Of a stretch of 64,000 nucleotides of DNA, positions 1 through 64,000 are shown one piece after another. The DNA comes from a virus. Taxonomy: Duplodnaviria > Caudoviricetes. Under the pieces are notes generated by a model. That model was not told the DNA's origin. It did no database searches and saw only the letters and a program-made list of their open reading frames with translations. A program made the translations under genes and the position numbers. The stretch is from IMG/VR virus record IMGVR_UViG_3300028832_000112, positions 41,681-105,680 of that record. One strand, given 5' to 3'. Within the stretch, counting starts at the first letter, position 1. Each line of letters starts with the position of its first letter.

Positions 1-1
1 C

Positions 2-895
2 TCGCTCGGCATCGTATTCTGGTATGGCGGCAAGTGGAACGTGACCACTGGCTGCAGCTTCCATTCTCCGCAAGTCCTCTGGGGCCGCATGTGGCTCAAC
101 GACCACATGAGGAAGCTCAAGTGTCCAATCGCCGACGACGCCTACAACAAGGTCATCAAGTCGCAGACGCACTTGTTCGAAATCGTCTGGCACCTTGACA
201 AGCATCCTATTCGTTATCCGAAGGACGAAATGGTGTACTTGGGCGCGATCGAGACCAGCACTGGCGAAGAACTTCGCTCGGTATCCATTCGCAGCGCGTT
301 CGCGGCAATGTTCGGCACCCACATGCCGGAAAAGTTCGATTTCTCGTCCATTGAGAAGGTCGCGGAAATCTGCAAGACGCTTCCGGCTGACCACGAAGGC
401 TTCGTCATCACGTGGCCTAGCGGATTCAAGCTGAAGATGAAGGGCGACGCATACTTGATGATGATGGGCTACTACGACAAGTGTACCGACAAGTATTTCT
501 GGCGAGCCTACGACCCTAATCTCAACATCTTCCATGCGAACCTCGACGCCGAACATAACTACGCCTATATCGACGACGAACCGCTGGTCATTCCAGAGGA
601 ACTGTTCGATATCCGTAACCGCATGGAGCTGTACGTGACTCGTTTCAGCGAGGCGCTGGACTACGTCATTTCCACTGGCGACTTCATCAAGATGACGCAG
701 CATACGATGAAGGAACGCGCCTTGTACATCCAAGAGCATTTTGGCGAGGCGCAGCAAGCTCCGTTGCTCTCCTATGTTCGCGGAGACCGCATGGAGAATG
801 TCAAGCGCATCGTCAACAAGACGATGATGCGTCCGGAAAAGGGCGCGTCCGACAAGAATCCTTACATCGGCTATCACGAGGACAAAGATGACTGA
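2..895 (+). CDS. T4 Rnl1-like RNA ligase (5'-truncated by window edge)
   Basis: Frame open from base 2 (SLGIVFWY..WNVTTGCSF); ligase motifs LFEIV, EGFVI, KLKMKG. Confidence 0.8.
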   Translation, partial: SLGIVFWYGGKWNVTTGCSFHSPQVLWGRMWLNDHMRKLKCPIADDAYNKVIKSQTHLFEIVWHLDKHPIRYPKDEMVYLGAIETSTGEELRSVSIRSAFAAMFGTHMPEKFDFSSIEKVAEICKTLPADHEGFVITWPSGFKLKMKGDAYLMMMGYYDKCTDKYFWRAYDPNLNIFHANLDAEHNYAYIDDEPLVIPEELFDIRNRMELYVTRFSEALDYVISTGDFIKMTQHTMKERALYIQEHFGEAQQAPLLSYVRGDRMENVKRIVNKTMMRPEKGASDKNPYIGYHEDKDD

Positions 896-1361
896 AGAAA
901 AATTCATTTCCATTCTGCCGCTGTTCCGTGGAACGACTAAGCAAGCGAAGGCGGCGTTGGCGGCATACCCAGAAATCCAGCGCATCGACATCGGTGTAAT
1001 CCGTAAGATCCTGGGATACAGCGGTACGCCTACGAAGGTACACGCCACGCCAGAACTTCTTGACAAAATGGTGGACAGATATCGCAACGGCGAGGGTACT
1101 TTGCGCGGTCTCGCCAAGGAGTACCGGGTTGCGCCCAAAACGTTCCAGCGAGCCTTGCATAAGGCTGGTTTCGACACGTCTAGGCAAGATACTTGGACGA
1201 CCATCAAGGAAAAGCGTCTGCTGAACTACATTTCGCAAGGAATGACCTATACCGAGATAGCAAAGCTGTTCAACATCAGCGTATCCGCTGTCTCCCAAAA
1301 GGCTCACCGACTCGGTGTACCCAATGTCAAACCGGGCCACCCAAACCCAAATCGCCATTAA
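888..1361 (+). CDS. Helix-turn-helix DNA-binding protein
   Basis: Two HTH-like segments (TLRGLAKEYRVAPKTF; MTYTEIAKLFNISVSAVSQ). Confidence 0.7.
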   Translation: MTEEKFISILPLFRGTTKQAKAALAAYPEIQRIDIGVIRKILGYSGTPTKVHATPELLDKMVDRYRNGEGTLRGLAKEYRVAPKTFQRALHKAGFDTSRQDTWTTIKEKRLLNYISQGMTYTEIAKLFNISVSAVSQKAHRLGVPNVKPGHPNPNRH

Positions 1362-1372
1362 TGAGGTAAAAA

Positions 1373-1693
1373 ATGAACGAAGAAATTAGCATCTGCAATC
1401 CGAAACTCACCGAGTTCGATATCTGGAATGCCCAGCCGAGAAAGGTTGTGTGTACAACTACCGACAAATCTCCGATGAGCGCTGGGGATGAACCGACGAG
1501 TCTTGTTGCTGGTAACGAATACGAAGTCGAGCGTGTACAAGTGGAAAGCTGGTATACGCTCGTAAAGCTTGCTGGCGTGGACGGCTGGTACAACTCCGTG
1601 CTGTTCTCGGAACTCGATGGATATGAACCAGTGAAAGACAGTCCGAGCAAGCGAGCTTGGCTTGGAACGCCGCAGCCGGGAGACTGGGATTAG
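1373..1693 (+). CDS. Hypothetical protein (SH3-like)
   Basis: RBS GAGG upstream; LVAGNEYEVERVQV..WYNSVLF. Confidence 0.65.
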   Translation: MNEEISICNPKLTEFDIWNAQPRKVVCTTTDKSPMSAGDEPTSLVAGNEYEVERVQVESWYTLVKLAGVDGWYNSVLFSELDGYEPVKDSPSKRAWLGTPQPGDWD

Positions 1694-1695
1694 TC

Positions 1696-2088
1696 ATGTG
1701 GGGTTTGCGCCTAGAATGCTGCAAGAAGTGCGGCTGTACGTTCCAGCTTCGTCAAGGCCAGTATGAAGGTTATGGCGGCTGGTATGATGAGGACGGCCTC
1801 TGCTATTGGTGCAAGCGCGAGAAAACCGTCGGCAAGGAGCAGACCGATGATGAGTTCGATGAATATTGCAAGTGCAACGACTTGGTCGGAGAAACTATAG
1901 AAGGAATGCATCATTGGTGGTGGTGGGTTCTCGTGATTATGGGTGCCGCTATATGGTGCGGTATGATCTCGACGCTATGCACTGGATGTCAAGAAATCCG
2001 CAAGGCTCAAGTAGAAAAACTCCGGTGCGAGTCTCCAGCACCATCATGGGCTAAACCGACTGGATGTAATACAAAGGAAGCAAAATGA
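1696..2088 (+). CDS. Hypothetical Zn-finger/membrane protein
   Basis: CxxC pairs plus one TM segment; ATGA overlap with next gene. Confidence 0.55.
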   Translation: MWGLRLECCKKCGCTFQLRQGQYEGYGGWYDEDGLCYWCKREKTVGKEQTDDEFDEYCKCNDLVGETIEGMHHWWWWVLVIMGAAIWCGMISTLCTGCQEIRKAQVEKLRCESPAPSWAKPTGCNTKEAK

Positions 2089-2681
2089 AAAATTTAATAT
2101 TGGTTATTGGACGTTCTGGCGCTGGCAAGGATTCTCTCATCCGCCACGCCAAGGAAGTTTTCAAGGACGTGTACAACATCGTGTCCGTTCCGTCCTATAC
2201 GGATAGGCCGATGCGACCGGGCGAGACCGACGGCGTGGAACATACCTTCCTCACCAAGGAAGCGTTCGACGACCTCATGAAGCGCGAGACGATGTTCGGT
2301 TACACGAAGATCGGAGAAACTGGGTTCCGCTACTGCTCTACCGTTGAAATGCTCAACCGTCTCGAAGGCGACACCATCTTCTACACGATCGATCCGAACG
2401 GCTACGACTACTGTCTCCAGTTCAAGGACATGTTCAATTTGAAAGTAATTTATGTCACTGCGAGCGAAGATATCCGCCGGGAACGTGCGAACGCTCGCAA
2501 CGGTGACACGAGTACTTGGGAAAAGCGCAAGTCCGACGAGGACGGCCAGTTCAACTGCTTCGAGGCGCGAAAGCCTTGGGACGCAATGATTACGAACGAT
2601 GGCGAGCTTGTCGAAGCCGAAAACGAGTTCGTGTTCGCTGTGAGCAAACTTCTATCAGGAGACGAAGATGTCGGAAAATAG
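2085..2681 (+). CDS. gmk: Guanylate kinase
   Basis: GRSGAGKD P-loop; SYTDRPMRPGETDGVEHTF signature. Confidence 0.9.
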   Translation: MKNLILVIGRSGAGKDSLIRHAKEVFKDVYNIVSVPSYTDRPMRPGETDGVEHTFLTKEAFDDLMKRETMFGYTKIGETGFRYCSTVEMLNRLEGDTIFYTIDPNGYDYCLQFKDMFNLKVIYVTASEDIRRERANARNGDTSTWEKRKSDEDGQFNCFEARKPWDAMITNDGELVEAENEFVFAVSKLLSGDEDVGK

Positions 2682-3159
2682 TAAGACTCCTACGACAAAT
2701 GAAATAGAACGCGAGTTCTATTATGCAATGTTGCCAGCAAGTGGCAACGAAAGCGGCACTGGCGACCTCTATTTCTGGTTCAGCAATATGGCTCGCCGTG
2801 GAATTCCTAGTGACTACGGCTGGTCGACGATACCGGAAGATGTGAAGCATGGCTATTCGTCGTCCAAGGATTCCTTGATGGAGTTCCTTCACAATACGCT
2901 GGCTCTGGATATCGACCGAGGCACTTGGAGCATGGCGGAAGCTACTGCCGTGCAGATATTCAAGGTCACTGAAAAAGTCGTGACGACAACATCGGTAGAA
3001 CCCTATCCTTCCCTCAAGGTCGAGGAGTCCGCCATAACTGAGGTCGGCGAGGAAAAGTACGGCTGGAACGACCATGAGGAAACCACCACTTGCCCAAGGT
3101 GCGGCGAAGAAGGCGTTCCGTACGGTAATTGCCCTCACTGCGGCTATGACATCCACTAA
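2668..3159 (+). CDS. Hypothetical protein with C-terminal Zn ribbon
   Basis: CPRCG..CPHCG; RBS AGGAG. Confidence 0.65.
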   Translation: MSENSKTPTTNEIEREFYYAMLPASGNESGTGDLYFWFSNMARRGIPSDYGWSTIPEDVKHGYSSSKDSLMEFLHNTLALDIDRGTWSMAEATAVQIFKVTEKVVTTTSVEPYPSLKVEESAITEVGEEKYGWNDHEETTTCPRCGEEGVPYGNCPHCGYDIH

Positions 3160-3200
3160 TTGCCGTTTTTGAGCGAATTTAGCGTTCCCCTTCTGAAAGG

Positions 3201-3232
3201 GCCCAGACTGGACATCCCGGTCTGGGCTTTTT
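3201..3232 (+). terminator. Intrinsic terminator, followed by ATAAGCT
   Basis: GCCCAGACTGG-ACATC-CCGGTCTGGGC-TTTTT. Confidence 0.8.
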
Positions 3233-3260
3233 GCATAAGCTCCTAGTAAGGAGGCTGGAT

Positions 3261-3785
3261 ATGGCGGAACCGATTGTTCGACTTGTGGGCGATATAGACG
3301 AGGAAGTGGTATCAGAGGTCATCGAGAAGCTGGGTAGGCTCTCACATAACGTGGGGAAGGTCATTCTGCTTATCGACAGCGACGGCGGTTCCATAGAAGA
3401 AGGCTTCCGATTGATCGACACCATCCGGATTCTCCAAGACAAAGGGATAACCGTCCACACGGTTGGGTCGGGAAAACTTTATTCAATGTCATTTTTTGTC
3501 TTCTGCTCAGGAAAGGAACGGACTGCCTATCCGAGCACTCGATTCATGTCGCATTGTGCTCGATATGATGGGTTGGGTGAGAACGAGGCGTATACGGCGT
3601 CTGACTTGCGCGTTTTGCTCCAGGAAATGGAATACTACGACCGCATGATGAAGTCTGTGCTGATGGACGCCGGAGTAAGTTCTGCAGATGCAGACCAGCT
3701 ATTAACGAAAAAGGACGTGTATTTCAACGTCCCTCAAGCAATACATCTTGGAATTGTCCAGAAAGAAGAACACGATATCGTCTAG
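3261..3785 (+). CDS. ClpP-like peptidase
   Basis: IDSDGGS, catalytic S (LYSMS), H (FMSH), D (DVYF..AIHLGIV); RBS AAGGAGG. Confidence 0.85.
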   Translation: MAEPIVRLVGDIDEEVVSEVIEKLGRLSHNVGKVILLIDSDGGSIEEGFRLIDTIRILQDKGITVHTVGSGKLYSMSFFVFCSGKERTAYPSTRFMSHCARYDGLGENEAYTASDLRVLLQEMEYYDRMMKSVLMDAGVSSADADQLLTKKDVYFNVPQAIHLGIVQKEEHDIV

Positions 3786-4528
3786 GACAGCTCCACCGAC
3801 ATCCAGTCGTCGAAGTCGAAGAATTCGAACGGCATTTTCTGGTCTTTCATGTGGAGCCAGACATCGGTCGTGATGACGTGCGAACCGTTGAGCGCGTCTT
3901 CCACTTTCTTGTTGAGAAGCGGAATGCGGTCATCTAGGCTGCCGTCTCTTGCCGACAGTCCGTGCATCTCGATCTTGGCTTCTGGACGGTACATACCCTT
4001 GTCGTACGCTTCTAGTAGTTTGTTCTGGATACGATTGAATCGTCCGGTCGGAATGTAATTGTCGAACACGGTTCCGTCGTAAGTTAGTTGCACGAGGCGC
4101 ACCTTGTAACGGCGCTGCAGCTCGCGCATTATGTGCCTACGCATGTTCATGAAGAACTGGTCGCATCGGTCGGTGAGGATGAAGTGGTCTACTTCTTGTT
4201 TCACGTTGCCGAACGAGTCGACGAAGGTCGAGTCGCAGCGAAGCGACTTGAGGTCGATATCCAGTTCCGTCGAGAACAAGTGCAGAGACTTCTTCGAGTT
4301 GTACGCGACGTGACCGATCTCGTGGATTTCTTGGTTGTCCGGCAAGACGATGCCAGTCTCCTCTTTCAGTTCACGCTTCGCCGCTTCGAGCGGAGTCTCG
4401 CCGTTCTCGATGTGGCCCTTCGGAATGTCGTAGGCGTAATTGTAGGTATAGGGACGTCCAGTCGGATGTCCTCCAAGCACCTTATGGGTGCTCTTGTCAA
4501 TGATGATAAAACCAGCTGATAGTTCCAT
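3782..4528 (-). CDS. Nudix hydrolase with C-terminal extension
   Basis: Nudix box PKGHIENGETPLEAAKRELKEETG. Confidence 0.9.
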   Translation of the reverse strand: MELSAGFIIIDKSTHKVLGGHPTGRPYTYNYAYDIPKGHIENGETPLEAAKRELKEETGIVLPDNQEIHEIGHVAYNSKKSLHLFSTELDIDLKSLRCDSTFVDSFGNVKQEVDHFILTDRCDQFFMNMRRHIMRELQRRYKVRLVQLTYDGTVFDNYIPTGRFNRIQNKLLEAYDKGMYRPEAKIEMHGLSARDGSLDDRIPLLNKKVEDALNGSHVITTDVWLHMKDQKMPFEFFDFDDWMSVELS

Positions 4529-4543
4529 GCCTATTAAATTAGC

Positions 4544-4747
4544 TTAATCGCAGTCCTTGTTGATTTCGTAGGGCTGCTGGGGTTCCGTTACGTCGATGCG
4601 CTTGACCGTGGTCGTCGGCGTCACCTTCTGGGCGTCCATGCCGAGGAGGACGATACGCTTCATTTCGTCATATTCCTCGTCCGTTGCGTTGTCCGGGACG
4701 AAGAACTTCTGGACTTGCTTGTATTCGCGAGTGACTTCGAACTGCAT
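4544..4747 (-). CDS. Hypothetical protein
   Basis: MQFEVTREY..., RBS AAGGAG; downstream of promoter at 4788-4816. Confidence 0.65.
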   Translation of the reverse strand: MQFEVTREYKQVQKFFVPDNATDEEYDEMKRIVLLGMDAQKVTPTTTVKRIDVTEPQQPYEINKDCD

Positions 4748-4787
4748 AAGAATCTCCTTGTTTCTTACTTTTTTCTTATTTATATAA

Positions 4788-4816
4788 AATATAGCAATTT
4801 TCCGTGTTCTCGTCAC
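4788..4816 (-). promoter_or_regulatory. Early sigma70-type promoter
   Basis: GTGACG-N17-TATATT with TTGC extension on the minus strand. Confidence 0.7.
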
Positions 4817-4845
4817 CTAAACTGATTGGAAAAGGAAGAAATTTT

Positions 4846-5661
4846 ATGGGTTTCAATATGCCTAAGACCAAAACAGTAGAACACGGCGAGATTACCTTAG
4901 AACAGCTCAATGAAATCAAGCGATGCGCAAGTGACTTGTCTTATTTCGCCAAGTACATAAAGCTCGAAAAGAATGGATATCCGATCAACTGGAGAGACTA
5001 CCAGCTTCGCGAGTTCGACATTCTCCAGAAGTACAACAACGTCATCCACAACTGGTGTAGGCAAGCTGGCAACCGATGGATCGAGGCCGCCTATGTGTTG
5101 TGGTACGTGACGTTCAACTCGTCTCGCTGCTGTGTGCTGTTGGATGTCAAGCATAGCATGGCCAAGGAACAGCTCGCGCTTATCAAGACGATGTACTTGA
5201 ACTTGCCGTGGTGGTTGAAGAAGGAAGCCGATTTCCATAAGATATACGCCACGTTCGGTTCTGGCATAGACAAATGCACCATATTCGTTGAGGCGTACGG
5301 CCTTGGTGGATTCCGTGGTAAGACGGTTAACTTGTTCATGTGTCGGAATTTTGCATTTGTCAAGGAATCCATAGCAAACGATTTCGCGGCTTCCGTATTT
5401 CCGGTACACATGTCAGGTAATCCGAAGAATCACCGCATGCTGATATCCTCTTGTCCAAACGGCAAGGGCAACTTGTTCCATCATCTGTGGAATAGTTGCA
5501 TCCAGCTGCCCAACGTGATTCAGCCGGAATCGACGTCGTTTGTCGGTACGGAAGTGACGTACAGCAAGCAAGTCAAGCCGTACGTGAAAAAGGACATGTC
5601 GAGCTTGCTTCCGCGCCACATCTACCTCGCCGAGTATGAATGTAAATTCGTGGACAGATAA
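4846..5661 (+). CDS. Terminase large subunit (T4 gp17-like) ATPase domain, catalytically degenerate, no nuclease domain
   Basis: CASDLSYFA, RDYQ, RQAG, FRGKT, FAF, SCPNG..NLFHHLW, EYECKF are colinear with gp17; Walker A GKT->GNR, Walker B DE->RN. Confidence 0.85.
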   Translation: MGFNMPKTKTVEHGEITLEQLNEIKRCASDLSYFAKYIKLEKNGYPINWRDYQLREFDILQKYNNVIHNWCRQAGNRWIEAAYVLWYVTFNSSRCCVLLDVKHSMAKEQLALIKTMYLNLPWWLKKEADFHKIYATFGSGIDKCTIFVEAYGLGGFRGKTVNLFMCRNFAFVKESIANDFAASVFPVHMSGNPKNHRMLISSCPNGKGNLFHHLWNSCIQLPNVIQPESTSFVGTEVTYSKQVKPYVKKDMSSLLPRHIYLAEYECKFVDR

Positions 5662-5667
5662 TAAACT
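5661..5667 (+). promoter_or_regulatory. Candidate late promoter ATAAACT
   Basis: Same heptamer at 7742, 10134, 18152, 22687 and 49423, each in a gene leader. Confidence 0.55.
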
Positions 5668-5694
5668 GTGGCTAAAGTCTCCTACGAGGAAACA

Positions 5695-5973
5695 ATGGCT
5701 AATATGAAATCTGTCGATGAAGTTATCGACGCCGAAATCGGCGGTTCTCCGATTTGCGAAGCCGTGAAGCAGATCGCTGGCACGTTGTTTGAGTCAATCG
5801 ATTACAACAACGCAAGTGCCGTGTACAATGCTCTTGCAGAAGGCCAGTACTTTACTGACGCGGAACTTGAGCTTGTTACCAATGGCTGGGGCTTGAACAC
5901 TGATACCTTGGACAGAATCTGCCAAGTCCGCTATGGCGGCGATGCAGACCAAGTTATTGAAGGACGTGTATGA
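5695..5973 (+). CDS. Hypothetical, possible internal head protein
   Basis: RBS GAGGA; ICEA/LFES motifs resembling prohead-protease sites. Confidence 0.6.
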   Translation: MANMKSVDEVIDAEIGGSPICEAVKQIAGTLFESIDYNNASAVYNALAEGQYFTDAELELVTNGWGLNTDTLDRICQVRYGGDADQVIEGRV

Positions 5974-6842
5974 GACCCTACCTAGCTATCAGTATCAACG
6001 GCGGCGGTGCCCTCGGCATCGGCCCTCTCGCGTTCATGGAACGTCTCGAAAGCGATGTCGGTAGAGGACTCAACGAAATCGGCGTTGCGTTTGCTGGAAC
6101 TTCTACTGGCTCCATCATCGCTGGCGGTTTCGACGAAGGATATAACGCCCATGAATTACGTAAGCTGTACCGTGACAACTTGAAGAAGATTTTCACGAAG
6201 TATTCGTGGTACAAGCGCTTGCAGCCTTCTTGCCCGACCTACGACAACTCCTACTTGAAGGAACTCCTCAAGAAGAAGTTCAAGGGAAAGGTCAGCGACT
6301 GGAAGAAGCCCATTTACATTCCGACTACGCACACGAACGGTGAAAGCGTGGAGAAGGTTTGGGACTTGGGCGATACGAAGGTCGACAAGTGGTTCGCCAT
6401 CTTGACAAGCACTGCGGCTCCTACATTCTTCGATGTTGTCGTTCAAGACGGCCAAAGTTTTTGTGACGGTGGTATGTGGGCGAACTCTCCGATTGCAGTC
6501 CTCAACGCTGGCTTGAAGCGTTCTGAGTACGTAGGCAAGCTCCGCATTCTTTCGTTCAACACTGGCATGGATACGCCGAACACGCTCAAGGGAAACCAGT
6601 CCCTCATCGGTTGGGCTACCTACCTCAAGGACGAATGGATCGCTCGCGCCGGAAAGAGCAACGACTACGAAGTCATCGCCGATCTCGGCGCAGAGAACGT
6701 GGCCATCGCCTCTCCGAAGCACTCTTCAAAGATTGCGATGGACAAGACCGACGACGACACGCTCAATAAGATCGAGAAAATCTGGACGGACTACTACGAT
6801 GCCAACCGTGAATATTTCAAGAAATTCGTGAAGTGCTACTAG
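5970..6842 (+). CDS. Patatin-like phospholipase
   Basis: GGGALG, GTSTG, TAAPTFF and DGG motifs intact. Confidence 0.9.
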   Translation: MRPYLAISINGGGALGIGPLAFMERLESDVGRGLNEIGVAFAGTSTGSIIAGGFDEGYNAHELRKLYRDNLKKIFTKYSWYKRLQPSCPTYDNSYLKELLKKKFKGKVSDWKKPIYIPTTHTNGESVEKVWDLGDTKVDKWFAILTSTAAPTFFDVVVQDGQSFCDGGMWANSPIAVLNAGLKRSEYVGKLRILSFNTGMDTPNTLKGNQSLIGWATYLKDEWIARAGKSNDYEVIADLGAENVAIASPKHSSKIAMDKTDDDTLNKIEKIWTDYYDANREYFKKFVKCY

Positions 6843-6861
6843 GAACGGCTGGAAATGGATA

Positions 6862-6901
6862 AAAAAGGGGATTTGCCAAGCAAATCCTCTTTTGCTATAT
6901 T
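6862..6901 (+). promoter_or_regulatory. Terminator fused to early promoter
   Basis: Hairpin AAAAGGGGATTTGC-CAA-GCAAATCCTCTTTT containing TTGCCA(6873)-N17-TATATT(6896). Confidence 0.75.
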
Positions 6902-6927
6902 TAGGGCAACTTATCACTGGAATTCTC

Positions 6928-7692
6928 ATGGGAGAACTCAAACAAGCAGCTGGCATCAAGGTGGTACTCCAAGACCATTACGAAATGCCGAACCCACTTG
7001 AAACGACTTGCACCGTACTGTCATCGATCGGTATAAGCCCAGAATACTCACCGATGGCTGGCACGACGGAACTCTGGATCAACAGCGATGACGGTTCCTC
7101 GAAGTATGTTGGCTATCTTGACTTTATCCACGATTTGCCGACTGGTCGACGTAATCTCTGGGGTCACACCGACGGCGGCAAGGCGATGCAACTCCTGACT
7201 GATAAGGACATCTTTGAATTCAAGGATATTCTCATGGCAGAAAACAACATCCAAGACAACGACGCACTCGAAATCATCGTACAGTACCAGCACGAAGACA
7301 CCTACCGTCTCAAGGCTATCGAAAAGGGCAACTGGATCGACATGGCCGCCGACGAAGACGTGACTATCAAGGCTGGCGAACTCAAGCTCATCAACCTCGG
7401 AGTGGCTATGAAGCTTCCGGAAGGCTACGAAGGACACCTTGCCCCTCGTTCCTCCACGCTCAAGAAGTTCGGTGTGCTTCAGGCAAATTCAGTCGGCGTC
7501 GTCGACGATACATACTGTGGCCCTACAGACTGGTGGCGCTTCCCGGCATTCGCTACTCGCGATACCGAGATCAAGCGCGGCGAACGCATCTGCCAGTTCC
7601 GCATCATGGAAGTGCAGCCGAAGCTCCGCTTCACCGAAGGAAAGATGGTCGCCGAAGACCGAGGCGGATTCGGTTCCACCGGGACAAAGTAA
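6928..7692 (+). CDS. dut: dUTPase (trimeric type) with ~100-aa N-terminal extra domain; possible internal start at 7234
   Basis: WIDM, PRSS, GVVDDTYCG, RICQFRI, RGGFGSTG motifs. Confidence 0.9.
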   Translation: MGELKQAAGIKVVLQDHYEMPNPLETTCTVLSSIGISPEYSPMAGTTELWINSDDGSSKYVGYLDFIHDLPTGRRNLWGHTDGGKAMQLLTDKDIFEFKDILMAENNIQDNDALEIIVQYQHEDTYRLKAIEKGNWIDMAADEDVTIKAGELKLINLGVAMKLPEGYEGHLAPRSSTLKKFGVLQANSVGVVDDTYCGPTDWWRFPAFATRDTEIKRGERICQFRIMEVQPKLRFTEGKMVAEDRGGFGSTGTK

Positions 7693-7710
7693 TTGTTGTT
7701 AGTCCATACA

Positions 7711-7748
7711 AGATCGCCAGCGTCTGCTGGCGGTCTTTTTCATAAACT
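7711..7748 (+). terminator. Intrinsic terminator directly followed by ATAAACT
   Basis: GATCGCCAGC-GTCT-GCTGGCGGTC-TTTTTC-ATAAACT. Confidence 0.75.
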
Positions 7749-7754
7749 AGGGTC

Positions 7755-8045
7755 ATGCAAGCATTTCTCCACTCGATAGCTCCTTTCCTTGGCGGTTTCG
7801 GCTCGTTTCTCTTTGCGATCGTCAACGTTCCTATCATCGTAAAAATTTATATGCAGAAGTCCACAGAAGGGACTTCTTTGCTGTTTGTGCTGATGTCGTT
7901 CTTTGCGAACATCTGCTGCGGCATGTTCGTGCTGGACAACAACCTCACTACGGGCGTATGGCAGATTCCGCTTTATTGCAACTACGGATTCGCGTTCTGC
8001 TGTTGCTGCTGGATTCTGTACTTGTTCCATAAGTTCAAGAAATAG
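7755..8045 (+). CDS. PQ-loop/SemiSWEET-like small membrane protein
   Basis: Three TM helices; P.IVKIYMQKSTEGTS motif; PLYCNY. Confidence 0.7.
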   Translation: MQAFLHSIAPFLGGFGSFLFAIVNVPIIVKIYMQKSTEGTSLLFVLMSFFANICCGMFVLDNNLTTGVWQIPLYCNYGFAFCCCCWILYLFHKFKK

Positions 8046-8056
8046 AATAATTTATC

Positions 8057-10042
8057 ATGTGGAAATTCAAAACAAAAGGAACACTCCACATGTGTAATTA
8101 TCCAGAAGAATCCTCACGTCCATTGTCCACGATGGAATGCCAGAACGCCTTTGACCAGCTCGTCTCTGAGACGGAACAGCCCAAGGCAGATGCTAACTAT
8201 TCACCCGATCCTGAACGTATTGCTGATATTACTAATCAGTACAAGCTGTTTGCAAAGACATTGGAACCGAAGAAGTCCGACGATATGACCGACAACGAGC
8301 CGCTGCGCATTGTCGAGCGCAAGCCTACCGCCGATCCCCACTTCGACGAGATCAAGTTCAACCGTGAACCGACATTTGCCGAAGTGAAGCAGATGTGCAG
8401 TGACGAAGGCATGTCTATCGCAGACGAGACGATTCCTACTCTCACCAAGGAAACAATCGAAAAGGCTACAGAAGCGTTTGACGACGTGCCGACGGACGAA
8501 GCTGTGGACGTAGATCTGGACGAAGCTCCGGAAGAAGTCAACGAAGCTTCGAGCACCGAGTTCTTGGAAGAAGATGCGCCGGACGAAGGCGAAGAAGAAC
8601 CCAATCCGGTCAAGGAAGCTTTCGCGAAGGTCGCCAAGGAAGTCGACCAGCAGCTGAAGGACGAATGCGAAGGCAACTGCATCAAGTGCGACAACCATTG
8701 CCACGACAAGGTTGATGTGAAGGTGCCGTCCGAAAACGACAAGTTCAGAGCGTCATGCGCGATTGAGTTCTTGCACAAAAAAGAAATTGGCCAAGACAAT
8801 GTAGCTGACCACTTGGACGTTATTGACGATATCTATACGACGCTTACCGAAACACAGCTCAAGCTGGTAACGGATGAAGCTCCTTGGCTTACGGCGGTGT
8901 TCCAAGACGCCGATATTCGCAAGGCGGAACGCGAGAGCGCGGCGAGAAAAGAAGCCGAACTCGAAGCTGCCGATGAAAAGTCCAAGGCTCAAGCCGAACA
9001 GCTTACTAGCAAGCTCGAAGGAAAGACTGGCAACTGGGAAGCTGACGCACAGAAGGCCCAGTACGAGGCATGGACTGACCTAGTGAAGAAGTGGCCGACC
9101 TTGTCGAAGGATGTGCAAGACGTTCTTGAACGCATCCCTGGGTTCACCGCATTCCGAAACTACACGCAGTCCCAGATGAATTCTGAAGCATTCAAGCAGA
9201 AGATCGACTACGATCCGGAACAGACCGTGAAGGAAATGGCCAGAGCCCACGAGCTGGGAAACATTTCTGCCGCAGACGCCGCGAAGTTCATGGATGAACC
9301 AGACATGATCAGCAAGTTCGCTATGGGCAACAGTCCAGAATTCGACCAGCTGAACAAGGAACGCAACGAGTTCAGTACGAACAACTTCTCGAAGGCGACC
9401 AACATGTTCGAGAAGCTTCAGAATGACGGACATATTCCGCCGACGAACAAGGGTGCCGACCCTAGTCTGTTCTCAAATCAGACGTACCGCCAGTTCTGGA
9501 AGAATGCGCCTGAAGCTGAGCTCGGCAATACTCTTATCTTCGGCCCGACGCCTTGCATGTTCGATACGGTCAAGGACGGTAACGGTTTCGGAAAGGGTGA
9601 CTGCACGGTTGGCGATATCTTTGAACAAGAATACGCTCGCTCCAGGAAGGTTAATGCTAGTCATCCGATCGTCCAGCCGAAGAAGCCGCTGACCCCGGAA
9701 GAGTCCTTGGCGAACCTCATGACGGACTTGCCGAAGACGATGGTGAACAAGATTCTCGCCATTCCGAGTGACGACTGGAAGTTCAAGTTTGACGGTGAGG
9801 CGTTTGAACTTTGTTACAATGTCGCTTCTCGTACAATCCGCTTGTCGATGTTCAAGAAGAAGCTGGTGGACAGCGACCACTTGGGTAGCGTGTTCTCGTT
9901 GAGCTTCGTCAACGATGGCCCCGGCAGCGTTCAGTACAACCGTTCTTTCAACGCATTGAAGGATATCTCCGCCGCTGGCCCCAACGCAAAGCGTCTTTAC
10001 CAGTGGTTCGGTAAGATAATTGCAACATTCTTCAGCAAATAA
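8057..10042 (+). CDS. Large acidic hypothetical protein
   Basis: 661-aa ORF; acidic linker and CxxxCxxCxxHCH cluster; start may be at 8090. Confidence 0.8.
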   Translation: MWKFKTKGTLHMCNYPEESSRPLSTMECQNAFDQLVSETEQPKADANYSPDPERIADITNQYKLFAKTLEPKKSDDMTDNEPLRIVERKPTADPHFDEIKFNREPTFAEVKQMCSDEGMSIADETIPTLTKETIEKATEAFDDVPTDEAVDVDLDEAPEEVNEASSTEFLEEDAPDEGEEEPNPVKEAFAKVAKEVDQQLKDECEGNCIKCDNHCHDKVDVKVPSENDKFRASCAIEFLHKKEIGQDNVADHLDVIDDIYTTLTETQLKLVTDEAPWLTAVFQDADIRKAERESAARKEAELEAADEKSKAQAEQLTSKLEGKTGNWEADAQKAQYEAWTDLVKKWPTLSKDVQDVLERIPGFTAFRNYTQSQMNSEAFKQKIDYDPEQTVKEMARAHELGNISAADAAKFMDEPDMISKFAMGNSPEFDQLNKERNEFSTNNFSKATNMFEKLQNDGHIPPTNKGADPSLFSNQTYRQFWKNAPEAELGNTLIFGPTPCMFDTVKDGNGFGKGDCTVGDIFEQEYARSRKVNASHPIVQPKKPLTPEESLANLMTDLPKTMVNKILAIPSDDWKFKFDGEAFELCYNVASRTIRLSMFKKKLVDSDHLGSVFSLSFVNDGPGSVQYNRSFNALKDISAAGPNAKRLYQWFGKIIATFFSK

Positions 10043-10097
10043 TGTAATTTAAAACATGGACGCGGTCTGTGGGAAGCCGTGTCCGGCATAGTGGAGT

Positions 10098-10140
10098 CGG
10101 CCACCGAGAGAAATCTTGGTGGCCGCTTTTTTGATAAACT
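10098..10140 (+). terminator. Intrinsic terminator directly followed by ATAAACT
   Basis: CGGCCACCGAGA-GAAA-TCTTGGTGGCCG-CTTTTTTG-ATAAACT. Confidence 0.8.
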
Positions 10141-10167
10141 GCGATTAGCTTGAAACGATTGGCCACT

Positions 10168-11439
10168 ATGAACGAGATTGAACAGCTGAAAGAATTTTCG
10201 GCAATACTAGAATCCATCGAAATGCCGGAGCACTTGTCGACGGCGTTGATGGAAGCGTTCACGTTTACTCACCACGACTTTGTCATTCCGCCAGACCAGC
10301 CGCTGCCTCCAGAGATCGAGGCTGAAATTAAGCGTCGCTTGGAGAAGCTTGAACAAAAGAACAAGTCTTGGGGCATCCCGTTTGATCCGGTCGAGGCTCG
10401 CCGTAAACTGGAAACCCAAGCTCGAAAGTTCCCACAGAGTTTTTCGTTGGCTACTGACGCTGCGAAGAAAGGTCGTGAACGTTACGAGCAGTATTTGGAC
10501 AACATCGTCGGCATGAACATGCGCAACTCGTCCATCAGCGTACCGAATCCGCACGAAGCTCGCCAGAACTACTACAAGGCCGCAGTGGATGTCGTTGCGA
10601 GAACTTATCAGAAATATGGAATTCCGTTCGACGCACAGAAGAATCTCGATTACGTTATGCGCCATGACCGTGACAGCGACCACCGCGAGTTCGACCGTAC
10701 CACCGCGCAGAACCTCTCGTTCCCTACATTCGATGCGGCCAATACCAACAGAATCTTGAACATGCTCAAGCTTGAGAACTCCGCGCTCCGCACGGTGCTG
10801 CAGAAGTGCTACTGGTTCCTCGTAAACCTTCAGAAGGCCCAAGAGGAAGGTTCCGTCGGCGGATACTTGATGGTTCAGAAGATGAAGTATTCGACTGACG
10901 CTGTTCCTGAAGAAGCCAAGCCAGTCGCCAAGCTTACCGAGGAAGACCAAGCCGAGTTCGACCGCAAGGAAGCCGAACGCATCGCCAAGGAGAACGCTCC
11001 GAAGGGCTACCAGCCAGTCGCCTCTAGGGTGTCTTGCATCGGTGAACTCCGAAACGTGTTCAGCCGTCTTCCGTACTACAAGCTGTACCAGCGTTACGCC
11101 CAGTCCGCGAACCCAGCGCAGCTGGAGATGACTCCGAGACCGAACGAGAAGTTCTTCCAGTTCCTATGGCGAGTCAACCGTGGCGGCATTCCGGTAGGCG
11201 CTTTCGTAGACCACCTTGCGAAGGACATGAAGGCCGCATACCCAGAGATGGACTGGAACCGCACCCTCGAATACTACATGGACAAGGTAAAGGATTTCCG
11301 GGACTTCTCAAGGCTGTCGCAGCGCGATACCGAGAATGCATTGAAACAAGGTCTTATTACCCAAGACAATGCGGCGCTCTACAAGATCTGGTCGACCTTC
11401 CAATACATAAAGCAAGCGAAAGAAGAGCTCGGACGCTAG
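10168..11439 (+). CDS. Hypothetical, possible virion internal protein
   Basis: N-terminus LKE/ILES/LMEA; internal repeat (WGIPFD/YGIPFD); preceded by ATAAACT. Confidence 0.7.
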   Translation: MNEIEQLKEFSAILESIEMPEHLSTALMEAFTFTHHDFVIPPDQPLPPEIEAEIKRRLEKLEQKNKSWGIPFDPVEARRKLETQARKFPQSFSLATDAAKKGRERYEQYLDNIVGMNMRNSSISVPNPHEARQNYYKAAVDVVARTYQKYGIPFDAQKNLDYVMRHDRDSDHREFDRTTAQNLSFPTFDAANTNRILNMLKLENSALRTVLQKCYWFLVNLQKAQEEGSVGGYLMVQKMKYSTDAVPEEAKPVAKLTEEDQAEFDRKEAERIAKENAPKGYQPVASRVSCIGELRNVFSRLPYYKLYQRYAQSANPAQLEMTPRPNEKFFQFLWRVNRGGIPVGAFVDHLAKDMKAAYPEMDWNRTLEYYMDKVKDFRDFSRLSQRDTENALKQGLITQDNAALYKIWSTFQYIKQAKEELGR

Positions 11440-11446
11440 TCCTCGT

Positions 11447-11475
11447 TTGATTTTTGCTGAACTCCTTGCTATATT
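11447..11475 (+). promoter_or_regulatory. Early promoter
   Basis: TTGATT-N17-TATATT with TTGC. Confidence 0.7.
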
Positions 11476-11496
11476 TATGGCAAGGAGTTTTTTATT

Positions 11497-11667
11497 ATGA
11501 AAGTAATCATGCATCATCAGGTGACTGGCGGCGTCGAGAACGTCGACAAGTGGATCATGGAACAAGGACTTTCCTTGTCCGACGTCCAGATCGTGTTCAT
11601 GTACAATCCGCGTGGAAGCCGCTACATGGTATTCTACGAAGCCGAAGTGGAAGACAAGAAGAAATGA
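11497..11667 (+). CDS. Small hypothetical protein (56 aa, absent from ORF track)
   Basis: RBS AAGGAG; MKVIMHHQVTGGVENVDKW...; ATGA overlap with next gene. Confidence 0.7.
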   Translation: MKVIMHHQVTGGVENVDKWIMEQGLSLSDVQIVFMYNPRGSRYMVFYEAEVEDKKK

Positions 11668-12143
11668 GGAAATTGATGCCAGTCTTTTTCGCCGTCCTAC
11701 TGGTGGTGTCCTTGGCCCGTGCGGTAAGGATGGTTAAAAAGATTGCCGCTGGCACGGCGGCTGGCATCGCTGACTTCTACTCCCAGATCAGCATAGCCGA
11801 CAACTACTATGTCGGCGTTATGGTAAATGCGTGGAGTAAAAACGGCCCGATTCGTGTCGCATATCTATGGCGAGAAACCGCCACTAGGGATCGGCAGCTC
11901 GCTGATAATGTCAAGAACTATGTCGCTAGGCAGATTCCGTCGCTAAAGAGCGAACTGGTAGTCAAGAAGGCGTCACCAGTCAAGGATTCTGGCCGTGCGG
12001 ATATGCATATAGGGTCGATGTCGATGACTCCGGGTGTAACCGCCCAAGAGAAATTTATGCTCAGGACGGCATCCGCCATATTGTCCGCTGGTAAGATACT
12101 GCGCGAGGCACTAAAGAGGAAACCGAAATGGGACGACTTGTAA
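11664..12143 (+). CDS. Hypothetical membrane-anchored protein
   Basis: MRKLMPVFFAVLLVVSLA N-terminal hydrophobic segment. Confidence 0.6.
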   Translation: MRKLMPVFFAVLLVVSLARAVRMVKKIAAGTAAGIADFYSQISIADNYYVGVMVNAWSKNGPIRVAYLWRETATRDRQLADNVKNYVARQIPSLKSELVVKKASPVKDSGRADMHIGSMSMTPGVTAQEKFMLRTASAILSAGKILREALKRKPKWDDL

Positions 12144-12814
12144 GCATGACATCGTGGCGTGGAAGAATCCACCGTGTCGCTGACACTGTGGCTACCATAC
12201 GCGCACACGCGAAAAATGCGCACATCGTCCTTACTCTTGCCGAGGACGAGTTCGAAGGCGTCGGACTGCCTGAGCTGGGCGTGGACGAAGTCATCTGGTG
12301 CCCAAGGAACATAGGCCCATTCAAGAAGGTGCTGTACACGATGCGGCGCTATCCCGGCTGTCCAGTGCTGTCGGTCGACGACGACATTAGTTACGGACAA
12401 GTTGTCGATGCAATGTATGGCATGCACGAACGATACCCAGATGATGTTGTCAGCAACTTCCCCAATGTCAAGACTGGCGGTATCAGTCTGCCAAACGGAT
12501 ACGCTACTCTGTATCCGCCGAACTGTCTGGACGGCGCACTGGAGCTTCTGACGGACAGAATTGTGGCGACCAAGAACGACGATGCGTTCTATGGGCTTAT
12601 TTTAATGGAAAAAGGATACAAATTCCGTTACGCAATGCGCCACGATATTGCTATATTTGACAAAGACAACGACGGTTTGCACTTGCTGATGAAGTACCAC
12701 GGCAACGAAGACATCAAGGTCATCGTATCCGAGCTGTACAAGTCAGGCAAGTTCAACCCGACCGACCCAACATTCATCAGCAAATACCCAAAGGAGAAAT
12801 ATGTCCTACAATAA
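12128..12814 (+). CDS. GT-A fold glycosyltransferase-like protein
   Basis: VSMTSW..RI, GPFKK, SVDDD (DxD), LYPP, NDD motifs. Confidence 0.75.
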   Translation: MGRLVSMTSWRGRIHRVADTVATIRAHAKNAHIVLTLAEDEFEGVGLPELGVDEVIWCPRNIGPFKKVLYTMRRYPGCPVLSVDDDISYGQVVDAMYGMHERYPDDVVSNFPNVKTGGISLPNGYATLYPPNCLDGALELLTDRIVATKNDDAFYGLILMEKGYKFRYAMRHDIAIFDKDNDGLHLLMKYHGNEDIKVIVSELYKSGKFNPTDPTFISKYPKEKYVLQ

Positions 12815-13640
12815 TTTCAACATCGCCGTGTTCGAAAGCACGATGAAGAAAATCAATGACACGCCGTCCATCTACAAGGCGGTGGAAGCCGCTACGGCAG
12901 CCCAGAAGTATTACTTCGGCGACGCACCAGCACCCACGGTCGACCGTTTCGAAAAGCCGTGCGAACTCCGCTTGACGCGCAACCGCACCGTCGACGCTGG
13001 CCGCAAGGTGCTGAAGGACGATCCGACCGCCAAGGTCGCCATTCTCAACTTCGCAAGCGCCACTCGACCGGGCGGCGGAGTCACCTCTGGTTCCTCTGCA
13101 CAAGAAGAGTGCATCTGCCGCGTGTCTGGCCTCTACAAGTGCCTCACTACTCCGGAAGCCGTCAAGCGCTTCTACGACTACCACAAGACGAGCGTGGGCC
13201 CTCTGCACAACGATGACATCATCTACACGCCGAACGTCCCCGTCTTGAAGACTGACGACTACGACTTCCTCGACGAGCCAGTCTACCTCGACGTGATCAC
13301 TTGTGCAGCTCCTAACCTTCGCGAGAAGAACGTCTCCCAGTACAACCAAGAACGTGAACCCGCGCCGGACATTTCCGACGACGAACTCTACAAGCTCCAC
13401 GTGAGCCGCGCTCGCCAGATCCTCAACGTCGCTGCCGCCAACGGTGCGGACGTCGTTATCCTCGGTGCATTCGGCTGCGGTGCATTCCGCAACAAGCCGG
13501 AAGTCGTCGCCAAGGCTTACGCCGACGTCGTGCCTGACTACCTCAAGCAGTTCAAGGCTATCGAGTTCGCCATCTTCTGTCCGAAGGGCAAGCCGACCGA
13601 CAACTACGACGCCTTTAAGGCTGTCTTTGGGAGAAAGTAA
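12801..13640 (+). CDS. TIGR02452/DUF2263 macrodomain PARG (ADP-ribose glycohydrolase)
   Basis: LNFASATRPGGG..GSSAQEECICR, ILGAFGCGAFRN. Confidence 0.92.
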   Translation: MSYNNFNIAVFESTMKKINDTPSIYKAVEAATAAQKYYFGDAPAPTVDRFEKPCELRLTRNRTVDAGRKVLKDDPTAKVAILNFASATRPGGGVTSGSSAQEECICRVSGLYKCLTTPEAVKRFYDYHKTSVGPLHNDDIIYTPNVPVLKTDDYDFLDEPVYLDVITCAAPNLREKNVSQYNQEREPAPDISDDELYKLHVSRARQILNVAAANGADVVILGAFGCGAFRNKPEVVAKAYADVVPDYLKQFKAIEFAIFCPKGKPTDNYDAFKAVFGRK

Positions 13641-13641
13641 T

Positions 13642-14094
13642 ATGGTCGAGTTCCATCCGATTGACATGTACTTGCATTGCATCGAGACTGCGCCGATATT
13701 CCTCAAGCTGTTCTTCATCGTTGGCGGTGCTTGTATCGTGCTTCTGCTTACTTCTTTGGCCCTCATGCTGATCAACATTGTTTTCGACTGTTTCTCCGTA
13801 GAACATTGCTGGGATCCGTTCAGGTTCGCCCATCTGGTGACAATCTTTCCAGTTATGCTTCTGTTCATCGTGTTCCGCTTCTACGTCCAGCGCCGCACTA
13901 AGATGACGTTCTACGTGTTCGCATTTACCCAATGGGAACGGCCAATCATCGAATGGCTTGGTTGGGGATTCTCGGAACATTACTGGACTGTTGAGTACCA
14001 GAACGCTTTCGGTGCCAAGTGGGAAGGCGCTGACCTCGATACGACCGTGTATCGCAGACCAGACGACGTAGGCGAAAAGACTATTTTTGATTGA
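13642..14094 (+). CDS. Hypothetical membrane protein
   Basis: Two TM segments; RBS GGAG. Confidence 0.65.
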   Translation: MVEFHPIDMYLHCIETAPIFLKLFFIVGGACIVLLLTSLALMLINIVFDCFSVEHCWDPFRFAHLVTIFPVMLLFIVFRFYVQRRTKMTFYVFAFTQWERPIIEWLGWGFSEHYWTVEYQNAFGAKWEGADLDTTVYRRPDDVGEKTIFD

Positions 14095-14102
14095 GGTAGA
14101 CA

Positions 14103-14897
14103 ATGAATATTACACTCCCCAAAGACCTTCAGAACACTACTGCCGTGTACAGCCATGTTCTGGATCTGTTCGACTCGATGGTTGCAGACCGAGCCGTTAC
14201 TCTGTCCAAAACGGAAGAGTCTGTGACTCTGTTTGGCAAGGAACGCAAGTTTGTATTCAACATGGACTTCAGCGTAGAGCGCCGCGCCTCATTTCCGGTG
14301 CATCCAGAGGATGGCTTCAGTGGATCCCTTCCAGTCAGTTGTAGCATGCTGATGGAAGAATATGTCGCTAATTACGGCGACATTATCCAGCAAGCTATCG
14401 ATTTTGTCGATCCGGACGGTGCTGGAAAGGTTCCTACAAGTGACCATGGCATCACCGAAGACGATATCCACAACTACCAGATCGACTGGAACAAGTGGCA
14501 CGACACCGTCAAGGAATCCTTGGATGCGTTCGAGTTCGATAATGCCGCCGAGACTTGCAAGAAGCTTGGTCTGACTTGGTTCCAGGAATGTGACGAGGAC
14601 GACCTCGAAGTGAAGGCTGGCTATCTTCGTGAAGACATCGAGCAGATTGTCGAGCGTCTGATTGCCTTGCACGAACTCAACTGGGACGGGAAGACTCTCG
14701 GCGAGGACGGCTACAAGATTTTCGACAAGTGTCACGCATATCGCGACACCGACGGGGAACTTTATGCCGGACTGAAGCTTCGCCAGACATCGAGCGAAAA
14801 CTTCTTCGAGCCGCGCTTCGAAATCCGCTTGGTGAAATGCGAAAAGGACATTCCGTGGTTCAACATCAACCTGATTGCCGTAGGCCAGTTCTTTTAA
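14103..14897 (+). CDS. Hypothetical protein
   Basis: RBS GAGG; operon context. Confidence 0.75.
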   Translation: MNITLPKDLQNTTAVYSHVLDLFDSMVADRAVTLSKTEESVTLFGKERKFVFNMDFSVERRASFPVHPEDGFSGSLPVSCSMLMEEYVANYGDIIQQAIDFVDPDGAGKVPTSDHGITEDDIHNYQIDWNKWHDTVKESLDAFEFDNAAETCKKLGLTWFQECDEDDLEVKAGYLREDIEQIVERLIALHELNWDGKTLGEDGYKIFDKCHAYRDTDGELYAGLKLRQTSSENFFEPRFEIRLVKCEKDIPWFNINLIAVGQFF

Positions 14898-14909
14898 AGG
14901 AGAGTATCT

Positions 14910-15254
14910 ATGACTCAAGTCCAATTCTACATGACTGTGCTTCAAGCGGTCAGCTTGATCCTTCTGTTATCTGCGGTACATGTATCCAACCTTTCCTTGA
15001 AGGAAGAAAACTTGGAGATGCGTCGTTTCCACTGTTTTGAAGTAATTTCGTTGGAAGCACTCGCAATCGCCGTGTCATTGATTTACACTATTGTAGAGTT
15101 CGCCGAAGGGTACATCGTAATGCCGATTCTAGGTGTGCTAGAAATCGTGGCGGTGGCTGTCGGGATCTACTACATGGTTCGTTCGTATATCGGGTATGGC
15201 AAGACGATTGAGCTGATGAAGGAAGTTCCCAATGTCTCTAAGATGTCAAGCTGA
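14910..15254 (+). CDS. Hypothetical membrane protein
   Basis: Three hydrophobic segments; RBS AAGGAG. Confidence 0.7.
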   Translation: MTQVQFYMTVLQAVSLILLLSAVHVSNLSLKEENLEMRRFHCFEVISLEALAIAVSLIYTIVEFAEGYIVMPILGVLEIVAVAVGIYYMVRSYIGYGKTIELMKEVPNVSKMSS

Positions 15255-15681
15255 AATGAACTGGTACGAGGTGGGCAAGGAAACGCCTCGTGAACATATC
15301 CTACTGTTTCTTGTTACCGAAGATGAGCCAGAAACTCTCTACACTGGTGTCTATACTGAAGGCGGGTTCCGTCTTAGTGGGCAACAGTGTGCGGTCTTGC
15401 CGCTTGCTGGCACGAAGTTCACGCACTTTGCCTATGTGAATAGCAATATGCTGCCGAAGAACTGCAAGGAAGGCTGCGAAGGCAGCGGTTGGCACGTCAC
15501 CAAGGACGATGTTCCTGAGAACGACGAGCCAGTCGCCATCTATCCAAGCTTCCAAGGCCATCAGTTCGCCGTATGGAACAAGCACGAGCAGTGCTGGGAT
15601 GACGAGTCTGGCGACGACTACCTTTGCAAGAAAGACGAAGTCGCCAAGTGGTATCCAATCAACTGGGGAGGAGTCCTATGA
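15232..15681 (+). CDS. DUF551-like tandem-domain phage protein
   Basis: Two W.....P...THF/KW.P units. Confidence 0.6.
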   Translation: MSLRCQAEMNWYEVGKETPREHILLFLVTEDEPETLYTGVYTEGGFRLSGQQCAVLPLAGTKFTHFAYVNSNMLPKNCKEGCEGSGWHVTKDDVPENDEPVAIYPSFQGHQFAVWNKHEQCWDDESGDDYLCKKDEVAKWYPINWGGVL

Positions 15682-16028
15682 TGTTTTTGTCTGGATTGGC
15701 CGGGTTCGCCTTGGCTTGGATTATCGTCGGTATAGTGCATGCGGTAAAGACTCGCAAGAGTAAGAAACGGTACGAGTGGCTTGCCGAGGTCGACGGCGTT
15801 ACGTTCGTGATCGATACGTATGTGGTTGAATTGCTGTCCAAGGGTACTTTCGACGACTACTGCGACCGCCGCATCATCTTGAACAACATGCTGCAGTATT
15901 GCTATGGCATGATGGATGGCGGATGGAAGTCCGAGCATAAGGAAAAGGCGGCTCGTTGTGGCATAACCGTCGATACGGAGAACGAATCGCTCTCGTTCAC
16001 GCTTTCGCCGTTGAATTTGTCTGAATAA
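15678..16028 (+). CDS. Hypothetical membrane-anchored protein
   Basis: RBS GGAGGAG; N-terminal TM segment. Confidence 0.65.
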   Translation: MMFLSGLAGFALAWIIVGIVHAVKTRKSKKRYEWLAEVDGVTFVIDTYVVELLSKGTFDDYCDRRIILNNMLQYCYGMMDGGWKSEHKEKAARCGITVDTENESLSFTLSPLNLSE

Positions 16029-16047
16029 TATTTCGTCTCATAATAGG

Positions 16048-16076
16048 AAAGGGCCGGACAATGTCCGACCCTTTTT
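16048..16076. terminator. Terminator between convergent operons
   Basis: AAAGGGCCGGACA-A-TGTCCGACCCTTTTT. Confidence 0.7.
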
Positions 16077-16094
16077 GTTTGATTCAAGAAGAAC

Positions 16095-16853
16095 TTACTT
16101 GAGATAACTCGACAAGAACTCGTTGTGTTCTTGTTCGATCTTGATGGTTTCGTTGTTCTGGTCGATCATCTTCTGGATTTCTTCCTTGTCGTATTCGAGG
16201 AAGGATTCTTCGATGAAGCGAGCAATAAAGCGGTCGATGGCGTCGCCGTCGAAATCTTCGATCTTGTCGGCAGTGAGAACCAGAAGTCCGTCGCAGATGT
16301 CCAAGTTCGTCGGATAGATGTCGATCGAGTAGACGAACTTGCGCATGTACTCGTTGTAGATAAGCGATTCGTACAACGATACCTTGTTGTAGTCTTTGGA
16401 CATGTAGTCACCGAGCTTGGGGCTGCGTACGCAAAGTTCGGTCTCGTTGCTGTAGACCTTGTCGGAGAACCCGGCTTCCGGCTTGACGATGAACGGCATC
16501 TTCATGAAGTAGTTGGTGCCCTTGACTGGACGGAATCCGCCCTTGTTGTAGATGGACTGTCTGGTCTGCTCGTAGCATTCTTGCGTGTGCTTGCGCTTGG
16601 CGTCCATTTCTTCCTTCAGCTTGCCTTCCTTAGCCAGTTCGATCTTGTGTTCGATGTCGTTCACGATTTTGATCATTTCGGCCTCGTACTTGGCCTTCCA
16701 TGTCTTCTCGCGCCAGAGGAAAAAGACCTCGTAAAGTTCGGAACAGACAGTGGAACAGCGGATAGCCGTGTCCATTCCCCATTGTCCGTCGGCGGCTCGT
16801 TCGTTGCACCATGCGCTGAACTGCTTGAAGGTCATTGATTCGTATTTGCTCAT
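16095..16853 (-). CDS. Hypothetical protein
   Basis: MTFKQFSAWCNERAADGQWG phage-type N-terminus. Confidence 0.75.
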   Translation of the reverse strand: MSKYESMTFKQFSAWCNERAADGQWGMDTAIRCSTVCSELYEVFFLWREKTWKAKYEAEMIKIVNDIEHKIELAKEGKLKEEMDAKRKHTQECYEQTRQSIYNKGGFRPVKGTNYFMKMPFIVKPEAGFSDKVYSNETELCVRSPKLGDYMSKDYNKVSLYESLIYNEYMRKFVYSIDIYPTNLDICDGLLVLTADKIEDFDGDAIDRFIARFIEESFLEYDKEEIQKMIDQNNETIKIEQEHNEFLSSYLK

Positions 16854-17623
16854 TTGTTAGTCTCCTTGACTTTGTTGGGTTTCTTTTGGGCGAGTTTCTT
16901 CTTCGGCTTTTCGATGGCATGCAGCTGCTCGTAGATTTCGTGGAGGAATCCCTTGATGGTATCCACGCAGCTCTGCTCGGTCATTAGGCCGAACTCCAGC
17001 GTAGTCGCGGTCTCGTCGCTGGAAAGGATGAAGTGCGAAGGGTCGTCGAGGTCGCGGAAGTGTATTCCGCGCAGCGATGTCTTGTAGGTGAACTGCGCCA
17101 CGCCGCTGTGCGAATATGCGGCGAATGCGTCGCTGTTGCGCTGCATGTAGTTCGGATAAAGACCTTGGATGAAAAGACGGTCGTTGATGATTTCTACGGA
17201 AGTGACTACTCCGAAGAACGACTTGCCGACGTTGAACGAGAACTTGACTGTCTTTCCGATGCCGTTGTCCTTGAGGTACTTCAGCTTGCCTTCAATGAAC
17301 GCCTTTGCGGCCTTGTCAGCTTGCTCGATGGCCAAGTCGGAGATACGGCTGTCAAGCAAGGACAGCGTATTGGTTAGTTTGTCCTTGAGTATCTTCAGTC
17401 GTTCAAGGTCTAGTTCGCCAGTGCCTTCGGACAAGATGTTGTCGACGTTGCTCACCCAAGTAGTGGCGAGCTTTCCGTTGGCCATGGGGAACACGACCAT
17501 TCCGTCGTCGCGCTGGATTTCCTTCCTCGCGTGTACCCGCTTGCCGAGTCTAACTGTTTTCTGTTTCGAGACTTGAGCCACGTTGCATGCCTCCAAGTTA
17601 GTAAAGTTTAATTTGCATTTCAA
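16850..17623 (-). CDS. Hypothetical protein (coiled coil + beta domain family)
   Basis: Overlaps both neighbours by 4 nt. Confidence 0.7.
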   Translation of the reverse strand: MKCKLNFTNLEACNVAQVSKQKTVRLGKRVHARKEIQRDDGMVVFPMANGKLATTWVSNVDNILSEGTGELDLERLKILKDKLTNTLSLLDSRISDLAIEQADKAAKAFIEGKLKYLKDNGIGKTVKFSFNVGKSFFGVVTSVEIINDRLFIQGLYPNYMQRNSDAFAAYSHSGVAQFTYKTSLRGIHFRDLDDPSHFILSSDETATTLEFGLMTEQSCVDTIKGFLHEIYEQLHAIEKPKKKLAQKKPNKVKETNK

Positions 17624-18015
17624 CCGAAGAAGGCGAGTAATGCGCCCACGCCGCAGCCAATCAGGAATGCGATGATGTACTGTCCGATATTCTTCCAGTC
17701 GAGCTTTTGTTTGTACGGCTCGGCTTCGTCACCAGCTCCCCAGTAGTCGAACGCGAGGATGACGCCGTCTGGGTTAGGGCCTTGCGCGACGATGGTCTGC
17801 ACGGCAAATTCCATATCGTCCGCCGAGAAAGTCGCCTCGAAGATTTCATTCAACCAGCCAGCCTCGTCTTCGTGTGACTTGTTAAGAATGTCTTCGATCT
17901 GCGGAATGACTTGCGTACGGAACGCTGGTATTGCACGAGAAACGCCGGGTGTGGATTCGGCGTCGTCGATAAGGGTCGCGGTCTTTTTCTTGGGGTCGAT
18001 TTTTACTTTCAGCAT
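17620..18015 (-). CDS. Hypothetical protein with C-terminal TM helix
   Basis: MLKVKIDPKK start with RBS GAGGA, downstream of promoter. Confidence 0.7.
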   Translation of the reverse strand: MLKVKIDPKKKTATLIDDAESTPGVSRAIPAFRTQVIPQIEDILNKSHEDEAGWLNEIFEATFSADDMEFAVQTIVAQGPNPDGVILAFDYWGAGDEAEPYKQKLDWKNIGQYIIAFLIGCGVGALLAFFG

Positions 18016-18039
18016 AAGTGTCCTCGATAATTTGACCGA

Positions 18040-18102
18040 AATATAGCAATATAACGAAATTATGGCAAACGCATTGCCAACATTTTGCAATATTGCTATA
18101 TT
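18040..18102. promoter_or_regulatory. Divergent early promoter pair
   Basis: Minus: TTGCCA-N17-TATATT (18068-18040); plus: TTGCCA-N17-TATATT (18074-18102). Confidence 0.75.
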
Positions 18103-18266
18103 GAAGGCAAACTTTTCATAAACACAGCCGTCATTCAAGATACGAATGATAATAAACTTTATTATAGAATAAGTTAGTGGTATTTCTTGTTCTGATAAAA
18201 GAGTTTTTCGGTGCTCCGGTGACGTTAAATACCACAATAGGCGTTACCGGAGCACTTCTTGTTTGT

Positions 18267-19583
18267 ATGATAACGACCGCCCAGAAGATAATGTTGATAG
18301 TCGATAGCAAAACGGCAAGCGCGTTGAATCGCGCATGCGGCTGTGCTCGCTATGCATACAACTGGGCTAGGGATGCATGGTTTGCCAAGAAGGCCGCTGG
18401 GCAAAAAGTTGTGACGTGTGCAGAACTCCGCAAGGAGTTTAACGCACAGAAGTCTGACTGGATGTACGAGAGTCCAAAGGGCTCTATGGATCAAGCTATC
18501 AAGAACTTCGTTCTTGCCAAGAAACGGCATTACGAGAATCCAGAATTGTTCGGGTTTCCCAAGCGAAAGAAATACAAGTCAAACCGCTCATTCTACATAG
18601 AGAACGATAAAGCGAAGTTAATGGATGAATACCACATCAAGCTTCCCAAAATACCGAATCCAGTTAGACTGGCAGAGTCAGTACGACCAGAATGCCTATC
18701 CGGTAAGATAAACAACTTCGTCGTATCTAAGGGAAGCAACGACCGTTGGTACATCTCGATATCCTATACTTACGATGACACAAATAGTTTGTACGGAACT
18801 GGTGAGAATGGCCTTGTTGGCATAGACATTGGCGTTAAGACGCTGATGCAACTATCTACCAGCGAATGCGTCTCCAACGAGCATATCAACAAACGGCATT
18901 ATAAGCGACTTAAACGATATCAAAGGATGATGTCCCGCCGTACATACAATTCAGTCCACTACAAGGACATCAAGAAGACTTTTAATAAGAAGAATACTTA
19001 TATAAAGAACTACCGTAAGGACTTGATACATAAGGCTACTACAGAGATAGTCAAGCATAATATGGTCGTGGCCATAGAAGACTTGAATGTAAAGGGTATG
19101 ATGTCCAACCACAAGTTGGCGTCTGCAATTTCGGACTGCGGATTCGGCATGATCCGTAGGTTCCTAGAGTATAAAAGTGCCAAGTACGGAACGCTGCTCT
19201 TAAAAGTCGGGAGGTTCTTTCCGTCTTCAAAGAAATGTTCCGGATGCGGACATGTGAAAGAAAACCTTTCATTGTCCGAACGAGAGTTTATTTGCGAGGA
19301 ATGCGGACTGGCTATCGACCGCGATACCAACGCCGCAATCAACATACTCGCCGAAGCCTTGTTCAATGAACTAAATAAGAGATTCAATACCGACATTGCC
19401 CGTCGGAAATTCACGCCAGCGGACTTGGTAGCTCTGGCCTCTTCCCTTTCGGGAACTGGTGAACCTACCGAGGTCGATGCTCATCGTCTACTTACCAGAG
19501 ATGGTAGGACGGCTATGGTGGACGATTTCTTTAATCGTCTATGGAACCAAGTTGCCAACGCAACCATAAATTGCTATATTTAA
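18267..19583 (+). CDS. tnpB: RNA-guided endonuclease TnpB
   Basis: GCARYAYNW HTH; RuvC D (GIDIG), E (AIEDL), D (DRDTNAA); CSGC/CEEC Zn ribbon. Confidence 0.93.
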   Translation: MITTAQKIMLIVDSKTASALNRACGCARYAYNWARDAWFAKKAAGQKVVTCAELRKEFNAQKSDWMYESPKGSMDQAIKNFVLAKKRHYENPELFGFPKRKKYKSNRSFYIENDKAKLMDEYHIKLPKIPNPVRLAESVRPECLSGKINNFVVSKGSNDRWYISISYTYDDTNSLYGTGENGLVGIDIGVKTLMQLSTSECVSNEHINKRHYKRLKRYQRMMSRRTYNSVHYKDIKKTFNKKNTYIKNYRKDLIHKATTEIVKHNMVVAIEDLNVKGMMSNHKLASAISDCGFGMIRRFLEYKSAKYGTLLLKVGRFFPSSKKCSGCGHVKENLSLSEREFICEECGLAIDRDTNAAINILAEALFNELNKRFNTDIARRKFTPADLVALASSLSGTGEPTEVDAHRLLTRDGRTAMVDDFFNRLWNQVANATINCYI

Positions 19584-19584
19584 G
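19398..19584 (+). ncRNA. Putative omega RNA scaffold overlapping tnpB 3' end
   Basis: GGAAATTCACGCCAGCGGA start typical of tnpB 3' ends; several hairpins; boundaries approximate. Confidence 0.5.
19552..19580 (+). promoter_or_regulatory. Outward-facing early promoter at the tnpB right end
   Basis: TTGCCA-N17-TATATT with TTGC. Confidence 0.7.
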
Positions 19585-19636
19585 ACCTAGACAATACAGT
19601 CTATATCTTTATATACTTTTTAGGAGGCAGCCTATC

Positions 19637-19834
19637 ATGGGTGTTATTGAAATCTGGACTCTCGTATCCATCATCCTTCACTTCGCTGGCGTGGAAAACT
19701 TCAAGGACTGGCCAGTCATCGCATGGCCGACCACTTGGTCTTGCATGTGCCTTGAACTCTGGATGCTCATCGTCTACGCTGTAATCATCGTCGGCGTTGT
19801 CATTACGGCAATCTTCGCCGCGAGAAAGCGATAA
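19637..19834 (+). CDS. Small membrane protein
   Basis: RBS AGGAGG; two TM segments. Confidence 0.7.
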   Translation: MGVIEIWTLVSIILHFAGVENFKDWPVIAWPTTWSCMCLELWMLIVYAVIIVGVVITAIFAARKR

Positions 19835-20109
19835 TGGCTGATTACTTTAAGACATTTACTCCAGTTATCGACGGCAACTATACTGCGATTGTCGACGATA
19901 ACGGAGTAGAAGTATTCCGCTATAATCATGTACAGGTGGCGATGATGCTTACCCCAGAGGAAATACAGCATGCCACAACACTTTGCCTCCAAGATCGCAT
20001 ACGCGGCGGCTGGAGAGGCGATATCCTTCATCCGGAGCCTTACAATGTCACAGAAGCTAACGATGACGCTGTTCCGCGAATTCTTCCAGAACAAGGTCAA
20101 GAACATTGA
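19834..20109 (+). CDS. Hypothetical protein
   Basis: TAATG coupling to previous gene. Confidence 0.6.
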   Translation: MADYFKTFTPVIDGNYTAIVDDNGVEVFRYNHVQVAMMLTPEEIQHATTLCLQDRIRGGWRGDILHPEPYNVTEANDDAVPRILPEQGQEH

Positions 20110-20425
20110 GTGGCCGTCGTTCAACATGATGAAGTCCTCTGGACGAATCGTGGTGGACATCGCCGAGCCGCTTTCCTATGGTGCGACGGACGAGCCGTAC
20201 CACGGAATGTTCACGATCAGCTATGACACGAAAACCAAGTATGCCAAAGTCGTAGGGGAAATGTCCGACCTTCCGGACAGTCCCAAGAACCTCGACACGG
20301 TTGAAGACCTCGACAACTTCTATACCGAGTTCTACAACAAGCTGAAGTCTCGCGTCGTAAGCGTCAACTGCCACCTCGAAATGGACACCTACTGCATGCA
20401 CGGCGTCGAAAAGGACTACACATGA
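20045..20425 (+). CDS. Hypothetical protein
   Basis: GGAG RBS before MSQKLT; overlaps previous gene by 65 nt. Confidence 0.6.
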   Translation: MSQKLTMTLFREFFQNKVKNIEWPSFNMMKSSGRIVVDIAEPLSYGATDEPYHGMFTISYDTKTKYAKVVGEMSDLPDSPKNLDTVEDLDNFYTEFYNKLKSRVVSVNCHLEMDTYCMHGVEKDYT

Positions 20426-21189
20426 TCATCCGATTCTACTCTCCGATGACGGTGAAGTGCGAAACTCCGCGCTACGTCATCCCTGGCGAACTGGTGTCCG
20501 TTCTGGACTCGCTTCCGGTCAAGTGCCAGAAGCATTTCGACGACATCGCCGAGTTTTTCGGCGAGCACTATCTCATGGAAACCCACGAGAAGAACTACGC
20601 AGTACATTCGGTAGTTCCGATGCCTTGCATCCACAACGCGCTTCCGTACATCTGCTGGCTCGTCGCCGTCGAAGTCAAGTTCAATCCAGACTACAAGCCG
20701 TTCGACGTGCAGCAGTGCATATTGGAACTCCGAAAGGCCATCGACGGTCAGATCTCTGACGGCTGGGGAGAAGGCTTGGAACAGGAGCACATCAATCTTC
20801 AAGGCGACGTGTATTCCGTACGCTGCAGCGCCGTCGACAGAGTCGCTTGGCCGGGAATCTGGTGTGACGGAACTACCTTGTTGCCGTGTACCGATACGCT
20901 GTATGGAAAGGCTGGCGTCCGTCCTACGATGATGCGCCACGGCTGGCTCGATCCGGAAGCGTTCGACTATCTCTGTGCCGACATTCTCCGCTGGGTTCAG
21001 TCTACGGATGCAGTACGCAAGTGCGTCAAGACCGTGGACTCGCTGATCGAGAACTACAAGGTCGACGCACCTTACATCCAGTCCACGATCGACTGGCTCC
21101 GCAAGCGGACTAATGACACTGATCGTATCAAACAATATACAAAGGTGTACGACAAGATGGAAAGGGTACGCCATGAAGGAATAAAGTAA
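20422..21189 (+). CDS. Hypothetical, GQISDGWGE family (paralog of 41085-41942)
   Basis: IRFYSP...IDGQISDGWGEG. Confidence 0.75.
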   Translation: MIIRFYSPMTVKCETPRYVIPGELVSVLDSLPVKCQKHFDDIAEFFGEHYLMETHEKNYAVHSVVPMPCIHNALPYICWLVAVEVKFNPDYKPFDVQQCILELRKAIDGQISDGWGEGLEQEHINLQGDVYSVRCSAVDRVAWPGIWCDGTTLLPCTDTLYGKAGVRPTMMRHGWLDPEAFDYLCADILRWVQSTDAVRKCVKTVDSLIENYKVDAPYIQSTIDWLRKRTNDTDRIKQYTKVYDKMERVRHEGIK

Positions 21190-21296
21190 TGTCAAAGAAA
21201 AAGATGATTTTGTGCGCCGCTGGCGTTGTCATCGGTGTCCTCGGTATCGGTTTGGCGAACGCCACCATGTACTGGATCACTGCCACTAAGGAGTAA
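21189..21296 (+). CDS. 35-aa single-TM peptide
   Basis: MSKKKMILCAAGVVIGVLGIGLANATMYWITATKE; TAATG coupling. Confidence 0.6.
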   Translation: MSKKKMILCAAGVVIGVLGIGLANATMYWITATKE

Positions 21297-21298
21297 AC

Positions 21299-21736
21299 AT
21301 GTCTCGTAAACACATCTTCACATACGTTATCGGAATCATTGTCGGTTTCCTCGTATTCTGCGCTGTCGATACGGCAATTCACTACAATTCGACGCTTGAC
21401 GTAAACGTCCAGTGCTTCCAGCTCAAGGTTGACGAAGGCGCGAAGCCGAAGGCTGTCGTGTACGAGCCATCCAACGGCATCGCTGAAGTCTGGAAGGGCG
21501 TCTGCGAAACTGACGTGCTTCCCAAGGCAAGCAAGGAGAAGTGGACTAACTTGCATCCGCTAGAAACCCTCGTTGCTGGATTGCTGGCGGTCGCAGCGCT
21601 TTTCGTGGGCCTCATGGTTATTTTGTTCTATTTAATCATTGGGGTTCTTGTTAGTTTGTACAGATGGGCGTTCAATCCGCTATATGACGACCAGTCTATT
21701 ATCAGCGTCTACATCGACTTCGTCAAACACCCGTAG
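21299..21736 (+). CDS. Hypothetical membrane protein
   Basis: RBS AAGGAG; N- and C-terminal TM segments. Confidence 0.7.
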   Translation: MSRKHIFTYVIGIIVGFLVFCAVDTAIHYNSTLDVNVQCFQLKVDEGAKPKAVVYEPSNGIAEVWKGVCETDVLPKASKEKWTNLHPLETLVAGLLAVAALFVGLMVILFYLIIGVLVSLYRWAFNPLYDDQSIISVYIDFVKHP

Positions 21737-21744
21737 GAGACAAA

Positions 21745-22608
21745 ATGGCCTATAAGATTTTGCAACTTTCTGATATCCACCTCGGTTCCGACTACGAAGG
21801 AAACTTGGACACCAAGAAGCAGTGGAAGGCTGTCCTCAAGGACGCCAAGATCACTGGCGGATATGATGCCGTCATCATCACTGGCGACTTGCTTGACGAC
21901 AAGGTAAATGTCGATCCGGCTAACAACGCCAAAAGCGGCAAGGAACTTACTGACGAAGGTAAGCTCGGCAAGTACAAGGACATTCTCTACGATGCCAAGA
22001 GTTTGTGCGGATCTAGCGGCAAGCTGCTCGTGACACCGGGCAACCACGACAACCGCAAGCTTCTTGCGAAGGCCGCCGTCAGCATGGGCGTTGACAACGC
22101 TCGCGAGGATATGTTCGATAAACCGGGCGAGCACATCCAGTTTGCTCATATAGGTTCAAGAACCATCGTCTTGATTGACTCTGGCAACGGAGAACCGTAC
22201 AAGGCCCTCGCCGAACTCGCATATATGGCAAACCGCAACAAAGATTGGAAGCGTGACATGACGATGATCTTTACGCACAAGCCGTTCCAGTCTCCGAACT
22301 TGTACCACCGATTCATGAAGGACAACATGCTGCCGATCGATGTTTGCCATCATGCGGTTCAGTATGCGTCCGAATACTTCTGTGGCCATCTGCACCACTA
22401 TGCATCGGTTCACGCAAGGCTTGCCGACAACGATTTCTGCATGACGGTCGCCCCTGGCATCCAGTGCCAGATCGACCCCTATTCTGCAAAGTGCAACGCG
22501 GTTCCGCTTCCGGGCTACTTGACCATCACGTTCAACAACTACGATTCCATTGTCGAGAAGCGTATCCATATCGTTGAGAACTGGCAAGAACTCGCAGAAC
22601 AGAATTAA
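21745..22608 (+). CDS. Calcineurin-like metallophosphoesterase (CpdA/Icc-like)
   Basis: SDIH, TGDL, PGNHD, FTH, CGHLH motifs. Confidence 0.88.
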   Translation: MAYKILQLSDIHLGSDYEGNLDTKKQWKAVLKDAKITGGYDAVIITGDLLDDKVNVDPANNAKSGKELTDEGKLGKYKDILYDAKSLCGSSGKLLVTPGNHDNRKLLAKAAVSMGVDNAREDMFDKPGEHIQFAHIGSRTIVLIDSGNGEPYKALAELAYMANRNKDWKRDMTMIFTHKPFQSPNLYHRFMKDNMLPIDVCHHAVQYASEYFCGHLHHYASVHARLADNDFCMTVAPGIQCQIDPYSAKCNAVPLPGYLTITFNNYDSIVEKRIHIVENWQELAEQN

Positions 22609-22626
22609 CGCGAACTTTGGTTCCGA

Positions 22627-22693
22627 AAAGACAAGCCGCTGGTTGACAGTCGGCTTGTTTTTTGTTATATTTCCCTTACAAAAACGATAAACT
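22627..22693 (+). promoter_or_regulatory. Terminator fused to early promoter, followed by ATAAACT
   Basis: ACAAGCCG..CGGCTTGT hairpin carries TTGACA(22643)-N17-TATATT(22666); ATAAACT at 22687. Confidence 0.75.
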
Positions 22694-22734
22694 AGAGGCA
22701 AATTGTAAACAATATGAAACAAAGAGGACACAGC

Positions 22735-25700
22735 ATGAAATACTGGTTGACTTTCATCCTCGCTCTGGCCATGTCGGTATTCGCTGCCGACTTGAGACCG
22801 TTCCATTTCGACAAGGTGGCGGACGACCACGAGGCGCAGCAAGAGGAATTCGAATACATGCTCAAGTACAAGCTCTTCGGACGCGACTACTTGACTATGG
22901 GCCGCCGTGTCATCATTCCAGACAAGTCTGGCTGGAACGGTAGCGCCAACGACATCACGTCGGCTGAACAGCTGTCAATCGGTGGCCCGACCCTCGCTGG
23001 CGGTTCGATCTCCGTAGGCGACGGATGCAAGTTCACCACGGGCCCTATCCGAGCCACGTCCATGACGGCTGGCAATGACAATGGCGCACACTACTTCGCT
23101 GGAACCGTATGCTTGGCCAATACGGCGGTTTCCAATGCCGTACAGACTGGTATCAACCGCGCACAAGGCACTCTCACCAGTACATGCCCAGAAGTGCCAG
23201 CGGCACCGACTAACTTGTCCATACCGACGGTTCCGTGGCCGACGACCGGATACCAAGACGATATCATCATCGACCAGAACTACGGCGTCGCCTACATCGA
23301 CGTGCCGGACGGAACCGACCAGTATGACCTCTATTACGACAAGATTCACTTAAACCGAGAGAGCAAGAACGCACCGGGCAAGGAAGGCGCTACTTTGTAC
23401 ATCCGCATGCAAGACGGCGGTCGTCTGACTCGTATCTTCGTGCATGACCTACAGATCGGAAACCACACGTCCATCCGAGTCGTGTACCGTACGGCCAACG
23501 GAGATTCCATCTTGCCGCAAGACGAATACCGTGGTAACGTGCTTATCTATTCCGACGGCGACATTTCGTTTGTAAATACAGACAACACGCCAATACAAGG
23601 TTCGTTCCTCAGCACGGCGGAAATCTCGCTGCAGTGCAACCTCGACTTCTCTGGACAGCTGCTTGCGAACAAGCTGTACATCGGTGACGACTTCAAGGGA
23701 GACCACTTCCACTTCGTCATCTATGACCCGGACACGCTCGATATCGACCCTACGCTCAACAAGGACGGCGGACTTCGCGAGAACGACTCTACGGTGGTTC
23801 TCCCTATCCAGCTTTCCGATACGGCGACCGTCGACGTGTTCTTCAAGTTCTGCTTTGACCTGAAGGACGGCGTCACCGTCGATGACTTCAACATGGTTAC
23901 GGATTTCCCTATCTGTGGAACCGACTCGCCGAAGACCCTAGTCATCCCTACTGGCAAGAAGGTTCCCACCGAGCTGATCAAGGTAAACGTAAAGAAAGAT
24001 ACATTGACCGAGCCGAACGACTACCTCGTATTGAAAATCTCCATTGAGTCTGGAGCTGTCCTTCCGAACAACAAGACGGACGGCGAACTCCGCGTGAAGA
24101 TTATCGACGCCGACGTGGCCAAGAAGCTCTCGTTCGACACTACCGCCGTGTACACCGAGAAGGAAAACTACACTGGCATTGTGGACAACATAAAGATTGT
24201 CAACTATTCCGATGATGTGAAGTTCTATCTGGACTCCGCGTTCACTGGCCGTTACTCCATCGACGAGACCACTGGCGTCATTACTCTGCTGACTCCGGTC
24301 GACTACGAGACGACTCCTATCGACACCATCAAGGTGACTGTCAAGGACACTGGCGACGTGGCAATTACTGGCTATATCCCCATTTCCGTAATCGACATCA
24401 ACGAGAAGCCGATACTCAACGATACCACGCTCGTATTCAGCGAGAATACTCCGATACCGACTATCGTGGGCGTTCTGAAGGCTACCGACGAGGACACCAA
24501 TCCGAACTATAGCAAGAACGAATATTCCATCATGGAAGGCAGCAGCCACTTCGTCATCGATTCGAAGACTGGCCGCATCACCACGTCCAAGGTTTTCGAC
24601 TACGAGACCGATACCACCGAGTTCGTGCTCAAGGTATTGGTGGCCGACATTGGACAGCCGACCGTGCTCTACGACACCGCCTTCGTGACTATCCGCGTGA
24701 AGGACGTGAACGAGGTTCCGACGGTCAAGAACCAGACGTTCCATATTCCAGAAAACGTTATCGACACCGTAGGCAAGGTAAGCGGCGTCGATCCGGAAGG
24801 TAATAAGCTGACGTATGTAATCACCAACGACGTTCCGTTCAAGATCGACTCGAACGGAGTCATTACAAACACAAAGCCGTTCGACTACGAGACCAGGAAG
24901 GATTACTTGGTGAAGGTCGACGTATCGGACGGAACCTACATCATACCGATTGAAGTCAAGGTAATCGTCGACGACGTGGACGAGCCAGTGCATGCGCACG
25001 ACACTACGCTCACCGTGGACGAACGCCAGACTGGCCCCATCGGCAAGGTGACTGGAGAGGACGAAGATGGAAAGCCTGTTAAATTTAGTGGAAGTGATAC
25101 TCTACATTATAATATTCATCCTACTACTGGTGTGGTGGAAGTGGTAAAGCCGTTCGACTACGAGACGACCAAGGTCGATACCTTGCTCGTGTTCGTGGAG
25201 GACGTGAACGGCAACATCGACACCGCTACAGTCGTGGTCAAGGTGAACAACGTAAACGACCCGCCGAAGCTGCAGCCGAACGATTCATTGACTGTGCCGG
25301 AAAACTGCAAGAATTGCATCGTGGGCATCATTACGGCGACTGACCCAGACAAGGATCATATCAAGTACGAAGTGGCCGAGAAGGGCTTCACCATCGACTC
25401 CAGCGGCGTACTGAAGCTTACCGACCCGGTCGACTACGAGAAGACGCCGACAGTGAAGGTGACTGTAATCGCATCCGATCCGTCTGGCGCTGCTGACACC
25501 ATGACCTATACGGTGAAGGTGACTGACATCAACGAGCCAGTCCATGTGAAGGACACCACTTGCTCCGTCGCCGAGAATGTCACTGGGCCGACTGGCTGCA
25601 AGGTGACTGCTTGGGACGAGGACAAGACTACTCCGAAGTTCACCGTGACCGACACTACTCGTTTCGGCATCGACTCCACTGGCGAAATCATCGTCAAGCA

Positions 25701-27555
25701 GCCGTACGACTACGAGAAGAAGACCAAGGACACAGTGACCGTCATCGTTACGGACGGCGAGTTCTCTGACACGGCCACTGTCGTTATCAAGGTTATCGAC
25801 GTTCCAGAAAAGACCGAGATTACCGAGGTAGATGACCAGCCGAAGCAAGACACCATCAGGACGAACGATCCAGACCACAAGATCGACTACAAGATCTGTG
25901 AGGACAAGAAGTGCATCGTTGACAGCATCCCGGTGACGACCCACAAGGACACCGTGGTCAAGGTATGCAACGAGAAGAAGACTTCTTGCGACCAAGTGGT
26001 TATCTTGTTCAGTGACGCTCCTCCGGTGGTCATCCTCAAGAATACCGAGAATACCACGGCCTTGATCGACTACATCACCATCGAGGAAAAGAAGGACGAC
26101 CACATCTATGTGAACAAGAAGGACAACGCTCTCCAAGTGACCGTCAAGGACACCGTCCACAAGACGGAAAAGCACTTCGATATCGACGTCAAGCTTGATA
26201 CCGTGTCCGTGAAGACGTCCCACGTCAAGGACTACAGCTATCTGGTAGACGAGAGCAATGCCACCGTTACGCCCATAGGCGGCGGTCTGGCGGAAGTCTC
26301 CGAGACTATCAAGGTGGATGGCGTCAAGGTGACTATCACGAAGGTCGTCAATGCCAAGACGATGGATCCAGTGGACACGACGCAGACGGTGTCTTACAAG
26401 ACCACCGAAGGCGGCAAGGAAGTCACGATTACCTACACTACGGACAACCTCACTGGTCAGCGCATTTCCGACTACCATGTTTCGTACAACATTGATTCTT
26501 GCACCACGGTCTCCTATGACCTCGATGACAAGAAGAAGGTCGTGAAGAACAAGGAAGGAAACGTCGCTTATACGGTCAAGTACGACTACACCGACGAGTA
26601 TGGCAACAAGGCTTCTGCCGAAGTCGAAATCGTATTCGACGACATTCCGCCGAAGGTCGAGATCCGTACGCCGAACTCGATGGAACGCTTCAACACGAAC
26701 GCCATCAAGGTCGAGTGGACTGTCAACGGAGTAACCCAGGATACGCTTAATCTGCAGCGTCTTGAGAAGGGCTTGAACTACGTAATCCGCCGTTACGTGG
26801 ACAAGGCTGGAAACGTGGCCGCCGATACTGTAGCGGTATTCATGGCCGAGGCGAAGGATATCGACATTTCCATCATCAACCCGGTCACCAAGGTTGACCA
26901 AGACAAGGTTGACGAATACTATGCCGACCACAAGTACGACGCCAAGAATCCGTACAGCATCCAGTTCACCGATCCGGACTCCAGTAAGTTGCCTGAGACC
27001 ATCGGCATCGGCTTCAAGATCGACATCGTGCTTCCTAGCGTTTCTGCAACTGGCGGACTCGCTACGCTTGACGATATCGTGAAGAATGGCCAGATCCCAG
27101 TCGACGACAAGGGCAACATCGTGGGCGCTTCCACGAAGGGAATCCCGGTCGACCAGTATGTGGAAGAACACTGCACCGACGAGTTCAAGAAGGATTACAA
27201 GAAGCACGGTCTCGACATTCCTCTGTATGACGTGACCTACAACCTTCACCTCTGGGTGTTTACCACGCAAGCCAACTACGTGAACGACTTCCGCGTCGAA
27301 TACAAGCTCAATGACCAAGCCAAGGTGACGGACGCCGGAACTGTCCAGATGGTTCTTGACTGGCTGACCGACAAGGAAGGCAACGTGAAGGCCAAGAACG
27401 GTCACGCCATGGGCACTGGAGCCTATATCACCAAGCTTGAGTCCAAGTCCATCGCCAAGCACCGCTGCGACTACAAGGAGCAGAAGAAGGGCGACAAGAC
27501 GGTCAAGAAGGAAGACGACATGACTACGTTCGGCTACAAGAGGCCGACAAAGTAA
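22735..27555 (+). CDS. Secreted cadherin-repeat protein, Fibrobacter type
   Basis: Signal peptide MKYWLTFILALAMSVFA; six DYE..(D/N)(I/V)(N/D)(E/D).P cadherin repeats; Calx-beta-like segment; basic C-terminus FGYKRP. Confidence 0.88.
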   Translation: MKYWLTFILALAMSVFAADLRPFHFDKVADDHEAQQEEFEYMLKYKLFGRDYLTMGRRVIIPDKSGWNGSANDITSAEQLSIGGPTLAGGSISVGDGCKFTTGPIRATSMTAGNDNGAHYFAGTVCLANTAVSNAVQTGINRAQGTLTSTCPEVPAAPTNLSIPTVPWPTTGYQDDIIIDQNYGVAYIDVPDGTDQYDLYYDKIHLNRESKNAPGKEGATLYIRMQDGGRLTRIFVHDLQIGNHTSIRVVYRTANGDSILPQDEYRGNVLIYSDGDISFVNTDNTPIQGSFLSTAEISLQCNLDFSGQLLANKLYIGDDFKGDHFHFVIYDPDTLDIDPTLNKDGGLRENDSTVVLPIQLSDTATVDVFFKFCFDLKDGVTVDDFNMVTDFPICGTDSPKTLVIPTGKKVPTELIKVNVKKDTLTEPNDYLVLKISIESGAVLPNNKTDGELRVKIIDADVAKKLSFDTTAVYTEKENYTGIVDNIKIVNYSDDVKFYLDSAFTGRYSIDETTGVITLLTPVDYETTPIDTIKVTVKDTGDVAITGYIPISVIDINEKPILNDTTLVFSENTPIPTIVGVLKATDEDTNPNYSKNEYSIMEGSSHFVIDSKTGRITTSKVFDYETDTTEFVLKVLVADIGQPTVLYDTAFVTIRVKDVNEVPTVKNQTFHIPENVIDTVGKVSGVDPEGNKLTYVITNDVPFKIDSNGVITNTKPFDYETRKDYLVKVDVSDGTYIIPIEVKVIVDDVDEPVHAHDTTLTVDERQTGPIGKVTGEDEDGKPVKFSGSDTLHYNIHPTTGVVEVVKPFDYETTKVDTLLVFVEDVNGNIDTATVVVKVNNVNDPPKLQPNDSLTVPENCKNCIVGIITATDPDKDHIKYEVAEKGFTIDSSGVLKLTDPVDYEKTPTVKVTVIASDPSGAADTMTYTVKVTDINEPVHVKDTTCSVAENVTGPTGCKVTAWDEDKTTPKFTVTDTTRFGIDSTGEIIVKQPYDYEKKTKDTVTVIVTDGEFSDTATVVIKVIDVPEKTEITEVDDQPKQDTIRTNDPDHKIDYKICEDKKCIVDSIPVTTHKDTVVKVCNEKKTSCDQVVILFSDAPPVVILKNTENTTALIDYITIEEKKDDHIYVNKKDNALQVTVKDTVHKTEKHFDIDVKLDTVSVKTSHVKDYSYLVDESNATVTPIGGGLAEVSETIKVDGVKVTITKVVNAKTMDPVDTTQTVSYKTTEGGKEVTITYTTDNLTGQRISDYHVSYNIDSCTTVSYDLDDKKKVVKNKEGNVAYTVKYDYTDEYGNKASAEVEIVFDDIPPKVEIRTPNSMERFNTNAIKVEWTVNGVTQDTLNLQRLEKGLNYVIRRYVDKAGNVAADTVAVFMAEAKDIDISIINPVTKVDQDKVDEYYADHKYDAKNPYSIQFTDPDSSKLPETIGIGFKIDIVLPSVSATGGLATLDDIVKNGQIPVDDKGNIVGASTKGIPVDQYVEEHCTDEFKKDYKKHGLDIPLYDVTYNLHLWVFTTQANYVNDFRVEYKLNDQAKVTDAGTVQMVLDWLTDKEGNVKAKNGHAMGTGAYITKLESKSIAKHRCDYKEQKKGDKTVKKEDDMTTFGYKRPTK

Positions 27556-27572
27556 TCGAACGGAGAATTGAC

Positions 27573-27611
27573 AAAGGCTGCCTAGACAATAGGCGGCCTT
27601 TTTGCTATATT
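27573..27611 (+). promoter_or_regulatory. Terminator fused to leaderless early promoter
   Basis: AAAGGCTGCCT-AGACAAT-AGGCGGCCTTTTT contains TAGACA(27583)-N17-TATATT(27606); ATG 7 nt later. Confidence 0.75.
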
Positions 27612-27618
27612 ATGCATT

Positions 27619-28155
27619 ATGAAGCCTCATATCTACAGTTCGTACGAAATCTTCCATGCCGAAAATGTCGGCTGGGGAGTAGACGACCATCTGCGTAATA
27701 ACCAGTTCGTCAAGCTTTCGGAATATGATGAGAAGGTAGCTGAACTTACTGGCGACCAGCGGCTCAATTTCGAAATGTTCTTTGACGAGCGTGAGGATAA
27801 TCGGTATTTGAGGCAACGTGTAGACCAGCTGGAACGTGAAAACGCCGCTCTCGTTGAACAGCTCCGCAAGGCGGTAGAAAACCAGTTGCCATGGATTCCG
27901 TGTTCGCTCAAGATACCCGAACGTGGAGAATTCGTTTTCGTCAATGGCAGCCAAGGAGTAGAGGTTCGATGCTGGGATACGATGGATGACACCGACGACT
28001 ATGACGGACATCCTATCAGCTGGGACGCTTGGTTCAAAGAGACCGAGGTGGACGGCGATCCTTACTTCTGGATAGATTTTGACGATGTGAAAGCCTGGAT
28101 GCCTATTCCGAAGGATCCAGAGGAACCTAAAAAAGACGAGGAACAACATGTATGA
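27619..28155 (+). CDS. DUF551-like phage protein with coiled coil
   Basis: WIPCSLKIPE...VKAWMPIP. Confidence 0.75.
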   Translation: MKPHIYSSYEIFHAENVGWGVDDHLRNNQFVKLSEYDEKVAELTGDQRLNFEMFFDEREDNRYLRQRVDQLERENAALVEQLRKAVENQLPWIPCSLKIPERGEFVFVNGSQGVEVRCWDTMDDTDDYDGHPISWDAWFKETEVDGDPYFWIDFDDVKAWMPIPKDPEEPKKDEEQHV

Positions 28156-28405
28156 TGATTACATTCCCAATGATATGTTTGGCTGTGTCGTTTACTTGAT
28201 TTTCGGCATCATTGCCATTGCTCTCATCGTATGGATGTGCGTTGGCAAGGATGAACAAGGTACGCTGTACATGGTAGGAAGCGACGACCCGGTCTGCACT
28301 GGTACGCTTCACACGACGTACAACGGATACGGTAGCGATACGCACACGTTCCATTGCGACGATGGCCGTGTCATTAAGGAAGTTACGAACTTTATCTTGA
28401 AGTAG
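28148..28405 (+). CDS. Hypothetical membrane-anchored protein
   Basis: TM segment; RBS GAGGA. Confidence 0.65.
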   Translation: MYDDYIPNDMFGCVVYLIFGIIAIALIVWMCVGKDEQGTLYMVGSDDPVCTGTLHTTYNGYGSDTHTFHCDDGRVIKEVTNFILK

Positions 28406-28413
28406 GAACAGTT

Positions 28414-29160
28414 ATGCCGACCGAAGAAATTAAAGAACTGATCAACGCCAAGGACGCTGCCGACATTTCGTCGAAGAAAGTTATCAAGTCTTTCATGAAG
28501 GATGTCAACAAGGCTATTCGCTCGGCATCCAAGGAAGGCGCATACGAGGTTTCCATTGATAACTATGGTACTGGCGGAACTATAATCAAGACAAAACCGC
28601 TGGCAAATTCGATCGAGCTCATGCTGCAGATTGCCGGGTATAAGGTTGACTGCTTGTTTGATGACGATTTCTGCTGCTATCGTTTCTATATCGACTGGAC
28701 TCCGCAAGAAACCGCATTGCCAGTATTCCCTACCGACAAGGAATTGGACGAGGCTCGCAAGAGGTTTTCCGTAGCTCAACACGATGCACGAAAAATCCAT
28801 CCAGTGGGACAGCAGCGTGATCCGTTCGCTGACTACGACCGAGAACGCTTCGCTCGCGAGCTCAAGGATGCTAACTTTTTGCTGTCTGGCTGGCTTGAGG
28901 AAGAAACCAAGCTGCGTAACCAGATTGTCGCCTTGATGAACCAAGTCACTTGGTATAAGGGCGGCCAAATTCCGGGACGGCTCGACGTCGCCATCTTGAA
29001 GGATGGAAAGACTGTTATCGGAGTTCCGAACAAGGACGGCTCGTTCGATATCAAGTATGTCATTATGAAGAACTCGCCAGATTGTAAGGTTGAGAACTTG
29101 TCTGTATCCCAAGACGATGTCGTCATGTGGAAGCATGCAAATGTACCGCCGGAGAAGTAG
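28414..29160 (+). CDS. Hypothetical protein
   Basis: RBS AGGA; operon context. Confidence 0.7.
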   Translation: MPTEEIKELINAKDAADISSKKVIKSFMKDVNKAIRSASKEGAYEVSIDNYGTGGTIIKTKPLANSIELMLQIAGYKVDCLFDDDFCCYRFYIDWTPQETALPVFPTDKELDEARKRFSVAQHDARKIHPVGQQRDPFADYDRERFARELKDANFLLSGWLEEETKLRNQIVALMNQVTWYKGGQIPGRLDVAILKDGKTVIGVPNKDGSFDIKYVIMKNSPDCKVENLSVSQDDVVMWKHANVPPEK

Positions 29161-29162
29161 CT

Positions 29163-29771
29163 ATGCAAGGTGATACCTACTGTTATACAATCAAGCAGAT
29201 CGACGACTATCTGGCGACGACTGGATTAACCGGGTTTGCGCTAGAAAACGAACGTCATCGGCTTATCGACCGTCTTTCTGTTCGTCTCAGTGGTACGGTC
29301 GATCCAGAGTCCGACGTGTTCTCTGGACATGACAAGGCTCAGTCGTTGATGAAAGCTGGGTTCGAACGGTATGAAATGATGATCGAGTTCATGAAGGCTC
29401 GTCGTGAAGGCGAATACGACGTCGAGGAATACAAGGCTGTCCCCGCGCCTACAGCTATCAACGACGGCTTCTTGGACATGGCTGCCTTGCTGTTCGACCG
29501 TGGCACCGAAATACATAATGCAAAGTTTGTGTACTGCAGCGAGTCCATAGAAATGAAGTTCGACTCGGTTCCGGGCTTGAAGTTCGGTATCGAGATCTTC
29601 TACGATACGCCAGACTTGATGTATGTGGATGCCACCGTCGATACGACTACCGAGAACTACGTTGCCAATCCGGACAATACGAAGTTCTACGTGAGCGAGA
29701 TGCCAGCGTACGACGTGAATTCATTGGCTAGCTATATCGACCAGCATGTCAAGTACTGGAAGGAAAGATGA
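29163..29771 (+). CDS. Hypothetical protein
   Basis: RBS GGAG; operon context. Confidence 0.7.
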   Translation: MQGDTYCYTIKQIDDYLATTGLTGFALENERHRLIDRLSVRLSGTVDPESDVFSGHDKAQSLMKAGFERYEMMIEFMKARREGEYDVEEYKAVPAPTAINDGFLDMAALLFDRGTEIHNAKFVYCSESIEMKFDSVPGLKFGIEIFYDTPDLMYVDATVDTTTENYVANPDNTKFYVSEMPAYDVNSLASYIDQHVKYWKER

Positions 29772-29884
29772 GTTTTCTCGGCTATCTCTGCTTTGCGGCT
29801 ATAATGCTAGAAATGGTGATCGTTTGGCCACCATTTCTTATAGTCTTTGTTATTTTCTGTATAATCGGAATTTGCTTTTGCTGA
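29768..29884 (+). CDS. 38-aa hydrophobic Cys-rich peptide
   Basis: MSFLGYLCFAAIMLEMVIVWPPFLIVFVIFCIIGICFC; ATGA overlap, RBS AAGGA. Confidence 0.55.
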   Translation: MSFLGYLCFAAIMLEMVIVWPPFLIVFVIFCIIGICFC

Positions 29885-29885
29885 A

Positions 29886-30371
29886 CTATTCCGGCTCGTT
29901 CTCGCAAAACGCGCTGCATTCTGGGCATCTTGAACGGTAGTTGCCAGCTGGCATGCTTGTACAGTATTGCCGCGATATGGCGAACTCGCAACCGCACTGG
30001 CAAACGAAGTGAAGTTTCCTTCCGTGCTTGAGTATGACCATATCCGTCTGGTTTAGCGGTGCCGTCTGGGCTAACAACCGCTTTTTGCATTCGGCTTCTT
30101 GGCGACGATACCGTTCCTCTGGGGACATCTTGCCTTGCTTGTAGGATTGTGTTCCTGGGTCGCCTTCTTTTATTGCGCCAGCATTGAGTAGTTCTTTAGT
30201 TTCGCACGAAGTCTGCGTGTCATTGAGGAATGTGACACCGTACCAGTCTCTGTCGGTAAGGTAATTTAGCGCCTTGATCGTGCTGACGTCGTGGATTTGA
30301 AACGCATGGTCTTTGAATACGCCGTCGGTGTGTATGAGTCGTTCGCGGTCGACTGCAACTGAAATAAGCAT
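29886..30371 (-). CDS. Hypothetical with C-terminal Zn ribbon
   Basis: CQCGC...CPEC; RBS AAGGAG. Confidence 0.7.
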   Translation of the reverse strand: MLISVAVDRERLIHTDGVFKDHAFQIHDVSTIKALNYLTDRDWYGVTFLNDTQTSCETKELLNAGAIKEGDPGTQSYKQGKMSPEERYRRQEAECKKRLLAQTAPLNQTDMVILKHGRKLHFVCQCGCEFAISRQYCTSMPAGNYRSRCPECSAFCENEPE

Positions 30372-30380
30372 TTGGTCTCC

Positions 30381-30785
30381 TTATAGGTCTGCTGCGGTAA
30401 GACGCTCGTCCGTATTGCACTCGAATACTTTGTTCTTGAACGTCTCGTTTGTGTCCCAAGACATATTGGACAAATGAAGAAGCTCATTGCTGTCATACGA
30501 GGCTACTTGGAACGAGTCGAGACGGTTTGGCAACCCCTTCTTTCCGTTCAGCTGGTCGGCTTGTTCGGCTACCGTGTAGGATTCCTTTCGGTCGGCGTAG
30601 GAATAGTTGCCATCATCGTCCTTGACGATAAATCCGTACCAAGTAGGCTCGTTGTTGCACTTCCACTCGCACCGTTCCTTGTCTGAGTCCAGCGTGAACG
30701 ACGCTTTACCGTGGTCGGTTCCTACCGCCCACGGCAATTCGAAGTTCGGCGCGTAGCCGACGAATGCTGCCACTACGGTTTTCAT
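30381..30785 (-). CDS. Hypothetical protein
   Basis: MKTVVAAF start just after previous stop. Confidence 0.65.
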   Translation of the reverse strand: MKTVVAAFVGYAPNFELPWAVGTDHGKASFTLDSDKERCEWKCNNEPTWYGFIVKDDDGNYSYADRKESYTVAEQADQLNGKKGLPNRLDSFQVASYDSNELLHLSNMSWDTNETFKNKVFECNTDERLTAADL

Positions 30786-30787
30786 GG

Positions 30788-31447
30788 CTATCCCGCATTG
30801 TATGACGAACAAATTACCTTCGCCTTGGTGTCACGGTACATTTCTCCGGAGTAGACGCCGATTTCGGTGATGGATTCCACTCGCTGGCACTCGTGGATGT
30901 TGAACGACTGGTCGAAGATGATGTCGTAGTCGTTGTACTGGCGATAACGGTTGAACTTCGACTTGCAGATTTCTTCCAATGTAGCCTTGTCCACGCATGC
31001 GATTACTGCCGAGTCGTAGCTGTCGTATCCGTCGTCGGAGAGCTTTACCATGAACAGACGGAACTGTCCGTGCTCGACGAGGTCTTGGCGGCGTTGTTCA
31101 ATCAATGCACCTACCTTGCGGTCGAAGTCGTCAGTGTCTACGCAAGTGTACATCTGCCAAGGCATATCGCTCAATACCTTGTTGCCACTATTGTCCTTGA
31201 TCCAGCTGGATACACGGAGGAGCCCATTATGGTTCTTGAAGTGCTGGATCATGCCGACACAGACGTCGGAACCCTCGATGTAGAACTTCACACCACAGTC
31301 AGCATAGGCCGTGTAGTCGATTTCGAGTCTCGGAACTCCCTTGATGGATACCCACGTCTCGAATTTCGGTACGAGGTGGTGTTTCTGTATGATGGGTTCG
31401 AGACCCAGTTTCTTGATTTCTTGCGCTATGAGTTCATCTGCTATCAT
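30788..31447 (-). CDS. Hypothetical protein (leaderless)
   Basis: C-terminal YDSYDSAVIA...VICSSYNAG phage motif. Confidence 0.75.
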   Translation of the reverse strand: MIADELIAQEIKKLGLEPIIQKHHLVPKFETWVSIKGVPRLEIDYTAYADCGVKFYIEGSDVCVGMIQHFKNHNGLLRVSSWIKDNSGNKVLSDMPWQMYTCVDTDDFDRKVGALIEQRRQDLVEHGQFRLFMVKLSDDGYDSYDSAVIACVDKATLEEICKSKFNRYRQYNDYDIIFDQSFNIHECQRVESITEIGVYSGEMYRDTKAKVICSSYNAG

Positions 31448-31454
31448 GTGAATA

Positions 31455-31512
31455 AATATAGCAATTTGTCCATGCCGTGTCTATTGACCGCATCAGTGTA
31501 TTTTACTATATT
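31455..31512. promoter_or_regulatory. Back-to-back divergent leaderless promoters
   Basis: Minus TAGACA-N17-TATATT; plus TTGACC-N17-TATATT; both ATGs 7 nt downstream. Confidence 0.8.
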
Positions 31513-31519
31513 GGAAACC

Positions 31520-32074
31520 ATGAGACCGCTATGTGGAAAAGTAATGTGCGACGATGACGACGATGACGTCGTCGATAGATGTTTTGAACGCAGACGCCTT
31601 TGGCGTTGGCGTGAATTTGACAGTAAATTCTGGGATGAAAGATACCGTCGTAAGATCGAGCTGAAGCTGGATGCCGACGGCAAGCCTATCTACGACGAAG
31701 ATGCATGGGGAATGTCCATCGAGACCCAGAAGGAAATCGATGCGTGGAAGTATCCGACGCCGATAGAGATTATCGAAGTCGTTGCGTTCCTTTGTCTGAG
31801 AAATATTCCGTACGAGCAACAGCATTATGCAGACAGATTCCCTTGGCGAGCGGTTAACAACTGGGGTGATGATACTGGCCGTTACCGCGATTGCCGTAAC
31901 AAGTACGAGTACAAGGAAGAAAGACACTGGTGCTGGCTCCGTATTCCGATGCCGGAAATGCTTTCGATGAACGGAATCCAGTTCGACGGTAAGACTTTCA
32001 CTGTCGGCGCGATGAAGTATGAACTTATCGACGTGATGAAGCGTGTCAGCGTGGAATGCGCCGAGTTTTTGTGA
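31520..32074 (+). CDS. Hypothetical protein (leaderless)
   Basis: MRPLCGKVMCDDDD start fixed by promoter. Confidence 0.7.
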   Translation: MRPLCGKVMCDDDDDDVVDRCFERRRLWRWREFDSKFWDERYRRKIELKLDADGKPIYDEDAWGMSIETQKEIDAWKYPTPIEIIEVVAFLCLRNIPYEQQHYADRFPWRAVNNWGDDTGRYRDCRNKYEYKEERHWCWLRIPMPEMLSMNGIQFDGKTFTVGAMKYELIDVMKRVSVECAEFL

Positions 32075-32081
32075 GGTAGGT

Positions 32082-32360
32082 ATGGCTCAAGATTCTTATG
32101 AATATGCCCATTGTAAGACGTGCTGCTGGGAGCCGACTGGCTATTGCCCAGTAAGCACGAATTTCGGCTGCGTTATCAAGAATGGCCAGTGTCAAGGCTC
32201 TTTGGAAGATATTTCCCAAGATATGTCGTATCCACCGTCAGTCCGTAAGAAGGCGGATAGTGAAATGACGAAAGAAACATTCATTGCCCACGGAACCACC
32301 TTTTGGGGCGACGGCGAGCCGTGGGAAATCGCTAAAGACCATGCTAGGGGAAGGTCGTAA
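32082..32360 (+). CDS. Small Cys-rich hypothetical protein
   Basis: RBS GAGG. Confidence 0.6.
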   Translation: MAQDSYEYAHCKTCCWEPTGYCPVSTNFGCVIKNGQCQGSLEDISQDMSYPPSVRKKADSEMTKETFIAHGTTFWGDGEPWEIAKDHARGRS

Positions 32361-32578
32361 TGCTTTACAGAGAATTTCATTCCTATACAGGAGAGCTTCA
32401 CAACATCGTGGCTGTGGACGAAGCCGACATGCACAAGCAGATGATGCTTATTGACCGCATGGAAGGATGTCCGGACGAAAAGAATCGATGGATCGAGTGC
32501 TACAACGAAGACATGAAGCTGAAGAACCGAATTGCGCGGTCGATGAGGGCCGTCATGGATAGAATATGTCTAAGATAG
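32360..32578 (+). CDS. Hypothetical protein
   Basis: TAATG coupling. Confidence 0.6.
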   Translation: MLYREFHSYTGELHNIVAVDEADMHKQMMLIDRMEGCPDEKNRWIECYNEDMKLKNRIARSMRAVMDRICLR

Positions 32579-33711
32579 AATCCGAAGTGCTCCCTTGGGA
32601 GACCATCCGTGAACGAATCTACGGTTCGTTGACAAATCCGGTAGGCTACAGACTGTTGGCCGACCTCTACGCTAACTTGCCGAAGTATTTCGACGAGACG
32701 AAGCTTCAAGAAATGCTCGACAATATGCCGTGGAAGCCGCACAACGAACTCCTTGCCGGAAAGCTGACCGACCGCTTGCTCGACTTGCTGGGTGCAGCGA
32801 AAGAATACACGGTAAGAGACCCTTGGTACAGCGTTCTTTCCGTAAAGCTCGTGCTTCCTAGCAAGTGCCAAGCGAATTGCGCCTTCTGCTACAACAAGCA
32901 CGGCGTCTATGGTCGACAAGTCGCAAGCACCGTCGATTACACGGCCATGGTGAACACATTGCTTGCCGTGTTGCGTATTGCAATGGGCCGTCCGATCAGT
33001 GTCGAGATTACTGGAGGCGAGCCGACGTCCGAACCGTATATTCTGGACAAACTTCTGGATAAGATGGTCATGGGCGGCATCACCAGAAATGACCAAGTCA
33101 AGCGCATCACCATGACTTCCAACGGATATCATCTGTACGAATGCATGAGTGGACTTGCTGGCAGGGTGAAGTACGTGAACCTTTCCTTGCACTCTACCGA
33201 CTTCGAGGAACGCACGAAAATTTTCGGCACGAGGAGCATCCCCAACAACGAGGAAATCGTCATCTTGACCGAGGAAGCTGCAAGGGAAGGCATCGACATG
33301 TCCGGCGTGTTTGTCGTGGACGACTTCTCGATGGATATGGAGAAGTTCGACCGTACGAACGAATGGTGCGAGAAGCACGGCCTCGTGTCCACCCGCTGGC
33401 GTTCGAACGTGTTCGAGAAGAACAAGGTAGGCGTAAAGGAATTTGCCGAGAAGCTTACCGACAATCCTTCGTACAAGCTTGTCGTGTACGAGGAAGCCGT
33501 CGACAGCTGCTACGCTATCCTTACGCGCAACGGATCCCACTTGGTCTACTTACTTGACGGCGTGGAAGACGCTACCCAGACTTCGCTTGGCGTGTCTGTC
33601 GTTATCCGTGGCGACGGCAAGATGTTCCACGACGCTTCTTGCCGCATGCCAGTGCTTAATTGGGGGCAGACCGGGTTCTTGCCCTTGAAGTATGTTTACG
33701 ACAAGAAATAA
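32566..33711 (+). CDS. Radical SAM protein
   Basis: CQANCAFC, ITGGEPT, TSNG, VNLSLHS. Confidence 0.88.
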   Translation: MSKIESEVLPWETIRERIYGSLTNPVGYRLLADLYANLPKYFDETKLQEMLDNMPWKPHNELLAGKLTDRLLDLLGAAKEYTVRDPWYSVLSVKLVLPSKCQANCAFCYNKHGVYGRQVASTVDYTAMVNTLLAVLRIAMGRPISVEITGGEPTSEPYILDKLLDKMVMGGITRNDQVKRITMTSNGYHLYECMSGLAGRVKYVNLSLHSTDFEERTKIFGTRSIPNNEEIVILTEEAAREGIDMSGVFVVDDFSMDMEKFDRTNEWCEKHGLVSTRWRSNVFEKNKVGVKEFAEKLTDNPSYKLVVYEEAVDSCYAILTRNGSHLVYLLDGVEDATQTSLGVSVVIRGDGKMFHDASCRMPVLNWGQTGFLPLKYVYDKK

Positions 33712-33722
33712 AGGACACAACA

Positions 33723-34229
33723 ATGATTACACCCAAATTCTTTGAAAGCTACTGTAACAAGCTCTTTGATGACAACTGCGACATCAAGACTGAACAGAGC
33801 TATCCCATGGAACTTCTCATCAGGTGCTACTACAAGGGTCGCTTGGTGGCCAGACTTCGCGTCCGTAACAACATGACGACCGAAGTCAGTGTCTACACGC
33901 CAGACCAGTGTTCTACGGATACGAGGTTCAAGTGGCGATTTAAGCATTTGCTGAAGAAGTACACCTATGTTGATCGTCACAAGATTGAAGTCATCAAGGA
34001 AATTACCAAGATGGTCAATTCCAAGTTCTACGCCCACTCGGACGACATCTGGGAACTCATTGACCAAATTACGGACGACGTATTCGCGATCGATGTTAGT
34101 GGCATTGGAGAACGCCTTATGGACAAGGCCGACCTTCTTCGCTACGGATCAATCAAGTGGCGTTCAAAGACACATGAACAAGATCCCCAACCGACCAAGG
34201 ATGCTGACAATGCCAAAACTGATGATTAA
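33723..34229 (+). CDS. Hypothetical protein
   Basis: RBS AAGGA. Confidence 0.7.
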   Translation: MITPKFFESYCNKLFDDNCDIKTEQSYPMELLIRCYYKGRLVARLRVRNNMTTEVSVYTPDQCSTDTRFKWRFKHLLKKYTYVDRHKIEVIKEITKMVNSKFYAHSDDIWELIDQITDDVFAIDVSGIGERLMDKADLLRYGSIKWRSKTHEQDPQPTKDADNAKTDD

Positions 34230-35160
34230 CGGAAAGAAGGCAAGCCGCAGTCTGAAGCGCAAGTGGACGATTTACCAGCTGACTCACAAGTGGACTGTCG
34301 AGGAATGGCTGTACCGTCTGCAGCTTGTCCAGTACAATCTCACGGAACGCAAGGGAATCTATTATTACGGAAAGGAAAGCGTCGAGGTGACGTTCCGCCG
34401 TTTCTACTACCACGGATTCCTCATCGCCGAGTTTGCTGTGTGGAATCCGGAGAACGTGATGCTGACGAAGCTGAACCGCGTTCGCTGTTCGTTCTTCGGG
34501 TGCAAGGATCCGACCAACAACGAATTTCCATGCAGAGGCATCTATGGCCAGCAGATTCTGGACTTGACCTACTGGTATGAAATGGAGCTGGTGTGCGGTT
34601 GCGAGAAGGAACCGAACTTCCCTCAGCATTGGAAGAAGGGAACCCTTGGCTGGCTCCTTATTCGAACAAACGAGGCTGTAGACAGGTTCATTTGTTCGGT
34701 TCACCAGTCCATGATGCTTGCCGAGTTCCACGACTTCGACACGAAGAAGCATTCGTACACTGCCGATCTTTACTGGAGCAGCTGGAAGATTCTACGTGAC
34801 TCGCTCAAGCGCCCGGTATGGGCTAACCACTTGATCCGCAGCATGGAGAAGACCAGCTTGAAGGACAAGTTCTACAAGCACTACCATGCATGGCACGACC
34901 GTTATGCCGTGTCCGCTACGATGAAGTTCGATGGAGACCCAGATTTCGATGCGATAGTAAAGATGGACGAGGCTGCTGTTCCGTTCATCTACAAGATCAT
35001 CAAGGAGAAACCGGATCCCATCGTGAGGGTCTTGGACGTTATCTACAAGGGCACCGTGACGTACGAGGGTACGGTTTCGCTGAAGGACGTATGCTCCGCG
35101 TGGGAGACCTTGCTGCCGCTCTGTAGCAACGTGATTCCAAGAACAGAAAAGCCAGCTTAA
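34210..35160 (+). CDS. Hypothetical protein
   Basis: RBS AAGGA before MPKLMING; C-terminal helical domain. Confidence 0.7.
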   Translation: MPKLMINGKKASRSLKRKWTIYQLTHKWTVEEWLYRLQLVQYNLTERKGIYYYGKESVEVTFRRFYYHGFLIAEFAVWNPENVMLTKLNRVRCSFFGCKDPTNNEFPCRGIYGQQILDLTYWYEMELVCGCEKEPNFPQHWKKGTLGWLLIRTNEAVDRFICSVHQSMMLAEFHDFDTKKHSYTADLYWSSWKILRDSLKRPVWANHLIRSMEKTSLKDKFYKHYHAWHDRYAVSATMKFDGDPDFDAIVKMDEAAVPFIYKIIKEKPDPIVRVLDVIYKGTVTYEGTVSLKDVCSAWETLLPLCSNVIPRTEKPA

Positions 35161-35174
35161 AGCTGGCTTTTTTT
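35147..35174. terminator. Bidirectional terminator
   Basis: AAAAGCCAGCT-TAA-AGCTGGCTTTTTTT. Confidence 0.8.
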
Positions 35175-35250
35175 ATTCTGTCTTTAACCGCGATTCAAGT
35201 CCTTTTATGTGCTTAAAGGCGTATTCGGCGATTTCGGTGGTAAGGCTCAT
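35173..35250 (-). CDS. 25-aa peptide or gene remnant
   Basis: RBS AAGGAGG, TAATG coupling; MSLTTEIAEYAFKHIKGLESRLKTE. Confidence 0.45.
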   Translation of the reverse strand: MSLTTEIAEYAFKHIKGLESRLKTE

Positions 35251-35876
35251 TACGCCTCCTTGGCTTGCGGCGGAGGATTGCGCTCTTCGTCCGGCAGAAG
35301 GGCGAGATACTTGTCCTCGTAGTAACGTTTCCAGTAGTTCGATTTGGCCAGTTCTTCACGCAACGTACAGTCCAAGTTGAGGTCGAACGAGAATGCCCCG
35401 GTCTCCTTGTTGCCCATCATTGACTTTACGAAGCCAGCATCGTAGAGCCGCTGGAATTCCTTTTCCACGCACTTTTCGGTCATCTGCTTGTATCGACGGA
35501 GCTGCGCCAGTTCTCTCAGCAAATCCGGTGCTACGATTTCCTTGCTGTTGTCGAATTTCCAGCTCCAGTAGAGGTTGTTCACAAGGCGCTTGTACTGTCC
35601 GTTGAGGTGGCCGCTTGTCATTGCCGTCCAGTCGCAGAAGGACGGATACGCAGCCATCGGAATAGCGTTTTCGGCCAGCGTTTTCACGCCAAGGGTATCG
35701 TCTTCCTCGACGGTTCCGATTACATAGGCGTGTCCACGTCCTACTTGCTTCGGATACAACGCAATAGCGTCATCTGGGGTTTCGGCGTCGATGAGTTTAG
35801 GGCATTCGAGTTCGGGGATTTCGGCTTCGTAGACGGCGAAGTATCCCCATGCGACTAAGTAGTGCTTCGTATTCAT
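35250..35876 (-). CDS. Hypothetical protein
   Basis: MNTKHYLV start overlapping upstream stop. Confidence 0.7.
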   Translation of the reverse strand: MNTKHYLVAWGYFAVYEAEIPELECPKLIDAETPDDAIALYPKQVGRGHAYVIGTVEEDDTLGVKTLAENAIPMAAYPSFCDWTAMTSGHLNGQYKRLVNNLYWSWKFDNSKEIVAPDLLRELAQLRRYKQMTEKCVEKEFQRLYDAGFVKSMMGNKETGAFSFDLNLDCTLREELAKSNYWKRYYEDKYLALLPDEERNPPPQAKEA

Positions 35877-36772
35877 TTGATTTCCTTTCCGGCGAGGAGC
35901 TTTTCGCTCCATGCGTTGACTTCGTTGCCGCGTTCGGTGTGGGTGACATGATCCGAGTTGACATATTCTTCCAGCTTCTGCAAGAGTTCGTCTTCCATCT
36001 TCAGTACGCCGTCGGCCAGCGAGGCGATCCATACATGGAACGGAGTGCATGTTGCATCGGCGTACAGCAACATTTTCATGTTCGGATAGTCGTGCTTTCC
36101 GTTGGTCTCGGTGAGCACGAGGCCCATATCGTCCTTGTCAGAGTATCGCTTTCCGTGAATATAATTATGACGATACGGAAATTCTACGGCTGCGATATAG
36201 TCTGGATGGTTGTCCGAGTAGATATAGATGGTGAAGTCGCAGTTGGCGATGCCTTCGTATTCATCCTTGTACATCGATTCGGGGACATTCCAGATGCGTT
36301 CCTTCATTTCGACGTGGGCGTCTGTGAGGTGCATCTTGAGGACATAGTAGTCCGGCTTTGTCGGTTCGATAATCTTACCGAAAGTCTTGAACGGATGCCT
36401 AAAGGAAAATCCGGATGTGGTTTCATTGATCATGTAGCGTAGGCCACTGTACTTGTTTTCATAGAAGCTGGCATAAGGTTTCATCGCATCGGCAAGCATC
36501 TTGCTGGTCGTCTCGTCAAAGCGGGTCGGTTCGGTTGAATATGAGAATCTGCGGAGACGGTCTAGCATCAGAGATTGTTCGAATTCTTTTACGAACGGGT
36601 TGCCGTCGCTCAGATCATCGGAATGCTCCTTGACCAGCGCGAGAATCTTGTTGCGCGTGGGTGTCGGGTTCCACAGCTGCTTGCGCCAGATGGTTTCTGC
36701 TTTATTGAATGCGTCGGCGTATTCGCTGCGCTGGCATTGTGCATAGTATTCTGCAAACGGATTGCTACTCAA
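35873..36772 (-). CDS. Hypothetical protein
   Basis: TTG start with RBS AGAGG behind promoter. Confidence 0.75.
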   Translation of the reverse strand: MSSNPFAEYYAQCQRSEYADAFNKAETIWRKQLWNPTPTRNKILALVKEHSDDLSDGNPFVKEFEQSLMLDRLRRFSYSTEPTRFDETTSKMLADAMKPYASFYENKYSGLRYMINETTSGFSFRHPFKTFGKIIEPTKPDYYVLKMHLTDAHVEMKERIWNVPESMYKDEYEGIANCDFTIYIYSDNHPDYIAAVEFPYRHNYIHGKRYSDKDDMGLVLTETNGKHDYPNMKMLLYADATCTPFHVWIASLADGVLKMEDELLQKLEEYVNSDHVTHTERGNEVNAWSEKLLAGKEIK

Positions 36773-36805
36773 TTTCTACCTCTTGGTTGTTGGTTCGATG
36801 GGCTT

Positions 36806-36834
36806 AATATAACTTTTAAATTGAGTTGTGTCAA
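36806..36834 (-). promoter_or_regulatory. Early promoter
   Basis: TTGACA-N17-TATATT. Confidence 0.8.
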
Positions 36835-36850
36835 GAGATATTTTAAAAAT

Positions 36851-37324
36851 TTATCGATAAAGACAGAGTCGCGACGTACCCAGTGCGTTCAGCACGAGCT
36901 TGCTGTCGAGTTCCAGCTGTTTGATGCGCTTGTCCAGTTCCTTCTTCTGGGCCTTGTATGCCCTGATGAACGGCTGGATTTCCTTCATCGGTATCTGTCT
37001 GTAGATGTAGACCGTGGCGTCCGTGCTGCTGCCTACCGAGACTGTCTTGCAGCAGTCCACGCCAGTCGTGTACATGCGGTCTCCGCTGAACTCGTATCGG
37101 ACGATGTGGTCGACGTCGAGTACGAGTTCTCCTTTGTCCGAGAGAAATGCTAGGCTAGGCTTGACGATGGTGTAGGTGTTCCACGACGCCGTGTCGTCTC
37201 TCCAGTGTTCCACGATTTTGACGAAACAGGGGTCTGCGTGGGCGATGGCCTCGGCGATGGTCGCCATCGGTTTATTGTCGCCTTGGCTGATTTCAAATGT
37301 TGCTAAAAGGTTTCTGTTTTTCAT
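36851..37324 (-). CDS. Hypothetical protein (leaderless)
   Basis: ATG 7 nt after -10. Confidence 0.7.
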   Translation of the reverse strand: MKNRNLLATFEISQGDNKPMATIAEAIAHADPCFVKIVEHWRDDTASWNTYTIVKPSLAFLSDKGELVLDVDHIVRYEFSGDRMYTTGVDCCKTVSVGSSTDATVYIYRQIPMKEIQPFIRAYKAQKKELDKRIKQLELDSKLVLNALGTSRLCLYR

Positions 37325-37331
37325 GCTGTCC

Positions 37332-37374
37332 AATATAGCAAAAGTTTGACACCGCGTCAGCGCTTTGCTATATT
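37332..37374. promoter_or_regulatory. Interlocked divergent leaderless promoters
   Basis: Plus TTGACA(37346)-N17-TATATT; minus CTGACG-N17-TATATT. Confidence 0.8.
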
Positions 37375-37381
37375 TAGCACT

Positions 37382-37921
37382 ATGATAATCGACAACTTAA
37401 TAGACCAGATGGTCAAGTTGCGCAAGGCGTACGGCCCTATCGAAGTGGACTTCTGCGATACGCAATGCTTCGGCGCTCTGCACGACCAGGTGGCAATCCG
37501 CATTGATGAATTTGGCGACGTCCTCGCCGTCCTCCAGTCCGCTTACCGCAAGAAGAAGTACAAGTTCAACAAGGTCATGCAGAATGACTCGTGGCTCCAG
37601 TTCAAGGAACCGAATACCAGCGACAAGGAAGCCAAGCGACGCTGGGCGGAAGCCGGAAAGCCGAGCAAGATGCATCCGGTCGTCATCAAGGACTCCGTTG
37701 ACACTAGACCTCTGATTGGCTATGCGGTTATCTGGGGACAGTACAGCCTCAACTTGAACCGTTTCGAGACAACGGAAGTGTATATGGAGTCTCGGAACAC
37801 TGGCGAGGATCTGCTGAATGACGCTCACAACACGATTCCCCGTATTTGCTGTGGATGGAAGTTCATCAACTTGGTCAACCTCGGCGAAGTGAAGGTAGGC
37901 AATGAAAAGACAAGCGATTAA
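37382..37921 (+). CDS. Hypothetical protein (leaderless)
   Basis: MIIDNLIDQM start fixed by promoter. Confidence 0.7.
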   Translation: MIIDNLIDQMVKLRKAYGPIEVDFCDTQCFGALHDQVAIRIDEFGDVLAVLQSAYRKKKYKFNKVMQNDSWLQFKEPNTSDKEAKRRWAEAGKPSKMHPVVIKDSVDTRPLIGYAVIWGQYSLNLNRFETTEVYMESRNTGEDLLNDAHNTIPRICCGWKFINLVNLGEVKVGNEKTSD

Positions 37922-38381
37922 GATTTTCTCGCGAGACGACTTTAAGTTCGTCCAGTCCGCTGCGAATAAGTTCCTTGAGTCGATCAGTCCGGAAGACGTC
38001 GTATCGATAACCAATACTCAAGTAGACCACGACATGCGAGGAACTGGGCTGCGCTCGCAAGACTTCTATGTTATCTACACGATAACGATAGTTTACATGT
38101 ACGACTACACACAAGCTAAAATCGAAGAGGAAATCAACGCGCTTAATGCGACCATCGCCAAGCTTGTGAATGACGCCGAATCGACCAGCTGCGACCGAAT
38201 CTATCTCGGTGAGTATGAACGTTTCTTGCCAGTGAAGCTCGTCTGGGGAGCGTCGAAGGTAGATGTCATCAACAACGTGTTCGAGACTGAGGAATACAAG
38301 ACGCTGCGGCAAGAAATCGTGGACAAGTGGTACGCCAAGGATACCGACTACAACAAGACGTTTGTCGCCGAGGAGGATTAG
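37902..38381 (+). CDS. Hypothetical protein
   Basis: Operon context. Confidence 0.65.
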   Translation: MKRQAIKIFSRDDFKFVQSAANKFLESISPEDVVSITNTQVDHDMRGTGLRSQDFYVIYTITIVYMYDYTQAKIEEEINALNATIAKLVNDAESTSCDRIYLGEYERFLPVKLVWGASKVDVINNVFETEEYKTLRQEIVDKWYAKDTDYNKTFVAEED

Positions 38382-38384
38382 GTT

Positions 38385-38756
38385 ATGAATTATCAGTCAT
38401 TCCGGACTTGCGTCCGTTCGTATTTTCCAAACATCCGTTTTTATGACAACCTAATTTATCTGTTTCCGAACGATCTTACCAAGTGTCGCGGCAATAGCGA
38501 CGTCCTCATACAGCTTTGCAAGGAATTCAATCTTCCGTATGATCGCATCTTGATTAAGAATTTCTGGAAGTCGCAGAACCTCGTGATCGGATATACCGAC
38601 TGGACGAACGCTTGGGAGACCGAAGAGCATGGCGGTGCCGACTACAGCTATTCATTCAGTGGGAATACCCACGTGCTGGAGGTCGAAGAACGGTTGCTCC
38701 GCCTATTGAAGCTGGCACACGATTCAAACTGCTTCCACTACAACAAGGTTAAGTGA
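38385..38756 (+). CDS. Hypothetical protein
   Basis: RBS GAGGAGG. Confidence 0.65.
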   Translation: MNYQSFRTCVRSYFPNIRFYDNLIYLFPNDLTKCRGNSDVLIQLCKEFNLPYDRILIKNFWKSQNLVIGYTDWTNAWETEEHGGADYSYSFSGNTHVLEVEERLLRLLKLAHDSNCFHYNKVK

Positions 38757-39505
38757 TGAAATACGTCGGCATTACAGAGACTTATGACCCGTGCTTCGTT
38801 CCGGACTGGGAGACCAGACTCCTCGAAGCCAACGTCGTCATATCCAAGGAGCTATCGGATGAGATGGTCGAAAAGCTCCTTATCGTACAGAACCGGGTGA
38901 TATTCCATCACACGGTCACTGGACAAGGCGGTTCCGTGTTGGAACCCAATGTCAAGACGCCAGAACACGAATTCGACCAGTTCAAGAAACTCGTCGAACG
39001 TGGGTTCGACACCACGCACTACGTCCTCCGTCTGGATCCGATCGTTCTGCTGAACAAGGAATGCCAGGACAACATATACAAGGTTCTTGATATGTGGAGC
39101 GGCTACGCAAAGGAGCATGGGATTGTGCTCCGATGCCGCGTATCGGTAGTCGACTTGTATCCTCATGCGGTGGATCGCATGAGGAACAAGGGCGTTACCC
39201 TTCTGTGGAAGAGTTTCAAGGCTCCGAAGGCGGTGTTCCACCGTACCGAGTCCATCCTTGGCAAGTACACGGAATGGTTCCACTTCGAGAGCTGCGCCGA
39301 GACCGACTTTACCGCCGACTTCATCGACAAGATGGGATGCGTGAGCTACAAGGACTTGCGTCTGCTTAACATCAAGGACGCCCAGTACACTGCACCGCTT
39401 ACGAAGCAGCGAGAAAATTGCATGTGCTTGGCGAAGCGCCAGATTCTTGGCATACGTCCTCGACGTTGTCCGCACGGATGCCTTTACTGTTTTTGGGAGG
39501 ATTGA
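38753..39505 (+). CDS. DUF1848 family (SP-lyase/radical-SAM-related) protein
   Basis: TVTG..LEPNV, RLDPI, SCAE, QRENCMC, CPHGCLYCFW. Confidence 0.8.
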   Translation: MMKYVGITETYDPCFVPDWETRLLEANVVISKELSDEMVEKLLIVQNRVIFHHTVTGQGGSVLEPNVKTPEHEFDQFKKLVERGFDTTHYVLRLDPIVLLNKECQDNIYKVLDMWSGYAKEHGIVLRCRVSVVDLYPHAVDRMRNKGVTLLWKSFKAPKAVFHRTESILGKYTEWFHFESCAETDFTADFIDKMGCVSYKDLRLLNIKDAQYTAPLTKQRENCMCLAKRQILGIRPRRCPHGCLYCFWED

Positions 39506-39508
39506 CCC

Positions 39509-39784
39509 ATGATGCTCTATTACCTTGTCAACAGCGTGGAGACCAAGAACCACAAGTATTTCCGCAACGGAAGCGATATGGGCGGCGAACGATATGACGG
39601 AACCAACCGTCTTCTCGACGCTCGCTTCTTTACTTCGGAGGACGAAGCCAAGTCCTATATCAAGACGGCCAACAGCTGGTGGACGAAGTACGACTTCCAC
39701 GTATGCACCATCACGTCGGACGAGCTGATGGACTTGATGGTGGCACAGAAACTGAAATCATTTATCTTATCGGACATGTGCTAG
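39509..39784 (+). CDS. Hypothetical protein
   Basis: RBS GGAGG. Confidence 0.65.
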   Translation: MMLYYLVNSVETKNHKYFRNGSDMGGERYDGTNRLLDARFFTSEDEAKSYIKTANSWWTKYDFHVCTITSDELMDLMVAQKLKSFILSDMC

Positions 39785-39787
39785 ACT

Positions 39788-40060
39788 ATGATCATTCGTT
39801 TGTTTGACTACGAACTGCGTATAAACGTGTCTCTCGTTAATACGAAGGCCAAGCTGTATTACATCCGCGCCACTTGGACGGACGGCACTGTCGGCTATTA
39901 CGGCATCGGGCAGAACGTCAAGGGCGACATCTGGTATCCGGTATGCAACAAGCAGTATGCCATGTGCTATTACCGCAAGGAAGCCAAGAAGCAGCTGAAG
40001 ATGCTGCGCTATCTGTTCCGCAAGGATACTTCGATGTCGCTTGCCTTAGAGGAAGTATGA
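39788..40060 (+). CDS. Hypothetical protein
   Basis: Operon context. Confidence 0.6.
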   Translation: MIIRLFDYELRINVSLVNTKAKLYYIRATWTDGTVGYYGIGQNVKGDIWYPVCNKQYAMCYYRKEAKKQLKMLRYLFRKDTSMSLALEEV

Positions 40061-40467
40061 AGTACGAATTTATCTTCAAGGTGTTCAAGGACTACTACTG
40101 TTCCAAGTACGTCCATTCGCATCTTGTAGGCTACTTCAGGAGCGAAGCCTCTGCCGATCGAGAAATTTCCTATCTGAAAAAGCACGAGTTCGAACTCGGT
40201 CACCGGGTCGAGTATCGTATTGAAAAGGAATCGGCTACTCTGTATCCGAACATGGTGGCCGACTGGGAGGCGGAAGACCGCGAGGCAGAACTAGAAGAAC
40301 AACGTGCATTCGCTCCTATTCCGCTTCCGAGAGTACGCAAGCGGTTTCCGTCCTTGCTGGCACAGTCGGCAATGGAATTCAATATCGAGGAGTTCCATCA
40401 AAAAACGGCGAACAACATGATGTCGTTCGTCCGTTCAATGCAAAAGCATCGCCGTCACCGCCGCTAG
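40057..40467 (+). CDS. Hypothetical with major-capsid Gol-like segment (paralog of 42698-43255)
   Basis: GYFRS domain; FAPIPLPRVRKRFPSLLAQ; RBS GAGGA. Confidence 0.7.
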   Translation: MKYEFIFKVFKDYYCSKYVHSHLVGYFRSEASADREISYLKKHEFELGHRVEYRIEKESATLYPNMVADWEAEDREAELEEQRAFAPIPLPRVRKRFPSLLAQSAMEFNIEEFHQKTANNMMSFVRSMQKHRRHRR

Positions 40468-41081
40468 CGAAGTATCTCCCGTTTTGTCGTGCTTTCATGT
40501 ACGAACTTGACCGCTTCCATGATGTAGCGAGTATAGACGGGAACTTTATCATTTAGTATCTTCACGACATCATCTTCTTCGAGGACGTCGGCCTTCAGTT
40601 CGCTCATTTTTGTCAACGAGGCCAGCTTGACCTTGTGGTTCTCGCTGCAATTCGCCACGTTTGGCGCAAGCAATCCGGACAGCACGACGGACGGCCCAGA
40701 AATGTAGAGCAGCGCGTTGTAAGGGTCGATCTCGACCGCTTTCACGTAATACGCCGTGCGGACGATTCCTTCATTCACCGCAATCCAGTGCTGCAGAAGA
40801 TCTCCGCTGATCGCTTGAAGGATCGGCGGTACACTTTGCTCCAACAGATTCTTGATGTCTTCTGGTTCGACGATCGATTCTTTCTGTTCTTCGCGTAGTT
40901 CCTTCATCAGCGTACACATCGCCGCCGACGGCGACGGAAATGCCGACAGCCGTTCAAGCAGTTCGTTCTTTTCGCAACTGAACGTGCATCGTACATTGTC
41001 CTTGAACTGACGGTAAAGTCGTTCGAAAGCGTCCAGCGCGACGTTGACGTCGTATGACATTAGGTTGAGTGGCGTTTCCAT
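40464..41081 (-). CDS. Hypothetical protein (coiled coil + beta domain family)
   Basis: RBS AAGGA. Confidence 0.7.
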   Translation of the reverse strand: METPLNLMSYDVNVALDAFERLYRQFKDNVRCTFSCEKNELLERLSAFPSPSAAMCTLMKELREEQKESIVEPEDIKNLLEQSVPPILQAISGDLLQHWIAVNEGIVRTAYYVKAVEIDPYNALLYISGPSVVLSGLLAPNVANCSENHKVKLASLTKMSELKADVLEEDDVVKILNDKVPVYTRYIMEAVKFVHESTTKREILR

Positions 41082-41084
41082 TTA

Positions 41085-41942
41085 CTATAGTTCCTTGATA
41101 TATTCGAGTAGTTCCTGGACTTCCTTGTTCTTCTTTGCGTCCTTGCCCAAGAAAGTCATTGTGTGCAATGCCATATTCTTGGCGAATGTTTCAGACGTGC
41201 CGTACCAGCTGTTAAGGTTGTCGGAAATCTCGTCGAATGCCCTACGACCGTCGCTCGCCCACCTATCGTCTGCGACGAGCGGCTTCCATACCTTGTAGTA
41301 CATTTCCATCTTTTGATTGCTAGAATCACTACGCCCGATGAGAAAACCGTCCTTGAACAAGTTTCCGTTGTATACATCTTTATAGTCGGATCCGCCCCAT
41401 AAAGGAATAACGATGGAGGAATGAGGCTTTCCCTTGCTGTCATAGGCAAGTCCGTTCACTTCTGCGAAGTGTACAGAAGCGGGTTTCAGTGAAATGCCTT
41501 CATCGTCGTAGTCGACTTCCTTCAGTCCGCCGTGGTCGAAGTTGAACTTCAGTGAGAAGTTTTCTCCCCAGCCGTCGGAAATCTGTCCGTCCAAGTCTTC
41601 TTTGAGACCATCAAGGTAGGGACGGATCGTTTTCTTGTTCATCAAGTCACTGGGCTTTCCGCAGCATAGCTGTTCGTCGATCGTCGCCATGAAGCAGACA
41701 TATAGCTTTCCGTCCCTAACGGTCACGTGCTGCGTGATGTCGATGACGTGAGCTCGCAAGTCCGGCAGCAAGTGGTGGAGACATTTTGCAAGGGACAGCT
41801 CCGTGTCGAATTCGAACACGGCCAGCTTTGTCTCGATTATGTCGATTAGCTTGACAGTCTGCTCGGCGGTAAGGTCTACCGGATATCCGTCCTCGTCTTC
41901 GATGTAAAACGGTGCTAGGAATCTGATTTGGGTGTGGAACAT
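41085..41942 (-). CDS. Hypothetical, GQISDGWGE family
   Basis: IRFLAP...LDGQISDGWGEN. Confidence 0.75.
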   Translation of the reverse strand: MFHTQIRFLAPFYIEDEDGYPVDLTAEQTVKLIDIIETKLAVFEFDTELSLAKCLHHLLPDLRAHVIDITQHVTVRDGKLYVCFMATIDEQLCCGKPSDLMNKKTIRPYLDGLKEDLDGQISDGWGENFSLKFNFDHGGLKEVDYDDEGISLKPASVHFAEVNGLAYDSKGKPHSSIVIPLWGGSDYKDVYNGNLFKDGFLIGRSDSSNQKMEMYYKVWKPLVADDRWASDGRRAFDEISDNLNSWYGTSETFAKNMALHTMTFLGKDAKKNKEVQELLEYIKEL

Positions 41943-41959
41943 ATTGGCCTCGTTATTGC

Positions 41960-42364
41960 TTACTCGTTGAGTTCATACGGGTTTTCGTAGCTTTCGTCAC
42001 CGTGGTACAAGCGCAGCCAGCGAAGGGTTTCTTCCATGTCGACGTCAGGATAGTACTTCTTCCACGTATCGTATGCGTCCAGCGGCTTGTCTGGCTTCGT
42101 GCGTCTGGCGCATTCCCAGTCGAGGGCGGCTTCGAACTTGTTCTTGATGTCGCCGTTGCGGTAGTGGTGGCCAGACCATGCTAGGTGGAGCTTCTTGGTC
42201 AGCTTGAGACCGAGGATCGGATAGAGGATTATCTTGTCCATGTCGTGAAACGGAAAGTAGAATCCCTTGTACAAGGCAAGCTGGTTCAGTGCCTTGCGAT
42301 GGGCCCACGTGTACTTGACATGGTCGATTCGTGCTTTGAAGATATTATTGATTGTCTTGAACAT
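41960..42364 (-). CDS. HD-like (DUF5662-type) protein, leaderless
   Basis: H..Y...HRK, HDMDK, HH, DWECAR.TKPDKPLDAY. Confidence 0.7.
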   Translation of the reverse strand: MFKTINNIFKARIDHVKYTWAHRKALNQLALYKGFYFPFHDMDKIILYPILGLKLTKKLHLAWSGHHYRNGDIKNKFEAALDWECARRTKPDKPLDAYDTWKKYYPDVDMEETLRWLRLYHGDESYENPYELNE

Positions 42365-42371
42365 GTCACCA

Positions 42372-42415
42372 AATATAGCAAATAAATTGACTTGTGTAAT
42401 TGTTTTTGCTATATT
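42372..42415. promoter_or_regulatory. Interlocked divergent leaderless promoters
   Basis: Plus TTGACT(42387)-N17-TATATT; minus ATTACA-N17-TATATT; both ATGs 7 nt downstream. Confidence 0.8.
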
Positions 42416-42422
42416 TGCTTGC

Positions 42423-42698
42423 ATGAATAAGAACTTCTGGATATTCTTTCTACGATACTTATGGGGTTGCTGCATCTCCTTTCTGTCGATGGCGTTCGTG
42501 ATTTTATACGGAATTGCGTGGCTGGCTACGGTGCTGATGATTGCGGTCGCCGTCGTGCCCGATCTGATCGGCCAAGGACTTCGCTGGCTAATCTGCAGCA
42601 TATACAGATTCTTTGGGCCGACTTGCCGCGAAGGCGAGGACTTGAGGAATCCGTTGTCTCGATTCAGTAAATGGTTTCTGGAAAAGGTTAAGCTCTGA
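42423..42698 (+). CDS. Small membrane protein (leaderless)
   Basis: Hydrophobic; start fixed by promoter. Confidence 0.65.
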   Translation: MNKNFWIFFLRYLWGCCISFLSMAFVILYGIAWLATVLMIAVAVVPDLIGQGLRWLICSIYRFFGPTCREGEDLRNPLSRFSKWFLEKVKL

Positions 42699-43255
42699 TG
42701 GGTGTAAAAATTATAGAATACAAGGGAGCCAAGCTCCACTACAAGGAACGCTGCTACGAGCTTTACCGTATCTATCCTAGCGGCAAGGAATGGTTCTGCG
42801 GCTACTTCCGTAGTCAAGAAGACTACGAGATCGAGCTGGCTCGCTGCAAGAACGAGGAAGCTGGCCCAGATGAATATGTCATCAAGGAAGTTCCTTCCGC
42901 TGGTATTCCTGTAGCCAAGATACACGACGTCGTCGAGGAGCGCAAGCGCCGCAACAAGGAAGCACGACAACGAGCCATCGAAGCCAGAAAGTGGGCCGAA
43001 GAGCGCAAGAAACTCATAGCAGACTGGGAACGCGAGGAGCGCGAATGGCGCGAGAAGCATCCCGGCCAAGCAAGACGGCTGATCGACCGTAGGTTTCCTC
43101 CGCTGTTCGATTGTCATGCGCTTCCGCCAGTTTGCACAACCCCAGACGGCATCTACAAGGCGCTTCGGTATCTTTATCCGGACTCCGTCAAGAAGTTCGT
43201 TAAGTCGACCGACTTTGCCAAGACGATCAAACCTCGTAGGAGGAAGAAACGATGA
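42698..43255 (+). CDS. Hypothetical with major-capsid Gol-like segment
   Basis: GYFRS domain, charged helix, LIDRRFPPLF...TPDGIYKALRYLY. Confidence 0.75.
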   Translation: MGVKIIEYKGAKLHYKERCYELYRIYPSGKEWFCGYFRSQEDYEIELARCKNEEAGPDEYVIKEVPSAGIPVAKIHDVVEERKRRNKEARQRAIEARKWAEERKKLIADWEREEREWREKHPGQARRLIDRRFPPLFDCHALPPVCTTPDGIYKALRYLYPDSVKKFVKSTDFAKTIKPRRRKKR

Positions 43256-43725
43256 GCAGTGCTGGAATAGCGGCGGCGAACTGTGCGCTTGCGGCCATAC
43301 ATGCGCAGAAACGCCGAGCGGAAGAGGAAGCGGAAGAGGCTGCCAAGAAGTCGAACGGCAATCCGGAGCGGCATAACTGGTATGCTTCCTATAACGAGAG
43401 GATTGCTCAAGCTGGGTCGATGATTTCTGGTATCGACAAGGAAATCCAGAATGAAACGGATCCCCACATGATCGAGTTCTTGAACATGCGCAAGGAATAC
43501 TGGGAGCGACAAGCGAAATCGTCCATGCGTCAGCGCGACCAGATGATTAAGTGGGAACATGAACGCTGGGAACGAGAACGCAAGGAGATGGAACGGTTCC
43601 ATCGTATACAAGCAATCGTCGACCCGATCGTTAATGTTGGATTTTGGATACTGGGGATTGGTAGTTTGTTTGGAATCGGTGTATTTATTTACTTTATGTT
43701 GAGGCCACTATGGACACACCTATAA
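43252..43725 (+). CDS. Hypothetical coiled-coil protein with C-terminal TM
   Basis: RBS AGGAGG. Confidence 0.7.
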   Translation: MSSAGIAAANCALAAIHAQKRRAEEEAEEAAKKSNGNPERHNWYASYNERIAQAGSMISGIDKEIQNETDPHMIEFLNMRKEYWERQAKSSMRQRDQMIKWEHERWERERKEMERFHRIQAIVDPIVNVGFWILGIGSLFGIGVFIYFMLRPLWTHL

Positions 43726-44348
43726 TAATTGGACATCAGCCAGTAGGCCGCCGTATCGACAGCGTCACGATGGCGATGATCGACACTTATATGAAAAGCT
43801 ACGAAGGCATCGACGCCAAGTACGACAAGCTAAAGCAAGGTACGGTGACTGCAAGCCGTGTAAAGCTTCGTGACACCTTGGCCGCAATTCCGCTGCATGA
43901 ACGAACTCCGGAAGAAGAACAGATGCTGGTTCGGCTGTATAACAGCGACATTTCCATTTACAAGCACCAAGAGGATAAGTTCAAGGAGTACGACGAGGTG
44001 TCGGAGAAGATTCGCAAGCTCGTCGAGGACGCCGTTCTGCACAAGTTCATCCGTCCGTTCGACCGGGAACATGAGTACATGTACGTTCAGCGTGTCTATA
44101 TGGTTCGTTCGGCTGCAGCGCCTTCTCCGTACGAGTCTCTGTGGCTGGAAGGGCCGATGCTCCGTGTCAACAGTGTCGGCCATAAGGATCAAGCGGTAGT
44201 CGCAAACTTCCATTATCACCACACTCAGCTGACACTTATCAGCATAGTCGACATCGAGGCAATCGAGAAGGACTTCAAGGACTACTGTGGCAACGTAATG
44301 TCTAACATCGACATCTTCAAGGTGTTGTGCGGAGGCGAAAATGAGTAA
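43710..44348 (+). CDS. Hypothetical (paralog of 61785-62471)
   Basis: Colinear similarity to 61785 protein. Confidence 0.7.
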   Translation: MDTPIIIGHQPVGRRIDSVTMAMIDTYMKSYEGIDAKYDKLKQGTVTASRVKLRDTLAAIPLHERTPEEEQMLVRLYNSDISIYKHQEDKFKEYDEVSEKIRKLVEDAVLHKFIRPFDREHEYMYVQRVYMVRSAAAPSPYESLWLEGPMLRVNSVGHKDQAVVANFHYHHTQLTLISIVDIEAIEKDFKDYCGNVMSNIDIFKVLCGGENE

Positions 44349-44838
44349 GTGCGTATATGTACCAATCTACAACAAGATGTCTTCTGACATGGGAGACACC
44401 GGACTGCCGTTGATGGCTACCAATCTTGACGACATAGGCTTGTTCTACATGCTGAAATCGGGGAATACGGTTGATGCAAAGACGGTGCCAGTCGTTACTG
44501 CCGAAAAACTTAGTGATAGATTCATTCGTGGCCGCAACAACTATATCATCCAGAAGGAACTTCCCGAAGGCGAGATGGCAGATGCGCTGATTAAAAAGGT
44601 CGAGGAGTTCTGGGATGACTTTGGTGAACAGTTGAAGCAAGAGCTGATTAAGAAGATGCAAGACCAACTGTCTGAACTGTCGTCTGGTCGAAAGACGGCG
44701 ACGAAGAAGACTGCCAAGAAGACGACTGCCAAGAAGGCGACCAAGAAAGTGTCGAGTAAGCCTCGTGCCGAGGAAGTCGACGATGATGGTAATGACTCGG
44801 AACCAGAAATCGACTTGAGTGAAATTCATTTGTCGTAA
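44341..44838 (+). CDS. Hypothetical with histone H1-like K/T/A repeat
   Basis: KTATKKTAKKTTAKKATKK then acidic tail. Confidence 0.7.
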   Translation: MSKCVYVPIYNKMSSDMGDTGLPLMATNLDDIGLFYMLKSGNTVDAKTVPVVTAEKLSDRFIRGRNNYIIQKELPEGEMADALIKKVEEFWDDFGEQLKQELIKKMQDQLSELSSGRKTATKKTAKKTTAKKATKKVSSKPRAEEVDDDGNDSEPEIDLSEIHLS

Positions 44839-44849
44839 GGAGGCTGATT

Positions 44850-45101
44850 ATGTTCGGAATCAAAGCAAAGGAACTGAAAGACGCATTGAAGGACGTGCCG
44901 GACGATTACGTTGTCCGTCTCGATGCTCAAGAAGGCTCGATTGCCATACCGGACTGCTATGACCGTATCGGTCGTACGTACAACCGAGGTGCTTACCAGC
45001 TTGACACGCGCTTGAGCGAAGTCAAGGGAGTCTCCGTGGATAACGACATGCAAGAAGTCGTGCTGGACGTGTATATCAACTTGGAGGAGACGAATGGCTG
45101 A
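44850..45101 (+). CDS. Hypothetical protein
   Basis: RBS AAGGAGG. Confidence 0.7.
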   Translation: MFGIKAKELKDALKDVPDDYVVRLDAQEGSIAIPDCYDRIGRTYNRGAYQLDTRLSEVKGVSVDNDMQEVVLDVYINLEETNG

Positions 45102-45474
45102 TGATACGGCTGACCAGCTGATCGAGGTAGAATTCAAGAATCTCAATGAGACCTTTATTTCTACTAAAGGTTCGGCCAAGGAAAAGATCGACGCGGTATT
45201 CGCCAAGTATCTCGGATTCCCCATCATGAGCGAGGCGGAATTCTGGAAGCACATGGCGTACAGCGTCGGCGAAAAGCTTGATACTGCGTGGCAATCGATG
45301 AGGCACGAACATGACAAGTTCTTGGCGTACCATCACGCTCTCGGAACGATGGCTAAATCATGCGATGTCGAGGAGCCCACACCGACGATTGTCCAGGGTG
45401 CTTGGGAAGAATGTAAGGTGGCGCGTCTAGCTCGTTATGATGCGCTTCGTAAACGAAAGGATGAAGAAGAATGA
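45094..45474 (+). CDS. Hypothetical protein
   Basis: RBS GGAGGAG. Confidence 0.7.
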   Translation: MADDTADQLIEVEFKNLNETFISTKGSAKEKIDAVFAKYLGFPIMSEAEFWKHMAYSVGEKLDTAWQSMRHEHDKFLAYHHALGTMAKSCDVEEPTPTIVQGAWEECKVARLARYDALRKRKDEEE

Positions 45475-45701
45475 AAGAGTTTGTTAGGAATCTAGGACGT
45501 AATTTGGGCTGGTTATTACTTATCACGCTCGCTTGCGTATTGGTTGCGGCTGTAGCCATGTTGCCGTTGGAAATCATGGGAATACTGACGACGTATTTCG
45601 GCGTTGAGTTTTCCGATGCGACGTGGTTTGTTGCTTTGATGGTATGGTGGTGGATCCTTGGAGGAACCATCATGACCGTCGATAAAATGGACAAGAGGTA
45701 A
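45471..45701 (+). CDS. Small two-TM membrane protein
   Basis: Hydrophobic; ATGA overlap. Confidence 0.65.
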   Translation: MKEFVRNLGRNLGWLLLITLACVLVAAVAMLPLEIMGILTTYFGVEFSDATWFVALMVWWWILGGTIMTVDKMDKR

Positions 45702-45703
45702 AC

Positions 45704-46321
45704 ATGAAGAACACGTTAATAGTTAACTTGTACGGTGGCCCAGGGACAGGCAAGTCGAGCGGCGCTGCATACATCTTCTCGAAGCTGAAGATGGCTGGTA
45801 TCGACGCGGAATACGTGACCGAGTTCGCGAAGGACAAGGTCTGGGAGAACAACATAGAGGCGTTCAAGTGCCAGTTCTACATTTCTGGCAAGCAATCGTT
45901 CCGTATATCACGCTGCTTCGGCAAGGTCGATGTAATCATCACCGACTCACCGATCGTATTGGGCAAGATATACGCCGATTTGATTGGCCGTCCGCAGCTC
46001 GGATTAGCTTGTCTGGAAGAGGCTGACCAGTATCCGGCTGGCAGTACGATCGAAATCTTCTTGAGACGAGTGAAGCCGTATAATACCAATGGCCGCAACC
46101 AGACAGAGGAAGAGGCCAAGAAGATCGACGAGACGGTCAAGGAGCTATTGAGGGAACGCTCTAAGACCAAGCATTACGATGTGATGGAGTATGACGGCGA
46201 CCAAGAAGGTTACGACCGTATTTACCTATTCATCAAGGATTTGCTGGAAACTCGCGAATTGGTGCGTGTCGAAGGCGAACGCCATTCTAAGGAATGGGCC
46301 GACATAGGAGCATGCGGATGA
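45704..46321 (+). CDS. AAA_28/NadR-like P-loop kinase
   Basis: GGPGTGKS, EFAKD, ITDSP, GRNQTEEEA. Confidence 0.8.
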   Translation: MKNTLIVNLYGGPGTGKSSGAAYIFSKLKMAGIDAEYVTEFAKDKVWENNIEAFKCQFYISGKQSFRISRCFGKVDVIITDSPIVLGKIYADLIGRPQLGLACLEEADQYPAGSTIEIFLRRVKPYNTNGRNQTEEEAKKIDETVKELLRERSKTKHYDVMEYDGDQEGYDRIYLFIKDLLETRELVRVEGERHSKEWADIGACG

Positions 46322-46500
46322 ATAGGGTGATTGTCGACGGAAAGGAATACATGGTGACGAAGTCTGGCAAGTTGTTTCCGACTCCGCTACCACGTCTGAG
46401 TTGGCCGGACAGTCCTCGGAAGAAGACCGACGATGACGACCGAGAGAACCCATACGTTGTCAACCCATCATTTGTTCCAGTGGTGGATCCGGTGGAATAG
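46312..46500 (+). CDS. Small hypothetical protein
   Basis: RBS AGGAG. Confidence 0.5.
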   Translation: MRMNRVIVDGKEYMVTKSGKLFPTPLPRLSWPDSPRKKTDDDDRENPYVVNPSFVPVVDPVE

Positions 46501-46501
46501 G

Positions 46502-46526
46502 AAAAGGCGACCGAAAGGCCGCCTTT
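46502..46526. terminator. Terminator between convergent operons
   Basis: AAAAGGCGACC-GAAA-GGCCGCCTTT. Confidence 0.7.
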
Positions 46527-46547
46527 ATTGTATTCTGGTATTGAAAC

Positions 46548-47003
46548 TTACTTGCCGTAGCCTTCCGGCATCGGCTGTTCTTCGATGATGACCGTCATTG
46601 GCTTGTTCATAGCACGTACTCGCTCGATATTGCACTTCACGCCGTACGAGTAGCCGTTCCAGAAGGCGATTGCCTCGTCGCACTCGTTGCACATGGCCTT
46701 GTCCTTCACTTGGTAGAAGTCCTCGCCAGTCTTGCCTTGCGATTCAGCCCACATGGACTTTACGCTGGGGAACTCGCACTTGCGCGGCTTCTCGGTGGAA
46801 CAGTAGACCGTCACGTCGGAGAAGCCGTTCTTCTTGAGGTACATCTGAGCCAAGTGGTCGATACCGAAGCAGTCGCCCACTATCACTCGTACGTCCCTCT
46901 GCATGAGGGCGTCGAGGCACTTCTTCATTTCGTCGTTGAGCTTCTTGATGCGTGACGAACCGGAAATGAACACGGTCGTCTTGTGCGGTGCCAAGTTAAT
47001 CAT
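46548..47003 (-). CDS. SLOG-superfamily protein
   Basis: VFISGS, IVGDC.GID..AQ.YL, KDKAM, AFWNG.S.G. Confidence 0.75.
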   Translation of the reverse strand: MINLAPHKTTVFISGSSRIKKLNDEMKKCLDALMQRDVRVIVGDCFGIDHLAQMYLKKNGFSDVTVYCSTEKPRKCEFPSVKSMWAESQGKTGEDFYQVKDKAMCNECDEAIAFWNGYSYGVKCNIERVRAMNKPMTVIIEEQPMPEGYGK

Positions 47004-47367
47004 TGTTCGTATTCCATTCCTTCGAGTCGGCGAAGTACGGAGCCATCTGCTGTACTTCGTAGCACATCGGACGGTCGTTTTCCGACGCATTCTTTTTGCA
47101 CTGGTTGTAGTATTCCGGGTCGTAGCGTCGAGCATGCTTGCGGAATCTGAGATAGAAGATTTCCACGAGAAGCTGGTACGCATGCATGCCGTCCTTGCCC
47201 TGCTTTTTCTTGACGCCGATCTGGTAGTTCAAGCAGCGGCTGAGCTTCTTCGGATTTTCTTCTTGGAGATACTTGGAGCACTGCTCGTACTGTCCGCACA
47301 TGAGCAACTTGCCGATTTTGCCGAGCGGTTCCATGTCTGGTTTGAAAAGGAAAGAAAAGAGTCCCAT
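46996..47367 (-). CDS. Hypothetical protein
   Basis: RBS GAGG; behind promoter. Confidence 0.65.
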   Translation of the reverse strand: MGLFSFLFKPDMEPLGKIGKLLMCGQYEQCSKYLQEENPKKLSRCLNYQIGVKKKQGKDGMHAYQLLVEIFYLRFRKHARRYDPEYYNQCKKNASENDRPMCYEVQQMAPYFADSKEWNTNND

Positions 47368-47397
47368 TGTATACCTCGTTGTTAAGTGTTTGACAAC

Positions 47398-47440
47398 AAT
47401 ATAGCAAAAAGATGACAAGCGGTCAACGATTTGCTATATT
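47398..47440. promoter_or_regulatory. Interlocked divergent promoters
   Basis: Plus ATGACA(47412)-N17-TATATT (leaderless); minus TTGACC-N17-TATATT. Confidence 0.8.
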
Positions 47441-47447
47441 TGTCTGC

Positions 47448-47990
47448 ATGAGCGATTATCAATTAACCATGCTGATTATCGGCATTATCATATTTATAGG
47501 CGTTGCCGTCATCGTCGGAAAGATTCTGTTCGATCGTTACTGCGACCGCAAGGCTCGCGATTGGCACATTAAGAACTTGTGCTGGCCTTACCGAGTCGTC
47601 CAGCTGGGCGGCGGCAAGTATGGTCTGGAGCATTATTGCGTTCGGCATGTTCCTGGCCATACTGACCCAGACTATTCTCTGCTCGATGTCGAATGGACTC
47701 TGGTCAAGAAGTTTGATTTTCGCGCCGACGCCATGGTGGCGATGGATGAGGCCATGGCCGCAGTTATTGCCGAACGCGCCAGGGTCGCGTACAAGGAATG
47801 CAAGGACTTAATCAAGGCTGCGGAGAATGAAGTTGTCCGTGTTCTTGATTACAAGCCGACATACGCCTCGATCATCGAGGAGACCAAGACCATTGACTGT
47901 CCGTCGGTCGACGCCAGCATGATTGACCGAGTGTGCAGTCCGAAATTCATGTCAAGACCAGATATCATGACGAAGAAGGGGCTAGTATGA
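47448..47990 (+). CDS. Hypothetical membrane-anchored protein (leaderless)
   Basis: N-terminal TM; resembles 54226 protein. Confidence 0.7.
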   Translation: MSDYQLTMLIIGIIIFIGVAVIVGKILFDRYCDRKARDWHIKNLCWPYRVVQLGGGKYGLEHYCVRHVPGHTDPDYSLLDVEWTLVKKFDFRADAMVAMDEAMAAVIAERARVAYKECKDLIKAAENEVVRVLDYKPTYASIIEETKTIDCPSVDASMIDRVCSPKFMSRPDIMTKKGLV

Positions 47991-48436
47991 ACGAATACGA
48001 AGAACTGTTCAACAAGGTCAACGAGCTTGGCGCTCAAGGCAAGTTTGTATTCATCGTGGACGCCGTTCACGAAATTACCGACGATGTCTTGCGTCAGAAC
48101 GTAAAGGGCTGCCAGTTCCAGCTGTTCCACTTTACGACCATAGAAGAGACCTTCCAGTGGCTGACAAGGCTTATCGAACAGTGTACGGACGACGCGAAGT
48201 CGAAAATGGCTATCGTCCTTTACTATCTGGAACAGCTGGTCTCCATCCCGGTTCTGATCAACGCGCAGAAAGTCAACACCATCATGCGCATGATCATGAC
48301 TCCGAACGGAGCTATCAGCGAGCAGAAGCACGCCACCATGGCCAAGCGCATGCTTGAGAATGTTCTCTCCCAAGCCGAAGCCGCTGGCGTGACTGTCGAA
48401 CACATTTTTGATTATAAGGAGATTTCCAATGGCTGA
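47987..48436 (+). CDS. Hypothetical protein
   Basis: ATGA overlap. Confidence 0.7.
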   Translation: MNEYEELFNKVNELGAQGKFVFIVDAVHEITDDVLRQNVKGCQFQLFHFTTIEETFQWLTRLIEQCTDDAKSKMAIVLYYLEQLVSIPVLINAQKVNTIMRMIMTPNGAISEQKHATMAKRMLENVLSQAEAAGVTVEHIFDYKEISNG

Positions 48437-48713
48437 TGAATCCAAGCAGCTTTCCGCTGACAATCCTATCGTAAAGATTGACTGGAACGAATTCCGCGAA
48501 ACCGGATTGTTCCGCTTCGTCAATTCATTCCTTCACATCTTCGGCTACGTGATCGTAATTGAAGTCGGAGACGACGGTAAGGTCAACTCCGTCTATCCGG
48601 CCAAGACCATCTGGCGAGGTTTCCCCCAAGAGGCCATGACCAACTCGTACATAAAGGTCGCCGAGCTCATGCACCGCGACCACGAGGAAATCCTCAAGTT
48701 CGCCAAGGAATAG
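48429..48713 (+). CDS. Conserved phage hypothetical protein
   Basis: WNEFRETGL..FVNSFLHIFG...YPAKT.WRGF. Confidence 0.75.
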   Translation: MADESKQLSADNPIVKIDWNEFRETGLFRFVNSFLHIFGYVIVIEVGDDGKVNSVYPAKTIWRGFPQEAMTNSYIKVAELMHRDHEEILKFAKE

Positions 48714-49162
48714 TGATGACGCCGTTCTTCGACTACGAGCGCGACCCGGTGCTCCGTGCGCTGACCGAGCACATCTGCCGTATACGAGTGGCTTGCTACA
48801 ATGCGGCCACGCACGGCGGCATTGATACGGATATCGATGCGCATAGGCGGTACATAGATATGTTCAACGCGACGGCGGATCCGTATTACCGGATGATGAC
48901 GATGTACGTCGCGACGAGACCAGGCTCGACGTACATTATGTCGGACGAGGAATTGAAACAAGTTAATAATGCCGAACGGACGTTTGCTCGCATAGCCGAC
49001 GACTGCGGCAAGAGGATCGAAGATGAACTTTCTAGCAGAACTCAAGAGCCTACCGAATCCGGCGAAGTACCGTCAGGGAAGAGCCATTCGCTGTATCGAA
49101 GACTTAAAGAAGGCGTTGGACGATGGGTACTATCTTTACTGGATAGATACCGAAGGAAATGA
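48713..49162 (+). CDS. Hypothetical protein
   Basis: Operon context; long 3' overlap with next gene. Confidence 0.6.
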   Translation: MMTPFFDYERDPVLRALTEHICRIRVACYNAATHGGIDTDIDAHRRYIDMFNATADPYYRMMTMYVATRPGSTYIMSDEELKQVNNAERTFARIADDCGKRIEDELSSRTQEPTESGEVPSGKSHSLYRRLKEGVGRWVLSLLDRYRRK

Positions 49163-49310
49163 CTATCTCCGCCAGTTCGACTATGTCGGCACGTTTGGCC
49201 ACACCAAGGCCGATGATGCCAAGCTGCACGAGATCGAGGAACATATCGCTCTTGTCAGCAAGCTGCACGAGATGCACACCCAGATAGCGAACGTGAGGAT
49301 TGACAAATAG
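49023..49310 (+). CDS. Hypothetical protein, C-terminus clipped by IS insertion
   Basis: RBS GAGGA; frame resumes after the IS at 50760-50786 (QGSTIQDA*). Confidence 0.65.
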   Translation: MNFLAELKSLPNPAKYRQGRAIRCIEDLKKALDDGYYLYWIDTEGNDYLRQFDYVGTFGHTKADDAKLHEIEEHIALVSKLHEMHTQIANVRIDK

Positions 49311-50759
49311 GCGGTCGCAAGCTCACACCCTTTAGGGTGTGGGTAAGACCCGCAGTAACAAATGTAAGAAATAAATAACATTAGAAAGCCTCACAATTAT
49401 TGTATATTTGAGTTAAGATACTATAAACTTTAATTGAAGTCAAGAAATTTAACATGGAAGCGATAAGAAGCGAAGATACGAAGGCTAAGATACGGGCGAG
49501 CATGTCCGCAACGAAGGCCAGACGGCAGACACAAGTCTGCCGAGTATTCGAGCTTAAAGTTTCCATACGGCACAACCCGAAATCGGTGTTCGATAAGATG
49601 TCCCAATGCTTCAAGGAAGCGAAATGGGTAATTAACGACATGCTGTCGCTATCCAAGGATAATCCCGACAACAGTATGTTCGACTACAAGTACACCGACC
49701 ATAAGGATGTTGTTCATTATGACAAGGACAAGAATGCGGTCACGTCGTCAATCACCTTGCCTTCCGTCCTCCATCGAGCGACAGTTGCCCAGAAGAAGAC
49801 CGACATAGTGAACTTGGCCAAGGCAAAGTCACATGGCCGAAAGATTGGCGCATTGAAGTTCAAGCGACAAGTGGACTGCATACCCATTATCACTGGTTTC
49901 ACACAGATTATTGATGGTTGTCGTATAACTATTCCTGGGTTCAAGAAAATCCGTGTAAACGGGTTAAACCAGCTTCACCAGTTCGAAACATTTGAACTAG
50001 CCGATGCCAAGCTGGTTCGCAAGGCATCTGGCTATTATGTAAAGATTAGCATAATGCTTCCGAAATCATCAAGGAAACCTACCAACCGAGAGGTTGGTCT
50101 TGATTTCGGAATAAAGGATTCCATAACGACATCAAACGGCGACAAGTACAACTGCAAAGTGCAAGAATCGGAACACCTGAAGTACCTTTCAAAAATGTTG
50201 AACAGGCACAAGACAGAGAAGGGTTCCAAGCGGCGTTGGAGATGTAAGTGTCAACTGGCTAGGGAATATGAACATTTGGCAAATATACGAAAGGATATTG
50301 CCAACAAGATATACAACAGGCTAGTAACCGATTATGATGTTATCTACTTCCAAGATGAGCAGATTAAGAACTGGCAGAAAGGGTTGTTCGGCAAGTCCGT
50401 ACAGTCTTCCTGTCTAGGTTCGTTGAAACAACGACTTGTCGCTCTCGAAGCGAGTGGACGTAGTTTCAAAATCTCAAAGTGGGAACCTACCACCAAGCTA
50501 TGTCCGATGTGTGGTTGCATAAACCACCCGACACTTGCAGACCGAATCTACAAGTGCGATTGCGGATATACGATGGACAGGGACATCCATTCTGCTCGCG
50601 TAGTCTTGATGATTGGCTCGTCTAAAAGAGCCGAGTGCATGGAACATGCCTCCGCTGAGGTAGCCGCCTCTATGCCTCCCAGTTCTACTGGGTTAGCACA
50701 AGTGGCTCCGTCGAAGCGAAAACTCGAAGCTCACAGCCTTTAGGCTGTGGGTAGTTCAC
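49305..50759 (+). mobile_element. IS200/IS605-family (IS1341-like) non-autonomous element
   Basis: TTGAC target 5' of left end; subterminal hairpins CTCACACCC-TTTA-GGGTGTGGG and CTCACAGCC-TTTA-GGCTGTGGG; right end GTAGTTCAC. Confidence 0.88.
49454..50743 (+). CDS. tnpB: RNA-guided endonuclease TnpB
   Basis: GLDFG, YFQDE, DRDIHSA RuvC motifs; CPMC..CDC Zn ribbon. Confidence 0.9.
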   Translation: MEAIRSEDTKAKIRASMSATKARRQTQVCRVFELKVSIRHNPKSVFDKMSQCFKEAKWVINDMLSLSKDNPDNSMFDYKYTDHKDVVHYDKDKNAVTSSITLPSVLHRATVAQKKTDIVNLAKAKSHGRKIGALKFKRQVDCIPIITGFTQIIDGCRITIPGFKKIRVNGLNQLHQFETFELADAKLVRKASGYYVKISIMLPKSSRKPTNREVGLDFGIKDSITTSNGDKYNCKVQESEHLKYLSKMLNRHKTEKGSKRRWRCKCQLAREYEHLANIRKDIANKIYNRLVTDYDVIYFQDEQIKNWQKGLFGKSVQSSCLGSLKQRLVALEASGRSFKISKWEPTTKLCPMCGCINHPTLADRIYKCDCGYTMDRDIHSARVVLMIGSSKRAECMEHASAEVAASMPPSSTGLAQVAPSKRKLEAHSL

Positions 50760-50778
50760 CAAGGAAGCACGATACAAG

Positions 50779-51135
50779 ATGCTTGAGGACTCTTTCAAGG
50801 AGAGTCTTGAAGGTGACTGGCGAGGGAATCCGCCAGTCGAAGCCGATTTCCGAAAGTTGTTCGACGAAATGGCACCGAAGCTGTCCGAGATCGAGTTTAA
50901 TGACTGTTTCGTAGACATTTCGGTCGTTCGGCAGTGGTTGGACTTCAACTTGTGTTGCCCCGATGAGTTGACGATCACCGCATGCCGTGCTGTCGGTCAA
51001 GAGGACGACTCCGTGATGTACAGCGTGTCGCACCACAAGACAACGCTGATTATTCATCATAACCAGACGGTAGATAGCCTAGTGGAGGCTGCGAATAAGG
51101 CCATCAAGCTGGTTACTGAAGAAAAAGTTACATAA
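50779..51135 (+). CDS. Hypothetical protein
   Basis: RBS AAGGA at 50761. Confidence 0.65.
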   Translation: MLEDSFKESLEGDWRGNPPVEADFRKLFDEMAPKLSEIEFNDCFVDISVVRQWLDFNLCCPDELTITACRAVGQEDDSVMYSVSHHKTTLIIHHNQTVDSLVEAANKAIKLVTEEKVT

Positions 51136-51140
51136 ACCAC

Positions 51141-51169
51141 TTGACAAACTCGAAAATAAGAGTTATATT
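51141..51169 (+). promoter_or_regulatory. Early promoter
   Basis: TTGACA-N17-TATATT. Confidence 0.8.
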
Positions 51170-51189
51170 TTCTGTACAAACCAAACAAC

Positions 51190-53058
51190 ATGAAGGTACA
51201 GATGAAACCGAGAACCATTGACAACAGCAAACTCGTCAGAAAGCCAGTCGACATCACTGGCTGCCCAGAAGCACTCGACTACGTGACCGATCTGCAGCTC
51301 GCCGAGTTCGAGGAGACCTTGCTGGCTAAGCGCGTTGAGGAACTTCCTATCGCCATGCTCATGTCGTTCGTTGGCCACCAATGGTGGTCTCGCATGATTG
51401 CGACTCGCGCTTGCTTTTACGGATTCGTGGACTACTGCAAGGAAGTCACCGACAAGATGATTCTCGACAACCGAGTGTTCACTGGCTTCATGTGCGATGC
51501 TGGCGGCTGCTGGACTGACCCCACTGGTATCGTGGCTATCGACTGGGTGCGTGAAAAGGTCATTCTCGGCCCCAAGGAAACTTCCTTTGCCAAGATGACC
51601 GTCAGCGAGTTTGCCGACTTGCTGTCAAGCAAAGATGCGTCCATCTATTGGATTCCCGGTACTGGGGAACGTTATCCGACCTCACCGTCCGACTGGACTT
51701 CGTGGTACGGCAAGTACAACCTTGGTGGCATTTCCCGCGACCATTACTATCGTGTCAGCAGCCATACCTTGGGTGACGGCGCTTGCGATAACATTATGGA
51801 CAAGGCCAGACCGTGGTTCCTCCTGAAGGAAGAATGGGAAGAAATTCTCCGCAGACGAGCCAAGATCACCAGACCCAATACGCTTGCCGAAAAGAAGGCC
51901 GCAATGGCTTCTCAGAAGGGCATCTACATAATGAAGTGGATCGACACGAGAAACGAAGCCGAGCCGAGAGCCAACATCCGTCGTATCGACTCCGTGAAGG
52001 TCGTTCCGTTTACCGATGCCATCAAGAAAGACCGTAGTGCAGACACTTCCAGACTCATGGAAGATGTCTATGACGAAAAGCGTATGAGAAGACTCACCGA
52101 CTGGGTGAAGGACAAGCAAGTTGTCAAGGTGGATTGCAGTGAAGTGTCAGCCGACTTCGGTTATATCGAAGCCAGACATGCCGTCGAGTATTTCCGTCTG
52201 GGTACTTGGATTCCGTTCGACGATCCGGCGATCATGCGCCGAACATACTGTCCTACCGAAAAGATGCCGATGGAAAGAGTCACCGAGTACAGCACGGCAA
52301 CGACCGAGTGGTTCACTTGCAAGAAGGAACTCGTCGAACAGCTGTACCAGAAGTATCTGAGCATGGATCCGTCGAAAACGGTGTCGGATCGCTTTGCCGA
52401 AGTCGAGAAGATGCTGCGCAAGGCCGACAAGAAATCGAAGGTTGAGCTTCCAGAGCGCGTGTTCGATTGTGACCGTAAAGTTCCGTACATCTATAGCGAC
52501 CACGCTGGCAACTTGATTGTATACACAGCCAACTGGAACGATAAGCATGTCAAGTGCAGCCCTTATTCCAAGAAGGTCGCCGACCAGTTCTACAAGACGA
52601 TCAAGTCGATGTACGAAGGCAAGTGGGTATGGAACAGAGAACGTGTCGTCCGTATCGACCGAGTGGTAATGGAAGAAAAGTGCCACCGCACATCGGTATT
52701 CAAGAAGGAACTCGATGGTGACTACATGTGGCCGGAAATCACAATGTATGGCCGCGAGATTGATATATCCAACATGCGTCCGAGGGAAAACGAACACTAT
52801 TCGACTACCGTTGAAATGAGAGATAGCTATGACATGAAGAAGATCACCCTCGACAATGCGTTGAAGGAACAAGCAAAACGCATGACGGTGACCACTATCG
52901 ACGAGATTGTCGACCGTTGCAAGAAATCTGGCCAGAACGCATCCAGCATCATGCGCCACTGCTATGACGAGTTCGTCAAGGGTCTCCGCGACTTGATCGA
53001 CGGCAAGTCACCAAAATTCAATATTAAGTATCCTTCGGATACTCTCAAGGGAGAATAA
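51190..53058 (+). CDS. Large hypothetical protein
   Basis: 622-aa ORF behind a consensus promoter. Confidence 0.8.
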   Translation: MKVQMKPRTIDNSKLVRKPVDITGCPEALDYVTDLQLAEFEETLLAKRVEELPIAMLMSFVGHQWWSRMIATRACFYGFVDYCKEVTDKMILDNRVFTGFMCDAGGCWTDPTGIVAIDWVREKVILGPKETSFAKMTVSEFADLLSSKDASIYWIPGTGERYPTSPSDWTSWYGKYNLGGISRDHYYRVSSHTLGDGACDNIMDKARPWFLLKEEWEEILRRRAKITRPNTLAEKKAAMASQKGIYIMKWIDTRNEAEPRANIRRIDSVKVVPFTDAIKKDRSADTSRLMEDVYDEKRMRRLTDWVKDKQVVKVDCSEVSADFGYIEARHAVEYFRLGTWIPFDDPAIMRRTYCPTEKMPMERVTEYSTATTEWFTCKKELVEQLYQKYLSMDPSKTVSDRFAEVEKMLRKADKKSKVELPERVFDCDRKVPYIYSDHAGNLIVYTANWNDKHVKCSPYSKKVADQFYKTIKSMYEGKWVWNRERVVRIDRVVMEEKCHRTSVFKKELDGDYMWPEITMYGREIDISNMRPRENEHYSTTVEMRDSYDMKKITLDNALKEQAKRMTVTTIDEIVDRCKKSGQNASSIMRHCYDEFVKGLRDLIDGKSPKFNIKYPSDTLKGE

Positions 53059-53729
53059 TGATGGAACGGAAATATGATTACTCGGCTGTGAGAGCCGCAT
53101 ACGAGGCGGAAATCCCTCGGCTTAATGAATTGATCCAGCCGTATGGTCTGGAGGCGTCTACATGCGGTGTGTATTTTTACCCAGGCGATGACAAGGTCAA
53201 GATAACCATATATGACAAAATCGCATACAATGGTATACTTTATATGTGGCTTCCTCCAGAGCCGATGTCCGCAGAGAAGATTTTCGAGGACAGCGTTATT
53301 GTCGAGGCCATCCAGCAATACAAGGACAATGTGGCTTATATCGAGAAGTTCCAAGCGGAAACCGGAATCATTGTCAAGAATAAGCCGAGCGTGACCATGG
53401 ACACGCAAGATCGGTACGACAATCTGTGGTACGACGAACGTGCGATGGGGCTTATCAAGCTATGGATCACCATGGCAGACCTTGCCAAGTACCTCGACCA
53501 GCTGAAGGACAGACCGGAGTTCAAGACCTACAAGCACTACATCCTCGACATCATCCGCCGTGGGTATTCTGGCCGAACTGGCGCACCGTCTCCGACTACG
53601 GAAATCATGGTCGCTCCGTTCGACAAGTTCGTCGAACGCTGCTACAACAAGAAGCTGGAACAGAAGTACAATGACATGGCCGTAGACTTGATCCAAGAGG
53701 CGCTTGGATCAAAACACAAGGGGAAATAG
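53058..53729 (+). CDS. Hypothetical protein
   Basis: RBS GGGAG; TAATG coupling. Confidence 0.7.
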   Translation: MMERKYDYSAVRAAYEAEIPRLNELIQPYGLEASTCGVYFYPGDDKVKITIYDKIAYNGILYMWLPPEPMSAEKIFEDSVIVEAIQQYKDNVAYIEKFQAETGIIVKNKPSVTMDTQDRYDNLWYDERAMGLIKLWITMADLAKYLDQLKDRPEFKTYKHYILDIIRRGYSGRTGAPSPTTEIMVAPFDKFVERCYNKKLEQKYNDMAVDLIQEALGSKHKGK

Positions 53730-53730
53730 T

Positions 53731-54216
53731 ATGGACGTAGGATCACAGAACGCATATCCGTCTTGTTCGTTGAGCAACTTCGCGGCGCACGAGTTCGTCA
53801 TCGACGGCGTACGATGCGCTTCTATGGAAGGCTTCTTGCAGTCGCTGAAGTTCTCCAATCCGGACATGCAAGAATATGTATGCTCCCTTATCGGCATAGC
53901 CGCCAAACGCGCCGGAAAGGGCAAGAACTGGCAGAAGAAGCAGACGCTGTACTGGCGTGGTGAAAAGATCGGACGACGTTCCAAGGAATACCAAGACCTT
54001 CTCGACCGTGCCTATCTGGCGCTGTTCCAGAACCCCGGATTCCGCTGTGCGCTCCGTGCCGCCGGAAATGCCACTTTCACGCATAGCGTGGGCAAGCGCA
54101 AGGAAGGCGAGACCGTGCTTACTATTCAGGAATTCTGCCACCGTCTGAACTGGCTCCGTGACATGCTGCCGTCTACCGAGGCCGACAGCGTGGAAGCGGT
54201 CAAGAAGCTGTGGTAA
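53731..54216 (+). CDS. T4 gp30.3-like NADAR family protein
   Basis: LSNFAAHEFVIDGVRCASMEGFLQSLKF, QTLYWRG, TVLT..EF. Confidence 0.85.
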   Translation: MDVGSQNAYPSCSLSNFAAHEFVIDGVRCASMEGFLQSLKFSNPDMQEYVCSLIGIAAKRAGKGKNWQKKQTLYWRGEKIGRRSKEYQDLLDRAYLALFQNPGFRCALRAAGNATFTHSVGKRKEGETVLTIQEFCHRLNWLRDMLPSTEADSVEAVKKLW

Positions 54217-54225
54217 GGAGGCTGT

Positions 54226-54747
54226 ATGAATGGGTCAGAAATGATGATTGCCGTGTTGATTGTCGGTGCCTTGTTGTTCTTATTTTGCTGGTGGTCTACT
54301 AGGGAACCGGAAATAAAGCTAGATGCGGAGCTGGGCACTGTAGAAATCGTCGAAATCGACGGTCAGTATGCGGTTCGCCAGTACGGCTATTATGCCGGAT
54401 ACGGCAAGCCGATGCAGATAGACATTCACAAAGGCGCGGAGCCGTTCGGTAGTGGGTGGTTCTGCTGGAAGAATCGGTACGGCGTTAAGACTCCTATTAC
54501 ATTCGACAAGAAGCCAGAATGGAGCTATCTCGATGAAGATGGGCATTCGACTGGCATATTTGGCGTTGCGGATGCGCCAAGCAATTATTCTCTATGGACG
54601 TATGAGTTCGCCGAAAAGGTTGCTGCGAAAGCCAATGATCATGCTAGGCGTCAGCGCGATGAGATGGAAGCTGCACGTATCAGAAACCAAGAATTCGATG
54701 AATGGCGAGAGAAAGGCAAGACAGCAAAGGCCGTCAAGCGCCTCTAG
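54226..54747 (+). CDS. Hypothetical membrane-anchored protein
   Basis: RBS AAGGAGG; N-terminal TM. Confidence 0.7.
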   Translation: MNGSEMMIAVLIVGALLFLFCWWSTREPEIKLDAELGTVEIVEIDGQYAVRQYGYYAGYGKPMQIDIHKGAEPFGSGWFCWKNRYGVKTPITFDKKPEWSYLDEDGHSTGIFGVADAPSNYSLWTYEFAEKVAAKANDHARRQRDEMEAARIRNQEFDEWREKGKTAKAVKRL

Positions 54748-54941
54748 GGAACGTAGTAGTCGTCGTTATCGGTAATGAAGTCGAACAGCCATGACAGCAG
54801 TCCGATGGCAATTACCATTGCGAGGAAGAACAGTGCTACCAGTGCGCCTGGAGCCATCAACCCATAGGTGAAGGCTGCGCCGTCGGTGCCAGCGTTCTGC
54901 GCGGCAAGAAGCGTGAGAGTTGTGGATAAATCGTTGCTCAT
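54744..54941 (-). CDS. Small membrane protein
   Basis: One TM; CTGC-TATATT and ATAAACG upstream. Confidence 0.6.
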   Translation of the reverse strand: MSNDLSTTLTLLAAQNAGTDGAAFTYGLMAPGALVALFFLAMVIAIGLLSWLFDFITDNDDYYVP

Positions 54942-54981
54942 GCTAAAACTCGTTTATCCATAATATAGCAGCATTTATACT

Positions 54982-55011
54982 AAAAAGCAGTGACCGTAGT
55001 CACTGCTTGTT
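54982..55011 (-). terminator. Intrinsic terminator
   Basis: AAAAAGCAGTGAC-CGTA-GTCACTGCTT. Confidence 0.75.
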
Positions 55012-55016
55012 CTGTA

Positions 55017-55478
55017 TCACATGTCATACCGAAAATTGGTCGTATGCGCTAGTATAGAGTTGCCTTCCTCATGAGACTTATCCGCGATATACAAACACGT
55101 TTTTCGAATGATCGTGTTAAATATGCCGAGCAGTTGTTCCTTGACGGATTCATGGCTCATCAACTGTTCCAAGGCCGTCATCTGGAACACGTTGTATACG
55201 ACCTTTATTGCGACGTCCTTGCCAAGTACGTATTCGATCTTGTCGAATATGTGGCCGTCATTCAAGAATGCGAACTCCACGTATTCGGACTTGGGGTCGC
55301 CGTTGGCATCGATAGCATAGCCGTCCTCAATGAAGTCATTATAGTTGAAGTGCAGCGTATATCCGTGGCTGTTGGCGATGCCATGTCTTTCATTGTCGTG
55401 AATGACCGTGCTGATGGAATGGACGCAGCCGTTCCTGGTGACGATAAGTGCTTGATAGTGTGATTGTTGTAGTTCCAT
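55017..55478 (-). CDS. Hypothetical protein (leaderless)
   Basis: ATG 7 nt after -10. Confidence 0.7.
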   Translation of the reverse strand: MELQQSHYQALIVTRNGCVHSISTVIHDNERHGIANSHGYTLHFNYNDFIEDGYAIDANGDPKSEYVEFAFLNDGHIFDKIEYVLGKDVAIKVVYNVFQMTALEQLMSHESVKEQLLGIFNTIIRKTCLYIADKSHEEGNSILAHTTNFRYDM

Positions 55479-55485
55479 GTCCGAT

Positions 55486-55528
55486 AATATAGCAAATTGC
55501 TGACACGGTGTCTATATTTTGCTATATT
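55486..55528. promoter_or_regulatory. Interlocked divergent leaderless promoters
   Basis: Plus CTGACA(55500)-N17-TATATT; minus TAGACA-N17-TATATT. Confidence 0.8.
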
Positions 55529-55534
55529 TTTGGT

Positions 55535-55960
55535 ATGGGCACAACAAACATATTACTTTCTATCCATCCGGAATGGGCGGAACTCATCTATTCTTGCGAG
55601 AAGCAAGTAGAATGGCGTAAGTCCATCCCAAGGCAGATCAACTATAATCCGTTGCACAAGGAAGACCGTGTGCGCGTGTACATGTACGAGACGGCTCCGT
55701 ACGGATGCATCACCGGATATTTTGAACTGGCTGACGTGGTTCGTGTGGACACGCACAACATAACCGAGGACGACGTCTTGGTGAAGCTGGGTCGCGTACC
55801 GTTTGCCGACTTGGTTAAATATCAAGGAAAGTCGGACAGCATCTTCGCTTGGCGCATCGGAACAAATACAAAGTTTAACAACAACCAGCTGCGGACTCTG
55901 GAAGACTTCGGTCTGAAACGTGCGCCGCAGAGCTGGTGCTACACAGACATCAACATATAG
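55535..55960 (+). CDS. ASCH-domain protein
   Basis: LLSIHPEWAELI...KQVEWRK, YET.P, LEDFGLKRAPQSWCY. Confidence 0.85.
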   Translation: MGTTNILLSIHPEWAELIYSCEKQVEWRKSIPRQINYNPLHKEDRVRVYMYETAPYGCITGYFELADVVRVDTHNITEDDVLVKLGRVPFADLVKYQGKSDSIFAWRIGTNTKFNNNQLRTLEDFGLKRAPQSWCYTDINI

Positions 55961-55970
55961 GAGACAAACC

Positions 55971-56651
55971 ATGGCAACTAACGCCGAACTTCTTAAAGAA
56001 ATCGAAGACGGCATGGACGAATACCGCAAGGCGGCTGACGAGTCCATGCAGGGATGGAAGAAGCAACAGCAAGTTGAAGACAAGGTAATCCGCAAGGTGT
56101 TGACCTTGACAAAGGGACAAGAATTTATCGACAAGGTTGAAAGCTTTGTCGGTCGTCGCATCATGAAAGTCGACGCCAACGGCGGCGTCACCATCATGAC
56201 TGTCGAACACGTACAGTTCGACAAGTGGGAAATCGTCTTCTACGGCAATGGCGTCAAGTACACTGGCAACTCTACCGCTTGGTCTGAAGACCGTCTTGAA
56301 GTAAAGTACAATTCGGTTGACGACGAGCTCCAGACCATTTCGTTTGCGGAATCCGTTGACATCGACGAAGTCATCCGCCGCGTCGAGGAAGCGAAGAAGG
56401 AAGCCGTAGACAAGGCTGTGAAGCGCATTAGCCAGTTCTATGACGACTCTATCGAGACCATCAAGAAGCTCTCGCTCAATCCGACAAACTTGCGCGAAGA
56501 CAGCCATTTGTGCAGTCGTTGCGACGGAACGGACAAGCTCGGAGAGATCTGTCAGTGGAGCTGGCGTGAACTTATCCGTGACTTCGGTAGCGAGGAACAG
56601 AAGGCCGAAGTGTTCGGTGACTGCACTGACGAGGTAGAAAATGTCGGTTAA
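55971..56651 (+). CDS. Hypothetical (coiled coil + beta domain family)
   Basis: RBS AGGAG. Confidence 0.7.
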   Translation: MATNAELLKEIEDGMDEYRKAADESMQGWKKQQQVEDKVIRKVLTLTKGQEFIDKVESFVGRRIMKVDANGGVTIMTVEHVQFDKWEIVFYGNGVKYTGNSTAWSEDRLEVKYNSVDDELQTISFAESVDIDEVIRRVEEAKKEAVDKAVKRISQFYDDSIETIKKLSLNPTNLREDSHLCSRCDGTDKLGEICQWSWRELIRDFGSEEQKAEVFGDCTDEVENVG

Positions 56652-56898
56652 GCAACGTCTCATGTGGCTCCACTTGTGGGTCATCACGATATTGGCGTTC
56701 CCGTTCACGCTGATCGCCTTCTTGGTGAGTATGCTCGCTCTTGGCTTCCTTTACCTCGCCAAGGCCGTATTCATGCCAGCGTACTTCTTGTACCGGGTGC
56801 TAGGGCCAAAGCCTAAAGAGAACAAGGAATACAAGCTAATCAAGAATTGGTTGTGCGACTTATCTGAGTTCTTGCTCGACAAGGCGGACTGGAAATAA
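56641..56898 (+). CDS. Small membrane protein
   Basis: RBS GAGG; hydrophobic. Confidence 0.65.
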   Translation: MSVKQRLMWLHLWVITILAFPFTLIAFLVSMLALGFLYLAKAVFMPAYFLYRVLGPKPKENKEYKLIKNWLCDLSEFLLDKADWK

Positions 56899-56935
56899 CT
56901 TTAACGTAATTCATTCAACACAGAGGAATAAAACT

Positions 56936-57376
56936 ATGTTAATTGATCAAATCAACAACGATATCATTGCCCACATGAAGGCGAAGAACTCAGTGGATGC
57001 CACCATACTGAAGACGCTCAAGGCGGACATTCAGAAGGTCGCCATCGACTCAAAGAAGGACATCGACGACGCCATGGTCATCGAAGTGGCCAGCCGTACT
57101 GTCAAGCAGTTCAACGACGCCCTCGACATGTATGTGAAGGCGAACCAAACGGATCATATAGCGGAAACCCAGCACCGCCTCGATGTCGTGAAGGCTTATC
57201 TGCCGGAACAAGCGTCCGAAGACGATGTAATCGCCGCAGTAAACGAAGTCAAAGCCAAGGTCGGTGCCACTACCAAGCGCGACATGGGTCTCATGATGAA
57301 GGAACTGTCGCCGATGTTCAAGGGCAAGTTCGATCAGAAGAGACTTTCCCAGCTGGTAAGTTCCGTGCTTGCTTAA
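56936..57376 (+). CDS. GatB/YqeY domain protein
   Basis: AMKAK-like start, YLPEQ.SE, KRDMG..MK, GKFD. Confidence 0.88.
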   Translation: MLIDQINNDIIAHMKAKNSVDATILKTLKADIQKVAIDSKKDIDDAMVIEVASRTVKQFNDALDMYVKANQTDHIAETQHRLDVVKAYLPEQASEDDVIAAVNEVKAKVGATTKRDMGLMMKELSPMFKGKFDQKRLSQLVSSVLA

Positions 57377-57393
57377 TTTGGACTGGAAATAAG

Positions 57394-57423
57394 AAAAAGG
57401 ATCGCTTCGCGGCGATCCTTTTT
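57394..57423. terminator. Bidirectional terminator
   Basis: AAAAAGGATCGCT-TCGC-GGCGATCCTTTTT. Confidence 0.8.
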
Positions 57424-57424
57424 G

Positions 57425-57757
57425 TTATTTGATTTTAATGTATTTGTTGTACTTCAGCTCGTTCTCGACGTCGATCATCTTCTTGCGGTGAGCCTCGTAG
57501 CATTCGATGAACTCTTTCGCTTTCTCTGGAGTCTCGAAGCTGACTAGGTTTCCGTATCCGCATGTAGTGTAATAGTCCTTGTCGTCAACATGCGGATACT
57601 TGCACCACTTGAGATCGTATTCGAGAATGACAAACCAGCCTCGGATGAACCAGAAGAGTCTGTCCTTGTACAGGGGCTGATACCGCCACTTTTCTTCATC
57701 GTAGCAGTAGACCTTTTCAAGTTTCCATTCGTGTCGCTTGTATTCTTTCTTGCTCAT
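57425..57757 (-). CDS. Hypothetical protein
   Basis: ATGA overlap. Confidence 0.65.
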   Translation of the reverse strand: MSKKEYKRHEWKLEKVYCYDEEKWRYQPLYKDRLFWFIRGWFVILEYDLKWCKYPHVDDKDYYTTCGYGNLVSFETPEKAKEFIECYEAHRKKMIDVENELKYNKYIKIK

Positions 57758-58215
57758 TTCCACAGCCTCGTAAGGAAGTCCTCGTCGATCTCGACGGGCT
57801 GGTGCTTCACCGGGACAAGCGTGAGCTCGAACTCGTGGTTGTGGGGATCGTACTCGGTTCTCGGCCAGTAGTCGTAGATGGAATAATGCTTCATGAACTG
57901 GTCGATTTCGGCGTCGGTCACGCCCATCGTCTTCAAGGTCTCGTTGGCCTTGAGACTTGCCATGATGTCGCCGTCATTGTGGTCGCCGTAGTCGTCGTTA
58001 CCGTCTTTGCCGAACTCGGCTTCCACCGCATAGTTGAACATGGCAAGCAGTTTCATGCTTTCCTTGTTGGTGTCGTCGATGAGCCAGACGTCTTCGCCCT
58101 TTACTCTCGTGTACGGTTCGCTGTAGCCTTCCGGCGGATAGATGTATCCGTGGTTGCTCTTGATTTCGTCATCGCCTTCGTCGAACTCGCAGTTGAATTT
58201 AAGTAGCCATTCCAT
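57754..58215 (-). CDS. Hypothetical acidic protein
   Basis: RBS AGGAG. Confidence 0.7.
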   Translation of the reverse strand: MEWLLKFNCEFDEGDDEIKSNHGYIYPPEGYSEPYTRVKGEDVWLIDDTNKESMKLLAMFNYAVEAEFGKDGNDDYGDHNDGDIMASLKANETLKTMGVTDAEIDQFMKHYSIYDYWPRTEYDPHNHEFELTLVPVKHQPVEIDEDFLTRLWK

Positions 58216-58224
58216 GGTGATCTC

Positions 58225-58584
58225 CTATAATGCGGCCAGACGGCCAAAGTTGGCCATGCCCCAGTTGATTGCTTGTTCCCTAGATACAAAAAAGTGGATA
58301 CCCTCGGTGCAGTCTCGGTTGGGATTCTTGTCGAGGTTCGACGATGCGAACTCGTTTAACTTGTACTCGAAGTTCTTGTCGAACCACGAGTGGGCCGAAG
58401 TATCGATAATCGCTGTCTTCGTGAGGGTCGGATAGAAATGCCTCGGAATTACCTTGTCTGTACGGTAGAAACCGCTTCCGGACTCGATAAGCGTGGCGTC
58501 ATCCGGAATGTCCATTTCGAGGACAACCCAGCGGAACTCGTTGTAGCGGATTACGGCCTTGTAGCCCTTGGTAGGTCTTTCCAT
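58225..58584 (-). CDS. DUF5758-like protein
   Basis: GYK..IPDDA..YRTDK..CTEGIHFF..REQA. Confidence 0.7.
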   Translation of the reverse strand: MERPTKGYKAVIRYNEFRWVVLEMDIPDDATLIESGSGFYRTDKVIPRHFYPTLTKTAIIDTSAHSWFDKNFEYKLNEFASSNLDKNPNRDCTEGIHFFVSREQAINWGMANFGRLAAL

Positions 58585-58585
58585 A

Positions 58586-59017
58586 TTACGTTCCCTCGTC
58601 GCCGTATTCCATTTCGTACATGATGCCGTCGGCGGAAAACTCTGGCGGGTATCCGTTGCAGTAATGCTGGATAATTAGCCCACAGTAGTAGTCGACGGTT
58701 CCCTTGCGGCAGTGGTACTTCCTCTGGAGAATGTCGTCCACCATTTCGGTATACTGTTCCTTGGTGACCAAGTCGTAGTATCCGAACGGATGTATCTTTA
58801 CGACTTCGCGCATAACCATTGGATGCGCCATGGCGCATTGCATGACGGCGTCGTTATCGTTTGCCGCGTAAGTCGCAAATCGGTATTCCGTGCCTTCGTT
58901 ATCCTTCCAGTAGACACGGTAGTCCTTCTTTGCTTTCCACGGTTTACCGTCGCCTTTCAGCCAGTGCTGCAAGGTCTCGCTGTACTTCTTGTACCATTTC
59001 GGTATACAGTCTGACAT
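58586..59017 (-). CDS. Hypothetical protein
   Basis: RBS AAGGA. Confidence 0.7.
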   Translation of the reverse strand: MSDCIPKWYKKYSETLQHWLKGDGKPWKAKKDYRVYWKDNEGTEYRFATYAANDNDAVMQCAMAHPMVMREVVKIHPFGYYDLVTKEQYTEMVDDILQRKYHCRKGTVDYYCGLIIQHYCNGYPPEFSADGIMYEMEYGDEGT

Positions 59018-59018
59018 A

Positions 59019-59822
59019 TTACTTTCCTTCGGAGCTGACGATGCCGTCGGCGACGTATTCCGGGTTGATGCCTTCCTTGTAGCAGTCCTCGATGAAGCCG
59101 TCGTAGTTGCCTTGCTCGTTCATTTCAAAGTCGACCTTGCGGCCATGCTTCTTCTCAAGGATTTCGTACACATTGTTGCGGTGTTCGTCCTCGGTCATGC
59201 CGAGAGCGGCGATTTCCTTCTTGAAACCGGAAAGGTAGTCGTTGAACTTCTTGTGACGCTGGCGGTCTTCTTCGGCATGCTGCATCTCGTAGTCGAGGTC
59301 GCTCTGGGCCATTTCGATCTTCCGCTGCTTCCATTCTTGGAACGCGGTTTCGTCCGAGAGGGCCTTTTCGTACGACTTGATGCCTTCCACGTACCACTCG
59401 GTATCGTCCGGTTCGGTCATGTTGAGCTGTTCGAGCGCAAACTTCTTCACGTCGGCATACTTCTCTCCGCAATTCCATGCCTCGATTTTCGCCTTGATGG
59501 GGTTGATGCGGTCGAGCATTTCCTGGTTTTCCTTGAGGGTCTTGTTGTAGGACTCTTGCTCGTGTTCTATAGACTTTCTGAGATCTTCGCGCCATTCGTC
59601 GTCGGTACGAGCCTTGTACTCTTCGAGACGCTTCTTGGAGCTTTCGATCTGGTTGATGTGGTAGGTGTCCAACGGAATATCGTCAGGGAGTTCTGTGCCG
59701 TGGTCGGCGTCTCGGTAGCTGATGAGGACGCCGAAGGCGTAGAGACAGTTTTTCAAGTAGTCTTCGGCGGTCTTGATCTTGCCGTTGACGATTCCGCAAG
59801 TGTATCCAGTCATTCTTGGCAT
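59019..59822 (-). CDS. Conserved phage hypothetical protein
   Basis: TGYT..I......C..AFG.....RD motif; RBS AAGGAG. Confidence 0.75.
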   Translation of the reverse strand: MPRMTGYTCGIVNGKIKTAEDYLKNCLYAFGVLISYRDADHGTELPDDIPLDTYHINQIESSKKRLEEYKARTDDEWREDLRKSIEHEQESYNKTLKENQEMLDRINPIKAKIEAWNCGEKYADVKKFALEQLNMTEPDDTEWYVEGIKSYEKALSDETAFQEWKQRKIEMAQSDLDYEMQHAEEDRQRHKKFNDYLSGFKKEIAALGMTEDEHRNNVYEILEKKHGRKVDFEMNEQGNYDGFIEDCYKEGINPEYVADGIVSSEGK

Positions 59823-59838
59823 TGTGTTTCTCCTTGTT

Positions 59839-60207
59839 TTACCAGCGAAGATGGCAGTGACCTTCATGGCGACCGAGAGAATACGATTCCGCAAGGTGCA
59901 GCTTTCCGAGTTCGCGTTCGACGACTTGGAAATGGGCTACGGTCATCGTGAAAAGGATGTTGTTGCGGTCGTCATCGGCCCAGAAGTCGCAGATTCCGGT
60001 CGGCTCGTACTTTTCGTCGACTCTGGACTTGTAGTAGAGCGTCATTCCCTTTACATGGAAGTTGAGCGGGTCGTCGGTAATCTTCCTGATGGTTGCCTTG
60101 ACCTTTTCCACCGCGCTGATGATTTCCGCATCGGTGACTGGCGCTTCGCTGAAGGCGGTCTGCTTCTGATTGATTTCGTTGATAAAGTCTAAAGTAGGGT
60201 CACTCAT
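59839..60207 (-). CDS. Hypothetical protein
   Basis: MSDPTLDF start, RBS AAGGA, TTTGCTATATT upstream (60229-60239). Confidence 0.7.
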   Translation of the reverse strand: MSDPTLDFINEINQKQTAFSEAPVTDAEIISAVEKVKATIRKITDDPLNFHVKGMTLYYKSRVDEKYEPTGICDFWADDDRNNILFTMTVAHFQVVERELGKLHLAESYSLGRHEGHCHLRW

Positions 60208-60239
60208 AATGGGGTTTCCTTTGTATAGAATATAGCAAA

Positions 60240-60899
60240 TTACTGAAGCTTTGGGGTGACTTCGACGTTGTTTTCGCCCATGAGGCACTTCACACCCAAG
60301 TTCTGCAGACGGGTTTCGGCGTATGCGTTGACTTCTGCCTTGGCCTTCACCACCATCGTCGCCATGTCCTCTTTGAAGCAGTGCTTCACGTACTTGACGT
60401 TTTCGACGGTATTGCTGCGCACGATCTGCATCTGTCGGATGAGTTCGGCCATCTGGGCCTTGCCCATCGGCTTGCCGGACTGCATGATGTCTTGGACATA
60501 CTTCTCCAAGTCGCTGAGGTTGTTCTTGAACTTGTCGAAGGTGAGTTCTGTCTGGACATTGTAGTCCTCGGCGATGTTGCGCATTTCGACCTTCTCGGTC
60601 GGCTTGCCGTCGATTCGGGTGATTGTGCAAGGGACACCGCCGTCGATGTTTCCGGCGGTGAGGAATTCGGCCCACTGGATAGGGGTCATTTCGATTTCCA
60701 GCATGGGCTTGAACTCTGCGCAGATCCGTCCGCCTATGTGGGTACTGTCGAGGTCGTGGTCGACATAGGCCCTGCTGATGCGGATGCAGACCGGGGAGTC
60801 CGTCTTGATTTCGGATCCGAACATGGCTTGCGGTGCGCCGCAAGATAGGCGGTTCCACGAGATCATGCCCATGTAGTCTTTCTGGTCAGACTTTGCCAT
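60240..60899 (-). CDS. Conserved phage hypothetical protein
   Basis: MFGSEI, EIEMTPIQWAEFLT..N...GVPCTI. Confidence 0.78.
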   Translation of the reverse strand: MAKSDQKDYMGMISWNRLSCGAPQAMFGSEIKTDSPVCIRISRAYVDHDLDSTHIGGRICAEFKPMLEIEMTPIQWAEFLTAGNIDGGVPCTITRIDGKPTEKVEMRNIAEDYNVQTELTFDKFKNNLSDLEKYVQDIMQSGKPMGKAQMAELIRQMQIVRSNTVENVKYVKHCFKEDMATMVVKAKAEVNAYAETRLQNLGVKCLMGENNVEVTPKLQ

Positions 60900-60915
60900 T
60901 GGTGTGTCCTTGTTG

Positions 60916-61620
60916 TTATTCGTCTTTACCGAAGGTGAGTTCCTTGCGGCCCTTGGCCCATGTGACTTCCGGGATGAATTCGTCCATAGACCAGTCGATG
61001 TCGTGCTTTCCGTGAGCTTCGTCATAAAGCAAGTCGAAGTCGGTTGACTGGTCGATTCCAACATCATCCATCATCTTCGTCAGCTCTTCGGCGAGTGCGA
61101 CCAAGATGGGCAGTCCGATGTACGCCTTGTATTCCGGATTTGCGTAGGTTCCGTTTGAGAAACCGATACGTGTAGAGAAGAAGTCGTGGTAGGACATTGC
61201 GTCCATTGCGCTGATAAGGCGGACGATGTCGTACATGCCCTTCTGTTTGTTGAGCTCCATGAAGTACGGAAAGTGCGTAAAGAGGAATTGCAAGTCCGAA
61301 TTGTCAGTCATGCCTTTGAAGTGGTCGTCCGGAATCTTGGGGACGATGCCGTGTTCGTCACGGAGCTTCAAGAGGAGCTGGCAACTGAGCCTTGCTCTGG
61401 GGAATATCATCCTGGCATACTTGTCGGCACGATTCAGACGCTTTTCGTCTCTGATCATGATGCTCCACATGTACTTGAGGCCGTTAAGAAAGCCGATTAG
61501 TCCAGTTGCAGCGCGAGTGGCGTTGAACACGGCGTATCTTATGGAGCTGAAGTCGACTTGGTCGTGAAGGGCGTGTTTGCGTTCTTCATCTGTGAGGAAT
61601 TGTTTCGGTTCGGTAAACAT
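60916..61620 (-). CDS. Hypothetical protein
   Basis: RBS AAGGA behind TTGACA promoter. Confidence 0.72.
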   Translation of the reverse strand: MFTEPKQFLTDEERKHALHDQVDFSSIRYAVFNATRAATGLIGFLNGLKYMWSIMIRDEKRLNRADKYARMIFPRARLSCQLLLKLRDEHGIVPKIPDDHFKGMTDNSDLQFLFTHFPYFMELNKQKGMYDIVRLISAMDAMSYHDFFSTRIGFSNGTYANPEYKAYIGLPILVALAEELTKMMDDVGIDQSTDFDLLYDEAHGKHDIDWSMDEFIPEVTWAKGRKELTFGKDE

Positions 61621-61652
61621 TTTTGTGTCCTTGTTGTTTGGTTTGTACTTGG

Positions 61653-61699
61653 AATATAACAATAAAAATCCAGTCTGTCAATACCAGACGGGAATTTTT
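61653..61699 (-). promoter_or_regulatory. Terminator-like hairpin fused to early promoter
   Basis: Minus strand AAAAATTCCCGTCTG-GTATTGA-CAGACTGGATTTTT with TTGACA-N17-TATATT. Confidence 0.7.
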
Positions 61700-61719
61700 A
61701 TTACTTTTTTGATCTTCAT
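61678..61719 (-). CDS. Leaderless 13-aa mini-ORF MKIKKVIKIPVWY
   Basis: ATG exactly 7 nt after -10 of the minus promoter; stop lies in the next promoter's -35. Confidence 0.4.
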   Translation of the reverse strand: MKIKKVIKIPVWY

Positions 61720-61726
61720 GCCAACA

Positions 61727-61777
61727 AATATAGCAATCTGAATGACTCTTGTCAGAGTATTTGCGGTTTGCTATATT
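61727..61777. promoter_or_regulatory. Divergent leaderless promoters
   Basis: Plus TTGTCA(61749)-N17-TATATT; minus CTGACA-N17-TATATT. Confidence 0.8.
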
Positions 61778-61784
61778 TAGACGT

Positions 61785-62471
61785 ATGAACGATATTACAA
61801 TACCACAAGACCTTATACGGAATCTGCAGAATATAAGTGCGCTCAAGCAACTATATAACTTGGGCGGCGATTACCATGTAGATCCGCAGCGCCACGCATT
61901 GCTCGAATCTCTCAAGCAGATATCGCATCCGACGCGCACCGAGCAATCGCTCATGGACGAAATACTGCTGGCCGAAGCTGCTGCGGCGAAAAACAACGAA
62001 ATGTCCCAAGAGCGTCGTCACAAAGAAATCTGCGAACTATATGAGAAGGTGCGTCAGTGCGTCAAGGATATGTTCCTCGGCAAGTACCTAAAAATAACGT
62101 ATGGAGACGGACAACGCCATTACCTTCATGTACGTGGCGTGACCATGTACAACCTCGGCGCGAAGGTGTGCATATCTGGAACCGAGTTAATCTACGTCAA
62201 CTTGGGCGGATTCGTGCAACACCATGTAGGCACCGAATACCAGCTGTTCCGTTGCGACGAGATGACCAAGCCGTCCCTTAACGTACTCGATGCGCTGACC
62301 AAGGAACTTGAGCCGTACGAGTACATCGAGTACGACGAAATCATGAACGTGCTGAAGATGCGCCAGAAGGATGTCGAACACGAGTTCGCCACGCTGATCG
62401 AGAAGGCGACACAGATGGCCGACGAAGAAATGTTTATCGACCGTCCGGCCAATGCAGAGGAGTGGTGGTAG
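61785..62471 (+). CDS. Hypothetical (paralog of 43710-44348), leaderless
   Basis: Start fixed by promoter. Confidence 0.72.
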   Translation: MNDITIPQDLIRNLQNISALKQLYNLGGDYHVDPQRHALLESLKQISHPTRTEQSLMDEILLAEAAAAKNNEMSQERRHKEICELYEKVRQCVKDMFLGKYLKITYGDGQRHYLHVRGVTMYNLGAKVCISGTELIYVNLGGFVQHHVGTEYQLFRCDEMTKPSLNVLDALTKELEPYEYIEYDEIMNVLKMRQKDVEHEFATLIEKATQMADEEMFIDRPANAEEWW

Positions 62472-62472
62472 A

Positions 62473-62979
62473 ATGGGAAAGCGTACAGTCAAGGATTTTT
62501 TACTGGAACATCATCCAGAACTCATTGGCGAGTTGGATGATTACTTACATAAGACACCAGCGAAACGTAAGCGAAAGCCTAAAATAGAACGCGGCTCGTG
62601 GGAATACGTGTGCAAACTGATGCCGAAGCTGGCGGACTTTGCGCATGTCCAACAAAGCAATTCATCGGTAGCCGGATTTGCGATGAAAGACGCAAAAGTC
62701 TGGTATATCTATCGTTCAGTCGAGGTAGGGAAGCGTACGGCGAAAGTCGGCATAACGTTGATTGTGCATAGCTGTCGTTGTGGCAAGGAGTGTACCCAAG
62801 TCGAACTGACTCCCAAGGAACATTACCTTCAGTTTTATACGATGTTCGACCGTAGTGCTATCTCATGCTATACTCCGATGACGAATCTTCCGAATATCTC
62901 GTTCGGCAATGGCAGCTACAAGGTTCCTATAGACCTCAAGTCTATGCGAAAGTACATCTACGAGTTCTTTGGGATTTAG
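62473..62979 (+). CDS. Hypothetical protein
   Basis: Operon context. Confidence 0.65.
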   Translation: MGKRTVKDFLLEHHPELIGELDDYLHKTPAKRKRKPKIERGSWEYVCKLMPKLADFAHVQQSNSSVAGFAMKDAKVWYIYRSVEVGKRTAKVGITLIVHSCRCGKECTQVELTPKEHYLQFYTMFDRSAISCYTPMTNLPNISFGNGSYKVPIDLKSMRKYIYEFFGI

Positions 62980-62980
62980 T

Positions 62981-63502
62981 ATGGCGTATGCGAATAAATG
63001 GCTGATGAACGAGCTTGCGCACGACTTTAGGAAGTTCCGTAGCTTCATCAAGGACGGCGTCGTGTGCGTTACCGACTGTCCCATGACTGCCGAGGAACGC
63101 GAGAAGGTTCGCGATATAGCGATAGGCGTTCGCGAGGTCGATACGCATGTCTATTTGCCAGATGAACGGATGAAGCTGCTAGAAGCTCGTCTGCATGACC
63201 TTCTGGAACTCTACCCAGAGGCCCAGCTGACTAGACAAGAGGACGGAATCGTCTTGAAGTACCGTGGTCACTGCTACGACATGGACGTGGCGTACGACAT
63301 AATCGCAAGGCCGTACACGCTGCGCCTTCTTTCGCTAGACCTTCAGAAAGATAAGGAATACGAAGACTGGAAGGCCGACTGTAAAGCCACGGTGGAAATA
63401 CCGTGGATGGCAATACCGTGGCGCAACTATGAATTATGGAAACAGACGCATCCAGATAGGACGCTCAAGGGTTGGAAGCCGTCCAAGGGCTGGTTCGATT
63501 AG
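62981..63502 (+). CDS. Hypothetical protein
   Basis: Operon context. Confidence 0.65.
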   Translation: MAYANKWLMNELAHDFRKFRSFIKDGVVCVTDCPMTAEEREKVRDIAIGVREVDTHVYLPDERMKLLEARLHDLLELYPEAQLTRQEDGIVLKYRGHCYDMDVAYDIIARPYTLRLLSLDLQKDKEYEDWKADCKATVEIPWMAIPWRNYELWKQTHPDRTLKGWKPSKGWFD

Positions 63503-63999
63503 TCCAGGTGCGACAGCATCTGTCCGTCGAAGAACAGCTTGAAAGCCTCCAGCACTTCTGGGTGAGACAGTAGCTGCTGCTTTTCTTCCTCGAACGTGAT
63601 TTCACAGCATTTCTTTCCAATTACACGGCTTATAGCACGGTGCAGTAATTCGTCGTTGGTCTTCAGATCGTCAAGCTTTTTGAAGTATTCGTTGCAAGAG
63701 GCGATCACGGCTCGGTCGATCTCCATCTGCATTTCCGAAATCTCCGGCTCGTCGTCGAGGTCGTCGAAATCGACTTCTTGTATGCTGTATGTCTCGCATA
63801 CTTGGCTAGTTCCGAACAAGGCGTATTCGACCGTGGCGCTAGTGCCGTTAAACGGCTTTTTGTTGTTGATGCATGCGCCGCCGTTCGGCACGATGCCGAT
63901 ATCTGGCCATTTTTCATACCAGTCCTTGACGAACTTTGCGGCTCGTTCCTTGCTCTTGAACACCTTCAAGAGTGTCGTGTTTTCGCAAACGGTGTCCCT
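63499..63999 (-). CDS. Hypothetical protein (5'-truncated by window edge)
   Basis: Frame open to window end; KVFKSKERA...YSIQEV motif. Confidence 0.65.
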   Translation of the reverse strand, partial: RDTVCENTTLLKVFKSKERAAKFVKDWYEKWPDIGIVPNGGACINNKKPFNGTSATVEYALFGTSQVCETYSIQEVDFDDLDDEPEISEMQMEIDRAVIASCNEYFKKLDDLKTNDELLHRAISRVIGKKCCEITFEEEKQQLLSHPEVLEAFKLFFDGQMLSHLD

Positions 64000-64000
64000 T

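Follow-up and report, generated by a model that had tools for sequence, protein, structure and literature searches.

A Predicted Catalytically Dead, Nuclease-Less Paralog of the Terminase ATPase Domain Maintained in a Group of Very Large Rumen Phages

A gene at positions 4846–5661 (+ strand) of the window, the 64,000-nucleotide stretch of phage DNA analyzed here (bases 41681–105680 of a 105,680-bp IMG/VR record that CheckV estimates to be 26% complete), encodes a protein termed P0001. On the grounds of homology, a structural model, and selection, P0001 is very probably a catalytically dead, selectively maintained paralog of the ATPase domain of the terminase large subunit (TerL) that acts by binding. 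No other protein of tailed phages is as conserved as TerL, which is also a main target of bacterial immunity based on pattern recognition. Resembling the ATPase domain of TerL, P0001 would act through binding and not through catalysis, and may engage or evade host sensors of that domain (Avs1–3 or Upx-type); alternatively, it may interfere with the packaging machinery of competing phages. P0001 is probably not a core part of the packaging apparatus of its own phage.

Domain Structure and Active Site of P0001

The gene is a stop-free ORF of 271 codons, and AAGGAAG is located 7–8 nt 5′ of its ATG; both the ATG and AAGGAAG are kept in an alignment of six loci. In a phmmer search against the PDB, P0001 matches the ATPase domain of T4 gp17 (2o0h, E 9e-11), with residues 15–228 aligned to chain residues 126–336, which covers the whole domain. 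CRQAGNR (residues 71–77) is aligned under SRQLGKT of gp17, replacing the Lys-Thr of Walker A by Asn-Arg, and FMCRN (residues 164–168) corresponds to IYIDE of Walker B (IYIED in 2o0h, a mutant chain in which Walker B ends in ED instead of DE), replacing Asp-Glu by Arg-Asn. The C-motif IITTTPNG is represented by ISSCPNG, with TTT changed to SSC (residues 201–203). In gp17, the three aligned stretches are the Walker A motif, the Walker B motif together with its catalytic glutamate, and the C-motif responsible for coupling. P0001 retains the adenine-binding motif WRDYQ (residues 49–53) and the arginine and glycine of the P-loop.

The protein ends in EYECKFVDR, such that the stop follows three residues beyond EYECKF, whereas in full-length relatives the EYEC.F motif is followed by the nuclease domain. 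The sequence-only reading had described an intact ORF with a ribosome-binding site, which follows the gp17 ATPase domain throughout, carries GNR for GKT and RN for DE, and stops at EYECKF before the nuclease domain; each of these points is borne out by the alignments. As the Walker A and B residues are replaced and the nuclease domain is missing, P0001 cannot be a packaging motor or a DNA cutter. Judged from its residues, the protein is thus shown to be unable to hydrolyze ATP in the canonical manner or to cut DNA. P0001 is therefore like the gp17 ATPase domain (Terminase_6N; 2o0h, 3cpe) in homology over the whole domain and in its boundary, but unlike gp17 in its three altered motifs, in the lack of a nuclease domain, and in being encoded in an accessory region by a gene that is optional among relatives.

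Family-level searches lead to the same relationship. PHROG families of the terminase large subunit match P0001 with E-values of 1e-17, 4e-16, and 1e-05. No Pfam family matches up to E 1, and thus Terminase_6N does not exceed its gathering score, whereas TerLs of kin phages (see below) score 65–72 bits in Pfam. In tblastn searches with P0001, 2089 phage records were matched, every one at less than 60% identity; a large terminase is annotated in 38 of the 40 matches listed, and each T4-like record is matched at a single place, which is gp17. By these sequence comparisons, the resemblance to the gp17 ATPase domain is far beyond chance.

An AlphaFold2 model of P0001, built on 109 sequences, has a pLDDT of 91.8 and a pTM of 0.90. 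Its best PDB matches are four gp17 entries (TM 0.81, rmsd 2.9–3.2 Å), including 2o0h (Foldseek E 2e-15, TM 0.81), and the viral structures that match it best are all terminases. Because the input alignment consists mostly of real terminases, the model indicates that the fold is kept and says little about the pocket. Retention of a gp17-like ATPase fold is predicted with confidence.

Distribution, Alleles, and Selection

The 90%-identity cluster of P0001 contains 64 sequences (from JGI, ENA, NCBI, and Logan) on contigs that reach 436,655 and 468,552 bp. Further copies of the family are located on short contigs binned with MAGs of ruminal Prevotella and Fibrobacter, and sample names and IMG sets indicate cattle, sheep, and other ruminants. 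GenBank phages contain no DNA similar to this locus. Peptide-pattern scans of IMG/VR with P0001 or its alignment found no relatives, and the IMG/VR relatives discussed here were reached solely via the adjacent patatin gene. These data show that the P0001 family occurs in a single group of T4-like rumen phages of very large size and nowhere else.

Members with 74–85% identity to P0001 all have GNR in Walker A and CR[NH] in Walker B. The allele P0006 (48% identity) has GKR and CHD, keeping the Walker A lysine and carrying HD for DE, and in an allele from the IMG/VR record G018 (42% identity) the two motifs read CKHSGRRL and CHDF. None of the three divergent alleles (GNR/RN, GKR/HD, and GRR/HD) thus retains both Walker motifs intact. 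The expectation that the substitutions would be conserved in homologs holds in this sense, but not residue by residue, as P0006 retains the lysine. The change of Thr to Arg in Walker A and the presence of a basic residue for the Walker B Asp in all alleles suggest that the site died once, in the family ancestor.

All copies of the family that were seen have an intact frame, the terminal stop is conserved across alleles, and the boundary between the ATPase and nuclease domains is the same even in alleles sharing just 42–48% identity. By the Nei–Gojobori method, dN/dS between the window gene and the copy at locus L012 is 0.10 at an unsaturated dS of 0.59. Deeper pairs in the GNR allele group give 0.05–0.07, ratios that are rough because dS is saturated, and five flanking enzymes give 0.05–0.26. 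As far as substitution patterns tell, the P0001 family is under purifying selection, with no decay. The proposal of a maintained pseudo-enzyme is therefore strengthened: no member has an intact site, the ratios do not exceed those of flanking enzymes, the fold is kept, and the signature of neutral decay is absent from the homolog pairs.

Between alleles, the pseudo-terminase shares 42–48% identity, compared with 76–80% for the adjacent patatin and 53–74% for the remaining neighbors. In the same genome pairs, its dS also lies above that of the flanks (0.59 vs. 0.23–0.50, and 2.5 vs. 0.7–1.05), an excess that hints at allele exchange or an older polymorphism. Slow change within alleles, big jumps between them, and presence or absence among kin together resemble the pattern of a conflict locus, which does not prove such a role.

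Relationship to the Canonical TerL of the Lineage

Synteny with the window is seen in the relative G017 (355,392 bp, 93% complete), with identities of 63% for ClpP, 60% for NUDIX, 72% for patatin, 57% for dUTPase, and 75% for orf96. Its NUDIX–patatin interval contains only a 186-residue homolog of the small ORF (described below), and no terminase-like gene. A canonical TerL of 560 residues is encoded about 53 kb away and has the motifs SRQVGKST, LDEF, and STP. This protein matches gp17 with E 3e-56 (residues 3–478 to 87–548), that is, from the ATPase domain through the nuclease domain. The complete genome G027 (422,150 bp) encodes a TerL of the same type (554 residues). Because G017 lacks the copy but has a canonical TerL, P0001 is regarded as an optional accessory paralog of the TerL type of its lineage.

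The P0001 family and these kin TerLs (G017, G027; representative P0009) have the MPFN N-terminus in common, share 30–40% identity, and fall into one clade; the kin TerLs differ in their intact motifs and in having a nuclease domain, the gp17 match extending to residue 548. A family profile matches them with E 1e-38 to 1e-43, compared with about 1e-26 for the TerL of another group of rumen megaphages. In a tree that includes the kin TerLs, the clade that unites them with the P0001 family has an SH-aLRT of 89 and also takes in two further dead families, with a stem of 1.7 substitutions per site leading to the P0001 family; trees lacking the kin TerLs do not resolve its placement. From this pattern we infer that a TerL of the lineage's own type was duplicated and that the copy, P0001, then evolved fast.

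The P0170-type TerL family, which belongs to other rumen megaphages, was considered as the TerL of the lineage and was rejected, as it does not group with the P0001 family in the tree. None of 16 searched IMG/VR genomes with a P0170-type TerL has a second match to the family profile, and 14 of these lack both the patatin and the AAA protein of this contig.

On the 26%-complete, 105.7-kb contig itself, searches with phrog_2, PF03237, PF17289, and the kin TerL (G017) found no second terminase ATPase or nuclease domain. The kin TerL matches the contig with residues 14–280 alone, at P0001 itself, and at least 46 kb separate the P0001 gene from any terminase gene on its own contig. We infer that the phage has a canonical TerL in the unsequenced three quarters of its genome.

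Organization of the P0001 Locus

The neighbors of P0001 are genes for guanylate kinase, a ClpP-like protease, NUDIX (on the opposite strand), a small ORF, a patatin-like phospholipase, and dUTPase; the initial placement of the gene among accessory genes is correct because of the nature of these neighbors. The gene itself stands between the NUDIX gene and the pair formed by the small ORF and the patatin gene. Tail-fiber genes are located at the left end of the contig.

The leader CTAAACTGATTGGAAAAGGAAGAAATTTT (4817–4845, +), which holds the ribosome-binding site and CTAAACT, is conserved in the six-locus alignment and occurs once in the window. CTAAACT, 29 nt before the ATG, is a one-mismatch copy of the promoter-like motif ATAAACT. 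RNA structure in the leader is not significant (z −0.86), and exact copies of the T4 late promoter (TATAAATA) show no enrichment. As the leader motif resembles that before tail-fiber genes, expression of P0001 may be late, alongside packaging.

Across the contig, which is 94% coding, 11 of 14 ATAAACT copies precede the start of a gene on the same strand by no more than 70 nt, in many cases directly behind a terminator, and this share is the highest among the same-letter permutations seen at least five times. Copies are present at 5661–5667, 7741–7747, 10133–10139, 22686–22692, and 49422–49428 of the window, and at 9031–9037 and 14394–14400 of L009; they precede tail-fiber genes and the small ORF/patatin pair. 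From its positions, the heptamer behaves like a phage promoter-like element.

Downstream of P0001, a small acidic ORF is located at 5695–5973 (+), with 92 residues from the ATG at 5695 (the ORF list starts it at a GTG at 5668). No family matched this ORF. Its architecture varies from 50 to 246 residues, and a core of about 30 residues (IGGSPICE.VKQIA..LFES) is kept; other versions are located at L077:5432–5992, L004:4105–4845, and L005:912–1301. The start of the patatin-like phospholipase gene (5970–6842, +; Pfam PF01734, E 3e-15) overlaps the stop of the small ORF. The nucleophile elbow of the encoded protein reads GTSTG, and the protein is similar to phospholipases that serve as CBASS effectors (PADLOC phospholipase effector, E 2e-36). 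Homologs with 50–76% identity are present on 21 IMG/VR phage contigs, including complete genomes of 416–422 kb. A sequence scan found a terminator-like hairpin of 14 pairs followed by a T-run 3′ of the patatin gene (6863–6893, +), which likely ends a transcription unit comprising the pseudo-terminase, small ORF, and patatin genes. A promoter-like sequence, TTGCCA-17-TATATT, overlaps this hairpin.

Other Dead Copies of the TerL ATPase Domain

Recurrence was surveyed in the 150 best representatives at 50% identity, most of which are full-length TerLs with intact motifs. Seven are short proteins (264–327 residues) in which the Walker A lysine is lost, usually together with the catalytic glutamate. 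P0036 sits between a 320-residue gene product with a ribbon-helix-helix (RHH) domain and a dead TerL ATPase domain, and a live 563-residue TerL; P0145 is encoded directly upstream of a live TerL, and P0127 two genes upstream of an intein-bearing TerL and a sheath gene. The P0036 arrangement is found on a T4-like phage contig, where three terminase-ATPase genes stand in tandem (L006:8057–11512): the RHH fusion, with the dead site SRQIGLSS and IDLF; a 270-residue dead copy (NEVGIS, ISS); and the live TerL. Going by its domains, the RHH fusion could be a TerS-like DNA-recognition subunit built from a TerL fold.

In kin megaphages, ORFs of 357–475 residues have YRQSG[YF][ST]T for Walker A (L112:1465–2802, L110:1441–2823, L111, and L107; genomes G017, G021, G023, and G019), and G027 encodes a 265-residue dead TerL-like protein with PRQSGSTL and LDDF (L114:1339–2136). 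With these two additional dead families in kin genomes, a single genome can hold several dead copies beside TerL.

The P0001 family shares with P0036/P0145, P0076/P0127, the 265-residue protein of G027, and the YRQSG ORFs an ATPase-only design and loss of the Walker A lysine, the catalytic glutamate, or both. The dead groups and the P0001 family are separate on trees, which indicates that such copies originated independently three times or more among large T4-like phages. This recurrence suggests that the TerL fold has been re-used for a non-motor job. Unlike several of the dead copies, which are encoded directly upstream of terL, the P0001 family is far from terL and beside the patatin gene. 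The adjacency of those other copies to terL, and the RHH fusion of one of them, suggest that their families function in packaging.

Terminase Sensors and the Possible Roles of P0001

EcAvs2 binds the ATPase domain of terminase in a pocket that makes further contacts with the ATP and Mg shell carried by the terminase itself. SeAvs3 senses residues of the terminase active site together with bound ATP, and the ATPase domain alone suffices to activate Upx (PMC13601566). Toxicity on co-expression with EcAvs2 is found for T4 vs.8, a free-standing TerL-like ATPase whose Walker motifs are intact, so that proteins of this kind are able to occupy the pocket of a terminase sensor (PMC13601566). Proteins of the shape of P0001 are thus visible to terminase sensors, and the binding of the ATPase domain by Avs2 and Upx, together with the triggering of EcAvs2 by vs.8, makes a link between P0001 and these sensors plausible.

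Like vs.8, P0001 is a free-standing, nuclease-less, TerL-ATPase-like accessory protein encoded away from terL. Unlike in P0001, both Walker A (GGRQSGKS) and Walker B (IIDE) are preserved in vs.8, in agreement with PMC13601566, and vs.8 is shorter, consisting of the core subdomain only. Comparison of the P0001 family with vs.8 gave no specific similarity (hhalign probability 0.1), and by sequence P0001 is best described as a dead counterpart of vs.8, not an ortholog. No PADLOC defense-system model matches P0001. Neither catalytically dead terminase paralogs nor a decoy of terminase sensors were found described in the literature, and a survey of jumbo phages mentions no dead terminase paralogs (PMC7824862). 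The nearest described protein therefore appears to be vs.8, and a dead, selected variant of the stand-alone TerL ATPase fold appears to be new.

The substitutions in P0001 take away the very features that two sensors, Avs2 and Avs3, read. Loss of the ATP site would fit escape from sensing, with an ATP-blind and hence invisible protein, equally as well as it would fit a non-activating blocker or decoy. It would also weaken binding of P0001 to Avs2 and Avs3. In addition, since binding equals activation for the known Avs sensors, a mimic could trigger immunity rather than block it. A conflict role of some kind for P0001 is given about even chances, and a specific function as a blocker or decoy of terminase sensors is considered doubtful. 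Also unlikely is the broader proposal that ATP-blind versions of the packaging ATPase domain have evolved time and again in large phages to counter terminase-sensing immunity (Avs1–3, Upx), with the P0001 family as one such shield. In that case, the copy would occupy or distract the sensor without presenting an active site that bears Mg-ATP, shielding the real TerL during packaging, and alleles of the P0001 family would be swapped in an arms race.

A conflict role is preferred over control of packaging because the gene is optional, far from terL, and fast-diverging. Modulation of packaging would mean that the dead domain co-assembles or competes with the real TerL on the portal, small terminase, or DNA, and thereby tunes or times packaging by its own phage or serves as a TerS-like adaptor. 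P0001 keeps the entire ATPase domain, including subdomain II; independently derived dead copies are encoded directly upstream of terL elsewhere (L006, L075, and L073), one of them with an N-terminal RHH domain; the leader carries a near-copy of the ATAAACT motif that also precedes tail-fiber genes; and T4 motors are reported to tolerate inactive subunits (PMC8589836). However, the close and 93%-complete G017 packages with a canonical TerL and has no such copy, no terminase gene is present within 46 kb of the P0001 gene on the contig, and P0001 outpaces its neighbors between alleles, which is unusual for a core morphogenesis subunit. On balance, a modulator of packaging is possible but rather unlikely. 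A role as partner or regulator of the small ORF and patatin, in a three-gene functional cassette, is improbable. It would account for three same-strand genes with short or overlapping junctions, followed by a terminator-like hairpin; for the position of the gene immediately upstream of the small ORF, the patatin, or both in every locus that reaches past its 3′ end (the short contig L004 reaches the small-ORF homolog only); and for the resemblance of the patatin to CBASS effectors. Yet the pseudo-terminase is present in only one of the 19 searched among the 21 patatin-bearing IMG/VR phage contigs, G017 has the small ORF and patatin only, and G018 has the pseudo-terminase and patatin without the small ORF. 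An obligatory cassette with patatin is ruled out because the three genes vary independently, and the presence of patatin in many kin phages that lack the pseudo-terminase indicates that the link is positional.

Loss of every catalytic motif and of the nuclease domain, together with absence from some relatives, is what a functionless relic of a duplicated or captured terminase gene would look like on its way to being lost. This explanation is very improbable, since it is contradicted by the selection analysis, with dN/dS equal to or below that of flanking enzymes; no copy seen has a broken frame, conservation extends to the start, the ribosome-binding site, and the leader, and the domain boundary is the same across alleles that are 42–48% identical. 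Still less credible is P0001 as the only terminase ATPase of the phage, with a non-canonical active site and a separately encoded nuclease. The 105.7-kb contig has no second terminase, as this would predict, but it is only 26% complete and is also without a nuclease domain; Lys and Thr of Walker A, Asp of Walker B, and the catalytic Glu have each been substituted; a full-length TerL of canonical type is encoded by syntenic relatives; and a TerL with both domains is reported as universal in jumbo-phage surveys (PMC7824862).

If the preferred conflict role is correct and the job of P0001 is to manage terminase sensors or rival packaging machines, the family would represent a new class of counter-defense factors or inter-phage weapons. 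A role toward sensors would in particular provide a handle on how Avs and Upx distinguish real terminase from look-alikes. If the job is instead control of packaging, the family would represent a new type of subunit for a motor that has been studied over decades. The P0001 family is a small soluble domain for which assays are known, and is hence easily testable.

Mobile Genes, Inteins, and Interrupted Terminase Genes

In one relative (locus L003), an HNH endonuclease gene (RRXRR plus HNH; 8282–9568, −) is inserted between the NUDIX and pseudo-terminase genes, and a TnpB-like gene (15380–16483, +) is located 4.5 kb downstream. By gene content, the pseudo-terminase region appears to be a landing site for mobile genes.

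Five full-length TerLs (P0008, P0011, P0015, P0018, and P0044) have an intein exactly at the conserved EYE|C motif, only a few residues away from where the dead copies stop, a proximity that prompted a reading of P0001 as an intein remnant. A split gene or intein remnant is ruled out because the active-site residues are replaced and the terminal stop is conserved across alleles.

In the complete genome G033 (415,750 bp), the sole terminase-like matches are two short ORFs with live Walker motifs, of 306 residues (L106:1468–2388) and 258 residues (L109:1513–2289). No long TerL frame was found in this genome, and its terL may be split or interrupted.

Follow-up and report, generated by a model that had tools for sequence, protein, structure and literature searches.

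The window analyzed in this study is a stretch of 64,000 nucleotides lying in a 105.7-kb contig. The tnpB copy considered here comes from a rumen jumbo phage. The features at the locus are as follows, with the evidence for each given in parentheses.

18040-18068, minus strand: predicted sigma70-type phage promoter (TTGCCA-17-TATATT and TG) of gene 17620-18015, which lies upstream and is divergent (promoter scan)
18074-18102, plus strand: left promoter, TTGCCA-17-TGCTATATT, of phage type, now facing the tnpB leader (scan 10/12 plus TG; one of about 21 consensus copies)
18103-18112, no strand: left breakpoint zone; the canonical left end (AG-ATAGTATCTAGT...) is without its terminal ~61 nt here (homology to relative L006 begins at 18112)
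18112-18266, plus strand: tnpB leader, or inner left end, with an invariant ATAAACT box at 18152-18158 (alignments)
18177-18255, plus strand: leader pseudoknot, made of a 14-bp hairpin (18211-18224/18242-18255) of which the loop AAATACCAC (18227-18235) pairs with GTGGTATTT (18177-18185) (covariation)
18267-19583, plus strand: tnpB, 438 aa, with RuvC D/E/D and zinc finger intact; its C-terminal ~72 aa are encoded in the omega-RNA region (domains and alignment)
19382-19565, plus strand: structured core of the omega-type guide-RNA scaffold (covariation in 13 copies)
19551-19564, plus strand: right-end hairpin 1, GTTGC-CAAC-GCAAC, which includes the "-35" TTGCCA (covariation: GTCGC/GCGAC in L018 and L039)
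19552-19580, plus strand: promoter-like box of the right end, TTGCCA-17-TGCTATATT, ending 50 nt before the element does (promoter scan; conserved in the subfamily as TATATT or TATGTT)
19588-19603, plus strand: right-end hairpin 2, TAGAC-AATACA-GTCTA, previously taken for the guide (covariation: TAGGC/GCCTA in L022, TAGGT/ACCTA in L027, G-U in L018)
19601-19621, plus strand: two direct subterminal repeats, CTATATCTTT and ATATACTTTTT (CTATACTTTT twice in relatives), candidate TnpA-binding sites (alignments; PMC6188088)
19622-19630, plus strand: right terminus AGGAGGCAG with predicted Shine-Dalgarno AGGAGG (TGAGG or CGAGG in relatives), last base G19630 (flank divergence in 14 contexts and read junctions)
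19631-19650, plus strand: flank predicted to be the omega-RNA guide, CCTATCATGGGTGTTATTGA, which covers the start codon of the next gene (position of the right end and TnpB biology; PMC10690162, PMC11061315)
19637-19834, plus strand: downstream gene of 65 aa, its ATG 6 nt past the element end (open reading frame)

The TnpB protein has the domains HTH_OrfB_IS605, OrfB_IS605 and Cas12f1-like_TNB. When it was aligned with ISDra2 TnpB (8EXA), the catalytic residues were found in GIDIG (D), AIEDL (E) and DRDTNAA (D), and both CxxC pairs were kept. That is, the RuvC triad is intact, as a sequence-only reading of this DNA had reported, the protein is not a TldR with inactivated RuvC, and the nuclease looks active. 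In sequence comparisons ISDra2 TnpB (E = 2e-41) was nearer to it than ISFba1 (E = 8e-32). With regard to the TAM-contact residues of ISFba1 (8IAZ), N121 aligns with N, and K83 with D.

The pseudoknot in the tnpB leader consists of 23 pairs. In eight copies 100% of the cells were paired and 8 pairs had compensatory changes; slid pairings, which served as the control, were 37-47% paired. On its 3' side the pseudoknot is followed by a U-rich run and then by the tnpB ATG, which has no Shine-Dalgarno sequence. This conserved leader may control the expression of the nuclease.

A second covarying RNA, of ~250 nt, overlaps the 3' end of tnpB and extends to the right end. It has 42 predicted pairs, 26 of them with compensatory changes among 13 copies. 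We also found three mini elements of 460-500 nt without tnpB, which have this omega-type RNA and both ends in common with the full elements. The Rfam family RAGATH-18 gave no match at E up to 10 in 17900-19800, nor at E up to 0.1 in the minis. Neither a group I intron, which would mark an IStron, nor any other Rfam family was detected in the window region or the minis; Rfam returned only sub-threshold miRNA-like noise, on the promoter palindrome. The copies provide a new omega-RNA family that is compact and includes minis naturally devoid of tnpB. RNA-library contigs span 19432-19630 of a related copy, although such contigs carry no strand, end or transcription information.

The right end of the element was determined by comparison with 13 other right-end copies. 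Their flanks are unrelated, and the homology to the window copy extends to 19630; all 14 distinct flanks diverge directly after GAGGCAG. Three extra right junctions were obtained from reads, namely CAG|TAGAAAATG, CAG|GGTTAATG and CAG|TCTAAATG. These results place the true right end at G19630 (...GAGGCAG|), 46 bases beyond 19584, where the sequence-only reading had put it. Since the homology reaches 19630, the guide ACCTAGACAATACAGTC and the empty site proposed in that reading lie inside the element, in conserved element sequence. The last ~55 nt were also considered as a phage leader that the element targets. This idea was rejected, because they are unique in the window even at 3 mismatches; moreover, they occur once per contig, with unrelated genes behind them.

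To which family does the element belong? In two relatives, L015 and L037, a tnpA gene lies directly upstream of a tnpB of 69% identity, and the ends are the same as those of the window copy. This tnpA overlaps the tnpB start and encodes a 207-aa HTH_17 + Resolvase protein, that is, an HTH and a serine recombinase. Because two relatives encode such a TnpA, we assign the family to IS607, which agrees with the IS607-like character proposed earlier. IS607 elements have no inverted repeats, no target duplication, a 2-bp core and subterminal direct repeats, the last being a hallmark of the family (PMC6188088). In the present lineage, the termini GGAG|ATAGTATCTAGT... and ...GAGGCAG| are not inverted repeats of each other, and the comparison of the excised mini L023 with empty orthologous sites revealed no target-site duplication. 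The right end has two CTATAC(N)TTTT repeats, candidate sites for TnpA, and the left end has TATAC/GTATAG motifs. The left end follows the dinucleotide AG in 10 of 12 intact copies (L015 has AT, L031 TGAG), and the right end closes with AG in all. The AG core suggested before would fit the junctions of the family, which read GGAG| at the left end and GGCAG| at the right; published IS607 cores are GG (PMC6188088, PMC10690162).

The IS200/IS605 family does not fit, since the TnpA of the relatives is of the serine type and no matching hairpins are present at the ends. The lack of IS605-type terminal hairpins had been pointed out before and holds, but hairpins as such do exist, namely the 14-bp one in the leader (18211-18255) and the two small ones at the right end. 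The second TnpB of the window (49454-50743), by contrast, does show subterminal hairpins of the IS200/IS605 type.

The lineage was found only in phage and metagenome contigs, of large phages with one common host-type promoter, TTGCTATATT. Megablast of 16000-22000 against GenBank phages gave no match. A search for the right-end motif in 185,579 species genomes yielded 23 matches, which we regard as chance because none fits the omega-RNA HMM. No tnpA homologue was found across the full 105.7-kb contig, as had been stated for the cassette. Because tnpA is absent from both the copy and its contig, the window copy is non-autonomous. The same contig contained no second copy or mini of the element (nhmmer and tblastn).

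We then consider where the element inserts. The other copies with intact left ends sit a few bases ahead of a start codon and begin just after (A)GGAG, which was seen in 10 of 12 intact copies. In 9 of the 14 contexts, a gene begins 2-10 nt beyond the right end, and there was no ORF start nearby in the remaining 5; at a null rate of 0.11 this placement has P = 3e-6. Around chance motifs an ORF start was near in 5 of 31 cases (Fisher P = 0.002), these controls including reused chance motif matches from the species genomes. Both junctions were confirmed with the mini L023, of which the excised sequence is colinear with element-free L045-L048 and L054. Its excision restores GGAG-N8-ATG together with the tail of the upstream protein, KVEMEKSA*, which is similar to VESEKK* of the orthologues. 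The TAM of IS607 TnpBs was 5'-AGGAG for 18 of 22 strains (PMC11061315). From this and the left flanks, we infer that the TAM of the present TnpB is (A)GGAG. The left GGAG and the right GCAG differ by a G/C contrast at -3.

The left end of the window copy differs from those of its relatives. The terminus GGAG|ATAGTATCTAGT is present in every intact relative, including L006, the closest one in the leader (88% identical), but is absent from the window copy. Similarity upstream of 18112 is not significant, since 193 of 500 shuffles reach the score. The left breakpoint could be up to 13 nt further left, because TATATTGAA is found both in the left promoter and in the left-end consensus AAATATATTGAAATG. 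Hence the clean insertion assumed earlier is not supported for this copy, which is probably immobile. The same junctions were found in reads of a second sample and in ~93%-identical relatives, and the truncated left end appears to be fixed in the lineage. Taken comprehensively, these findings make it quite probable that bases ~18104/18112-19630 are a tnpA-less, left-end-truncated IS607-family TnpB/omega-RNA element.

The same fixed junctions invite another thought. The copy may have been domesticated: expressed from an early-type promoter, TnpB with its fixed guide may serve the phage as a weapon against related insertion-free phages (marker exclusion) and no longer as a transposon. The left end is truncated, yet the ORF, the catalytic residues and the RNA are intact, and a strong phage promoter lies upstream. 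Such a role, however, is not separable from ordinary TnpB homing and overlaps a truncated IS607-family element rather than excluding it; we regard it as somewhat doubtful, although worth serious attention.

Next is the meaning of the promoter-like sequences. The phage promoter consensus TTGCTATATT occurs in ~21 copies, and WTTGCTATATT was counted 21 times in the window against 0.54 expected. The sequence-only reading had drawn attention to two 15-mers, ATTGCTATATTGAAG at 18092-18106 and ATTGCTATATTTAAG at 19570-19584, as bracketing the element. Both are present as it described: each has a TTGCCA box ahead of it at a spacing of 17 nt, along with a TG extended -10, the tnpB stop codon TAA (19581-19583) falls within the right one, and 18074-18102 and 19552-19580 both scored 10/12 in the promoter scan, in which initiation is predicted from sequence criteria. 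To this extent the reading holds: ahead of tnpB stands a promoter of phage type, and a promoter-like box facing outward is present in the right end. When the 231 promoter pairs were ranked by identity, however, the left/right one came only 16th. The 15-mers represent two instances of the predicted phage-wide promoter and do not mark element ends. Furthermore, the right-end box TTGCCAAC..AAATTGCTAT(A/G)TTTAAG is common to copies in other phages with TnpB of 69-91% identity. The putative promoter box is ancestral to the subfamily and predates this insertion; that is, contrary to what had been supposed, the insertion did not rebuild the promoter.

The box also codes for the tail of TnpB and lies between two covarying hairpins in the 3' region of the guide RNA, and its conservation could be unrelated to transcription. 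With the same element boundaries, the right-end "promoter" might be a single-stranded guide-RNA linker, TnpB tail coding, or both, and transcripts of the downstream gene might start at the left promoter (or the ATAAACT box) and read through tnpB, so that only the terminal Shine-Dalgarno matters. Among copies of 69% identity, the last nine codons of tnpB show no change at synonymous sites, as any RNA or DNA constraint would lead one to expect, and no plus-strand terminator was found between tnpB and the next gene. L022 has a 3-nt deletion in the box and has lost the TG and the spacing; L015, L037 and the minis are without its canonical form, the minis having only an A/T-rich -10-like stretch. 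Against this, the box matches the consensus derived from ~20 phage promoters that look functional (10/12 plus TG), and many of these are followed at exactly 7 nt by a leaderless ATG. In addition, L021 retains only the last ~52 nt of the element, which start at the -10-like box and make up the entire intergenic region ahead of a gene. We therefore think a box without promoter function unlikely.

It is much less credible that the region of the left promoter, instead of being phage DNA joined to a truncated end, is a variant left end belonging to this copy, with both promoters element-borne or evolved and the element complete. The TATATTGAA shared with the left-end consensus would fit such a case, and so would the rare -35 TTGCCAAC, which occurs in both the left promoter and the right end. 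The same holds for the neighboring minus-strand promoter at 18040-18068, of which the left promoter is an inverted copy, the two forming a 76% inverted repeat. But the minus-strand promoter serves a phage gene, and divergent promoter pairs recur within the window as a habit of this phage; the missing GGAG|ATAGTATCTAGT and the non-significant alignment upstream of 18112 speak against it as well.

An element of 18107-19584 inserted at the transcription start with an AG core, a rebuilt promoter, the guide ACCTAGACAATACAGTC and the empty allele ...TATATTGAAG|ACCTAGACAATAC, as first proposed, is hardly tenable, because, real as its 15-mers and two full promoters are, 19585-19630 is conserved in 13 other copies with its covarying hairpin and subterminal repeats, the box is found in other phages' copies, none of the 11 other copies with intact left ends lies behind a plus-strand promoter, and many unrelated promoter pairs are just as similar as this one. 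Junctions elsewhere and copies away from promoters, both of which were observed, are outcomes that this reading had itself named as speaking against it.

For the truncated IS607-family element, we propose the following mechanism. The serine-recombinase TnpA would place the element at the AG within GGAG, a Shine-Dalgarno sequence, which would thereby be separated from its ATG. The terminal GAGG (AGGAGG in the window copy) would replace the displaced sequence, and the extended -10 promoter of this subfamily, lying 50 nt inward from the end, would restart transcription. With both replaced, an insertion between the tightly packed phage genes would be nearly neutral. On genomes free of the element, TnpB with its RNA would cleave AGGAG together with the region where the following gene starts, and the element would then be copied in by recombination during co-infection. 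In the window copy, the left terminus would have been lost later by deletion or recombination; through this loss, the leader of tnpB would have come to adjoin a phage promoter, and the copy, no longer movable by TnpA, would have become fixed.

The original target at this locus and the history of its left junction are inferred. The element-free allele would read ...(A)GGAG|CCTATCATG (also written ...(A)GGAG|CCTATCATGGGTG). No such allele was found via relatives of the flanking genes, and an exact search of viral contigs for the start of the downstream gene found none. Among the reads no contig joined across the element, which is not evidence of absence since contigs drop rare variants. For the gene downstream of the L018 copy, the search for orthologues returned only the gene itself. 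A leaderless promoter-N7-ATG unit (TATATT + GCCTATC + ATG) was also considered as the original site; it fits the phage, but was dropped since intact copies follow GGAG.

More broadly, and at a little short of even confidence, we speculate that this is a phage-restricted IS607 lineage of which the right end is a portable expression cassette of extended -10 promoter, short leader and Shine-Dalgarno. The TnpA target and the TnpB TAM would be the Shine-Dalgarno itself, so that the element slots between ribosome-binding site and ATG and restores expression; its guide would be aimed at the translation starts of rivals, leading to homing or exclusion, and decayed copies such as L021 would leave the cassette as ordinary-looking intergenic DNA. 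IS607 TnpB elements and the AGGAG TAM are already known. Seemingly not spelled out in the literature searched are that this TAM is a Shine-Dalgarno sequence, and that a lineage can insert between ribosome-binding site and start codon with a putative replacement and a promoter-like box at its right end. If true, this would be a second route to harmless insertion beside IStron splicing, would explain the persistence of transposons in gene-dense phage genomes, and suggests that some phage intergenic regions are remnants of such elements. The practical outcome is a corrected set of boundaries and a corrected guide prediction.

Finally, we compared the element with known systems. It resembles the ISFba1 group (IS607 TnpB with AGGAG TAM; Ren et al., Cell Res 2024, PMC11061315; PDB 8IAZ) in the serine TnpA of its relatives, the intact RuvC and zinc finger, the structured guide RNA over the tnpB 3' end, and the left flank (A)GGAG, which equals the experimental TAM of 18/22 strains in that study. 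In contrast to that group, the present RNA matches neither RAGATH-18 nor another Rfam family, the TnpB is nearer to ISDra2, the lineage was found in phage and metagenome contigs only, and both a Shine-Dalgarno and a promoter-like box are present at the right end. We found no description of a right end supplying these in the literature searched.

With CboIStron and the IS607 IStrons (Zedaveinyte et al., PMC10690162), the element shares the IS607 TnpA-S/TnpB pair, a TAM (predicted here) that is the TnpA target, and a right end differing from the TAM at -3 (TGGG/TCGG there, GGAG/GCAG here). Both would also have a built-in device making insertion harmless to the interrupted gene. In CboIStron this is a group I intron that splices the element from mRNA, whereas here no intron was detected and the device would be re-supply of the Shine-Dalgarno, perhaps with the promoter.

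ISDra2 (IS200/IS605) provided the best solved-structure match (8EXA/8H1J), with the same domain order and catalytic residues and an omega RNA over the tnpB 3' end. It differs in its Y1 TnpA, subterminal hairpins, single-stranded transposition and TTGAT TAM, compared with the serine TnpA of the relatives and the GGAG flank here. Insertion sequences with outward promoters, such as IS10 (pOUT) and ISAba1, can drive an adjoining gene from a terminal promoter by accident. Unlike these, the present element has a terminal Shine-Dalgarno as well, and a strong bias to positions 2-10 nt before start codons.

The two 15-mers at 18092-18106 and 19570-19584, on which the sequence-only reading was built, are present as described, each preceded at 17 nt by TTGCCA, and both also have the TG of an extended -10. 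The tnpB ORF (18267-19583, 438 aa) ends inside the right 15-mer, as had been noticed. Its product has HTH_OrfB_IS605, OrfB_IS605 and Cas12f1-like_TNB domains, and alignment to ISDra2 TnpB confirmed that the RuvC D/E/D residues are intact and that both CxxC pairs are kept.

A protein search of viral contigs gave close copies at loci L003/L022, L004/L018 and L006, at ~90% amino acid identity, and at L005/L015 a TnpB 69% identical to that of the window. The nucleotide homology of these relatives to the window starts at 18112 or 18152 and stops at 19630-19634, and the flanks are all unrelated. Further copies were found by scanning viral and metagenome contigs for the terminal motif TATACNTTTTANGAGGCAG, which occurs only once in the window even when three mismatches are allowed. 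The total came to 14 distinct contexts, and read contigs added 3 right-end junctions. A scan of 185,579 species genomes for the motif gave 23 chance matches, none fitting the RNA profile, and thus no real element. Because all 14 contexts, with their unrelated flanks, diverge immediately past ...GAGGCAG, the comparison places the right end of the element at 19630. The 15-mers had been taken as the element ends and 19585-19630 as flank and guide, but homology among copies continues to 19630 and this stretch is conserved across unrelated flanks. That is, it is element sequence, and the predicted empty site, which relied on the misplaced ends, is not supported.

In an alignment of ~270 nt from 13 copies, RNAalifold predicted 42 pairs, 26 of them with compensatory changes; an Rfam search found no family matching this omega-type RNA. 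The parts of the right end are as follows.

~19382-19565: structured RNA core (13-copy alignment)
19551-19564: hairpin 1, GTTGC/GCAAC (GTCGC/GCGAC at L018 and L039), which includes the "-35"
after hairpin 1: conserved linker of 20 nt, CATAAATTGCTATATTTAAG, made up of the extended -10 and the tnpB stop
19588-19603: hairpin 2, covarying as well
3' of hairpin 2: two direct repeats of the CTATAC-TTTT type
3' of the direct repeats: element terminus AGGAGGCAG

An exact 16-nt direct repeat, GATGCTCATCGTCTAC, lies in the RNA core (19476-19491) and inside the downstream 65-aa gene (19762-19777). The RNA of the relatives has CATTGCTTAC at the core position, and the window variant disrupts a conserved pair. 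The repeat may be a short conversion tract.

At L015 and L037, a 207-aa gene with HTH_17 and Resolvase domains lies directly 5' of tnpB and overlaps its start, and the left-end motif and right end are the same as in other copies. An HTH and resolvase gene upstream of tnpB is the IS607 architecture (PMC6188088), and the proposed IS607-like identity therefore holds. The other tnpB-bearing copies, including that of the window, have lost tnpA and retain ~230 nt of left end and leader. Three mini elements without tnpB (L019, L025 and L023; 457-498 nt) have both ends and the RNA in common. The large phages are heavily colonised by elements of these types: the 186-kb record containing L019 (G004) has five homologues of TnpB and three of IS607-type TnpA, and the 260-kb phage containing L004 (G002) has one TnpA homologue.

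Intact copies start ...(A)GGAG followed by ATAGTATCTA(A/G)T..., and the sequences before GGAG differ between copies; a preference for promoter sites is not supported. Joining the left and right flanks in silico gave textbook ribosome-binding sites.

joined flank 1: AACAAGGAG to ACTAGATATG
joined flank 2: ATAAGGAG to GCCATTTATG
joined flank 3: TTGGAGGAG to GAAGAAAATG

The 407-aa gene downstream of the L023 mini element has orthologues without the element in many phages, and L023 with the element excised aligns colinearly to them. Excision brings back GGAG-N8-ATG and restores the tail of the upstream protein, ...KVEMEKSA*, which resembles the ...VESEKK* of the orthologues.

In 9 of the 14 contexts, the right end is followed after 2-10 nt by the start of an ORF 40 aa or more in length, in most cases 100-400 aa (per-position background in the same loci, 0.11; binomial P = 3e-6), compared with 5 of 31 chance occurrences of the motif (Fisher P = 0.002). 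At the 3 junctions from reads, an ATG, counted whatever the length of its ORF, likewise stands 5-6 nt past the end. The terminal GAGG is therefore in Shine-Dalgarno position; in the window copy, AGGAGG, stronger than GAGG, stands 9 nt upstream of the ATG at 19637.

No promoter in the window fits the phage consensus better than the right-end box does. The box is common to the whole tnpB-bearing subfamily (-10 of TATATT or TATGTT; TG absent only in L022) and is therefore older than the window insertion, which did not rebuild it as had been proposed. Its conservation at synonymous sites indicates constraint at the nucleotide level, which could stem from the RNA instead of promoter function. We consider it more likely than not that the right-end promoter is active. 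A small point in its favor is that what L021, a right-end remnant, keeps is precisely the segment that runs from the -10-like box to the end. This remnant (L021:4560-4614) is only the last ~52 nt, to GAGGCAG; it follows the stop codon of one gene, precedes the ATG of the following gene by 8 nt, and looks kept as an intergenic expression signal. The idea of a harmless insertion with an outward promoter was right in spirit, but not as to the origin of that promoter or the preference for promoters.

The window corresponds to positions 41681-105680 of an IMG/VR viral contig of 105.7 kb with a CheckV completeness of 26%, and the phage is therefore large; the public runs containing the contig carry the label of bovine gut metagenomes. 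The motif WTTGCTATATT has 21 occurrences in the window (0.54 expected), frequently in divergent pairs and frequently exactly 6-7 nt upstream of an ATG, a spacing that would mark leaderless genes. Because of these 21 copies, and because the left and right 15-mer promoters rank only 16 in similarity among 231 promoter pairs, the bracket is two instances of the standard phage promoter. Phages hosting close relatives have the same consensus 51, 32, 12 and 7 times; the control has it 0-1 times. Leaderless-looking genes number at least 11, with promoter TTGCTATATT, then exactly 6-7 nt, then ATG; many of these promoters form divergent pairs offset by ~32 nt.

+ strand, leaderless-type promoters: 27602, 37365, 42406, 47431, 55519, 61768
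minus strand, leaderless-type promoters: 31464, 37341, 42381, 55495, 61736

Intergenic ATAAACT boxes lie on the + strand at 5661, 7742, 10134, 18152, 22687 and 49423, several directly 3' of terminator-like T runs and 5' of genes. The box is invariant in 8 of 8 element leaders, and ATAAACTTTA is present in both tnpB leaders of the window; the ATAAACT count in the window showed no enrichment. It is a candidate middle or late phage promoter. The phage also encodes a 1613-aa cadherin-repeat protein (22714-27555; Pfam Cadherin and Cadherin_4, several repeats). A second, unrelated TnpB (429 aa, 49454-50743; OrfB_IS605 and TNB domains), with 23% identity to the first, lies between the near-identical hairpins AAGCTCACACCCTTTAGGGTGTGGGTAAG and AAGCTCACAGCCTTTAGGCTGTGGGTAG. 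The whole (49319-50756) has the look of an element of IS200/IS605 type in which both ends are present.

The leader of the window copy is nearest to that of L006 (88% identity over 467 nt), whose left end is intact. The first ~61 nt of the L006-type left end are missing from the window copy, and similarity to it upstream of 18112 was not significant; because TATATTGAA is shared, the position of the breakpoint is ambiguous by up to 13 nt. To the left lie two divergent promoters, an arrangement usual for this phage. Both junctions are identical in a second sample (100% identity) and the same in ~93%-identical relatives, and no element-skipping contig was found among the read contigs. Because the left end is truncated and the junctions recur in a second sample and in relatives, the window copy appears to be old, fixed and probably immobile. 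Its nuclease and RNA are intact. In the ~93%-identical relatives, ~150 nt at 19815-19967 (the last part of the 65-aa gene and the first part of the gene after it) are replaced by 145-148 unrelated letters, as seen in three runs, including one RNA library.

In the tnpB leader, a 14-bp hairpin whose loop pairs with an upstream 9-mer is kept in 8 of 8 copies. It comprises 23 pairs, 8 of which show double changes, and 100% of cells are paired (slid controls, 37-47%). The structure terminates in a U-rich run right before the tnpB ATG, which lacks a Shine-Dalgarno sequence, and we infer that it may control tnpB by attenuation or at the level of translation.

We think that this IS607 lineage of large phages may target Shine-Dalgarno sequences, that its right end would carry a replacement Shine-Dalgarno, and that the window copy is a left-truncated, fixed member of it. 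This account is better supported than that of promoter insertion. In other IS607 systems, the TnpBs of 18 among 22 strains were found to use a 5'-AGGAG TAM (PMC11061315), in agreement with the (A)GGAG left flank of the phage copies. In CboIStron, the TAM TGGG equals the TnpA target, and the right end is TCGG, differing at -3 (PMC10690162); the corresponding pair in the phage elements is GGAG and GCAG.

Follow-up and report, generated by a model that had tools for sequence, protein, structure and literature searches.

Small accessory proteins of a rumen jumbo phage carry a segment resembling the N-terminal arm of Gp23-type capsid proteins

The window analysed here is a 64,000-nucleotide stretch of one virus contig of 105,680 bp, estimated to be 26% complete, and its source is an uncultivated rumen jumbo phage. 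The gene under study, P0001, is an intact plus-strand open reading frame that encodes 136 aa and runs from an ATG at 40057 to a stop codon at 40465-40467. A GAGGA ribosome-binding site precedes it, its start overlaps the upstream stop codon (ATGA), and it is the final gene of its own operon. A second gene, P0002, encodes 185 aa and lies downstream, and the stop codon of a small hydrophobic gene overlaps its start (TGATG). The first-pass annotation had described two copies about 2.6 kb apart in separate operons. The two starts are separated by 2641 nt, and the P0001 operon and the P0002 operon are each preceded by a sigma70-like promoter site of their own (Table 1). The window contains nine sites of this type (TTG[AC]C., 17 nt, TG.TATATT). 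The first ATGs of the two operons, at 37382 and 42423, each lie 7 nt past the -10 box and lack a Shine-Dalgarno sequence; this spacing implies that the first genes of both operons are leaderless.

Table 1. Coordinates of the genes and features discussed, counted from the first nucleotide of the window.
Feature	Position	Strand	Evidence or remark
Sigma70-like promoter, P0001 operon: TTGACA, 17 nt, TGcTATATT	37346..37374	+	
DUF1848 gene, in P0001 operon	38753..39505	+	Pfam E 5.7e-20
P0001, gene under study	40057..40467	+	18 homologs, 60-97% identity
P0001 N-terminal module	40057..40311	+	AlphaFold2 model; topology matches P0002
Capsid-like linear motif IPLPRVRKRFPSLLAQSA, P0001 residues 88-105	40318..40371	+	hhalign, BLASTP
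P0001 C-terminal helix, with basic tail HRRHRR at its end	40348..40464	+	
Sigma70-like promoter, second operon: TTGACT, 17 nt, TGcTATATT	42387..42415	+	
Small hydrophobic protein (probably membrane), first gene of second operon	42423..42698	+	
P0002, paralog	42698..43255	+	N-terminal fold as in P0001, longer charged helix, basic tail
P0002 capsid-derived segment, residues 122-176: RRLIDRRFPPLF...TTPDGIYKALRYLYPDS	43061..43225	+	hhalign, BLASTP, reverse search

The four motifs that had been reported as common to both proteins (GYFRS, Y.I(E/K), WE.E.RE and RFP.L) were all present and colinear. P0001 carries GYFRS (residues 25-29), EYRIEKE, WEAEDRE and RFPSL, and P0002 carries GYFRS, EYVIKEV, WEREERE and RFPPL in the same order. 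The segment first noticed as capsid-like, FAPIPLPRVRKRFPSLLAQ, corresponds to residues 85-103 of P0001 and was found exactly where it had been placed, at nt 40309-40365. In the AlphaFold2 model of P0001, residues 5-59 form a strand-strand-helix-strand domain with VGYFRS on strand 2, and the helix at residues 64-85 bears WEAEDRE; mean pLDDT per 10-residue block was 81-94 over this N-terminal module. The motif LPRVRKRFPSLLA lies mostly in a low-confidence linker (pLDDT about 51), its C-terminal residues entering the next modelled helix, and the block means across the motif were 51-70. The P0002 model has the same strand-strand-helix-strand arrangement and long helix, the charged helix spanning 43 residues, and its C-terminal part is longer and poorly modelled. 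A basic C-terminal tail, conserved as an Arg/Lys-rich end, is common to P0001, P0002 and most family members. The shared domain order is thus strand-strand-helix-strand, long helix, [FW]P.L motif and basic tail.

The first-pass annotation had called P0001 a second paralog and had proposed a pairwise alignment of the two proteins as a check. Taken by itself that alignment was marginal: BLASTP of P0001 against P0002 gave an E-value of 0.016 over the GYFRS region only, and phmmer searches with either protein against the contig ORFs did not recover the other (E about 0.4). Alignment of the two family profiles, in contrast, scored 28.4 locally and 33.4 globally (122 columns, with the motifs all colinear), far above 150 column shuffles (13.5 +/- 2.8 local, 2.4 +/- 2.7 global). 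None of the 150 shuffles attained the observed scores, which agrees with the claim that the resemblance is more than chance, and the reversed-profile controls scored 17.1 and 11.6. The P0001-family profile was also run against 1.8 billion representative proteins. This search returned the distant homologs P0031, P0034, P0036, P0038, P0039 and P0040, and the N-termini of the distant homologs, for example VYRLFKIYPTVKWQVGYFRT, bridge the P0001 and P0002 families. A bridging HMM built from seven distant third-party homologs alone, with both the P0001 and P0002 families left out, matched the P0001 family at ~1e-27 and the P0002 family at ~5e-9. The same HMM gave no further match among the ORFs of the 105-kb contig (next ORF, E 0.16), and this contig holds two copies of the family and no others. 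P0001 and P0002 share 22% identity in the family alignment. From the profile comparison, the intermediate sequences and the matching predicted folds, with the pairwise search only marginal, we conclude that P0001 and P0002 are true, old and distant paralogs.

Close homologs of P0001 and P0002 were found in rumen metagenomes, on contigs as long as 468 kb. Some of these contigs had been binned with Fibrobacter, Prevotella or Bacteroidaceae genomes, and host assignment rests on this binning. Near-identical jumbo capsid genes were seen at three loci (L034, L035 and L036) in GTDB bins labelled Prevotella, Fibrobacter and Bacteroidaceae. Binning therefore gives no reliable host label for this phage group. 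The number of family copies varies: a related IMG/VR phage (G001; 355 kb, 93% complete) has one, the Fibrobacter bin has two, and each of two more distant IMG/VR fragments carries a pair spaced about 12 kb apart.

Gene order is kept among the relatives and comprises DUF1848, a 91-aa gene, a 90-aa gene, P0001, convergent genes, a small membrane protein and P0002. At locus L032 a 91-aa gene occupies the position equivalent to the small hydrophobic gene. DUF1848 was the only recognisable gene when the 10 neighbouring genes were compared with Pfam and PHROGs. All family neighborhoods that were seen contain accessory genes (DUF1848, methyltransferase, Fib_succ_major proteins, TnpB) and not head genes, and in G001 about 66 kb separate the family gene from the capsid gene. 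The DUF1848 neighborhood is recurrent: the gene is found at 8694-9443 in L001, and an unrelated 8.9-kb contig has it close to a distant family member (L031, 4006-4779). TnpB or Cas12f-like (OrfB_IS605) genes likewise recur near the block at varying positions (L001, 18694-20043; L031, 6568-7899), and one lies at 869-2095 on the 218-kb NCBI contig that bears P0014. On a 133-kb ENA contig (L029), a Gad2-family gene (PF26128, Gabija anti-defence) was found at 11781-12749, about 1.4 kb downstream of P0040, with a HATPase_c_3 gene and an N6/N4 methyltransferase close by.

Searches of Pfam and PHROGs gave nothing credible for P0001 or P0002, and tblastn against GenBank phages found no match to either. 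Fold searches were similarly unproductive. Foldseek against the PDB revealed no clear relative (best E 0.69), and VIA against the PDB gave scores in the range of common arrangements, both for P0001 (best 8g9s_A, Z 5.0, rmsd 2.0, 57 aligned) and for P0002 (best a helix match, Z 5.2). Scores against the ESM Atlas did not exceed 0.79 and were uninformative; a weak feature match there pointed to DUF7336. The N-terminal domain superposes on many BFVD phage proteins of 55-75 aa, several of them annotated DUF7336, with target-normalised TM of 0.6-0.77 and Foldseek E of 0.01-0.1; three DUF7336 entries in BFVD gave a Foldseek E of 0.04 and target-normalised TM of 0.34-0.77. The DUF7336 sequence model (PF24024) matched 0 of 18 family members at E<=10. 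The resemblance to DUF7336-type small phage proteins is therefore weak and at the level of fold only, without a sequence match.

Two proteins retrieved from the entire representative library with the P0001-family profile, P0037 (505 aa, E 4e-6) and P0041 (675 aa, E 5.7e-4), were set aside as zinc-ribbon repeat proteins whose sole part in common with the family is TLYPDVAAEWDY. The start of their repeat, (L)KTL(Y/F)PDVAAEWDY, closely resembles P0001 TLYPNMVADWEAED, and this resemblance is probably that of a short motif amplified by repetition. Recoding of TGA in G004 was also suspected and was dismissed, as the stops fall outside the gene.

An unbiased scan of G001 with the family profile gave two matches and no others: one P0001-like gene and, through profile positions 82-108, the beginning of a 504-aa frame (E 0.0024). 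This frame is the PF07068 (Gp23) major capsid gene of the phage (E 1.5e-64; protein P0042). A scan of a 3.3-Mb metagenome bin, which contains a second and more distant phage, again reached the capsid gene (E 0.0025). BLASTP against P0042 aligned P0002 with 18 of 39 residues identical (E 8e-7) and P0001 with 12 of 32 (E 2e-4). With the P0002-family profile, the capsid protein topped the list of 6213 G001 frames, above the paralog (E 2.5e-5); the P0001-family profile, searched against the whole of G001, gave no capsid match at E<=1. When compared by hhalign with 16 jumbo-phage capsid proteins, the P0002 family aligned over 52 columns (probability 95.7%, E 9.9e-9) and the P0001 family over 18 columns (probability 25%, E 7.7e-4). 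The aligned stretches were RRLIDRRFPPLF...TTPDGIYKALRYLYPD of P0002 with capsid LPMIRRQFPELL...TTPMGIYFALRYLYDN, and LPRVRKRFPSLLA of P0001 with capsid LPMIRRQFPELLA. They correspond to jumbo capsid residues 63-115 and 65-82, respectively, such that P0002 retains about 50 residues of the capsid stretch and P0001 only the first 14-18.

The relationship was also examined in reverse, with a capsid-segment HMM built from 114 capsid proteins and run against the 1960 frames of the phage's own contig. P0002 ranked first (E 4.2e-6) and P0001 second (E 0.31). The pattern LP.[IVLM]R[RK].[FWL]P.L[LIF], defined after the fact, occurs once per phage (639,000 six-frame residues): the phage of the window has it in P0001, and G001 has it in its capsid protein. 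The phage's own capsid gene was not found on the 26%-complete 105-kb contig, and the comparisons use the capsid proteins of relatives. The PF07068 model did not match P0001 or P0002 at E<=1, nor any of 18 family members at E<=10. Judged from these alignments, the homology of the P0002 segment to the Gp23-type capsid N-arm, equivalent to the Gol region, is solid. The likeness of P0001 to the capsid is short and would be borderline if taken alone. It gains credibility because the motif is aligned and conserved within a family whose other branch has the full segment.

The first-pass annotation had read both proteins as retaining a capsid-like core, the P0001 segment matching the first half of the T4 capsid motif. 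In T4, 13 residues of the Gol region are critical. The T4 motif that it had named is real: 924 T4-like records carry IGPAVMGMVRRAIPNLIA within the major capsid gene with an identity of at least 99%, and it begins at residue 91 in the one T4-like capsid protein looked at. Among 1575 T4-like records the Gol motif occurs once each, and no second copy was found in cultured T4-like phages at that sensitivity. The jumbo capsid aligned with full-length T4 gp23 (PDB 6uzc) at an E-value of 3.9e-27. In this alignment jumbo residues 50-155 correspond to T4 residues 79-187, and ALPMIRRQFPELLAM...GIYFALRYLY pairs with T4 AVMGMVRRAIPNLIAF...GQVFALRAVY; T4 residues about 92-140 align with jumbo residues 63-115, the stretch that is copied in P0002. 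Directly compared with a T4-like gp23 (L004), P0002 had the Gol region as its best local match, yet this was not significant (E 0.59), and for P0001 no Gol-region alignment was among the listed matches. The equivalence of P0001 and P0002 to the T4 Gol region thus holds by transitivity only, through the jumbo capsid sequence. The capsid-like core was upheld against Gp23 capsids of the cognate lineage (E 1e-8 for P0002 and 8e-4 for P0001) and reached no significance against T4 gp23 directly, and its retention in both copies stood as a full segment in P0002 and as the first half only, borderline by itself, in P0001.

In T4 the Gol region comprises 29 residues with a 20-residue core and is the most conserved part of gp23; it binds domains II/III of EF-Tu, inhibits the EF-Tu GTPase and lets Lit cleave EF-Tu, and EF-Tu binding has been proposed for all T4-related phages (PMC3014915). 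Residues 66-105 of gp23* are flexible in the unexpanded head and later form the N-arm. The N-terminal region is thought to touch the scaffold core, Met98 touches the portal whiskers, and the arm subsequently contributes contacts between capsomers (PMC9546572). The first half that P0001 has kept corresponds to this flexible end of the N-arm, which fits its position in a low-confidence linker of the P0001 model.

The capsid-like motif includes some of the most constrained positions of the family. K95, P98 and L100 are invariant among 18 P0001-type sequences and RRFP.L is invariant among 11 P0002-type sequences; loss of the RxxFPxL segment from homologs, which would have weakened the original reading, was thus not what we observed. 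In a combined alignment of 18 sequences that includes the distant members, P98 is invariant and L100 is present in at least 90%, and the few invariant or near-invariant positions include G25 and Y26 (GYF) as well as P98 and L100 ([FW]P.L). The motif residues remain among these few positions even in members at 22-39% identity. Two short distant members of 108 and 110 aa stop just past the motif, P0036 after two residues and P0040 after six, which suggests that the motif is a functional end-point.

By the Nei-Gojobori method, dN/dS against the orthologs in L032, L033 and L001 was 0.24-0.29 for P0001 and 0.10-0.20 for P0002. Both genes are under purifying, not positive, selection. The earlier description of a selected and diversifying family can accordingly be kept for selection, and dropped for diversification in the sense of positive selection (dN/dS 0.10-0.29 overall).

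The second copy in the distant IMG/VR fragments, P0163, is a protein of 216 aa whose N-terminal domain is 30% identical to that of P0002 (E 5e-13). P0163 retains LPLSQRRMPP and, further along, HGIDFALRYLYKNVP, in which 12 of 20 residues are identical to the capsid protein; it has GIDFALRYLYKN where the capsid protein has GIYFALRYLYDN. At L048 (G085, 1447-2094), P0163 seems to repeat the second half of the capsid segment. Its copies have a degenerate WADTIRYCYMDS followed about 40 residues on by the near-exact GIDFALRYLYKN, a hint of renewed copying from the capsid gene. That a capsid peptide should survive almost exactly while the rest of the protein has diverged points to selection acting on the resemblance itself, or else to repeated conversion by the capsid gene. 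Agreement between small protein and capsid at ALR[Y/F]LY was also noted in the three metagenome bins where both were seen, an anecdotal observation in which two of the three bins share identical capsid segments, leaving about two independent cases.

The region upstream of the G001 capsid gene contained neither the sigma70-like extended -10 type nor the T4-type late TATAAATA. From the sigma70-like promoters and the accessory-gene context, we infer that expression of P0001 and P0002 is early and precedes that of the capsid protein.

Few triggers of bacterial immunity are as common as major capsid proteins, which are sensed by Lit, CapRel, Thoeris, CBASS and STAND sensors. To our knowledge, escape mutation in the capsid gene is the only answer of phages that has been described. 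We found no capsid decoy, and no mimic of a phage's own capsid peptide, in the literature on phage counter-defence, and a conserved family of early small proteins bearing the phage's own capsid peptide is, as far as we know, undescribed. The findings are best explained if P0001 and P0002 are members of a family, not described before, of small accessory proteins from rumen jumbo phages whose capsids are of the T4 (Gp23-family) type. These proteins are built on a four-part plan consisting of a VGYFRS domain, an acidic helix with WE.E.RE, a flexible capsid-like stretch and a basic tail. The capsid-like stretch copies the best-conserved peptide of the phage's own major capsid protein, comprising the end of the N-arm and the strands after it.

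These features suggest that P0001 and P0002 serve the phage as a deliberate display of its capsid signature. We tentatively put forward, as a possibility suggested by the sequences, that an early protein displays the capsid peptide and so occupies whatever recognises it, whether an immune sensor or EF-Tu. P0001 and P0002 would be synthesised ahead of the capsid protein and would present the peptide as a linear motif in a flexible region. The displayed peptide would then occupy a cellular partner that otherwise recognises newly made, unassembled capsid protein. This partner would most likely be an abortive-infection sensor that detects capsid, or else the surface of EF-Tu that a Lit-like sensor guards, and recognition of the capsid peptide would be blunted or pre-empted. 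A narrower version is rather doubtful on present indications. It supposes that the proteins are self-PAMP decoys, carried on a small domain, that blind capsid-sensing immunity of the Lit, CapRel or Thoeris type before late capsid synthesis; if true, they would be the first such decoys described in a phage. Several considerations count against a decoy. A peptide that mimics the trigger could activate a sensor instead of blocking it, EF-Tu is too abundant for titration by a small early protein, and a passive decoy would hardly account for the conservation of the N-terminal domain and the basic tail, which suggest some further activity. Lit-type proteases are moreover rare in the genus to which the Fibrobacter bin belongs: of 81 genomes, a single one has a Peptidase_U49 (Lit-type) domain (L042, G028:C54:15612-16097), which lies inside a 616-aa open frame much longer than the family model of 202 positions.

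Capsid-derived peptides might instead serve the assembly of the head. The proteins could be head-assembly factors or packaged internal proteins whose N-arm-like peptide docks on the scaffold core, the portal or the capsid subunits while the basic tail binds DNA, the protein being built into the prohead or regulating capsid assembly. The derivation of the motif from the capsid and the conserved Arg/Lys-rich C-terminus would fit such a role, as would the contacts made by the T4 gp23 N-terminal region with the scaffold core, by Met98 with the portal whiskers and by the arm between capsomers (PMC9546572). We nevertheless regard it as unlikely. In every context seen, the family genes lie among accessory genes and far from structural modules (about 66 kb from the capsid gene in G001), their promoters are sigma70-like and differ from the sequence that precedes the capsid gene, and a capsid-targeting N-terminus of the T4 type is not evident. 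A role in translation appears more improbable still. Here the Gol-equivalent peptide would bind EF-Tu, and the N-terminal domain and basic tail would re-programme early host translation, by analogy with T4 Gol, which binds to domains II/III of EF-Tu and is inhibitory to the GTPase (PMC3014915). The two leaderless starts confirmed in this genome would suit this idea, but P0001 has only part of the Gol region and direct similarity to T4 gp23 was not significant.

There might also be no mimicry at all. P0001 and P0002 would then be ordinary small early proteins with a nucleic-acid-binding or regulatory function, the capsid-like piece of P0002 a neutral relic of an ancient recombination with the capsid gene, and the match in P0001 a coincidence or a generic proline-aromatic linker. 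The similarity of P0001 to the capsid does extend over 18 columns only, at 25% hhalign probability, and the AlphaFold models have no capsid-like hairpin at the segment. The motif residues are, however, among the few family-wide invariant positions, members at 22-39% identity included, and P0163 has a near-exact capsid peptide despite its divergence elsewhere. The segment is also under purifying selection, and P0036 and P0040 end just past the motif. We therefore consider an absence of mimicry improbable. The display of a capsid peptide by an early protein would make the family a candidate for a different answer to capsid-triggered immunity, namely that the phage competes by mimicking its own molecular pattern. 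Should the decoy idea prove wrong, the peptide still points to a functional linear motif in T4-type capsids, one now open to study away from the capsid itself.

With the Gp23 capsid family (PF07068), the two proteins share a homologous stretch of 18 residues in P0001 or 52 residues in P0002. Unlike Gp23 capsids they have no HK97 fold and no A or P domain, the remainder of each protein is unrelated, and their genes lie outside structural modules and behind sigma70-like promoters. The T4 Gol/Lit/EF-Tu exclusion system involves the same region of the capsid protein. There a short T4 peptide suffices for EF-Tu binding and licenses Lit cleavage, and the Gol region can thus act as a stand-alone linear signal. 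In T4, however, Gol belongs to the capsid protein, which is made late, and serves as the trigger, whereas in P0001 and P0002 the equivalent is grafted on separate small proteins. Ocr, and Gp54 of Bas11 (in the CapRel-SJ46 system), are likewise small accessory proteins that engage host immunity by mimicry or alongside the capsid. Ocr differs in that it mimics DNA and not a phage protein, and Gp54 differs in that it is an activator and has not been reported to be capsid-like.

What the first reader, a model, noticed from the sequence alone, without database searches (positions are those of the whole stretch)
43079..43180. Early protein ending in a major-capsid Gol-peptide-like segment
Seen: the 185-aa protein at 42698-43255 contains LIDRRFPPLFDCHALPPVCTTPDGIYKALRYLY after a small GYFRS domain and a charged helix, and sits behind an early promoter. 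Established (sequence recalled from memory): this is colinear with the conserved T4 gp23 stretch MVRRAIPNLIAFDICGVQPMNSPTGQVFALRAVY, sharing R..(I/F)P.L, P.G and ALR..Y. That stretch includes the Gol peptide (about residues 94-122), which binds EF-Tu and triggers the Lit anti-phage protease. Inference: the phage has grafted the immune-sensed part of its capsid protein onto a small early carrier, as a decoy or inhibitor of capsid-sensing defences or as an EF-Tu-binding effector.
Basis: partly seen in the sequence, partly recalled or inferred. Interest (0 to 1): 0.85.

Follow-up and report, generated by a model that had tools for sequence, protein, structure and literature searches.

The report
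Capsid "Gol" peptide copied onto small phage protein
A small accessory protein of an uncultured giant cattle-gut phage ends in a genuine, selectively kept copy of the most conserved stretch of the phage lineage's own head protein (the T4 "Gol" stretch, which binds host EF-Tu). I found this design in no paper, and what the copy binds is untested.

Summary
The 185-aa ORF at 42698-43255 (+) is a real gene with 10 close and about 10 distant homologues, all in jumbo-phage contigs.

- **T4 match alone:** correct in register but not significant (BLASTP E 0.065; 28% of shuffles do as well).
- **Lineage's own capsid protein:** a complete 419-kb relative has a T4-type (Gp23-family) capsid protein, and its Gol-equivalent stretch matches residues 125-168 of the small protein. 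BLASTP gives E 2e-8, hhalign E 4e-11. An HMM built only from the small proteins' tails scores 40-52 bits on the clade's capsid proteins, 12 bits on T4-like gp23, and at most 5.4 bits on 2,280 shuffles.
- **Tag anatomy:** two motifs are the slowest-evolving part of the family. The linker between them, invariant in the capsid protein, drifts freely.
- **Other carriers:** a window paralogue (40057-40467) keeps motif 1. An unrelated 215-aa protein in the relative also ends in the tag.
- **Carrier and expression:** the carrier domain has no known fold. The gene follows a sigma-70-like promoter that recurs 21 times in the window.
- **Function:** untested. My best guess is a docking or competitor peptide for whatever reads the unfolded capsid stretch, with EF-Tu first.

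This scan has noted similar detached Gol copies on other phage DNA. I found no paper describing them.

The parts
42387..42415 (+). Sigma-70-like promoter (TTGACT, 17-nt spacer, extended -10 TGCTATATT) that drives the operon. Its mirror copy on the minus strand lies at 42372-42380.
   Evidence: Consensus scan scores 10/12 with TG. The 9-mer occurs 21 times in the window against 0.19 expected.
42423..42698 (+). First gene of the operon: a 91-aa hydrophobic (membrane-like) protein. Its ATG lies 7 nt after the -10 box (leaderless layout). Its TGA stop overlaps the target's ATG (TGATG).
   Evidence: Read directly from the sequence. No Pfam family.
42698..43255 (+). Target gene, 185 aa (P0001).
   Evidence: 10 homologues at 61-91% identity in jumbo-phage contigs of up to 467 kb. 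Further relatives down to about 31% identity. No Pfam or PHROG family.
42698..42928 (+). N-terminal beta-rich carrier domain (residues 1-77, contains GYFRS).
   Evidence: AlphaFold2 gives strands 2-6, 18-25, 31-37 and 59-66 plus helix 40-53, with pLDDT 75-89. No fold match and nothing in the ESM Atlas.
42929..43060 (+). Long charged helix (residues 78-121) ending in a conserved KHP.
   Evidence: AlphaFold2 helix 78-120, pLDDT 82-86. It is the least conserved ordered part of the protein.
43073..43180 (+). Capsid-derived tag (residues 126-161), homologous to capsid protein residues 66-106 of the clade, which correspond to T4 gp23 about 95-131.
   Evidence: BLASTP E 2e-8. hhalign E 4.2e-11. Tail-only HMM scores 40-52 bits on clade capsid proteins against at most 5.4 bits on shuffles. 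Register on T4 gp23 confirmed. pLDDT is 54-64, so the tag is probably unstructured when alone.
43079..43108 (+). Motif 1 of the tag (residues 128-137, RRxFPxL type). It corresponds to T4 gp23 99-107, the centre of the Gol peptide.
   Evidence: Mean pairwise identity is 63% across the divergent family, the highest of any region. It is kept in the members I read whose tails lack motif 2 (P0018, P0020, P0022) and in the window paralogue.
43139..43180 (+). Motif 2 of the tag (residues 148-161, PxG...ALRxLY type). It corresponds to T4 gp23 120-131.
   Evidence: Mean pairwise identity is 60%, against 23% for the linker between the motifs. Several family members end right after it.
43181..43252 (+). 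Basic C-terminal tail, present only in the closer relatives.
   Evidence: Alignments A1 and A2.
40057..40467 (+). Distant paralogue (136 aa) with the same N-domain and, at 40306-40365, only the first half (motif 1) of the capsid-like tag.
   Evidence: N-domain against family profile: hhalign E 1.2e-7, probability 94%. Half-tag against capsid profile: E 9e-4, probability 23%, which is weak. BLASTP to P0001 gives E 0.003 and 0.012 in colinear pieces.

Best explanation
Shown: this is a family of small accessory proteins of a rumen/gut jumbo-phage lineage that has a T4-type capsid. Each member joins a small carrier (a beta-rich domain plus a long charged helix) to a flexible C-terminal tag. The tag is a selected copy of the lineage's own capsid N-arm/Gol stretch.

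Inferred: the tag works as a docking peptide that imitates the unfolded or nascent capsid protein. It would bring the carrier to, or compete for, whatever reads that stretch before the capsid protein folds. By analogy with T4, the first candidate is host EF-Tu (domains II-III), possibly with hand-over to GroEL. Because the gene is expressed from a host-type promoter, the protein would occupy or divert that partner before the capsid protein is made in bulk. Whether this pre-empts a Gol-reading defence, tunes translation or helps folding is not decided.
For: - **Homology to the cognate capsid stretch:**, with the T4 register confirmed.
- **Selection pattern:** the two motifs are the slowest-evolving part of the family (63% and 60% identity, against 47% for the N-domain and 36% for the helix). 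The linker, invariant in capsid proteins, drops to 23%. Selection therefore acts on a bipartite linear epitope, not on the capsid fold.
- **Residues kept:** they are the ones shared from T4 to this clade, which points to a partner as universal as the capsid family.
- **Unfolded-state epitope:** motif 2 lies beyond L106, the first residue ordered in the T4 prohead (PMC9546572), and is predicted as a strand in the capsid model (low confidence). It would be exposed as a linear peptide only in the unfolded protein, and the tag itself is predicted floppy.
- **Portability:** an unrelated 215-aa protein of the relative also ends in the tag (capsid-only HMM E 2.7e-5).
- **Literature:** the Gol stretch binds EF-Tu domains II-III and is the most conserved part of gp23 (PMC3014915). 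The gp23 N-terminus steers fusion proteins to GroEL (PMC3012670).
- **Expression context:** sigma-70-like recurrent promoter and a non-structural neighbourhood.
Against: - No binding partner was or could be tested here; no complex prediction was available.
- EF-Tu is extremely abundant, so titrating it with a small protein is stoichiometrically hard.
- A faithful Gol mimic should activate, not block, a Lit-type protease.
- The host is unknown, and no Lit family member was seen in the phage records (the controls did not ring).
- Early timing is inferred from a promoter motif only, and the relative G001 does not share that motif.
- An earlier check in this scan of a similar case on other DNA priced the mimicry reading at only 13/100.
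- The capsid model is of low confidence (pLDDT 51).
Confidence: 0.38

Rival explanations
1. Head-directed tag. The copied N-arm stretch binds what the capsid protein's N-arm binds inside the prohead (scaffold core, portal or neighbouring capsid subunits). The carrier would then be loaded into heads as cargo to be ejected, or would modulate assembly, in the manner of the T4 capsid-targeting sequence or encapsulin cargo-loading peptides.
For: In T4, residues before L106 are disordered inside the prohead and are thought to touch the scaffold. Met98 contacts the portal (PMC9546572). The tag is terminal, floppy and portable between carriers. The close relatives carry a basic tail, as DNA-associated internal proteins do.
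Against: Motif 2, which is as conserved as motif 1 in the small proteins, is part of the folded core in the capsid protein. It would not be available as a scaffold-binding epitope there. The gene sits among non-structural genes, 188 kb from the capsid gene in G001, and behind a host-type promoter. No prohead-protease-type site was evident on reading the sequence.
Confidence: 0.2
2. Direct immune decoy. The tag binds a host sensor that recognises the capsid stretch itself (not through EF-Tu) without activating it. This would blind capsid-sensing defence before late gene expression. It may be part of a wider set of mimic proteins in this genome.
For: The copied stretch is the one known peptide-level capsid trigger (Gol/Lit; PMC3014915). 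Many defence systems sense capsid proteins (bioRxiv 2026.01.04.697583). The gene is accessory and probably expressed early. Scan notes report a dead terminase ATPase copy in the same window (unchecked here).
Against: Known capsid sensors such as Avs7 envelop the whole folded protein, not a 40-aa peptide. Showing the trigger early would more simply set off abortive infection. No sensor or host is known here.
Confidence: 0.15
3. The tag is an old captured capsid fragment that now serves only as an internal structural piece of the small protein, or has no function. It shares no partner with the capsid protein.
For: No function is shown. AlphaFold2 places short helices in the tag. Several distant members lack motif 2.
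Against: The motifs are the best-conserved part of a family that has diverged to about 31% identity, and they keep precisely the residues conserved in capsid proteins. The tag recurs on an unrelated carrier.
Confidence: 0.1
4. Chance resemblance of a short proline/arginine-rich segment to gp23.
For: Against T4 gp23 alone the match is not significant.
Against: E 2e-8, 4.2e-11 and 8e-15 against the lineage's own capsid protein, at the homologous position, with shuffled controls at no more than 5.4 bits.
Confidence: 0.01

Closest known systems
Gol region of T4 gp23 in the Gol / EF-Tu / Lit (e14) exclusion system
   Same: It is the same homologous stretch of a Gp23-family capsid protein (register confirmed). 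In T4 a 29-residue peptide from it is active on its own and binds EF-Tu domains II-III (PMC3014915).
   Different: Here the stretch is encoded a second time, outside the capsid gene, on a small accessory protein made by the phage itself. Only two flanking motifs are conserved. EF-Tu binding and protease activation are untested, and no Lit homologue or host is known.
N-terminus of T4 gp23 as a GroEL-directing signal (Snyder and Tarkowski 2005, as cited in PMC3012670)
   Same: A portable part of the capsid N-terminus that carries its property over to fusion partners.
   Different: Those fusions were made in the laboratory, whereas here the fusion is natural. Whether the tag reaches a chaperonin is unknown. 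No phage GroEL or GroES was detected in G000 or G001.
T4 capsid-targeting sequence of internal proteins, and encapsulin C-terminal cargo-loading peptides
   Same: A short, terminal, disordered peptide on otherwise unrelated carriers that could direct them to an HK97-fold shell.
   Different: Those peptides do not resemble the shell protein itself. The T4 signal is N-terminal and is cut off by the prohead protease. This gene lies in a non-structural region behind a host-type promoter.
Phage anti-defence proteins that act by mimicry or by competing with the trigger (e.g. the DNA mimic Ocr, or DSAD1 against the tail-tube sensor DSR2; PMC11087589)
   Same: A small accessory protein, likely expressed before the late trigger protein, that could compete for a sensor.
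   Different: Those proteins mimic DNA or simply bind the sensor. None is reported to carry a sequence copy of the phage's own trigger protein (literature searches).

Membership tests
Gp23-family major capsid protein (Pfam PF07068) | Full-length match to the Gp23 profile (HK97-type fold of about 450 aa). | tested here: not met
   No Pfam family for P0001 or any of 11 family members at E up to 10. PF07068 finds nothing in the 105.7-kb contig. Similarity is confined to 44 columns. The protein is not a capsid protein.
Gol region of gp23 (sequence sense) | Colinear homology to the capsid stretch equivalent to T4 gp23 about 94-131. | tested here: met
   with the T4 register.
Gol peptide (functional sense) | Binds EF-Tu domains II-III. 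| not testable with these tools
   No complex prediction or binding assay is available. This rests on analogy with T4 (PMC3014915).
Gol peptide (functional sense) | Activates the Lit (Peptidase_U49) protease to cut EF-Tu. | not testable with these tools
   The host is unknown. PF10463 is absent from the two phage records, but the control genomes did not ring either, so the search says nothing.
T4-type internal protein with capsid-targeting sequence | N-terminal targeting peptide removed at an L/I-x-E site by the prohead protease, with late expression. | tested here: inconclusive
   The tag is C-terminal, and no such site was seen before it on reading the sequence. The promoter is host-type. 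No virion proteome exists.
Small GYFRS-domain family of this phage lineage (undescribed) | N-terminal beta-rich domain, charged helix, KHP, then capsid-like motif 1 (with or without motif 2). | tested here: met
   Alignments A1 and A2. The paralogue matches the N-domain at E 1.2e-7.

The most novel reading that the evidence does not exclude
T4-type jumbo phages make early 'self-mimic' proteins that display the nascent-capsid (Gol) peptide on small carriers. These would occupy EF-Tu or a Gol-reading sensor before the capsid protein appears. That would be an anti-defence or host-takeover class built by copying the phage's own molecular pattern, and it would explain why this stretch is the most conserved part of gp23.
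Probability: 0.17. Interest if true: 0.9.

Novelty: categorically new. Interest (0 to 1): 0.72.

Why it matters
The Gol stretch is the oldest known example of a phage capsid peptide that a bacterial defence reads. Why it is the most conserved part of T4-type capsid proteins, and why it binds EF-Tu, has never been settled.

A natural, selected, detached copy on small accessory proteins gives a direct handle on that question. The two conserved motifs mark the residues that matter outside the capsid fold, and the protein is small enough to express, pull down and co-fold.

If the tag proves to be a competitor for EF-Tu or for a sensor, it defines a new way for phages to deal with pattern recognition. 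If it proves to be a head-loading tag, it is a new cargo signal for large T4-type capsids. Either way it is a portable 40-residue module with a testable partner.

Tried and rejected
**Searches that found nothing**
- Pfam and PHROGs on the protein, the family and 14 neighbours or related ORFs gave nothing informative.
- megablast and tblastn against 50,697 deposited phage genomes found no match for the locus or the protein.
- The family profile against PDB sequences gave no capsid hit, only a coiled-coil-like DnaK match at E 0.86.
- Foldseek and VIA-align on the model matched only the long helix, best Z 5.2. The ESM Atlas gave nothing.
- A region-restricted protein search for other carriers returned only family members.
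- tblastn of the clade's capsid stretch against deposited phages returned one place per record. Nearly all listed hits lie under an annotated capsid gene and the rest in unannotated or unnamed ORFs, so I saw no detached copy at that sensitivity.
- No phage EF-Tu, GroEL or GroES was found in G000 or G001.

**Steps that were blocked or uninformative**
- This phage's own capsid gene is not on the 105.7-kb contig.
- The genome search cannot reach metagenome records. The 80 capsid loci fetched from metagenomes could therefore not be scanned for further carriers or paired for covariation.
- The capsid AlphaFold2 model is poor (pLDDT 51.5) and was used only for secondary structure.
- The promoter 9-mer is not enriched in G001, so promoter class could not be compared with that of the capsid gene.
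- The original Gol papers (PMC19665 and the JBC 2000 DOI) are not held. The 13 critical Gol residues could not be compared with the conserved tag residues.

**Weak evidence and one rejected ORF**
- RNA-library contigs of relatives cover 42696-43292. Contigs in an RNA library do not prove transcription.
- I rejected the 385-aa minus-strand ORF 41960-43117 as a rival gene. Its real start is the ATG at 42364, 7 nt after the minus-strand promoter copy.

Full report
**What is there.** The window is the right-hand 64 kb of a 105,680-bp IMG/VR virus contig that CheckV rates 26% complete, which implies a genome near 400 kb.

It is the second gene of a small operon:
- A sigma-70-like promoter (TTGACT, 17 nt, TATATT, extended -10) lies at 42387-42415.
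- The ATG of a 91-aa hydrophobic ORF follows 7 nt after the -10 box, at 42423.
- That ORF's TGA stop overlaps the target's ATG.

The 9-mer TGCTATATT occurs 21 times in the window against 0.19 expected. A mirror copy at 42372-42380 serves the divergent gene. The long minus-strand ORF that overlaps the target is therefore an artefact upstream of that gene's true start at 42364.

The neighbours have no recognisable function, apart from an AAA_28 / thymidylate-kinase-like protein and a GTP-binding-domain protein further downstream. The DNA is found in bovine and other animal gut metagenomes.

**Check of the observation.**
- The recalled T4 stretch is exact.
- 28% of shuffled queries reach the same local score.
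- No Pfam family is hit, and the family profile finds no capsid chain in the PDB.

Taken alone, the T4 resemblance would have been dismissed.

**The decisive evidence.** The protein has 10 close homologues in contigs of up to 467 kb and further relatives down to about 31% identity. One homologue lies in a complete, terminally repeated 419,423-bp phage genome (G001). That genome encodes a single Gp23-family capsid protein (PF07068 E 2e-65; 496 aa, P0024).

Residues 66-110 of P0024 align with residues 125-168 of the small protein:
- BLASTP gives 20/45 identities and E 2e-8. G001's own small protein gives E 3e-7.
- The small-protein family profile (A2) against a 24-member capsid-clade profile (A3) gives probability 97.2% and E 4.2e-11, over exactly those columns and nowhere else.
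- An HMM built only from the 11 small-protein tails scores 40-52 bits on the main group of clade capsid proteins, always at residues about 67-106. More divergent members score 22-31 bits and distant Gp23 relatives 6-14 bits. The T4-like gp23 scores 12.2 bits at residues 98-131. The maximum over 2,280 shuffled capsid sequences is 5.4 bits.
- Against all 6,457 stop-to-stop ORFs of both phage genomes, that HMM ranks the capsid protein first after the small proteins themselves (E 8e-15).
- Conversely, a capsid-only HMM recovers the small proteins at E 1e-5 to 3e-4.
- The clade capsid profile matches T4 gp23 structures (6UZC, 7VS5, 5VF3) at E 7e-81 and lays this stretch on gp23 residues about 92-134.

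The tag is therefore a true homologue of the Gol stretch. It was copied from, or is kept like, the lineage's own capsid protein.

**Anatomy of the tag.** Among the 11 divergent members that carry it, mean pairwise identity by region is:

| Region | Residues | Mean identity |
|---|---|---|
| Motif 1 (RRxFPxL type) | 128-137 | 63% |
| Motif 2 (PxG...ALRxLY type) | 148-161 | 60% |
| N-domain | 1-77 | 47% |
| Charged helix | 78-121 | 36% |
| Linker between motifs | 138-147 | 23% |

In capsid proteins that same linker is almost invariant. The residues kept in the small proteins are those shared by capsid proteins from T4 to this clade. Several members stop right after motif 2. Others (P0018, P0020, P0022) keep motif 1 only.

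Two further carriers exist:
- A 136-aa paralogue in the window (40057-40467). It shares the N-domain (hhalign E 1.2e-7) and has a motif-1-like half tag, whose match is weak (E 9e-4).
- An unrelated 215-aa protein 3 kb away from the small gene in G001. It ends in KHP plus the tag (capsid-only HMM E 2.7e-5; hhalign E 2.3e-4).

The tag thus behaves as a portable C-terminal module.

**The carrier.** AlphaFold2 (11 sequences, mean pLDDT 74.7) gives a small beta-rich domain and a 43-residue helix at good confidence. The tag has pLDDT 54-64, so it is probably unstructured on its own. Neither Foldseek, VIA-align nor the ESM Atlas finds a related fold.

**How it most likely works.**
- *Shown:* the homology, the selection on two motifs, the portability, and the recurrent host-type promoter.
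- *From the literature:* the Gol stretch is the most conserved part of gp23 and binds EF-Tu domains II-III, and 29 residues suffice (PMC3014915). The gp23 N-terminus steers fusion proteins to GroEL (PMC3012670). In the T4 prohead, residues before L106 are disordered inside the shell and later form the N-arm (PMC9546572).
- *Inferred:* motif 2 is part of the folded core of the capsid protein, yet it is conserved in a floppy tail whose linker drifts. The tail therefore imitates the unfolded or nascent capsid stretch, not the assembled one. That favours partners that meet the capsid protein before folding (EF-Tu, chaperonin, or a sensor of the EF-Tu-peptide complex) over partners inside the prohead.

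I therefore rank the readings as follows:

| Reading | Confidence |
|---|---|
| Docking or competitor peptide for EF-Tu and associated factors | 0.38 |
| Head-directed tag | 0.20 |
| Direct sensor decoy | 0.15 |
| Tag with no shared partner | 0.10 |
| Chance resemblance | 0.01 |

There are cautions. A faithful Gol mimic should switch a Lit-type protease on, EF-Tu is hard to titrate, and the host is unknown. An earlier check in this scan on similar DNA priced the mimicry reading low.

**Comparison with what is known, and novelty.** The protein is not a capsid protein; the membership test was not met. It carries the Gol stretch in the sequence sense, and its Gol function could not be tested.

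I found no paper describing phage accessory proteins that carry a copy of their own capsid peptide. I saw no detached copy in deposited phage genomes at tblastn sensitivity.

Notes of this scan report the same design on other phage DNA (51 notes in at least 43 genomes) and on this genome's paralogue. Those are unchecked leads, not independent support. Of them I verified only the paralogue, the promoter layout and the GroEL citation.

**Limits.**
- This phage's own capsid gene is not on the contig.
- Metagenome records could not be searched whole.
- The capsid model is poor.
- RNA-library contigs covering the gene do not prove transcription or timing.

Noticed in passing
window, 21 sites (e.g. 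6893, 18094, 37366, 42407, 47432, 55520, 61769 on +; 4796, 18048, 37340, 42380, 47406 on -): The extended -10 element TGCTATATT recurs 21 times against 0.19 expected, often as back-to-back divergent pairs about 30 nt apart. At this locus both flanking genes start 7 nt after the -10 box, which suggests leaderless mRNAs.
   Followed up: partly
L002:13891-14538 (= G001:C1 about 7501-8145, minus strand): A 215-aa protein of the 419-kb relative has an unrelated N-terminal part but ends in KHP plus the same capsid-like tag (capsid-only HMM E 2.7e-5). It has no Pfam family and no homologue in the 105.7-kb contig.
   Followed up: partly
window 40057-40467 (+): A 136-aa paralogue of the target with the same N-domain. 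It keeps only the first motif of the capsid-like tag and ends in a basic tail. It converges on the minus-strand gene 40464-41081.
   Followed up: partly
L105-L184 (metagenome loci): The capsid clade is common in rumen/gut and some sediment or freshwater metagenomes, on contigs of 200-432 kb. The nearest cultured phages are only about 30% identical in the capsid protein. The lineage is large and wholly uncultured.
   Followed up: no
window 45704-46321 (+) and 46548-47183 (-): An AAA_28 / thymidylate-kinase-like protein (Pfam E 2e-11, PHROG E 8e-13) and a GTP-binding-domain protein (PHROG 289, E 1.5e-10) are the only neighbours with any family match.
   Followed up: no
window 42696-43292: Contigs from two bovine-gut metatranscriptome libraries of one study, 90-95% identical, cover most of the target gene including the tag. 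The listed variants fall mostly on third codon positions (8 of 10 within the gene).
   Followed up: partly
L002:7540-8211: A DNA methyltransferase-like ORF (NPPY motif) sits near the small gene, at the left end of the terminally repeated genome of G001. The small gene lies only about 12 kb from that end.
   Followed up: no
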